Source: a virus. Taken from it: a stretch of DNA of 17,020 nt. Positions within the stretch are counted from its first letter, which is position 1. Each line of letters begins with the position of its first letter. This document shows, in pieces, positions 1 through 17,020 of this stretch. Location: positions 1-17,020 of the IMG/VR virus record IMGVR_UViG_3300045988_053285, one strand, 5' to 3'. The notes under the pieces are model-generated. The model ran no database searches. It saw nothing but the letters and a program-made list of their open reading frames with translations, and was not told the origin of the DNA. The position numbers and the translations under genes are program-made.

Positions 1-20
1 GTAAAAAATAGACCCCCCTT
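1..20. repeat. Left inverted terminal repeat (ITR) of a linear protein-primed genome
   Basis: Bases 1-20 (GTAAAAAATAGACCCCCCTT) are the exact reverse complement of 17001-17020. Five of the next seven positions also match (23-27 vs 16994-16998). The repeat starts at base 1 and ends at the last base of the window. Confidence 0.95.
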
Positions 21-49
21 ACCAGTTGCACTACAAAAGGCACATCCGT

Positions 50-93
50 TATATATTAAATCTGTCACCAACACAACAAGTATTGGTGACAGA
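50..93 (-). terminator. Intrinsic terminator closing the structural (late) operon
   Basis: Perfect 11-bp stem (61-71 TCTGTCACCAA / 83-93 TTGGTGACAGA) with an 11-nt loop, 7 nt after the stop of the last late gene (100-102). On the minus strand it is followed by UUUAAUAUAU. Confidence 0.6.
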
Positions 94-99
94 TTATCA

Positions 100-2340
100 T
101 CAATCAATGCCAAACATTTTGAGACGTTCCTGTACTAAGTGAGCCACATATTTCTGTCCTTTTTCATTGAAATGAACGCTATCACTAAGTAATGATGGAG
201 GGATTTTTCCTGCATTAATGTTAGCAGTATCGTTTGATGTTGGGGTTATGCTGTTGTAAGACAAACCGTATTTTACAATGGAATCATGTAAACTAATGTA
301 TCTACTTCCGAACTCTTTCAAGGCAAGAGTATCTAATGTGTGAATTTTATCTAGCGCACCATCGAAAGAGTCCCATGTTAATCCGATAAGAATGCAATTA
401 GGATACACTTTTTTAGCTTTTTTCCATCCGTTAAAAATGTCATCTGTGTTACCATCTAAATTGTTAGTTCCGCACCAGATAACATAAAATGAAAAATCTG
501 TGTTTGCAATGTTACAAATGAAAGGTTCGCCGAAGTAATTAAAAGGTTCACTTAAATTATCCACAGTGTATGTATTTTTTGTTCTTTTAATATCAAAAGT
601 GTGGTTGTTAACAGATACAGGATTAGTATTACCATAGTCCTGTAAGAACATACCGCTTTGTGAAAGTTCCAGAACAGTACCGTTTGATATAGTTCCAGTA
701 TTATTAGCATAAAGTGTGTCAATATTTGTTCTTGCAAAAATTTTAGATATACCATCTCCACCAACTGCATACGTGTAAGTCTTAAAGTTATTTCCGCTAA
801 AGAATTGCATATAATTTTGCGCTGTTAAACTGTCACCAATAAAAGCACAATTCACATAAATCTTAGGTGAAGCTGTAGTACCTTTAACCAAAGCAATGCT
901 AATTTTGTCAATAACACTTGGTGTAAGAGATTCACTGTATGGTATCTCCATTGCGATAATAGTAACAGCAGATGGAGAACCCTTTTTTCTCACAAAGTTA
1001 ATTGTATTAACACCGGGAGTGAGAACATTCATATCACTAGTAAAAGAATTTGAAAATACCTCTCCACTGTCCATTGCATACACAGTGAGATTAACTGGAA
1101 CAGGTGTATAAACAAGTGCTCTGTATTCAGTAGTGAAATTTGAGATGTCAGTGATGTGCGTAGTCAGTTCATAACCTATAACGCCGCTAGTTGCATCTTT
1201 TAAAGACGAATTACTCTCCACAAATTTAGGCTTACCGTCAAAACTTCCGTTAGTAATTACTTCGTTGTACGCATTATTAACGAACTGAGAGTAGCGTCTA
1301 CCGAAAGGCTGTTTTGCGTTAATAGTGTCAATTATTCCACTGTAATCAATATTCTTTGAGAATACAGTTAATTTACGTGAAGCTGTAGTACCTTTAACCA
1401 AAGCAATGCTAATTTTGTCAATAACACTTGGTGTAAGAGATTCACTGTATGGTATCTCCATTGCGATAATAGTAACAGCAGATGGAGAACCCTTTTTTCT
1501 CACAAAGTTAATTGTATTAACACCGGGAGTGAGAACATTCATATCACTAGTAAAAGAATTTGAAAATACCTCTCCACTGTCCATTGCATACACAGTGAGA
1601 TTAACTGGAACAGGTGTATAAACAAGTGCTCTGTATTCAGTAGTGAAATTTGAGATGTCAGTGATGTGCGTAGTCAGTTCATAACCTATAACGCCGCTAG
1701 TTGCATCTTTTAAAGACGAATTACTCTCCACAAATTTAGGCTTACCGTCAAAACTTCCGTTAGTAATTACTTCGTTGTACGCATTATTAACGAACTGAGA
1801 GTAGCGTCTACCGAAAGGCTGTTTTGCGTTAATAGTGTCAACCCAGGAAGCATAATCTACATTGATAGGGTACAGACCATTGATACCATAAGCAATTCCA
1901 GAATCTTTCCAGCTTGCATCATAGTAATATAGATGACCGTCACTTTTCAATACATAAATTTTCTTAGTATCAGTCATATCAGAGACGCTATCAACGAAAA
2001 CGGGCGCTACCTGCACATACGGTGCTATAATTGTAGACAGTGAGCCATCACTAGCCATCTTATCCAGCTTATTATTAATCTCTTTCTGTACGTCCAGATT
2101 ATCAAAATAATCGTTGACATACGACTGTAACTCTACATAAGCTGTGTGCAGGCTAACTACATCACCGTGCAAAGTTTCAACATCATGCATTGTTTTGTTC
2201 AGATAGTCCACGACCTTGCAAAGTAACTCATAATAACTCAGTGAGTCATCATACACAAGAGGTAAAACTTTCTGACACCAATAACGAAACGGTGTGAGTT
2301 CCGTGTATTCCCCTAAGTTTGGTGTATTATTTATACTCAT
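100..2340 (-). CDS. Tail appendage / receptor-binding protein: N-terminal anchor, two identical CBM-like modules, C-terminal SGNH (GDSL) esterase
   Basis: 746-aa ORF with RBS AAAGGAGA upstream of the ATG at 2340. It is the last gene of the structural block, the position of phi29 gp12. The N-terminal motif (DDSLSYYELLCKVVDYLN) is typical of Firmicute phage fibre/appendage N-termini (recollection). The C-terminal 255 aa carries all SGNH blocks: FIGDSLT (GDS encoded at 829-837), AVGGDG, WCGTNN, DSVHFN. Confidence 0.8.
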   Translation of the reverse strand: MSINNTPNLGEYTELTPFRYWCQKVLPLVYDDSLSYYELLCKVVDYLNKTMHDVETLHGDVVSLHTAYVELQSYVNDYFDNLDVQKEINNKLDKMASDGSLSTIIAPYVQVAPVFVDSVSDMTDTKKIYVLKSDGHLYYYDASWKDSGIAYGINGLYPINVDYASWVDTINAKQPFGRRYSQFVNNAYNEVITNGSFDGKPKFVESNSSLKDATSGVIGYELTTHITDISNFTTEYRALVYTPVPVNLTVYAMDSGEVFSNSFTSDMNVLTPGVNTINFVRKKGSPSAVTIIAMEIPYSESLTPSVIDKISIALVKGTTASRKLTVFSKNIDYSGIIDTINAKQPFGRRYSQFVNNAYNEVITNGSFDGKPKFVESNSSLKDATSGVIGYELTTHITDISNFTTEYRALVYTPVPVNLTVYAMDSGEVFSNSFTSDMNVLTPGVNTINFVRKKGSPSAVTIIAMEIPYSESLTPSVIDKISIALVKGTTASPKIYVNCAFIGDSLTAQNYMQFFSGNNFKTYTYAVGGDGISKIFARTNIDTLYANNTGTISNGTVLELSQSGMFLQDYGNTNPVSVNNHTFDIKRTKNTYTVDNLSEPFNYFGEPFICNIANTDFSFYVIWCGTNNLDGNTDDIFNGWKKAKKVYPNCILIGLTWDSFDGALDKIHTLDTLALKEFGSRYISLHDSIVKYGLSYNSITPTSNDTANINAGKIPPSLLSDSVHFNEKGQKYVAHLVQERLKMFGID
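867..1331. repeat. Direct repeat copy 1 (465 bp, 100% identical to 1377-1841), inside the appendage gene
   Basis: Block-by-block comparison shows 867-1331 equals 1377-1841 with no mismatch (period 510 bp). It encodes protein residues about 337-491 (DTINAKQPFGRRY...ALVKGTTAS). Confidence 0.97.
1377..1841. repeat. Direct repeat copy 2 (465 bp), inside the appendage gene
   Basis: Identical to 867-1331. It is separated from copy 1 by a unique 45-bp in-frame linker (1332-1376, RKLTVFSKNIDYSGI). It encodes residues about 167-321. Confidence 0.97.
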
Positions 2341-2354
2341 ATGTTATCTCCTTT

Positions 2355-3143
2355 CTACCATAACATAAAGAACAGGTCTTTCAGTTCATCCATAATCATC
2401 TGGTCAATGTTAAGCATTGAGTCTCGATACTCAATCAGCATCTTAGAGTAAGAACTACCACTACGCTTACCCTGTATGTGTTCCGTATAGTCTTTCAAGG
2501 AACTATATCCTCCACTACTATTAGTGTCACTAGTCCCAGCATTCACCTGTGTACCAGTATTGTCAACTTTCTGAGTACCTGTATCAGATGAATTAACCTC
2601 ATCGGTGATATTTCTAGCGTCTGTCAGATACTCGCCACTTTCAACACCAGTTAGTGCTCCCTGTGGTGTGTCGGAAAACTTGTTCCACTGATTACTTTCA
2701 TCTGTGTGCTTCAAGTCATCTGTGCGTAAGCTACTCAGATTGTCCGTTCTTGTGTTGATATCCTCACCATGAAGTGTTGAGTTGTTAGTTCCATCATCTT
2801 TTAGTGTGTGCGTAGTGTTCAAGTCTACATCATACAGAGGATTGAACTCAAGTGTTGCACTTTTATACAACTGATTGTAGTACGGCATAATCATGTTCAT
2901 ACGTTCAGTCAGCCACATCTTCCATATACCAGCCGTTTCAGACGCAATTTCACGGAGATAAAAGTGTTTCAGAATTTTACAACATAGCACTTTTCTATAT
3001 GACTCATCGTAGATCGGAAAGTCACCAAAAATTTTGTCCCAGCTTTTTTCAAGAATAGCATCTACATTAGACGCGCCCTGACTTTCAGAATATCCAGCTT
3101 CTCTTTCGCATATGAATCTTACTTCGGTTGTGTATTTACTCAT
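2355..3143 (-). CDS. Lower collar / tail tube protein (phi29 gp11-like by position)
   Basis: 262 aa from the ATG at 3143, with RBS GGTGGTGAG and an ATGAGTAA overlap with the portal stop. The ORF-track start at 3233 lies inside the portal gene and lacks an RBS. Placement directly after the portal and the size match phi29 gp11. No diagnostic motif was recognised. Confidence 0.6.
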   Translation of the reverse strand: MSKYTTEVRFICEREAGYSESQGASNVDAILEKSWDKIFGDFPIYDESYRKVLCCKILKHFYLREIASETAGIWKMWLTERMNMIMPYYNQLYKSATLEFNPLYDVDLNTTHTLKDDGTNNSTLHGEDINTRTDNLSSLRTDDLKHTDESNQWNKFSDTPQGALTGVESGEYLTDARNITDEVNSSDTGTQKVDNTGTQVNAGTSDTNSSGGYSSLKDYTEHIQGKRSGSSYSKMLIEYRDSMLNIDQMIMDELKDLFFMLW

Positions 3144-4020
3144 CAGTCTCACCACCCTCTCCGTAGTTATCCACATCTTCCACTTTTGGAATCTGGTAGT
3201 CCTGTCGATATTCAACCGTGATGTTTGTGCCAAACATCTGATTAATTTTATTTGCGGCAGTACGTCTGCTTTCCAGTCTGGAATAACGAGACGCTACGAC
3301 TCCACCCTGGTTTCGTGTTACTTCGTCCGTAATCAATCGTTCTTTTTTCTGCGTATTGATATTACTGATACCGAGTCTTGTTAATGCTTCGTTCCAATAC
3401 TGTGTTTTCAGTTCATAGATTTTATCAGCAACGAATGGTGCATTTGTTGTAACAGATCTAAGTGCAGATGGGTCGAGGTCATTGTCTCCAAAAATTACTG
3501 GTGCATTTCCGTCAAACTCTTTGTACACGTTAAGCAAAGAAAGTCTTTGTTTTTCTGTAGCACGTACCAGAACTGGCGTTTTCTGTGCATTTGCATTTAC
3601 GTCAATAATACGATCAAGATTGTATAATCGTTTTGCATAAATCATACAGTCTGTTACTGATGGTGTACGTAATAAGTTGTTATAGATAATAACACTGTCA
3701 GAGTTTGATAAAGTTTTATTATAGCCATTGTATCGTGAGTATGCTTTTCTTCTAGTCGGGTAGCCGTATACGTCAAAATTACCTGCTGGCAGACAAGATA
3801 AACATAACTGTGGCTTATTTTCCAGTTCTTCATCTTTAAACCAAACAGTTATACCAGATAAAAACAACTGCATTTCAAGATAGCGAACATCCACGCTTTC
3901 TGGTACGTTCCGCCACTCAAACATAGATACAGCCAGTTCAGACAGTACGCGTAGGTACTGCCCATATGTAGCTGTATTTCTTAAGATCGACTCGTCAAAA
4001 TTTGTTTTTCTTTTTCCCAT
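3136..4020 (-). CDS. Portal / upper collar connector protein (phi29 gp10-like)
   Basis: 294 aa from the ATG at 4020 (RBS TAGGAGA, 7-nt spacer); the TTG at 4026 is an alternative start. NANAQKTPVLVRATEKQRLSLLNVYKEFDGNAPVIF closely matches my recollection of phi29 gp10 (NQNAQKTPVLIRA...QLSLKQVYNQYEGNAPVIF), and the FEWRNVPESV region matches FEWENLP. Confidence 0.9.
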   Translation of the reverse strand: MGKRKTNFDESILRNTATYGQYLRVLSELAVSMFEWRNVPESVDVRYLEMQLFLSGITVWFKDEELENKPQLCLSCLPAGNFDVYGYPTRRKAYSRYNGYNKTLSNSDSVIIYNNLLRTPSVTDCMIYAKRLYNLDRIIDVNANAQKTPVLVRATEKQRLSLLNVYKEFDGNAPVIFGDNDLDPSALRSVTTNAPFVADKIYELKTQYWNEALTRLGISNINTQKKERLITDEVTRNQGGVVASRYSRLESRRTAANKINQMFGTNITVEYRQDYQIPKVEDVDNYGEGGETDE

Positions 4021-4031
4021 AGTCAAGTCTC

Positions 4032-5606
4032 CTAGTTTGTTGGTCTGTTATCAAGTGAATAATTACCGATCTCATCACCATTCATCCACCATGTAATACC
4101 ATTATTAAAGATGCTTACAATATCCCTAGCATCATCAGATGGTAATGAACCAGTGAGAACACAAGAAACTGTTTTGATAAAAGTCCAGTGCGGTCTTGCA
4201 TGCAAGTTTGGTGTCATCAGAGCATTCTGTGCATACCCATACATGGTAAAGAAGTCATCAATCAGTTTAGCAAATGTTGCGCGGACACACTGATGCTCAA
4301 AAGTAAACTGGACTTTACCCATCTGAGCGTTTAGTGAATCGCACTCAATCTGACCATGTACTTGTGGTGGTGTGTTTTCTAAATCCTGTTTCTTACCCAT
4401 AATAGCGTAAGCTTGATTGAACATATTTTGCTCACCCATAATAGCAGTTGTTGCGGCACTGTTTGATTTTCCATTCATAGCAGATGTTCCTACAGAAGCG
4501 ACGTTTGTCATTGCACTTGCAATCATTGCAGAGGTAACACTTCCTTTGTTCTGCGCCCACCATGCTTTCCATGCATCACCAGACCACGCTATGGTCGGAA
4601 AGTTTGATAGGACAAGACCACGGTCATAGTTTTTGTCCATACCCATATAATTGTTTGGATAAAGGATGACGGTTGGTGTTGTAACAATAGCACCAGCCAG
4701 TGTAAAATTTACAAGCGACTGAGAATCATCAGAGTATTTGAACTGTTCCCACCTGTATTCTGCGCGACTTCCAGCATTGTTTGATAGGACAAGTTTGCAG
4801 AATGGATAAGAAAAAAGCTTTCGATTCTTCACATCATATCCATCTATTTGCGTGATATTGTTGTAAACAGGAACAGTTTTTTCGTGCAAACCACCCGAGT
4901 TGTCTTGAGATTCTCCATCTTCGTCAAGAAACGATGGGTATTGGAACGCTGATATGATGGAATCTTCTTTTCCATTGTCTATCCAATTCTTAATTTCCGT
5001 TGTTACGGATGCAGAATCTAAAGCACGGATTCCAGACTCAAGTCCGAGTCCACAAAATATTTTACCACGCGTTTTTGCATCAGCCGTAGTGCCATCTGCT
5101 CTCTGTGAGTAGTAAAGACCGATTGACATAGTGTTTAAGTCAACCACTGTTTTTTTCTCTACTGTGTAATCACCTAAATCAAGATTTTCTGGAACTAGAT
5201 TTTCAAAGTACCGATCACTTTCACTATGCTGTCTCTCAACAAAACACTGTCCTAGTGTAAAGTCAAACAGCCACGACTGCAATACGTCAATCTGATAAGA
5301 CACAATAGATGTAACATTGTTCACATACTCGATTGAAGTAATAAACGCGTAGAACCACTTGTTTCCATAAGCTGTGTTCTGAAACATCAGATAGTTGCAA
5401 TCGTAGATTTCATCAGCCAGAACAGCGACTTTCATTGTGTTACGTGTGTGACGCTGATAGGTGTTTCTTGTGAAAGTACGTTTCTGTTTACTGATAAAGT
5501 AGCTGACCTGCTTTGCTTCGGAGTCAAAGTAGATCGTGTGGTCGTAGGTCGGTTCAAGCGGAACTGTGTGTAATAAACGTATAGTTGTGTTTGGATAAAT
5601 ATACAT
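4032..5606 (-). CDS. Tail knob / distal tail tube protein (phi29 gp9-like)
   Basis: 524 aa with RBS AAGGAG. YLMFQNTAYGNKWFYAFITSIEYVNN...YQIDVLQSWLFDF matches the conserved N-terminal region of phi29 gp9 as I recall it (YIMFQNADYGNKWFYAFVT...EIDVLQTWMFD). It sits between capsid and portal as in phi29. Confidence 0.85.
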   Translation of the reverse strand: MYIYPNTTIRLLHTVPLEPTYDHTIYFDSEAKQVSYFISKQKRTFTRNTYQRHTRNTMKVAVLADEIYDCNYLMFQNTAYGNKWFYAFITSIEYVNNVTSIVSYQIDVLQSWLFDFTLGQCFVERQHSESDRYFENLVPENLDLGDYTVEKKTVVDLNTMSIGLYYSQRADGTTADAKTRGKIFCGLGLESGIRALDSASVTTEIKNWIDNGKEDSIISAFQYPSFLDEDGESQDNSGGLHEKTVPVYNNITQIDGYDVKNRKLFSYPFCKLVLSNNAGSRAEYRWEQFKYSDDSQSLVNFTLAGAIVTTPTVILYPNNYMGMDKNYDRGLVLSNFPTIAWSGDAWKAWWAQNKGSVTSAMIASAMTNVASVGTSAMNGKSNSAATTAIMGEQNMFNQAYAIMGKKQDLENTPPQVHGQIECDSLNAQMGKVQFTFEHQCVRATFAKLIDDFFTMYGYAQNALMTPNLHARPHWTFIKTVSCVLTGSLPSDDARDIVSIFNNGITWWMNGDEIGNYSLDNRPTN

Positions 5607-5625
5607 AAACTACTCCTTTTTCAAG

Positions 5626-5654
5626 ACGCTACCATCTATTACAGATGGTAGCGT
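5626..5654 (-). promoter_or_regulatory. Stable stem-loop immediately downstream of the capsid gene (mRNA stabiliser or partial terminator)
   Basis: 11-12 bp perfect stem (5626-5636 ACGCTACCATC / 5644-5654 GATGGTAGCGT), about 10 nt after the capsid stop codon (5665-5667). No U-tract follows on the minus strand, so it is not a canonical terminator. Confidence 0.5.
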
Positions 5655-5664
5655 ATAGTCAAAA

Positions 5665-7077
5665 TCATCCAATCTTATTCAGTACAACTTTTGAACCAAC
5701 CGCTGAATCAGAATTAATTAGTGTATCCGTGGCATACTTTACGCCGTTAATAACCATCGTCAGTGTAACTTTCTTAGCCGACGAGGATGCAGGAATCATA
5801 ATAGCACCATACGGAAGAATGGCGATACCATCAGTTGTTGCCTGTTCGGTCTGCTTGAACTGATATGTTCCCTGTACAAGCGTAGCTGTATCATCCTGCA
5901 CACCGAGTGTAAATACTGTTGCAACGTCACTGGTATCTTTTCCAGTAATTTCAACTGTGTAAGAATCTTTCGGTGCGATTTCAGCCGTATCGGTAACAAA
6001 CACGATTGCATTTGAAAACGGAGAACTGGAAATAGTTTTCCAAACATGGTAGAAATAATTCCAGTACATTCCAGACGCACAATACTGTTCGGTGAATTTT
6101 GCGTTGTTATCGTAAACCTGGAACCAATCTGTATCAATCAGAACCGCCTTTACGTTTTTCATGATAGCCAGTTCATCTGCGGTTACCTCTTCAAGTCCGT
6201 CAGAGTTCTCACGGATAACATCGAACCGTTCATTGTCAAATGAAGTCCAGTCGTCAATCAGATGAAGCGCGCCTGTGTAAGTTGCTTTGTCCATATTGAA
6301 CGCGGCGGCAAGAACACCAACGTCGTATTTAGCATTAAACCAACTGTCCATAAAGATAGCCTGGTTTTCACGCGGTGTGGTGGTACGCACACCAGAAGCG
6401 TTGTACTTTGTTTTCATGAAAGTAAGATCATTCGAAGCACCGCGAAACGTAGCACCAGCTTCTTCCAGATTAGTGCCAGAACCGATGGACATTGGAAACA
6501 TTTTTCCATGTGATACACCCTTAATGAGCAGATACTTGAACAGCAGAAACTCGTCATACTCAGCAGCCTTGTAAACAGATTCTACGATTTTAGCAACTAA
6601 ATCCTGTACACCGGATTCAGCTAAGAAAGCAAGACGTAAATCTTCGTCCTGTATTGTTACCGGATACATAACGCGCCAGTTCATCGTGTGGAATGCGGTT
6701 TTTACATCTGGAAGTGTACGCTTAAATTCGCGCGCCGCTCCTTTTTCTGGCGTGTAATCAACAACCTTTGCAATCTGCACAAAGATTTCTTCGACGGTTT
6801 CACCGAACTCAAGATAACCTTTTTTGAGTGATGCATACGGGTTGTTGAATGTAGCACTTTTTGCCATTACAAGCGCGATACGGTTGACAAGCGCGTTAAT
6901 GTACTGGTTAGCAAAAGCTGGGGTACCACAGATTACTTCACCGACTTTCGGAATGTCGCTTGCTTTAGCGACAACTGGCACAGACTGCTGATAATCATAG
7001 GATGCATTCTGGCGAATAACATTCATGATGTCAAGCGTTGATGCCTGCAAGGTTGATTTTGCAATTCTTCTAGGCAT
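5665..7077 (-). CDS. Major capsid protein (phi29 gp8-like) with C-terminal Ig-like extension
   Basis: 470 aa; the RBS TAGGAGG overlaps the scaffold stop. LIDTDWFQVYDNNAKF...GMYWNYFYHVWKTISSSPFSNAIVFV matches the phi29 gp8 core as I recall it (LVDKDWFMVYDN...[26 protein letters not shown]). A further ~100 aa, beta-rich tail occupies the place of the phi29 BIG2 domain. Confidence 0.9.
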   Translation of the reverse strand: MPRRIAKSTLQASTLDIMNVIRQNASYDYQQSVPVVAKASDIPKVGEVICGTPAFANQYINALVNRIALVMAKSATFNNPYASLKKGYLEFGETVEEIFVQIAKVVDYTPEKGAAREFKRTLPDVKTAFHTMNWRVMYPVTIQDEDLRLAFLAESGVQDLVAKIVESVYKAAEYDEFLLFKYLLIKGVSHGKMFPMSIGSGTNLEEAGATFRGASNDLTFMKTKYNASGVRTTTPRENQAIFMDSWFNAKYDVGVLAAAFNMDKATYTGALHLIDDWTSFDNERFDVIRENSDGLEEVTADELAIMKNVKAVLIDTDWFQVYDNNAKFTEQYCASGMYWNYFYHVWKTISSSPFSNAIVFVTDTAEIAPKDSYTVEITGKDTSDVATVFTLGVQDDTATLVQGTYQFKQTEQATTDGIAILPYGAIMIPASSSAKKVTLTMVINGVKYATDTLINSDSAVGSKVVLNKIG

Positions 7078-7089
7078 TTCTATTTCCTC

Positions 7090-7380
7090 CTATTCTGTCT
7101 TGAAAAGACTTTCATATGTTAATGGTTTTGGTGAATCGGAATCATCTTCGGTTGTATCTGGTTCCGGTTCATCGTTACCGCTAAAACGGTCAGTATAACG
7201 CTTGCGCCATGCCTTGTCATTTTCTTCATACTTTGTTTTCCAGTCCTCTGCTGACTTTGCATTAAGATCAGAAAACGTGTCTGATACATCTTCCAACATG
7301 GCAAGCTGTGTATCGTCTGGCGACTCACCAAAAGAAGATTTCAGTGCGTCAATAATTTCCTGTGTAGTTCTTACTGCCAT
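7090..7380 (-). CDS. Scaffolding protein (phi29 gp7-like by position and composition)
   Basis: 96 aa from the ATG at 7380 with a strong RBS (AAGGAGA). The ORF-track start at 7419 is a TTG without an RBS. The protein is small, acidic, probably helical, and lies directly upstream of the capsid gene. Confidence 0.6.
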   Translation of the reverse strand: MAVRTTQEIIDALKSSFGESPDDTQLAMLEDVSDTFSDLNAKSAEDWKTKYEENDKAWRKRYTDRFSGNDEPEPDTTEDDSDSPKPLTYESLFKTE

Positions 7381-7391
7381 AATGATTCTCC

Positions 7392-8447
7392 TTAAATGAA
7401 ATATTTGCACATCATCCAAACAGGCATCTTCTTTTTCTTTTTTATCGGCGGCAACGGTGGTACGTCACCGCCAGACAAGAAAAGGAAAATCAACAAAGCA
7501 TTGTTTAAATTGGCTTCACTTCCGAAAGAGAGAAGCGTTGAACTAGGATTGTCGTAAGATTCTTCGTTGTACCATGCAGACGGTGTGTCCGAAGCGTGGG
7601 TGTTAAAATACTCAAGATAAGTGTTTGCGCATGAAATACGATAGGAAAGGGAGGAATCACTAATACCCTCCCATCCGCGCATGAACGCTTCTGTCAACAT
7701 GGAAATATCGTTACTTGTACTGGACAAGAACGCTGACAAGTTGTCAAAGTTTGCGGCAACGCCGGACTGATACCAGATATTTTCATGAATGAAATAGGCA
7801 AGCTGACCGTTTCCATCGTTCGATGCATACCCATTATCATGTAACCAGTTAAGCAACTGTGTGCGTCTGTTCGTCTCAGAGTTGTCAGTCCATTGTCCTA
7901 AACCAAAACCCTGCTTATATCCTAGTTCCCACTGTCCCGGGTTTAATGTACTTTCCTGCATCCAGTTACCGCATATTGCGGCGGCAACGTAAGCAGATGC
8001 ACCAACACCGGAACCACCAGACCCATACCTAAAGCAACGTGACCAGTTGCTCGGAGATGACTCCGTAGTGCTGATGCTTACTTGTTGGTCAAGTGGTGCG
8101 TCATCTGTGTGCGCACCCATTGTTATCCGTCCACGATATACCATTTCGGTGTGACCCGACCGCCAGAGAATATCACCCGGTTTCCATGCATTCGAAACAG
8201 GTACTTCTGTAAATCCCATTGATTGCAGAACTGGTATAATATCGGAAGTAGTGAACGGACGTAGGGAACCGTAAGTCTCAATGACGGGGAATGCGCCCGC
8301 AACAAGTGCGTACCAGACAAATGAGGAACAGTCATAGTAGGTTATTCCGTTTACTGTCTGCTGTTCCCGGTATGTCTGTGAATAACCGACGTTTGGTCGA
8401 TTACAGGTAGACACCGCCCAAGACCATGAAGTGTTAATGTTAGCCAC
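7392..8447 (-). CDS. Virion-associated peptidoglycan hydrolase (tail lysin): Pal/Amidase_5-like Cys-His domain plus phage-tail-lysozyme-like domain
   Basis: 351 aa with a GTG start at 8447 that overlaps the endolysin stop (GTGGCTAA). The N-terminal domain has YYDCSSFV (Cys) and WKPGDILWRSGHTEMVY (His). The C-terminal domain has ICGNWMQESTLNPGQWE...GFGLGQWT, which resembles the phage tail lysozyme family signature. The two-domain layout parallels phi29 gp13. Confidence 0.75.
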   Translation of the reverse strand: MANINTSWSWAVSTCNRPNVGYSQTYREQQTVNGITYYDCSSFVWYALVAGAFPVIETYGSLRPFTTSDIIPVLQSMGFTEVPVSNAWKPGDILWRSGHTEMVYRGRITMGAHTDDAPLDQQVSISTTESSPSNWSRCFRYGSGGSGVGASAYVAAAICGNWMQESTLNPGQWELGYKQGFGLGQWTDNSETNRRTQLLNWLHDNGYASNDGNGQLAYFIHENIWYQSGVAANFDNLSAFLSSTSNDISMLTEAFMRGWEGISDSSLSYRISCANTYLEYFNTHASDTPSAWYNEESYDNPSSTLLSFGSEANLNNALLIFLFLSGGDVPPLPPIKKKKKMPVWMMCKYFI

Positions 8448-9126
8448 GATCTAAACCCTCTTTTGCTACGTAACCAGTATAAACGTTACCATTAACTACT
8501 GCTTTTACCAGATACCATATTCCGGTATAATACCCATAGTTTCTAACGCCAGTTCCTGTAGGTAAAGTTAAAATTACTGCTTTATCCATTCCAGCACCAA
8601 CACGCAACTTGTAACGATCATTGGTGTGATACGCACCTGCGATTTTTCGATCGAAGCTACGTGCGGGTTCTGCTCTGATTGGCTCTACAATCTCCTGTGG
8701 TTTTTCATTTCCAATATAACGATAATGGACGGTATTTTCATATGGCAGAACGTAATAAGGTCTAACGCATATTTCTCTTCCAGTCTGATCACCTGTCTCA
8801 CCATCAATTCCACCGTTCTCTGACTGACTGGCGTGAACGATGAGTGAAGCGTCCGTTGACATTGTAACATGATGCCCAGCGGCAAGATGAATGTCACCGC
8901 GTTTCCACGGAGCATGGCACTTTTTAAACCCGCACTTGATAAGCTGTGATTCAAGGTTGCGCGTTGTACTATATTTACTGACAGCAAAGCCTGCCTTACT
9001 TAACGCTGTTCCAACCAGTGAACTACAGTCATAGTCCGGACTGTTTCTGTGTACCTGTGAATAACCGTGACGGTCATCGGCGGCAATCTGTTCCGCCCAT
9101 GCTACTGCTGTTTCAATTTTAGGCAT
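8440..9126 (-). CDS. Endolysin: Pal/Amidase_5-like Cys-His amidase plus C-terminal SH3b-like wall-binding domain
   Basis: 228 aa from the ATG at 9126 (RBS AGGAGGTG, 8-nt spacer, ATGCCTAA overlap with the holin stop). AVAWAE...GYSQ...PDYDCSSLV and APWKRGDIHLAAGHH parallel the pneumococcal phage Dp-1 Pal amidase N-terminus as I recall it. The C-terminal YKLRVGAGMDKAVILTLPTGTGVRNYG...WYLVKAVVNGNVYTGYV has an SH3b-like pattern. Confidence 0.8.
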   Translation of the reverse strand: MPKIETAVAWAEQIAADDRHGYSQVHRNSPDYDCSSLVGTALSKAGFAVSKYSTTRNLESQLIKCGFKKCHAPWKRGDIHLAAGHHVTMSTDASLIVHASQSENGGIDGETGDQTGREICVRPYYVLPYENTVHYRYIGNEKPQEIVEPIRAEPARSFDRKIAGAYHTNDRYKLRVGAGMDKAVILTLPTGTGVRNYGYYTGIWYLVKAVVNGNVYTGYVAKEGLDRG

Positions 9127-9337
9127 TATTTTCACCTCCTAGATGAATGCACAAAGAATTGATTGCTAGTGTATTTGCTTCAATGCTCTTACGTAATTCG
9201 GCAACCTCTTCCTTATGCATCTCGTTATCTTCCTCACGCCGCTGTTCTGTTTTCAAGTGATCCCAAAACAGTACACCGCAACACACAATAGGAAATCCAT
9301 ACTGACTGATAAACTGTCCAATCTGTGCTAAATCCAT
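9119..9337 (-). CDS. Holin-like protein (BhlA/UviB-type: one N-terminal TM helix plus charged coiled coil)
   Basis: 72 aa from the ATG at 9337 (RBS GAGAGGTG); the GTG at 9346 is an alternative start. One hydrophobic helix (FPIVCCGVLFW) is followed by a highly charged tail. It lies immediately upstream of, and is translationally coupled to, the endolysin. Confidence 0.6.
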   Translation of the reverse strand: MDLAQIGQFISQYGFPIVCCGVLFWDHLKTEQRREEDNEMHKEEVAELRKSIEANTLAINSLCIHLGGENNA

Positions 9338-9363
9338 TTTCTTCACCTCTCTTTCGTAATTTC

Positions 9364-9392
9364 ATCATAACACTTAGGGTTGATTTTGTCAA
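9364..9392 (-). promoter_or_regulatory. Promoter of the structural/lysis operon
   Basis: On the minus strand: TTGACA (9392-9387), 17-nt spacer, TGT-TATGAT extended -10 (9372-9364). It lies about 25 nt upstream of the holin RBS. Confidence 0.75.
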
Positions 9393-9408
9393 GCTTTTAT
9401 GATATAAT
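9380..9408 (+). promoter_or_regulatory. Promoter of the packaging ATPase gene
   Basis: TTGATT (9380-9385), 17-nt spacer, extended -10 TGATATAAT (9400-9408). It lies about 40 nt upstream of the ATG at 9448. Its -35 box is 1 bp from the -35 of the divergent late promoter. Confidence 0.7.
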
Positions 9409-9447
9409 ATTTTTAGAAACAAAATATTGGAAAGGAAGAATGTTTGA

Positions 9448-10485
9448 ATGTCAAAATATTACGATGGAACGAAACTTCTTTCGCTCAAAGATCTTGACGG
9501 ACAACGACCGGAAATTTATATGGTCACGACAAACCGAACAGGAGGTAAGACTACGTATTTTGGACGGTATTCTGTTCGGCGTTTCATAAACTTCAATGAA
9601 AAGTTCGCACTACTTTACCGGTTTAACTACGAACTGGACAATGTGTCTGACAAATTCTTTAAAGACTTGAAAACTCTGTTCTTTCCTAGTATGGAAATGA
9701 CAAGTAAGAGACTTGCTCATGGTATCTTTCATGAGTTATATCTGGATGAGCGTTCCTGCGGATACGCTATCACATTAAACAGTGCCGATCAGCTTAAAAA
9801 ATATTCGCATTTATTTTCTGACGTTGACCGCATTTTATTTGACGAGTTTCAGTCGGAGACAAACCATTACTGCGATAAGGAAGTAAAAAAGTTCCAGAGC
9901 ATTCACACTTCTATTGCTCGTGGACAGGGAGAACAGACTCGTTATGTTCCTGTATACATGATGTCAAACCCCGTAACTCTATTAAATCCATACTACAGTG
10001 CTATGAAAATAGGAAGTAGATTACAGTCTAATACGAAATTCCTACGTGGAAGTGGATGGGTATTGGAACAAGGTTATGTTGACAGTGCGGCGAAAGCAAT
10101 GAAACAATCTGGTTTTGCAAAAGCTTTTGCCGAAGATGATTACATGAAGTATTCCACCGAAGCCGTGTATCTGAATGACAATTACTCTTTTGTTGAAACA
10201 ATGCAAGGAAAATGCAAGTATGTTTGTACACTAAGATATATGGGAAAAGAGTATGGTGTTAAAGAATATGTAGAAAAAGGTGTGGTGTATGTCGATGATA
10301 AGCCAGACTTAACTTATCCATACAAGATCACAGTTACAACCGAAGATCATCAGATCAACTACTTGATGCTACAGAAGCACGATATATTTATCATGAACAT
10401 GCGTTTTCTGTTCAGCAAGGGTGCGTTCCGGTTCAAGAATCTGGAATGCAAAGAAGCAACGCTGGCGGCGTTGTCGTACAGATAA
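9448..10485 (+). CDS. DNA encapsidation (packaging) ATPase, phi29 gp16-like
   Basis: 345 aa. Walker A is TNRTGGKTT and Walker B is RILFDEFQ. The length and the N-terminal ASCE ATPase plus C-terminal domain layout match phi29 gp16. It is the only convincing plus-strand gene. Confidence 0.85.
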   Translation: MSKYYDGTKLLSLKDLDGQRPEIYMVTTNRTGGKTTYFGRYSVRRFINFNEKFALLYRFNYELDNVSDKFFKDLKTLFFPSMEMTSKRLAHGIFHELYLDERSCGYAITLNSADQLKKYSHLFSDVDRILFDEFQSETNHYCDKEVKKFQSIHTSIARGQGEQTRYVPVYMMSNPVTLLNPYYSAMKIGSRLQSNTKFLRGSGWVLEQGYVDSAAKAMKQSGFAKAFAEDDYMKYSTEAVYLNDNYSFVETMQGKCKYVCTLRYMGKEYGVKEYVEKGVVYVDDKPDLTYPYKITVTTEDHQINYLMLQKHDIFIMNMRFLFSKGAFRFKNLECKEATLAALSYR

Positions 10486-10607
10486 TTATGGTATCTACCA
10501 TTGTTTCATATCATGATAAGAAAGGGTGCCCAGTTGAAAATATACTGCCTTACTTATTTACTGCTAGGCAAGCAGGCGTGGTGTGTTCAGTGGTTAAAGA
10601 TATATGT

Positions 10608-10651
10608 AAGAAGCAGGGATAACTTACCTAGTAAGCTCCCTGCTTCTTTTT
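10608..10651. terminator. Bidirectional intrinsic terminator between the convergent ATPase and replication operons
   Basis: 12-bp stem AAGAAGCAGGGA (10608-10619) / TCCCTGCTTCTT (10637-10648), extended by an inner CTTAC/GTAAG pairing. A T-run follows on the plus strand. It abuts the stop codon (10650-10652) of the last minus-strand gene. Confidence 0.75.
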
Positions 10652-10883
10652 AATTACTCTTAAACAAACCTTTCTTGTATACACGAATTACAAGCCAACC
10701 TCTTAATTTGTCTAGTGTAATGCTCCAGATCATATATTTTTCTGGTTTCAGTTCGTCACAGTAACGTATCATTTTTTCACATCTTCCTTTGAAAATTTCT
10801 TTTCCGTTATCGTAGTCTGAAATATCAATCACTATGCAGTATACAGACGGTGAGATGTATAATCTAAACTCTTCCAGCGTCAT
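10650..10883 (-). CDS. Hypothetical protein (77 aa), last gene of the replication operon
   Basis: The ATG at 10883 has GGAGG 9 nt upstream. The longer ORF-track start (10952) would overlap the upstream gene by 89 nt. No recognisable motifs. Confidence 0.5.
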   Translation of the reverse strand: MTLEEFRLYISPSVYCIVIDISDYDNGKEIFKGRCEKMIRYCDELKPEKYMIWSITLDKLRGWLVIRVYKKGLFKSN

Positions 10884-11268
10884 AGTATTCATCCTCCAAT
10901 TCAATAAAAAGACGGTTATCAAGAACACCAACGGCTTTAATAATTCTTTCACCTAACTTTTCAAATGCCCAGTTGGTCGTAATTTTTTCAAAGAAATAAT
11001 TTTTTTCTGGTCTAACGATAGTAACATCGCTGGTAGTAAGAATCGTGAGTAGTGCTTTCAACTTCATTCCTTTTCCTGTGACGTATTCGGTGTACAGACC
11101 TGTTCCAAACACTTTATTCAGATGATTTTTTACCTCTTTAGTAGAATCATAAATAATTTCTACATTGTTCTTAGGGTCTGCAATTACTAAGCCGTACCGC
11201 ATTGCAAACAGATCAAATGGTGTCAATGTAATTGTTGCTACACTTTTGCTTGATGTTTCAATCTTCAT
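10864..11268 (-). CDS. Hypothetical protein (134 aa) downstream of the DNA polymerase
   Basis: ATG at 11268 with RBS GAGGTG that overlaps the polymerase stop. It occupies the position of the phi29 gene 1 region. No recognisable motifs. Confidence 0.6.
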   Translation of the reverse strand: MKIETSSKSVATITLTPFDLFAMRYGLVIADPKNNVEIIYDSTKEVKNHLNKVFGTGLYTEYVTGKGMKLKALLTILTTSDVTIVRPEKNYFFEKITTNWAFEKLGERIIKAVGVLDNRLFIELEDEYYDAGRV

Positions 11269-11274
11269 TTTTTA

Positions 11275-13260
11275 TCACCTCATTTTATATGTTGTTTCGC
11301 AGAGCAACACGCCGCCGGGAATACGCTTTGGCATCAGCTTTCCGGGAACAGTCATTCCATAAGTAAAATCAGTTAAATCTCTGTGAATAGGTTTGTCAGT
11401 TTCATCGAATAAGAAATCTTTCTCTTCCTCTTTCCAGTCATCCGGTTTTCCTTGCTTATCTTCCATACTTCTGATGAACAGGTCTTTACACTTGCTCGGC
11501 ATGCCGGCACATTTTACATTATAATAAGGGTCAACTTTCTCACCAACCCATTCGTTGTCTTTCAACTCAAGATCTTCTTCAACTACGTGTTCAATGTATG
11601 TTTTCTGACGAGTGAAAATAGCCTTATCCCATTTGCTTTCCAATTTCCAGCAACAAAAAGCTGTGTTGTGTACCTTAATACCCTTTACTTCTTCTGGTTT
11701 TAAGTTACAGTGAATACTATCTGTATCGGCATATATAAAACCTGCTTTGTCTACACCATGATAGTTCGCTTGTGCCGCTCTGATCGTAAAGTTACGTGCG
11801 TAACTTGTTATCGCCGAACCGATCGGTATATAGCCAGGCTGTTTGTCGTGCGCTTCTACGCTACGGAACCCGATTGAGTTGTCATCTTTCAGATATGCTA
11901 CCTTAAATGAACTGTCCGTGCTACTTGCAAACTTCCCGTACAGGTTGTTCAAGAAAAGTTTTGCCAACTGACGCATTGCTCCCTTACTGTTCATTTTAAT
12001 TTCCTTATACTTGTCAATATAAGCATCGAACAAGCCATTTTTTTTCTCAAAATAACAGCCGTCTAGTATTTCAAAATCCTCGACGTCATAGTGTTCTAAG
12101 AAAAGCTTGTAATCTGTCATTGTTAAGGTCAACTCTACAGTGGTTGGAACTTTGTTCATGTTACCATCATAGATGTATCTATGGTATTGTCCATTGAGGT
12201 ATACATCTGAGGTTTCCAGTGCTTCTGTTCCCCTGTACAGAGATGAACCTTTTATCTGGATAAAAGGTAACTTATCTTTATTGAGATAGAAACGTGTTCT
12301 AATCCGAACGAAGAAATATTTTTCGTGCGCTACATCCGGTATAGTTTTCTGGAAGAACACAGGAAATCCTATAGGATAATAGTTACCAGATTCAGAGTGC
12401 ATCATAGACGGATACAATGAATTTACATCAGCAGTTACGCCATCACCATATGGTATACCAGTCTTACCTTTTACAGCATAACACCAGCCACCTTTGTAGG
12501 ACTTTTTAACATACTCACCAGCATTAGAAACGCCATATGTACTCTTGTCGATCTTGAAGTCGTAGAGGTTTGGAAACATCTGATCCCACTCATATACCGT
12601 TTCATGCTCAAATATGTTTTTATATTCTTCCATGCAACACGAACCGATCGTCAGCTTGTTATGACCCTCTGCGAACATGAACTCGATTGCTTCTTTTATG
12701 ACAAGAACGTCGTTCTTAATATACTCAATCTCTTCTGCTGTGATTTCACAACCAGCATATCGCAAACCTTTGTATTCCATTTCAAGTTTACGGTGCTTTA
12801 ACTTAAACGATTCACCGATTGTCTTGACAGAAAATGGCAAAAGCTTTAATGAGTCACGCAACTCAATGAACTTGCCGTTGCCCAAGCGTATTGTAATCGA
12901 GTACCACTGACCTTTATCGCTAATGGAATACTTGAAAGAACGAAAACTCATATCTTTCTCTTTCAACCAGCTTACGCTGTACGATTCAGACGAATTGACT
13001 ACGAAAGATTGTTGATAACCTTGTTTGATTAAGTAATCTATCCAGAAAGAACCATCAAATTTTAAGTTATGAAAATAGCAGATTACGTTACACTTGTAGG
13101 ATGCAAGATGTTTAAGACAATCTCCGATGCTATGCGACACGGTGACTGACTCTGTGTTTAACTCTACTGTAGCCGCCGCCCACACTTCGGTATCAGTTTG
13201 ACCAGCGTATACGGTCGTTTCAAAATCTCCTACAAAATAACGATACTTGCGCTTTTTCAA
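11275..13260 (-). CDS. Protein-primed family B DNA polymerase (phi29 gp2-like)
   Basis: 661 aa with a TTG start at 13260. Exo I is FVGDFETT, Exo II YFHNLKFDGSF, Exo III YIKNDVLVI. Motif A is DVNSLYPSMM, motif B KLFLNNLYGKF, motif C IYADTDSIH, and KxY is RQKTYI. These are nearly identical to the phi29 motifs as I recall them (e.g. YFHNLKFDGAF, DVNSLYPAQM, KLMLNSLYGKF, IYCDTDSIH). Confidence 0.95.
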   Translation of the reverse strand: MKKRKYRYFVGDFETTVYAGQTDTEVWAAATVELNTESVTVSHSIGDCLKHLASYKCNVICYFHNLKFDGSFWIDYLIKQGYQQSFVVNSSESYSVSWLKEKDMSFRSFKYSISDKGQWYSITIRLGNGKFIELRDSLKLLPFSVKTIGESFKLKHRKLEMEYKGLRYAGCEITAEEIEYIKNDVLVIKEAIEFMFAEGHNKLTIGSCCMEEYKNIFEHETVYEWDQMFPNLYDFKIDKSTYGVSNAGEYVKKSYKGGWCYAVKGKTGIPYGDGVTADVNSLYPSMMHSESGNYYPIGFPVFFQKTIPDVAHEKYFFVRIRTRFYLNKDKLPFIQIKGSSLYRGTEALETSDVYLNGQYHRYIYDGNMNKVPTTVELTLTMTDYKLFLEHYDVEDFEILDGCYFEKKNGLFDAYIDKYKEIKMNSKGAMRQLAKLFLNNLYGKFASSTDSSFKVAYLKDDNSIGFRSVEAHDKQPGYIPIGSAITSYARNFTIRAAQANYHGVDKAGFIYADTDSIHCNLKPEEVKGIKVHNTAFCCWKLESKWDKAIFTRQKTYIEHVVEEDLELKDNEWVGEKVDPYYNVKCAGMPSKCKDLFIRSMEDKQGKPDDWKEEEKDFLFDETDKPIHRDLTDFTYGMTVPGKLMPKRIPGGVLLCETTYKMR

Positions 13261-13263
13261 GTG

Positions 13264-14121
13264 TTAGTAATCTCCGTCCATCATATCGTCTAAATCTTCG
13301 AATGAGCGCATAGCATATTCAGACAACGTAAAACCAGCAATACTGCTTAACAGATTGATGATAGCTTGAGCAGACGCTCTTACTAAATCACCGTCAGAAT
13401 CGTAATGAATGATGCCTAGCCACTTCTGGATATCATCCCAGTGGCTTGACAACTCTTCACCCAATCTATTCTTTCCGAGGTCAATCACATTAAAATCTTT
13501 TTGCTGTTCTTTCGGCAACGTTTTCATGATGGTATTACCTACCTCTTCCAGAACTTCATCTAACGCCGATAAAATTTCATTCAAGGCTCTGTTCGCTATC
13601 TCGGCAACCTCCGGTTTTCGCCTTACTCTTTTACCTGTAACAGATGTGTAATAATACACGTCCATTGTCGAGATAATCTCTTTCAGTTTATCCACCAAAT
13701 CATTTACTGCTTGTGCATAAGCTAATGCTGGTACGTCTGTTACAGGTACTTTTGTACCGTCAGTGCTTGTCCAGAAACGCTGTTCTGCTTCTTTGTTCGC
13801 TTTTCTTGTTTCACTGGCTTTCTTTGCTCTTAATTTCCGTTCAAGATTTAAACCCTCTTTGCCGGAAACTATTTCTCCGAATGTCGCTTCGCCACCGTAA
13901 GTAGCTTTTGAATACAATACGTCTTTCGTTAGCTTTTTAAGTCTTCGAATACTAGCTTCAGTTTTACGCTTCGGAATAGACGGAATAAGTGTGTCTGGAA
14001 AACTATATCCACGCTTTTCCGCTCTTCTAACGAACGACTTAAGACGGTTTTGCTCTTTTGCGTAAGCCTTGTTGATAGCTTGTTGTTTTGCGCTCTGTTT
14101 CTTTGCTGTTTTCTTTGCCAC
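13264..14121 (-). CDS. Terminal protein (phi29 gp3-like, by synteny and charge pattern)
   Basis: 285 aa with a GTG start at 14121 (RBS GAGAGGT). It lies directly upstream of the polymerase. The N-terminus is very basic (MAKKTAKKQSAKQQ...RRAEKRG) and the C-terminus acidic (HYDSDGDL...FEDLDDMMDGDY), as in phi29 TP. The presence of ITRs requires a TP. Confidence 0.65.
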   Translation of the reverse strand: MAKKTAKKQSAKQQAINKAYAKEQNRLKSFVRRAEKRGYSFPDTLIPSIPKRKTEASIRRLKKLTKDVLYSKATYGGEATFGEIVSGKEGLNLERKLRAKKASETRKANKEAEQRFWTSTDGTKVPVTDVPALAYAQAVNDLVDKLKEIISTMDVYYYTSVTGKRVRRKPEVAEIANRALNEILSALDEVLEEVGNTIMKTLPKEQQKDFNVIDLGKNRLGEELSSHWDDIQKWLGIIHYDSDGDLVRASAQAIINLLSSIAGFTLSEYAMRSFEDLDDMMDGDY

Positions 14122-14151
14122 TGTTTTTACCTCTCTTTACTATTGATACAA

Positions 14152-14180
14152 GAAAAAGGAGGTATCAAACCTCCCTTTCT
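14152..14180 (-). terminator. Intra-operon intrinsic terminator/attenuator between the SSB-like and terminal-protein genes
   Basis: Minus-strand RNA GAAAGGGAGGU-UUGAU-ACCUCCUUUUUC: a GGAGGU/ACCUCC core stem, extendable by A-U and G-U pairs, running into a U5 tract. It starts 7 nt after the SSB-like stop and ends 31 nt before the TP GTG start. Confidence 0.55.
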
Positions 14181-14186
14181 TATTTG

Positions 14187-14543
14187 TTAACAATGCTGTA
14201 CACTGTTATAGTCTAAGCGACAGTCGATGAAGTCTCGCCCTGCTTTCGTCTTGCCAGACTCTTTAATAATTGCATACGGTTCTCCGCCGAACACCTCATG
14301 AATCTTTTCCAGTGATTTACGGAACGTTGCCGACTGGAAAGCATATACCTTTCCGCTGGTGTCCATGATTGCCGTAATATCGGTGATAGTACCATCTTCT
14401 TTTTCGTCCTCGTAAGAACACCAAACTGATACAGGAATCGAAGTTCCGTCCGGAACATCTTTCATGGACTCTGCACCCTTGTCGACTGTCAGCATGTACT
14501 GTTCAATTTTTGTGAGATCTTTACTTGCTTTTAATACTTTCAT
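14187..14543 (-). CDS. Single-stranded DNA-binding protein candidate (phi29 p5-like)
   Basis: 118 aa from the ATG at 14543 (RBS AAGGAGA); the ORF-track start at 14627 has no RBS. Size and position (between the p6-like gene and TP) fit phi29 gene 5. MKDVPDGTSIPV...TAIMDTSGKVYAFQS...GKTKAGRDFIDCRL loosely parallels phi29 p5 as I recall it (FKNLPDGTIIEA...IFAADGSLYSAIS...GTSSKGNVFFSLQL). Confidence 0.5.
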   Translation of the reverse strand: MKVLKASKDLTKIEQYMLTVDKGAESMKDVPDGTSIPVSVWCSYEDEKEDGTITDITAIMDTSGKVYAFQSATFRKSLEKIHEVFGGEPYAIIKESGKTKAGRDFIDCRLDYNSVQHC

Positions 14544-14661
14544 TTTCGTTTTTCTCCTTATTCTTGTTTTGCTGTGACAAGTGCGGAAAGACCTGTCACC
14601 TGTTTTAAAGACACTACTTTCTTGCACGTATGGTTGAATTTTGAAGTGTTATTACCTACTT

Positions 14662-14943
14662 TTAGTTACGTTTCGGAAGTGGCTCTAACTCAGTCGCATT
14701 GGCGATAAATACAGCTTCTAACATTCCGTAACGTTTTTCGAACGGCTCTACAGCCAGGATTTTCACTACTTTAAAAACTTCTGTATCATGTTCTTTTCGA
14801 ATCTTATTCAAAAGCTTTTCGTCATTGGTGTGCTGTCCCCCGATCTCGTAAGTTACATTGCACGGCTCACAGGTATTTGTGTCCATTGCAAGGACTGTTA
14901 CTTTTGTACCGATTACGGTACGAGTTACCATTGATTCTCTCAT
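14662..14943 (-). CDS. Histone-like double-stranded DNA-binding protein candidate (phi29 p6-like)
   Basis: 93 aa, ATG at 14943, RBS AAAGGAGG. It is the first gene of the replication operon, like phi29 gene 6. VVKILAVEPFEKRYGMLEAVFIANAT parallels my recollection of phi29 p6 (VQVVSVEPNTEVYELPVEKFLEVAT). Confidence 0.5.
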   Translation of the reverse strand: MRESMVTRTVIGTKVTVLAMDTNTCEPCNVTYEIGGQHTNDEKLLNKIRKEHDTEVFKVVKILAVEPFEKRYGMLEAVFIANATELEPLPKRN

Positions 14944-14991
14944 TTCCGTTTTCCTCCTTTTCTTGTTTTGTTGTTTCGGAAATTATTTTTA

Positions 14992-15117
14992 CCAGACGTC
15001 AGAACTCGTCTGGAAGAGCGACCGCGGTGATGAACCGCGTTAAGTCGGCTTGCCGCTCAAGAGGTGGGCGGTTTGGCGTGCCGCCCTAACAGTGTAGTAA
15101 GATCTTTCGTTCTTACT
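14992..15117 (-). ncRNA. Structured GC-rich untranslated RNA (candidate pRNA-like packaging RNA or regulatory leader)
   Basis: It starts at the predicted TSS of the consensus promoter at 15124-15152. Four helices are visible by eye on the minus strand. AGUAAGA/UCUUACU spans 15117-15111 / 15102-15096. GGGCGG/CCGCCC spans 15086-15081 / 15071-15066. GAGCG/CGCUC (15058-15054 / 15020-15016) encloses CGCGGU/ACCGCG (15039-15034 / 15028-15023). CCAGACG/CGUCUGG spans 15013-15007 / 14998-14992 and is followed by UAAAAAUAAUUU. No ORF with an RBS is present. The region is far more GC-rich than its flanks. Confidence 0.4.
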
Positions 15118-15123
15118 GTATTT

Positions 15124-15152
15124 ATTATACCTCTTAACACTTATTTTGTCAA
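15124..15152 (-). promoter_or_regulatory. Consensus sigma-A-type promoter in front of the structured RNA and replication operon
   Basis: On the minus strand: TTGACA (15152-15147), 17-nt spacer, TATAAT (15129-15124). Both hexamers are perfect. Confidence 0.8.
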
Positions 15153-15214
15153 GCGTTTTGCATAAATATTTAAATATTTTGTTATAAAGTTAGTTTAGAC
15201 TAACTCGAGCCGTA

Positions 15215-15313
15215 TTACCCAAAAATCATTGCTGTATAGCTAAACACGATAATATCGTAAATCAATGCGACGATTATTAAAAGCTGTAAAATTCGTAAAA
15301 GTTTTATTTTCAA
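15215..15313 (-). CDS. Small hydrophobic peptide (32 aa, single predicted TM), below the ORF-track cutoff
   Basis: TTG start at 15313 preceded by AAGGAGA (15326-15320) with a 6-nt spacer. My translation is MKIKLLRILQLLIIVALIYDIIVFSYTAMIFG, ending at a stop at 15215-15217. It is followed by an AU-rich hairpin (15188-15193 / 15200-15205). Confidence 0.4.
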   Translation of the reverse strand: MKIKLLRILQLLIIVALIYDIIVFSYTAMIFG

Positions 15314-15336
15314 AGCTTTTCTCCTTTTCTAAAATA

Positions 15337-15597
15337 CTACGCTCCTGTGTAGTAGATTTTTCGTTCCTTGTTTACATGGTCGATAGCTGTGTAAACTGGT
15401 TTCGGTTTGTTTCCGGTGACATACGACATAATGCCGTTTCCGTCACTGTCAAGAATGCAGATTTTGACACGTTCGTCGCACTCGGAAAATAACGTGATTG
15501 ACTTTCTGGCGCACGATAACACGTTTTGAAATGTATCGGTGCGATATGTAACCATTGATAAATGACCACCTATGTAAAACTTGATCTTGTATTTCAT
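15337..15597 (-). CDS. Hypothetical early protein (86 aa)
   Basis: ATG at 15597 with RBS AAAGGA 7 nt upstream. Same strand and spacing as neighbouring early genes. No recognisable motifs. Confidence 0.6.
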   Translation of the reverse strand: MKYKIKFYIGGHLSMVTYRTDTFQNVLSCARKSITLFSECDERVKICILDSDGNGIMSYVTGNKPKPVYTAIDHVNKERKIYYTGA

Positions 15598-15643
15598 ACT
15601 ATTTTCCTTTCCGCCCGTTTTGCCACTTGTCGGCTATGCAAGT

Positions 15644-15811
15644 TTATAATTCGATTGTAAAAATCTCACCATTTGAACCTATTACGTCATACGTAATAAG
15701 ATACTCTAACCTATTCGATAGATATTCATAAAGTTCATGAAATTCACCTTTTACCACAAAGTGCTTAAGGAAACCATCTTCATCAAAATATGAAACACTA
15801 TATTTTGTCAT
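15644..15811 (-). CDS. Hypothetical small acidic early protein (55 aa)
   Basis: ATG at 15811 with a strong RBS (AGGAGGTG); the ORF-track start at 15868 lacks an RBS. It has 10 Asp/Glu against 4 Lys/Arg. Confidence 0.6.
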   Translation of the reverse strand: MTKYSVSYFDEDGFLKHFVVKGEFHELYEYLSNRLEYLITYDVIGSNGEIFTIEL

Positions 15812-15889
15812 ATTTACACCTCCTTTATATTCACTTCCACGTAGCCTGTACATTTTAAATACTTGCAAGATACGTAAAACATGTTGTGG

Positions 15890-16024
15890 TCAGCGTCCAA
15901 AATATTCGCTAATATTGTTCTCTTCATTTTTTATGCACTCTAATGCAAGTTCCGATAACATTTGAATGAACGTGCAGTTGTAAACTCTGATACCGACTTT
16001 CTTAATTTCCACGTAATATTCCAT
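15890..16024 (-). CDS. Hypothetical small early protein (44 aa), below the ORF-track cutoff
   Basis: The ATG at 16024 overlaps the TGA of the upstream gene (TGATG coupling), with GGAGAGAGGTG upstream. My translation is MEYYVEIKKVGIRVYNCTFIQMLSELALECIKNEENNISEYFGR. It fills an otherwise unexplained 155-nt gap. Confidence 0.4.
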   Translation of the reverse strand: MEYYVEIKKVGIRVYNCTFIQMLSELALECIKNEENNISEYFGR

Positions 16025-16353
16025 CACACCTCTCTCCATACAAGACACTCGGCACAATCCCATTTTCCTGCACCGTAGTCATGACGGAACTTTGCGATGT
16101 GCTGGGCTGATGTGGATGTATAGCCGTAGACCTTTCTAAGAAAGTCATAACAGCTATCATCCTGTGTATCAATTACAGCTACTATAGTTCTGTAGCTTTT
16201 AAGGATGTAGAACTGCCCTAATTTGCAAACACATGCAGAACAAGTTCGTAAACGTTTCCATTCTGATGCTCTCTCGTGCATATCAAGGCTGTAAATTTCC
16301 TCATAAATTGCGTCAACCTTTTTATTAATTTCTAGCTGTTCTTTCTTCGTCAT
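16024..16353 (-). CDS. Hypothetical Cys-rich early protein (109 aa)
   Basis: ATG at 16353 with RBS AAGGAGGT and a 7-nt spacer. It contains CSACVC and CAEC, a possible zinc-binding pair, plus SYRTIVAVID...YGYTSTSAQHIAKF. I cannot assign it to a family. Confidence 0.65.
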   Translation of the reverse strand: MTKKEQLEINKKVDAIYEEIYSLDMHERASEWKRLRTCSACVCKLGQFYILKSYRTIVAVIDTQDDSCYDFLRKVYGYTSTSAQHIAKFRHDYGAGKWDCAECLVWREV

Positions 16354-16423
16354 AACAATGACCTCCTTTTCTGTTTTCAGACCGGACTATTCCGGTAAAG
16401 TCACCTCCGCGCCGCTGGTATGA

Positions 16424-16606
16424 CTAATTATCCGAAAAAAATCGGTCAAATAACCGAGTGTCACCGTCGTAACACTTTACTGTTACGTAACAGTGCTGTT
16501 TATGAGCCAGCTTCTCAATGATGGTGCAATCTTTATGAACCTCATCCAGATTGTCCTCTACAATAATGCTTCTTTTTCCATTGCAGACAATCAGTAATTT
16601 GTACAT
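16424..16606 (-). CDS. Hypothetical early protein (60 aa), first ORF after the right-end promoters
   Basis: ATG at 16606 with AGGAGG 9 nt upstream; the ORF-track start at 16642 lacks an RBS. No recognisable motifs. Confidence 0.55.
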   Translation of the reverse strand: MYKLLIVCNGKRSIIVEDNLDEVHKDCTIIEKLAHKQHCYVTVKCYDGDTRLFDRFFSDN

Positions 16607-16822
16607 TCCTATTTTCCTCCTATTCATTATATAAATCTGCATATAACCTGTCCAATTCTGCCCATTTTGCTCTCCTCATTCGAGTATGCCATTTATGAAA
16701 GACGATCTCGACACGTCCCGTGAACTCCAATCCATTGTGTTCACTCAGTTTGGTGTTTATAGCCGTCACCGCTAGGCTTGCTACTAATTTGCACTAGCAG
16801 CTTTTCCTTACCTTGTACCTAT

Positions 16823-16851
16823 ATTATAGCACAGGTTTGGTAGTTTGTCAA
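16823..16851 (-). promoter_or_regulatory. Right-end early promoter, proximal copy
   Basis: On the minus strand: TTGACA (16851-16846), 17-nt spacer, TGC-TATAAT extended -10 (16831-16823). It is a perfect consensus. Confidence 0.8.
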
Positions 16852-16916
16852 GTACTTGTTTTCACTATCTGAAGTGTTATCCTGTACTTAACTCCCTTTC
16901 CTTACCTTGTAACCAT

Positions 16917-16945
16917 ATTATAGCACAGGTTTGACAGTTTGTAAA
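16917..16945 (-). promoter_or_regulatory. Right-end early promoter, distal copy
   Basis: On the minus strand: TTTACA (16945-16940), 17-nt spacer, TGC-TATAAT (16925-16917). It lies 94 bp upstream of the proximal copy. Confidence 0.75.
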
Positions 16946-17000
16946 GCTGTCAGTTTGCACAATATTTTGCTGTAGTTTTTGTACAAATGGGAGAACTGAC

Positions 17001-17020
17001 AAGGGGGGTCTATTTTTTAC
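17001..17020. repeat. Right inverted terminal repeat (ITR)
   Basis: AAGGGGGGTCTATTTTTTAC is the exact reverse complement of bases 1-20. Confidence 0.95.

Follow-up and report, generated by a model that had tools for sequence, protein, structure and literature searches.

Two stretches of 465 bp that agree at every base lie within one gene of the 17,020-bp phage genome analysed here (hereafter called the window, meaning the whole of this sequence), and the question they raise is why two copies of one module should show no divergence at all. Copies may be identical because the duplication is new, because recombination keeps an old pair uniform, or because an assembler has passed twice through a single sequence. 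The reading preferred here, with a probability of about 80%, is that a carbohydrate-binding module (CBM)-like unit of about 155 amino acids in the appendage protein was duplicated in frame and in tandem long ago, and that recombination has homogenised the copies and made their number variable.

The window is a complete phi29-like genome, bounded by inverted terminal repeats (1-27 and 16994-17020). It encodes a phi29-type capsid, connector, tail knob, gp16 ATPase and protein-primed polymerase, and the source phage is a phi29-like gut podovirus. A megablast search of GenBank phages with the whole window gave no match, and tblastn with the repeat-bearing protein returned only matches to its N-terminal anchor, in unannotated human-faecal phages, and remote matches to its C-terminal SGNH domain in other tail proteins; the phage therefore has no annotated close relative. 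In a first-pass annotation the repeat-bearing gene had been taken for a receptor-binding appendage gene, and its position agrees with this, as it sits right after the lower-collar and connector genes at the phi29 gp12 position. Its neighbours match Phage_connector, the phi29 gp9 tail knob and Phi29_MCP, and the C-terminus of its product matches PHROG tail protein and tail fibre families. The gene lies on the minus strand (100-2340), which had been wrongly described, and a GGAG Shine-Dalgarno sequence precedes its ATG. A search of Rfam found neither a pRNA nor any other family, and a terminator scan downstream of the appendage gene found none. The locus is laid out as follows:

3136-4026, minus strand: connector gene, from its Phage_connector match
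2355-3233, minus strand: lower collar gene, from lower collar/adaptor PHROGs, with the appendage gene directly downstream
100-2340, minus strand: appendage (tail-fibre) gene, 746 amino acids plus stop, from the ORF list and the gp12 position
1876-2340, minus strand: N-terminal virion-anchor region (aa 1-155), mostly helical, with the family-wide motif LPLVYDDSLSYYELLCKVV
1840-1875, minus strand: pre-module segment LYPINVDYASWV (aa 156-167), compared with the linker in relatives
1377-1841, minus strand: repeat copy encoding module M1 (aa 168-322; codons 1375-1839), an exact 465-nt match to 867-1331, AlphaFold2 (AF2) jelly-roll
1332-1376, minus strand: unique 45-nt spacer, in frame, for the linker KLTVFSKNIDYSGII (aa 323-337), which holds an NIDY motif; homologous in six two-copy genomes
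867-1331, minus strand: repeat copy encoding module M2 (aa 338-492; codons 865-1329), an exact 465-nt match to 1377-1841
103-864, minus strand: predicted SGNH/GDSL hydrolase domain (aa 493-746), from motifs and profile matches
826-837, minus strand: SGNH block I, GDSL (aa 502-505), with the predicted Ser nucleophile (Ser504), sequence motif
757-762, minus strand: SGNH block II, GG (aa 527-528), sequence motif
460-471, minus strand: SGNH block III, GTNN (aa 624-627), sequence motif
172-183, minus strand: SGNH block V, DSVH (aa 720-723), sequence motif

The protein thus runs from a helical virion anchor through a module, a 15-aa linker and a second module to a predicted SGNH esterase. Exact extension of the match at offset 510 gave 465 of 465 identical bases between 867-1331 and 1377-1841, with a period of 510 and a unique 45-bp spacer between the copies. 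A match of this length in 17 kb is impossible by chance, and since the period is divisible by three and lies inside a single ORF, the duplication is in frame; on both counts the annotation held. The two 155-aa segments (aa 168-322 and 338-492), joined by KLTVFSKNIDYSGII, share their first 154 residues and differ in the last, R versus P. The repeated peptide runs from DTINAKQPF to ALVKGTTAS; the motifs NGSFDG and VIDKISIALV, previously given as its ends, are both internal. A second long repeat was absent from the window, where the next longest direct repeat was 50 nt at 90%. Two plus-strand ORFs at 896-1111 and 1406-1621 were rejected as genes because they are mirror images of the repeat within the minus-strand gene. 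Judged by its sequence, the linker is an eroded copy of the pre-module segment, with LYPINVDYASWV against VFSKNIDYSGII in the window, IYPKNVDYNTWV against LYPANIDYASWV in relative P0018 and LYPKYIDFNTWS against IYPNNIDFNTWS in relative P0028.

Anchor sequences were 65-80% identical across more than 100 appendage proteins whose middle modules differ. In the AF2 model the anchor helices fall at residues 19-108, with low confidence as a monomer. The low pLDDT of residues 319-341 indicates that the linker is probably flexible, and the full-length monomer model (pTM 0.35) gave no reliable stalk geometry, with modules resembling beads on a string. Pfam searches with the whole appendage protein and with each part returned nothing significant, and the full protein had no sequence match in the PDB at E<=1.

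Structure prediction for one module, as suggested in the first-pass annotation, gave a confident all-beta jelly-roll beta-sandwich (pLDDT 86.6, pTM 0.83). Foldseek assigned probabilities of 0.99-1.0 to CBM32, CBM29, SUN, APC10, discoidin and a phage tailspike CBM, although these structural matches were weak (TM 0.35-0.48, E 4e-4 to 1e-2); the best neighbours were carbohydrate-binding modules and other galactose-binding-like domains, and phage minor tail proteins were also matched. The jelly-roll part of the earlier CBM4/9-like comparison agrees with the model, while the CBM4/9 part is not supported: the module matched no Pfam family even at E<=10, and its best folds (SUN, CBM32, CBM29, discoidin) were found at low TM. 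The module is therefore described here as CBM-like in predicted fold class and not demonstrably CBM4/9, and carbohydrate binding is suggested by this fold. An exhaustive HMMER search with module and linker retrieved only five matches in 1.84 billion representatives, none of them named CBM4/9; one of the five, an RCC1-repeat protein, was discarded as spurious, and another, P0122, is a CBM-like protein with a five-fold repeat, to which the module has a weak sequence link. A profile search with the module alignment (A1) against a 5.8-billion-protein set gave zero matches at E<=0.001, probably a consequence of word-index limits.

The residues G, D, S, N and H of the SGNH motifs were invariant in alignments A2 and A3 of the C-terminal domain. 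The A2 profile matched PAF-acetylhydrolase Ib at E=2.6e-5, the GDSL-like lipase 3p94 at 4e-4 and the phage tail spike 9sij. The corresponding domains of relatives match Pfam PF13472 and PF00657, whereas the window's own sequence reaches only E=0.19, under Pfam thresholds. Based upon these motifs and profiles, the domain is a predicted SGNH/GDSL esterase. The full-length model also matched YxiM (PDB 2O14), a jelly-roll plus SGNH protein; the remaining full-length fold matches, generic two-jelly-roll proteins such as bicupins and seed globulins, were set aside as uninformative. The first-pass description of the protein did not include this C-terminal domain.

The age of the duplication can be read from its junction. 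Six diverged two-copy genomes have a linker homologous to that of the window, at 82-96% DNA identity, which makes the duplication an old one. The divergence of the window's linker is similar to that of its flanking domains and points to vertical inheritance of the two-copy state. Five genomes (L002, L008, L009, L010 and L011) showed a period of 513 and 1, 0, 1, 7 and 14 mismatches, respectively, between copies of about 470 nt. Further independent two-copy assemblies were found in the IMG/VR contig L003/L012 and the ENA contig L013. Module DNA was 97-100% identical within a genome and 83-97% identical between genomes, and the window's modules differed by 12-17% from those of the six two-copy relatives. 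The same pattern was seen at synonymous sites, where dS between copies in one genome was 0-0.019 and dS separating the window's modules from each relative's was 0.145-0.232. Copies that are near-identical in each genome, diverged between genomes and share a junction have therefore undergone concerted evolution. One substitution illustrates this within the window:

1630-1632, minus strand: codon AGA (Arg237) in M1, a derived substitution that M2 shares
1120-1122, minus strand: codon AGA (Arg407) in M2, matching the derived Arg codon of M1

A one-copy twin of the window and all relatives carry AGC (Ser) where both window copies carry AGA, and this shared change is sequence evidence that points to homogenisation within the window itself. 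Zero divergence, on these comparisons, is best explained by ongoing homogenisation of an old duplication. Of the two possibilities raised by the first-pass annotation, a very recent duplication is thus contradicted by the linker shared among six genomes, and ongoing gene conversion is supported, in the broader sense of homogenisation, by dS of 0-0.02 within against 0.15-0.23 between genomes.

The number of copies also varies. The one-copy twin (L001, from ERZ27274286) is a MEGAHIT contig of 16,510 bp, which is 17,020 minus 510, and it is 99.97% identical to the window over 11.8 kb. In a tree of the SGNH domain, one- and two-copy forms interleave. Single-copy versions, which the annotation had suggested looking for among related phages, thus exist both as this twin and as one-copy forms on the tree; its proposal that homologous recombination changes copy number is backed by the loss of exactly one 510-bp unit and by the interleaving. 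In nine pairs of near-identical proteins (89-100% identity) the two members are about one unit apart. A single indel of 100, 101, 170, 171 or 173 aa accounts for eight of these pairs; in the ninth, P0030/P0031, the difference amounts to 164 aa and is split by the alignment into two adjacent gaps. One-unit differences occur in other module types of the family too, and about 20 of 120 family proteins have tandem module copies at least 94% identical. In the pair P0047/P0054, the copies are only 72-85% alike, and assembly collapse is therefore ruled out for that pair. Scans of IMG/VR and JGI contigs for the linker pattern turned up only one locus each, and no three-copy array of the window's module type was encountered.

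All of these sequences are short-read metagenome assemblies, and two is the assembled count for the window, which does not distinguish two copies from at least three. It is quite improbable, but worth weighing, that the second copy is spurious or that repeat collapse produced both the perfect identity and the one-copy twin. The exact 100% identity is what a twice-traversed graph node would produce: a double pass through one collapsed node of a de Bruijn graph would force identity and could hide differences, including those at the shared Arg codon, and the twin could in principle be a collapsed assembly. Several IMG/VR contigs end within the appendage gene (L003 exactly where a module copy ends, L006 four residues short of that point, L005 inside a module and L007 ahead of the modules), and assemblers therefore struggle there. 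MEGAHIT, however, normally breaks contigs at such branches instead of skipping. The unique in-frame linker has module sequence on both sides, which requires at least two copies in the reads, and the same architecture was recovered by different assemblers from different samples (SPAdes NODE contigs, other scaffolds and IMG/VR). The copies in L010 and L011 differ at 7 and 14 sites and were thus resolved as distinct loci, yet they are still 97% alike, and the divergence of the P0047/P0054 copies makes collapse implausible there. The residual risk of artefact touches only the degree of identity and the reality of the twin. That the duplication arose very recently and in the window genome only, with zero divergence as a sign of youth, is very improbable indeed. 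The identity of the copies would fit such an event, and the 99.97%-identical one-copy genome could be read as its ancestor, but an independent duplication would not recreate a 45-nt junction homologous to that of six other two-copy genomes, and this one-copy genome retains the ancestral Ser codon where both window copies have Arg.

A different objection concerns what the modules do. They may be inert spacers, forming a stalk in which copy number sets nothing but the distance of the SGNH domain from the virion; this is considered rather unlikely. The predicted flexible linkers, with modules like beads on a string, would suit a spacer, as would the near absence of detectable homologues beyond the phage family (5 matches among 1.8 billion representatives), and bacterial periscope proteins act in this way (PMC8201768). 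The dN/dS of the module was 0.74-1.04, against 0.17-0.31 in flanking domains (0.17-0.29 in the N-terminal anchor); a value near 1 suits the weak constraint expected of a spacer, and fits relaxed spacer constraint and diversifying selection equally. Per-site variability showed no clear hypervariable face, with 40 of 78 positions variable in strands and 55 of 93 outside. Against an inert role, the jelly-roll fold class serves many CBMs and phage receptor-binding domains, and the middle module has been exchanged among family members while the anchor is conserved, as is typical of specificity determinants. Binding and spacer roles are, moreover, compatible.

Under the preferred reading of an old, homogenised duplication, intragenic homologous recombination between the two 465-bp copies would proceed by gene conversion, by unequal crossing-over among replicating genomes, or by slippage or template switching in protein-primed strand-displacement replication. 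Such recombination would homogenise the copies and would also delete one or occasionally add one, and the phage population would therefore carry appendages of varied length and valency. A cell-wall glycan may be the ligand of the modules, which would hold the distal SGNH esterase in place to strip an ester substituent, probably O-acetyl, from that polymer. A pair of identical modules would give each appendage twice as many binding sites and a longer reach, and a specificity-changing mutation in one module would be copied into both. A tentative and still doubtful extension is that the module array is a high-frequency copy-number switch, a phage 'contingency locus', in the appendage genes of a large phi29-like gut phage family. 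If so, protein-primed strand-displacement replication, or recombination, would continually yield one-, two- and three-copy variants and homogenise the copies, each burst would hold appendages of different length and valency, some of them suited to a host whose capsule or wall polysaccharide has changed in thickness or acetylation, and new specificity mutations would reach all modules simultaneously.

The module array is a phage counterpart of the bacterial 'periscope' proteins (SasG, Rib/alpha C and Sgo_0707), in which tandem domains are highly identical at the DNA level and repeat number varies among closely related strains by intragenic recombination (Whelan et al. 2021, PMC8201768). Both have tandem folded domains of high DNA identity (465 of 465 nt here) with the functional domain distal, and in both repeat number varies among close relatives, here the 99.97% twin and the nine pairs, all from short-read assemblies. 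Periscope proteins, however, are bacterial and cell-wall-anchored, often have many repeats and form an elongated stalk; the protein described here is a virion protein of a 17-kb phage genome, with one or two copies (two or three in other module types), and a rod-like geometry would be conjecture for it. In-frame tandem duplications also arose in the tail fibre of Enterococcus phage EfV12-phi1 during experimental coevolution (Wandro et al. 2019, PMC6365445), where long reads revealed copy heterogeneity within the population and selection occurred as the host altered its surface polysaccharide. The likeness lies in an identical in-frame duplication in a receptor-binding fibre, which in EfV12-phi1 adjoins a carbohydrate-binding domain. 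That duplication was a 1.8-kb unit formed de novo in a large myovirus in the laboratory, whereas the unit here is 0.5 kb, in natural populations of a phi29-like podovirus, and its array has an ancient conserved junction and long-term homogenisation.

Tandem BACON domains, formed by domain duplication, occur in tail-associated proteins of crAss-like gut phages (de Jonge et al. 2019, PMC6949934). They too are tandem carbohydrate-binding-like beta-sandwich domains in gut-phage tail-associated proteins, but the BACON copies have diverged, their homogenisation is unreported, and both the fold family and the phage group differ from those of the window. The gene of phi29 gp12 likewise follows the lower collar gene, and gp12 is likewise an appendage on the collar presumed to recognise a cell-wall polymer (reviewed in PMC11476376). 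It is a beta-helix tailspike with an autochaperone, however, whereas the window protein comprises a helical anchor, two jelly-rolls and a predicted SGNH esterase. No homology between the two was found in the PDB at E<=1, in Pfam or in the predicted folds (helical, jelly-roll and alpha/beta SGNH). Fusions of a beta-sandwich or CBM-like module with an SGNH hydrolase, as in the window, are also seen in Bacillus subtilis YxiM (PDB 2O14) and the phage tail spike 9sij; the similarity is remote (E about 1e-2 to 1e-5, low TM), and neither has an identical tandem module pair. Phage SGNH esterases deacetylate surface polysaccharides during adsorption, and gp63.1 of phage G7C is a deacetylating tailspike that is likewise not known to have such a pair.

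Receptor-binding proteins determine which bacteria can be infected, and phi29-like phages, though abundant in the human gut, have received little study there. The locus points to a means of varying appendage reach and valency without point mutations, by recombination between identical modules, and this recombination recurs over many lineages and module types of the family. Short-read assemblies of these phages break or collapse at the appendage gene, which makes copy-number and host-range predictions from such contigs unreliable. One- and two-copy phages that are otherwise 99.97% identical exist in public samples and could be used to test module number against adsorption and host range.

Base-by-base extension of the self-match at an offset of 510 gave 465 identical bases out of 465 between 867-1331 and 1377-1841 as assembled, with a unique 45-bp spacer between them, in agreement with the first-pass annotation. 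A separate run of a repeat finder reported the same 867/1377 pair (at least 300 nt), and this pair is the sole long repeat within the 17,020-bp window. The duplication is also in frame as claimed, the period of 510 being a multiple of three and the whole repeat lying inside a single ORF, on the minus strand, which the first-pass annotation did not state. The peptide encoded twice begins with DTINAKQPF and ends with ALVKGTTAS, and the linker KLTVFSKNIDYSGII joins its two copies; NGSFDG and VIDKISIALV, previously proposed as the module ends, are both internal to it.

Features of the repeat-bearing gene and its product
100-2340, minus strand: repeat-bearing ORF, 746 aa
1332-1376, minus strand: spacer between the repeat copies, unique, 45 bp, in frame
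aa 168-322 and aa 338-492: repeated modules M1 and M2
aa 493-746: SGNH/GDSL hydrolase domain, from blocks I, II, III and V and profile matches

The repeat also gives rise to two identical 71-aa plus-strand ORFs (896-1111 and 1406-1621) on the strand opposite the appendage gene; nothing supports them as genes.

Inverted terminal repeats of 27 nt (1-27 and 16994-17020, 93% complementary) lie at the exact ends of the window and mark it as complete, a linear genome of phi29-like type replicated by protein priming. Its products include a phi29-type major capsid protein, tail knob gp9, connector gp10, gp16 packaging ATPase, lower collar, two tail-associated lysins and a protein-primed family-B DNA polymerase. 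Next after the lower-collar gene, where phi29 has its gp12 appendage, comes the repeat-bearing gene. It shares this place but not homology with gp12, and the C-terminus of its product matches PHROG tail and tail-fibre families. No GenBank phage was close at the DNA level, the nearest contigs being ENA and IMG/VR metagenome assemblies. The N-terminal region was found again in unannotated human-faeces phages and weakly in Hungatella phage CH17P1, and the window is likely a gut phage of Clostridia.

Residues 1-155 are mostly helical and contain the motif LPLVYDDSLSYYELLCKVV, a region common to more than 100 proteins at 65-80% identity. Since the middle parts of these proteins otherwise differ, residues 1-155 behave as a virion-attachment domain, or anchor. 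At the other end, the SGNH blocks are all present and conserved (I, GDSL 502-505; II, GG 527-528; III, GTNN 624-627; V, DSVH 720-723), and the domain profile matches PAF-acetylhydrolase Ib (E=2.6e-5), GDSL lipases and the phage tail spike 9sij. The window domain by itself misses the Pfam GDSL models (E=0.19), which the SGNH domains of relatives reach. In the full-length AlphaFold2 model pLDDT falls below 50 at 145-171, 319-341 and 488-495, so that the modules look like separate beads. YxiM (PDB 2O14) likewise combines a jelly-roll with an SGNH domain.

The module itself was modelled confidently as all-beta (AlphaFold2 with a 10-sequence alignment; pLDDT 86.6, pTM 0.83). Foldseek matches in the PDB were SUN domains, a CBM32 chitosan-binding module, CBM29, APC10/Doc1, the muskelin discoidin domain and the CBM of a Klebsiella phage tailspike, with probabilities of 0.99-1.0 yet TM of just 0.35-0.48 and E of 4e-4 to 1e-2; among viral models, phage minor tail proteins and discoidin or F5/8-C domains were matched. 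The model and these weak structural matches suggest a fold of the galactose-binding-like class of jelly-rolls, which includes many CBMs and phage receptor-binding domains. The jelly-roll suggested earlier agrees with the structure prediction, but its CBM4/9 assignment found no support in the Pfam family search. By sequence, almost nothing beyond the phage family of the window resembled the module (five matches among 1.84 billion representatives); one weak link led to a protein built of five CBM-like repeats.

Identical copies had been attributed to a very recent duplication or ongoing gene conversion. Five fully sequenced two-copy genomes from different samples and assemblers (L002, L008, L009, L010 and L011) share the architecture of the window, with a period of 513. 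The 45-nt linker is clearly homologous in all six two-copy genomes (82-96% identity) and has diverged furthest in the window, to a degree that parallels its flanking domains. This common junction implies a single ancestral duplication and argues against a recent one. If nothing homogenised them, M1 and M2 of the window would be expected to have diverged no less than the lineages themselves. Modules are 83-97% identical between genomes, the window module differing by 12-17% from all others, whereas own-copy mismatches per ~470 nt number 1, 0, 1, 7 and 14 in L002, L008, L009, L010 and L011, respectively. At synonymous sites, divergence between the two copies of one genome is 0-0.019, against 0.145-0.232 between the window modules and those of each relative. 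These comparisons indicate that the duplication is old and its copies homogenised. Copies are likewise alike within genomes in a clade just ~48% identical (P0018, P0019, P0026) and in clades with unrelated modules (P0028, P0031, P0055, P0098, P0118 and others). The second half of the linker is an eroded copy of the segment before M1 (YPxN[VI]DY..W). In P0018 and P0028 the likeness is plain, in the window it is faint. The original unit was thus ~170 aa, equal to the period.

Single-copy versions appear among the assembled relatives. The closest, P0002 (576 aa), corresponds as assembled to the window protein with exactly one unit removed; its contig measures 16,510 bp, or 17,020 minus 510, and is 99.97% identical to the window across the 11.8 kb available. 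Inside the gene one further base differs, AGC (Ser) in this twin and all relatives and AGA in the window, where the derived codon occupies both copies (Arg237 in M1, Arg407 in M2); conversion predicts this, and a collapsed assembly node would also produce it. A spurious second copy is excluded, because the linker is unique and in frame, several assemblers recover it, and the copies of some relatives differ slightly. Other protein pairs 89-100% identical and about one unit apart are P0014/P0006, P0009/P0003, P0025/P0019, P0030/P0031, P0042/P0033, P0043/P0048, P0047/P0054 and P0088/P0091. Assembly collapse cannot account for P0047/P0054, whose 101-aa units are just 72-85% alike. In that pair and P0088/P0091 this other module type occurs in two versus three copies, the rest being 99.8-100% identical, so variation in copy number belongs to the appendage family as a whole and is not confined to a single module type. 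On the SGNH-domain tree, one-copy and two-copy proteins are intermingled, an arrangement that needs at least five changes of state. Loss is the usual direction, since the conserved linker cannot arise anew, and gain would require recombination with a multi-copy genome.

Four IMG/VR contigs of 10-15 kb end within the appendage gene: L003 exactly where a module copy ends, L006 four residues short of such an end, L005 inside the first module and L007 ahead of the modules. Short-read assemblies of these phages systematically break there. In two further contigs (16.6 and 16.0 kb; P0026, 511 aa, and P0027, 433 aa) the gene seems split, one ORF stopping once the second module is complete, with no SGNH domain, and the other beginning within the linker with one module and SGNH; frameshifts, misassembly or genuine two-gene versions could each explain this. 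L009 and L010 (both 3001-5247; P0006 and P0008) carry a strongly different anchor (72% DNA identity, dS above 1) on modules and SGNH domain 84-98% identical to those of other genomes, including the window, which indicates that phage lineages have exchanged the anchor in mosaic fashion, switching near the conserved YFDNLDVQ motif.

Copy-number change by homologous recombination had been anticipated; the unit-sized polymorphism is observed, and recombination between the 465-bp copies is its probable cause, homogenising the copies and removing or adding units. Candidate processes are gene conversion, unequal exchange between genomes as they replicate, and slippage or template switching in strand-displacement replication. 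Many lineages retain two-copy forms though deletion is easy, which suggests that carrying a second module often pays, for example by adding putative binding sites to each appendage or by letting the distal esterase reach further. No other part of the protein evolves as fast as the module (dN/dS 0.74-1.04; anchor, 0.17-0.29; esterase, 0.26-0.31). Such rates would be expected of a host-contact surface, and relaxed constraint could also raise them; no clear clustering of variable module sites was seen. SGNH tailspikes of other phages remove O-acetyl or similar esters from polysaccharide, and by analogy the predicted esterase probably strips them from wall polysaccharide.

The closest concept to this array is the bacterial periscope protein, with DNA-identical tandem domains varying in number by intragenic recombination (PMC8201768). 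The closest phage precedent is Enterococcus phage EfV12-phi1, which under host resistance evolves an in-frame tail-fibre tandem duplication, with copy-number heterogeneity seen by long reads (PMC6365445); the tandem BACON domains of crAss-like phages offer a parallel in which the copies have diverged (PMC6949934). For phi29-like phages, no account of homogenised module arrays with variable copy number was found in the literature.

Elsewhere in the window, the following were observed.

Further features of the window
7392-8447 and 8440-9135, minus strand: adjacent cell-wall hydrolase genes, one with phage tail lysozyme and amidase-5 domains, the other with amidase-5, endolysin-like and NlpC/P60 domains
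9448-10485, plus strand: gp16-like packaging ATPase gene
16803-16852 and 16897-16946: 50-nt direct repeat, 90% identical, 94 nt apart, non-coding right end

The ATPase gene lies opposite to the capsid, tail, appendage and DNA polymerase genes, an orientation that differs from the phi29 late operon. No Rfam family reached gathering score in the window, hence no recognisable pRNA, although a gp16-type ATPase is present. For the direct repeat, a duplicated promoter, an origin element or a segment of a small RNA would each be possible. With the SGNH appendage, the two hydrolases give this small virion three predicted wall-active enzymes.

Follow-up and report, generated by a model that had tools for sequence, protein, structure and literature searches.

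A structured leader with a probable tRNA-derived minihelix ahead of the replication operon of a phi29-like gut phage

What is specified by a GC-rich stretch of about 126 nt that lies behind a perfect early promoter and holds no gene? The question is raised by positions 14992 to 15117 (minus strand) of a virus sequence of 17,020 nt (IMG/VR record IMGVR_UViG_3300045988_053285), the whole of which is called the window here. The window, a complete linear genome, has inverted terminal repeats of 20 bp and encodes a phi29-type portal, capsid, gp9, gp16 and B-family polymerase, and its source is a complete 17-kb phi29-like phage of gut Firmicutes. A first-pass annotation, made from the sequence alone, proposed that the stretch encodes a packaging RNA (pRNA) or, as a fallback, a cis-regulatory leader of the replication operon. 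The fallback was right in outline: the stretch is a folded 5' UTR at the head of the early operon for replication, which encodes the p6-like protein, SSB, the terminal protein and DNA polymerase. It missed, however, that the third helix is probably derived from a tRNA.

Promoter and helices of the leader

The elements of the leader and of the operon behind it are as follows.

15124-15152, minus: early promoter of sigma-70 type, a 12/12 consensus match, kept in relatives
15096-15117, minus: H1, hairpin AGUAAGA/UCUUACU with a variable loop, flush with the predicted 5' end
15066-15086, minus: H2, hairpin GGGCGG/CCGCCC with loop YRYGCCAAN and an invariant stem
15052-15058, minus: H3 acceptor-like stem, 5' strand GAGCGGC, pairing with GUCGCUC
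15040-15051, minus: H3 linker of 12 nt, AAGCCGACUUAA, in place of the D and anticodon arms
15023-15039, minus: H3 T-arm-like hairpin CGCGG - UUCAUCA - CCGCG, 5 bp with a 7-nt loop
15016-15022, minus: H3 acceptor-like stem, 3' strand GUCGCUC, abutting the T-like stem
14992-15013, minus: H4, hairpin CCAGACG - AGUUCUGA - CGUCUGG, beginning 2 nt past the discriminator position
14941-14991, minus: A-rich spacer with conserved CCGAAACAAC (common to the L014 clade), RBS and p6-like ATG
14662-14943, minus: p6-like protein, 93 aa, first gene of the replication operon (PHROG dsDNA-binding protein, a weak match at E = 0.004)
14187-14627, replication operon: p5-like SSB (Phi29_Phage_SSB, E = 6e-5)
13264-14121, replication operon: presumed terminal protein
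11275-13260, replication operon: DNA polymerase (DNA_pol_B_2, 1.4e-42)

The promoter is as perfect as had been annotated: on the minus strand the -35 element TTGACA (15152-15147) and the -10 element TATAAT (15129-15124) are separated by 17 nt, and only two 12/12 matches, this one included, occur in positions 9000-17020. Transcription is predicted to start at about A15117. In 13 relatives the -35 element is invariant and the -10 element nearly so, and the promoter is shared with the tRNA-containing leaders of L014 and L015, which are considered below. Downstream, about 175 nt are free of ORFs on the minus strand; no minus-strand ORF intervenes before the ATG of the p6-like gene (14943-14941), in keeping with the annotated lack of an RBS-bearing ORF, and the RBS of that gene is AGGAGG at 14958-14953.

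The four helices seen by eye in the first-pass annotation recur in both the MFE fold and the RNAalifold consensus, where H1-H4 fill 15117-14992. The MFE is -48.3 kcal/mol, compared with -34.4 +/- 3.7 in 200 dinucleotide shuffles, none of which folds as stably (z = -3.8). The higher GC content was also borne out (0.50-0.55 against 0.28-0.43 in the flanks), as was the succession of a last helix (CCAGACG/CGUCUGG), an A/U-rich stretch and the p6-like RBS. A structural detail that failed is the nesting of a helix in a junction: what was read as a junction in H3 is an internal loop, asymmetric and 12 nt long. Conservation of the leader extends to the 13 relatives, in which 98.7% of cells are paired, and the compensatory substitutions that the annotation had suggested looking for were found at five pairs, where shuffles gave 0.7 and slid controls 0-2.

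H1, with 97% of its cells paired and a loop that varies among GAAA, GAUA and GUUA in relatives, may be a stabiliser of the 5' end; an equivalent hairpin, GUAAUAAG/CUUGUUAC, is carried by L014 and L015. H2 is paired in 100% of cells yet never varies, so that evidence from covariation is absent; in the L014 clade a longer hairpin with loop CCAAAC takes its place, with one compensatory change between L014 and L015. H4 has compensatory changes in 4 of its 7 pairs (L010, L012, L013) and may act as a 5' stabiliser of a processed mRNA. A terminator scan did not call H4 as an intrinsic terminator, and the hairpin is followed not by a U-tract but by UAAAAAUAAUUU. The A-rich spacer beyond it has a 21-nt deletion in L001.

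Other pairings were considered and dropped: AAGAGGU, within the promoter, with ACCUCUU (variation uncompensated); ACAGU with ACUGU around H1 (lost in L013); and a small AAG/CUU stem placed in H3 by RNAfold (broken in L008 and L010-L012).

Helix 3 and the tRNA slot upstream of p6-like genes

H3 (15058-15016) consists of an acceptor-type stem of 7 bp and, stacked with it, an arm of 5 bp, 12 bp in total with no spacer between the 3' strands, and is followed by U15015 at the discriminator position and then by U15014, CCA being absent. Its stems stay paired in the 13 relatives with compensatory or wobble changes: acceptor pair 5 goes from G-C to A-U in L013, and pair 6 varies among G-U, A-U and U-U. 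Dinucleotide shuffling of the leader yields the same geometry in 36 of 5000 cases, a chance expectation of 0.7%. H3 does not form a cloverleaf with D and anticodon arms, merely 12 nt separating the acceptor 5' strand from the T-like stem. ARAGORN finds 0 tRNA genes in the window, and the Rfam tRNA clan gives no match to the H3 region at E <= 10. The loop, UUCAUCA with U at position 58, departs from the canonical T-loop U-[U/G]-C-R-A-N-N (GGTTCRANYCC motif); a UUCAU loop variant also occurs in L073, L076 and L077. Because the loop consensus of the window clade, NUCAYYA, lacks the canonical A58 and varies at its first base, H3 is the least tRNA-like member of the class of minihelices described next. 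A half-deleted second copy lies in the window at 15640-15621.

Because blastn of 14600-15400 against deposited phages gave no match, relatives were found through the polymerase. In seven distinct relatives with 64% polymerase identity (L014-L020), the same promoter, H1, H2 and downstream CCGAAACAAC are present, and ARAGORN calls a tRNA-Met(CAU) exactly at the place of H3, between promoter/H1/H2 and CCGAAACAAC/RBS. MAFFT aligned the H3 linker, with gaps, to the D and anticodon arms of the L014 tRNA-Met. All tRNAs that ARAGORN found in 118 loci lie upstream of p6-like genes, and the identities in this slot are Met, Lys, Gln and Leu. Further clades have minihelices of the same geometry and other sequence just upstream of the p6-like gene, among them the cultured Clostridium phage CS229P2 (UCCCGGA...GAGGGG-UUCGACU-CCCCUC-UCCGGGA) and MT835814. 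The cultured relative is Clostridium phage CS229P1-3, on C. symbiosum.

When 94 related gut phi29-like phage loci were scanned for the tRNA/minihelix pattern, its density reached 1.82 per kb in the 300-nt regions ahead of p6-like genes and 0.062 per kb elsewhere, a difference of about 30-fold. With a T-loop-type loop, the pattern occurs 47 times in 39.6 kb upstream of p6-like genes, where it accounts for 47 of the 72 elements, and 11 times in 1,947 kb elsewhere, always on the early-gene strand. A hairpin starts 1-7 nt past the element in 31 of 58 unique elements; the minihelices of L022 and L032 have no such hairpin. Linkers measure 10-31 nt, and in most elements nothing is left of the D and anticodon arms. 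A comparison of L049 with L051 gives a direct view of a tRNA in reduction: an 18-nt deletion takes out the anticodon arm, and the acceptor and T stems are kept by way of compensatory changes. No upstream element could be detected for roughly half of the p6-like genes in relatives (68 scored "none"), and a clade at 46% (L034-L036) lacks the leader altogether; the element is therefore dispensable.

Distant equivalents came to light on reading the regions ahead of p6-like genes and by means of a stem scanner written for the purpose. A covariance model built from the close clade (CM R1) found nothing in distant clades, because its source clade was too narrow, and the Rfam tRNA models are unusable as a membership test for minihelices, since they are weak on the canonical-looking minihelix of L059 (20 bits, E = 0.058, tRNA-Sec model) and find nothing in the tRNA-sized element of L031. 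For the minihelix class as a whole a shuffle test took the place of a covariance model, because the variable linkers kept MAFFT from aligning the 5' acceptor strands.

Descent of the window's H3 from a tRNA is a possibility suggested by positional equivalence and by a GGUUCA match, H3 carrying no sequence trace of a particular tRNA. H3 is probably a tRNA-derived minihelix that retains just the part of a tRNA read by the tRNA end-processing enzymes and, because of this, the leader most likely works through RNA processing and not as a riboswitch-type regulator.

The packaging RNA

A pRNA at this position would be a separate RNA, about 125 nt long, whose ring on the portal serves as the dock for the gp16 ATPase. 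Its own strong promoter, a size near 120 nt, a GC-rich, stable and conserved fold, and genes for a gp10-type portal and a gp16-type ATPase all invited that identification, which can now be given hardly any credence. The RNA is a row of four tandem hairpins with unpaired ends, having neither a 5'/3' A-helix nor a three-way junction, and neither the MFE fold nor RNAalifold shows a multibranch junction, a C/E arm or a D hairpin. Complementarity of at least four bases between loops is not conserved among 12 relatives, the minimum Watson-Crick run being 1-3 in all 21 pairs of unpaired segments. The particular pairing put forward, GUUCU with AGAAC, breaks down: AGAGC is found instead in seven relatives and GUCCU in L008 and L011, and part of AGAAC belongs to H1. 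The Rfam pRNA model (RF00044), which the annotation had named as a check, gives 145.4 bits on phi29 pRNA as a positive control and no match here at the gathering threshold, at E <= 1 in the window or at E <= 10 in 14850-15250. No terminator precedes the RBS, and the RNA runs on into mRNA. In relatives, the equivalents are real tRNAs or, as in L037, L038 and L006, elements that lie between two cistrons with no promoter of their own.

The annotation also saw no other obvious pRNA locus in the genome, which is contradicted by a separate RNA with full pRNA architecture.

10490-10605, plus: pRNA-like RNA, 116 nt, directly after the gp16 (packaging ATPase) gene

This RNA has an A-helix, a three-way junction, a C/E arm with a 5' CE bulge and a D hairpin, the complementary CE and D loops covary, and its fold z is -4.9. 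A covariance model (CM R2) finds a single full-length match per genome in 89 of 100 sources, and no match in L031, L034-L036 and the L078-L090 clade. The helix covariation score is 0.462, compared with 0.149 in shuffles (0 of 500 reach 0.462). There are 15 distinct E helices, the MFE fold shows the pRNA architecture in 62 of 83 distinct sequences, and the Watson-Crick run between the CE and D loops averages 3.83, against 2.90 +/- 0.11 when permuted (0 of 3000 reach it). RNAalifold recovers the A-helix only from the 89-sequence alignment (A5), because the E and D helices are one column off register in it; these helices were checked sequence by sequence. The RNA at 10490-10605 is likely the real pRNA. 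Because RF00044 does not match it, it lies outside the curated family and is an analogue or a very distant homologue, not a member. CM R2 does thread onto the true pRNA coordinates of phi29, at a non-significant 6.1 bits, and homology to RF00044 is for that reason not established.

In reviews and in a survey of 2025, pRNA is confined to phages of Bacillus and Cytobacillus (PMC5066667, PMC11476376, PMC12670572). A pRNA-like RNA in Clostridia-type phages would widen RNA-dependent packaging motors well beyond these, and would provide about 50 natural variants of the interlocking loops; this by-product of the analysis may matter more than the leader finding.

Processing of the leader and its known counterparts

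We tentatively propose, at a confidence just short of even, that H3 is a t-element-like signal for processing by RNase P and RNase Z in the replication-operon leader, with the hairpins stabilising the RNA ends. The strong promoter would start the transcript at about 15117, flush with H1; host RNase P is predicted to cleave 5' of G15058, and RNase Z would cleave past the discriminator position U15015, where the next base is U and CCA is absent. The products would be an H1-H2 fragment of about 60 nt and a minihelix of 43-44 nt. The replication mRNA would then start at H4, which would protect the new 5'-monophosphate end from 5' exonucleases. In relatives, a tRNA or minihelix, usually with a hairpin after it, would likewise punctuate polycistronic early transcripts ahead of p6-like genes, and such punctuation could decouple the p6-like message, in amount and in stability, from the genes upstream. 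Compatible with these predicted cuts are the lack of CCA, the U at position 74 in 43 of the 58 unique elements, and a leader of more than 30 nt. In Bacillus subtilis, RNase Z cleaves CCA-less precursors past the discriminator, and on precursors with a long 5' leader RNase P is the first to act (PMC1874595). In plant mitochondria, t-elements and stem-loops resembling acceptor stems guide the RNase P/Z cuts from which mRNA ends arise (PMC1920247). A bolder version, which we regard as distinctly unlikely, is that small gut phi29-like phages have turned tRNA genes into dedicated RNA punctuation, a decoding-free minihelix and hairpin recruiting RNase P/Z ahead of the p6-like gene. Both cleavage products, the H1-H2 fragment and the minihelix (perhaps with a CCA tail), might then survive as small RNAs with functions of their own, for instance as decoys for host factors that read the acceptor/T arm.

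An unlikely competitor is a leader that is never cleaved, its hairpins binding a phage or host protein (as in translational autoregulation by the p6-like protein or SSB) or forming a put-type antitermination RNA. Its place between a strong early promoter, which it follows directly, and the replication genes would suit such a role, and so would the high conservation of unpaired bases (H2 loop, H3 linker, H4 loop) alongside covariation in the H4 stem. That conservation exceeds the need of a bare cutting signal, although within a closely related clade recent ancestry alone may explain it. What an uncleaved leader fails to explain is the occurrence of Met, Lys, Gln and Leu tRNAs and of unrelated minihelices in one slot, and the retention of acceptor/T geometry alone after loss of the anticodon arm; H1, H2 and H4, moreover, are not conserved outside near clades. 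A structured GC-rich leader upstream of an operon could also be a riboswitch or a transcription attenuator that senses a metabolite or a tRNA, and the likeness of the H2 and H3 5' strands (GGGCGGC, GAGCGGC) makes an alternative pairing of the H2 5' strand with the H3 3' strand formally possible. In L013 this pairing rests on G-U pairs only, and it was dropped; the leader has neither a terminator nor an RBS-sequestering helix and matches no Rfam family even at E <= 10, Rfam 15 (riboswitches, ribozymes and leaders included) giving chance-level matches only (SprD on the other strand scores 18.9 bits, where its gathering threshold is 100). This reading is accordingly very improbable.

The excised minihelix, perhaps CCA-tailed, might act in trans as a tRNA mimic, a decoy or ligand for an acceptor/T-arm reader such as a tRNA-targeting defence nuclease, the CCA-adding enzyme or EF-Tu. 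Early expression from a perfect promoter would fit, as would an acceptor/T module held by compensatory changes after the decoding parts were lost, and many elements start with UGG and finish with CCA, like the acceptor stems of tRNA-Gln. We consider this improbable: the elements are tied closely in position to a single class of gene, at a median distance of 68 nt from the start codon, which favours a role in cis, the acceptor sequences are so diverse that no single identity is mimicked, and no defence system is known to target anticodon-less minihelices. Alternatively, H3 might be a functionless tRNA gene in decay, and the other hairpins generic structure of a 5' UTR. The visible series from tRNA through degenerate tRNA to minihelix, the half-deleted copy at 15640-15621 and the non-canonical loop of the window clade speak for such a relic. 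It is made quite improbable by the full pairing of both H3 stems in 13 relatives with compensatory or wobble changes, by dozens of unrelated minihelix sequences with the same 12-13-bp geometry in the same slot, and by the low chance expectation of that geometry in the leader.

If the processing model is true, it would reveal the first counterpart in a bacterial virus of the organellar t-elements, and a phage of 15-18 kb would be setting the ends of its replication mRNA, and hence its stability and dosage, by means of the host's tRNA-maturation enzymes. tRNA genes would have been caught in the course of reduction to a minimal RNase P/Z substrate. The model would also account for the single odd "tRNA" of some tiny phi29-like genomes, noted without explanation in a 2024 review (PMC11476376).

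Like the phage elements, plant mitochondrial t-elements are tRNA-like structures in mRNA precursors beside coding regions, at which canonical tRNAs and reduced mimics are interchangeable (PMC1920247). The GGTTCRANYCC T-arm motif of t-elements is present in many phage elements, though not in the window's own loop. The phage case differs in its setting, a Firmicutes phage and not an organelle, in that the D and anticodon arms are mostly gone, and in that cleavage is putative. The phi29 pRNA (RF00044) resembles the leader in length, in belonging to a phi29-like genome and in its strong early promoter, whereas the leader is without the A-helix, three-way junction, interlocking CE/D loops and terminator. 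Host RNase P is also used, at an acceptor-stem-like helix, by the C4 RNA of phages P1 and P7 and the CI RNA of P4, antisense or immunity RNAs released to act in trans, whereas nothing indicates an antisense target for the leader. In the mascRNA of MALAT1 and the TMERs of murine gammaherpesvirus 68, a tRNA-like structure is followed by a hairpin and RNase P and/or RNase Z cut its borders. The order of tRNA-like structure and hairpin is the same in the leader, but those settings are eukaryotic, with Pol II or Pol III transcripts and downstream hairpins that are a triple helix or pre-miRNAs, whereas the downstream part here is a bacterial mRNA. Finally, in the Escherichia coli tufB operon and in animal mitochondrial transcripts, tRNAs lie upstream of or between ORFs, and their excision by RNase P and RNase Z separates the messages. 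The tRNA-Met leader of the L014 clade is exactly this arrangement; the window has in its place a non-decoding minihelix, so that only a processing role could remain.

Architecture and conservation of the leader

The window ends in a 20-bp inverted terminal repeat (GTAAAAAATAGACCCCCCTT at 1-20 and 17001-17020) and is thus a complete linear genome. Judged by sequence the phage is phi29-like, and phi29-like domains in the window comprise Phage_connector, phi29 gp9, Phi29_MCP, Podovirus_Gp16 and DNA_pol_B_2. The closest deposited relatives, at ~60% polymerase identity, are human-faecal contigs and the Clostridium (symbiosum) phages CS229P1-3. The leader precedes a 93-aa gene with a weak p6-like match (PHROG dsDNA-binding protein, E = 0.004), followed by a p5-type SSB, presumed terminal protein and polymerase. 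The p6-like gene is single-copy in the window; many relatives carry two paralogues (e.g. 1126-1413 and 2299-2568 in MT835814; 1497 and 4230 in locus L022), usually with a tRNA or minihelix ahead of one only.

Features of the leader
15152-15147, minus: -35 box TTGACA, 12/12 promoter match together with the -10 box
15129-15124, minus: -10 box TATAAT, 17-nt spacer from the -35 box
15117-15096, minus: hairpin H1 (RNAfold)
15086-15066, minus: hairpin H2 (RNAfold)
15058-15016, minus: H3, a 5-bp hairpin inside an outer 7-bp stem (RNAfold)
15013-14992, minus: hairpin H4 (RNAfold)
14958-14953, minus: RBS AGGAGG, ahead of the 93-aa gene
14943, minus: ATG of the 93-aa gene

The first-pass annotation had described a perfect promoter firing into a GC-rich stretch of four helices with no RBS-bearing ORF, and each of these elements holds. 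The right half of the window has just one other 12/12 promoter match, and transcription from this one should start at about A15117; from that start to the RBS and ATG there is no minus-strand ORF. Folding energy is -48.3 kcal/mol versus -34.4 +/- 3.7 in dinucleotide shuffles (z = -3.8), and GC content is 0.50-0.55 against 0.28-0.43 in the surroundings. Just upstream of the promoter, a hydrophobic ORF of 32 aa (15215-15313, minus) has a good RBS and is followed by a weak hairpin.

Among 118 related loci, gathered via polymerase searches, 13 close relatives have the leader, with 77-95% identity across the region. In these, 98.7% of alignment cells are paired. The compensatory substitutions suggested as a check were found: five pairs (four in H4, one in the H3 outer stem), versus 0.7 expected by shuffles and 0-2 in slid controls. 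H2 yields no covariation evidence because its sequence never varies.

At the right genome end, near-identical tandem promoters (16945-16917, 11/12; 16851-16823, 12/12; minus strand) are each followed by GGUACAAGGUAAGGAAA, and the small ORFs from 16816 to 16655 are all doubtful. Directly downstream of the 12/12 copy is a hairpin, GCUGCUA-GUGCAAAU-UAGUAGC (16780-16801, minus), whose loop UGCAAAU has the T-loop-like motif of the second minihelix class described below.

The pRNA proposal for the leader and a probable pRNA downstream of gp16

The leader had also been proposed as a packaging RNA, with the premise that the genome offers no other obvious pRNA locus. Its tandem-hairpin fold has neither an A-helix joining the ends nor a three-way junction; no complementary unpaired segments of at least 4 bases are kept across relatives, the suggested GUUCU/AGAAC loop pairing included; H4 is not a terminator, and therefore leader RNA continues into mRNA; and the Rfam pRNA model gives no match at any threshold, versus 145 bits on phi29. 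On these results the leader is very probably not a pRNA: we judge the interpretation wrong at this locus and leave it next to no probability.

The premise failed as well. From the gp16 stop (10485) to the convergent gene there are 165 nt, whose fold has z = -4.9; they contain:

10490-10605, plus: 116-nt pRNA-like RNA, immediately downstream of the gp16 ATPase gene
10609-10650, plus: strong terminator closing it

The ends pair as an A-helix (GGUAUCUACCAUUG.../...CAGUGGUUAAAGAUAU) leading to a three-way junction. In arm 1, the C/E arm, a bulge on the 5' side (GUGCC) separates a 5+4-bp helix from a 4-bp helix that is capped by the loop UGAAAAUAU; the junction UUA lies between this arm and arm 2, the D hairpin CUGCU-AGGCA-AGCAG. 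Element order is that of the Rfam pRNA consensus, and helix lengths are nearly the same. The arm 1 bulge is complementary to the arm 2 loop, and the two covary: the window has UGCC/GGCA, cultured CS229P2 has CUGUA/UACAG, and other relatives have CGCC/GGCG, AGACA/UGUCU, UAAGC/GCUUA, UAGCA/UGCUA, GGAA/UUCC and AACC/GGUU, the last being the loop pair of phi29 itself. The mean Watson-Crick run is 3.83 versus 2.90 +/- 0.11 when permuted (3000 permutations, maximum 3.30).

A covariance model from 16 diverse seeds found a single full-length copy in each of 89 sources out of the 100 searched, in every case just past gp16 and on the gp16 strand; the window scores 101.6 bits, and CS229P2 is among the matches. 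The model had no match in L031, L034-L036, L078, L080, L084 and L087-L090; in L034-L036 a different gene lies directly past gp16. Pairing in the A-helix segments reaches 94-99.6%, with many compensatory changes, and 15 different 4-bp E helices occur; overall, the covariation score is 0.462 versus 0.149 in shuffles, none of 500 reaching the observed value. Folded singly, 62 of the 83 distinct sequences adopt the pRNA architecture, and the strand is set by G-U pairs. The RNA escapes RF00044, and our model threads onto the true pRNA coordinates of phi29 at only 6.1 bits; it is therefore a distinct family with pRNA architecture, either an analogue or a very remote homologue. This RNA is probably what the phage group uses as its pRNA. 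In reviews and a 2025 Infernal survey, pRNAs are reported solely from Bacillus and Cytobacillus phages (PMC5066667, PMC11476376, PMC12670572), and the papers searched contain no report of the 116-nt RNA.

A 16-bp perfect palindrome, TGTTTCACGTGAAACA, occurs one to five times in 32 of 119 related loci (e.g. CS229P2 5780-5795, L049, L050, L051, L031), often located after the gp16 stop and ahead of the pRNA-like RNA, and has the look of an operator or protein-binding site; no copy is present in the window, even with 2 mismatches allowed.

tRNA-like minihelices ahead of p6-like genes

H3 reads GAGCGGC - AAGCCGACUUAA - CGCGG-UUCAUCA-CCGCG - GUCGCUC. Its 5-bp hairpin with 7-nt loop is abutted directly by the 3' strand of the 7-bp stem, so that H3 has the layout of a tRNA's acceptor/T-arm half; 12 nt of linker occupy the place of the D and anticodon arms. 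In loci L014-L020 (64% polymerase identity) the leader is collinear with the window's, with the promoter, TATAATAAATA start region and CCGAAACAAC ahead of the RBS in common, an H1-type hairpin and an H2-type hairpin with CCAAAC loop; the H3 position holds a genuine tRNA-Met(CAU). Other clades have, in the same place, minihelices of the same geometry and unrelated sequence:

L022 group: UGCUACC...UUUGGG-UGCAAUU-CCCAAA-GGUAGCA
L032: same geometry and place
MT835814 (L038): same geometry and place
Cultured CS229P2 (L037): UCCCGGA...GAGGGG-UUCGACU-CCCCUC-UCCGGGA

Many further minihelices in relatives often have textbook T-loops (UUCGACU, UUCAAAU, UUCGAAU). Run on 94 non-duplicate loci, a stem scanner found 1.82 elements per kb in the stretches up to 300 nt upstream of p6-like genes (72 in 39.6 kb) and 0.062 per kb in the rest of the two strands (120 in 1.95 Mb); with a U[U/G]C[A/G]A loop required, the counts are 47 and 11, all 11 on the early-gene strand. 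ARAGORN places a tRNA in the p6-like upstream slot in 16/16 loci that have one, and the minihelix structure arises in 36 of 5000 dinucleotide shuffles of the window leader.

Loci L049 and L051 have acceptor, D-arm and T-arm sequences in common, and an 18-nt deletion takes out the anticodon arm; stems are kept by compensatory changes (GGGUGC/GCACCC to GGGUGU/ACACCC; ACGGG/CCCGU to ACUGG/CCAGU). The pair is a direct snapshot of minihelix origin from a tRNA. Odd ARAGORN 'tRNAs' of 80-93 nt (L049 1102-1181, L050 981-1061, L064 1987-2079, L067 1903-1994), one with a 4-base anticodon (L050) and with calls switching between Phe(AAA) and Leu(UAA) in near-identical contigs, may be non-decoding pseudo-tRNAs en route to minihelices.

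Ahead of the orf86 homologue, close relatives carry a second tRNA-like minihelix (UGCAUAG...GGUGG-UGCAAUU-CCACC-CUAUGCA), followed by UU and a hairpin. Like the elements of CS229P2 and MT835814, it is promoterless and lies between two cistrons. Intact copies are:

L006, 968-1013
L005, 686-731
L010, 237-282
L013, 842-886

The window retains the 5' half alone (UGCAUAGCCGACAAGUGGCA, 15640-15621, minus); thus elements are gained, trimmed and lost.

The leader is a structured operon leader built round a minihelix that is probably tRNA-derived. The annotation's fallback, a leader of the replication operon, survives to that extent, the minihelix core lying beyond its account. It belongs to a previously undescribed, family-wide pattern in which a tRNA or tRNA stub stands in front of p6-like genes.

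Proposed processing of the leader and competing explanations

The element probably belongs to a known kind, tRNA-like processing signals, and every version retains exactly the module that is read by the CCA-adding enzyme, RNase P and RNase Z. CCA is missing from the elements, 43 of the 58 unique ones have U at position 74, and a hairpin begins 1-7 nt past the acceptor strand in 31 of the 58; in the window H4 starts 2 nt beyond the discriminator position. The B. subtilis RNase Z cleaves precursors that lack CCA just past the discriminator, RNase P going first where the 5' leader is longer than ~30 nt (PMC1874595). Together with the plant mitochondrial precedent, these features lead to a two-cut proposal, with predicted cuts on the 5' side of G15058 and just past U15015. 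This would leave H4 at the start of the replication mRNA, where it could shield the new monophosphate end, and H1, flush with the primary 5' end, may protect the primary transcript.

The main weakness of the processing proposal is the window-clade loop NUCAYYA, a non-canonical T-loop. An uncut leader acting through protein binding or antitermination would agree with the conserved loops and fails on the interchangeability with real tRNAs; we consider it unlikely. A tRNA mimic or decoy acting in trans is a weaker candidate, and a neutral relic, against which both maintained pairing and position-specific recurrence argue, a slightly weaker one still; a riboswitch is scarcely credible. The proposed processing of the minihelix has its closest counterpart in plant mitochondria, where gene-adjacent tRNAs, t-elements and acceptor-like stem-loops direct RNase P and RNase Z cuts that form mRNA ends (PMC1920247).
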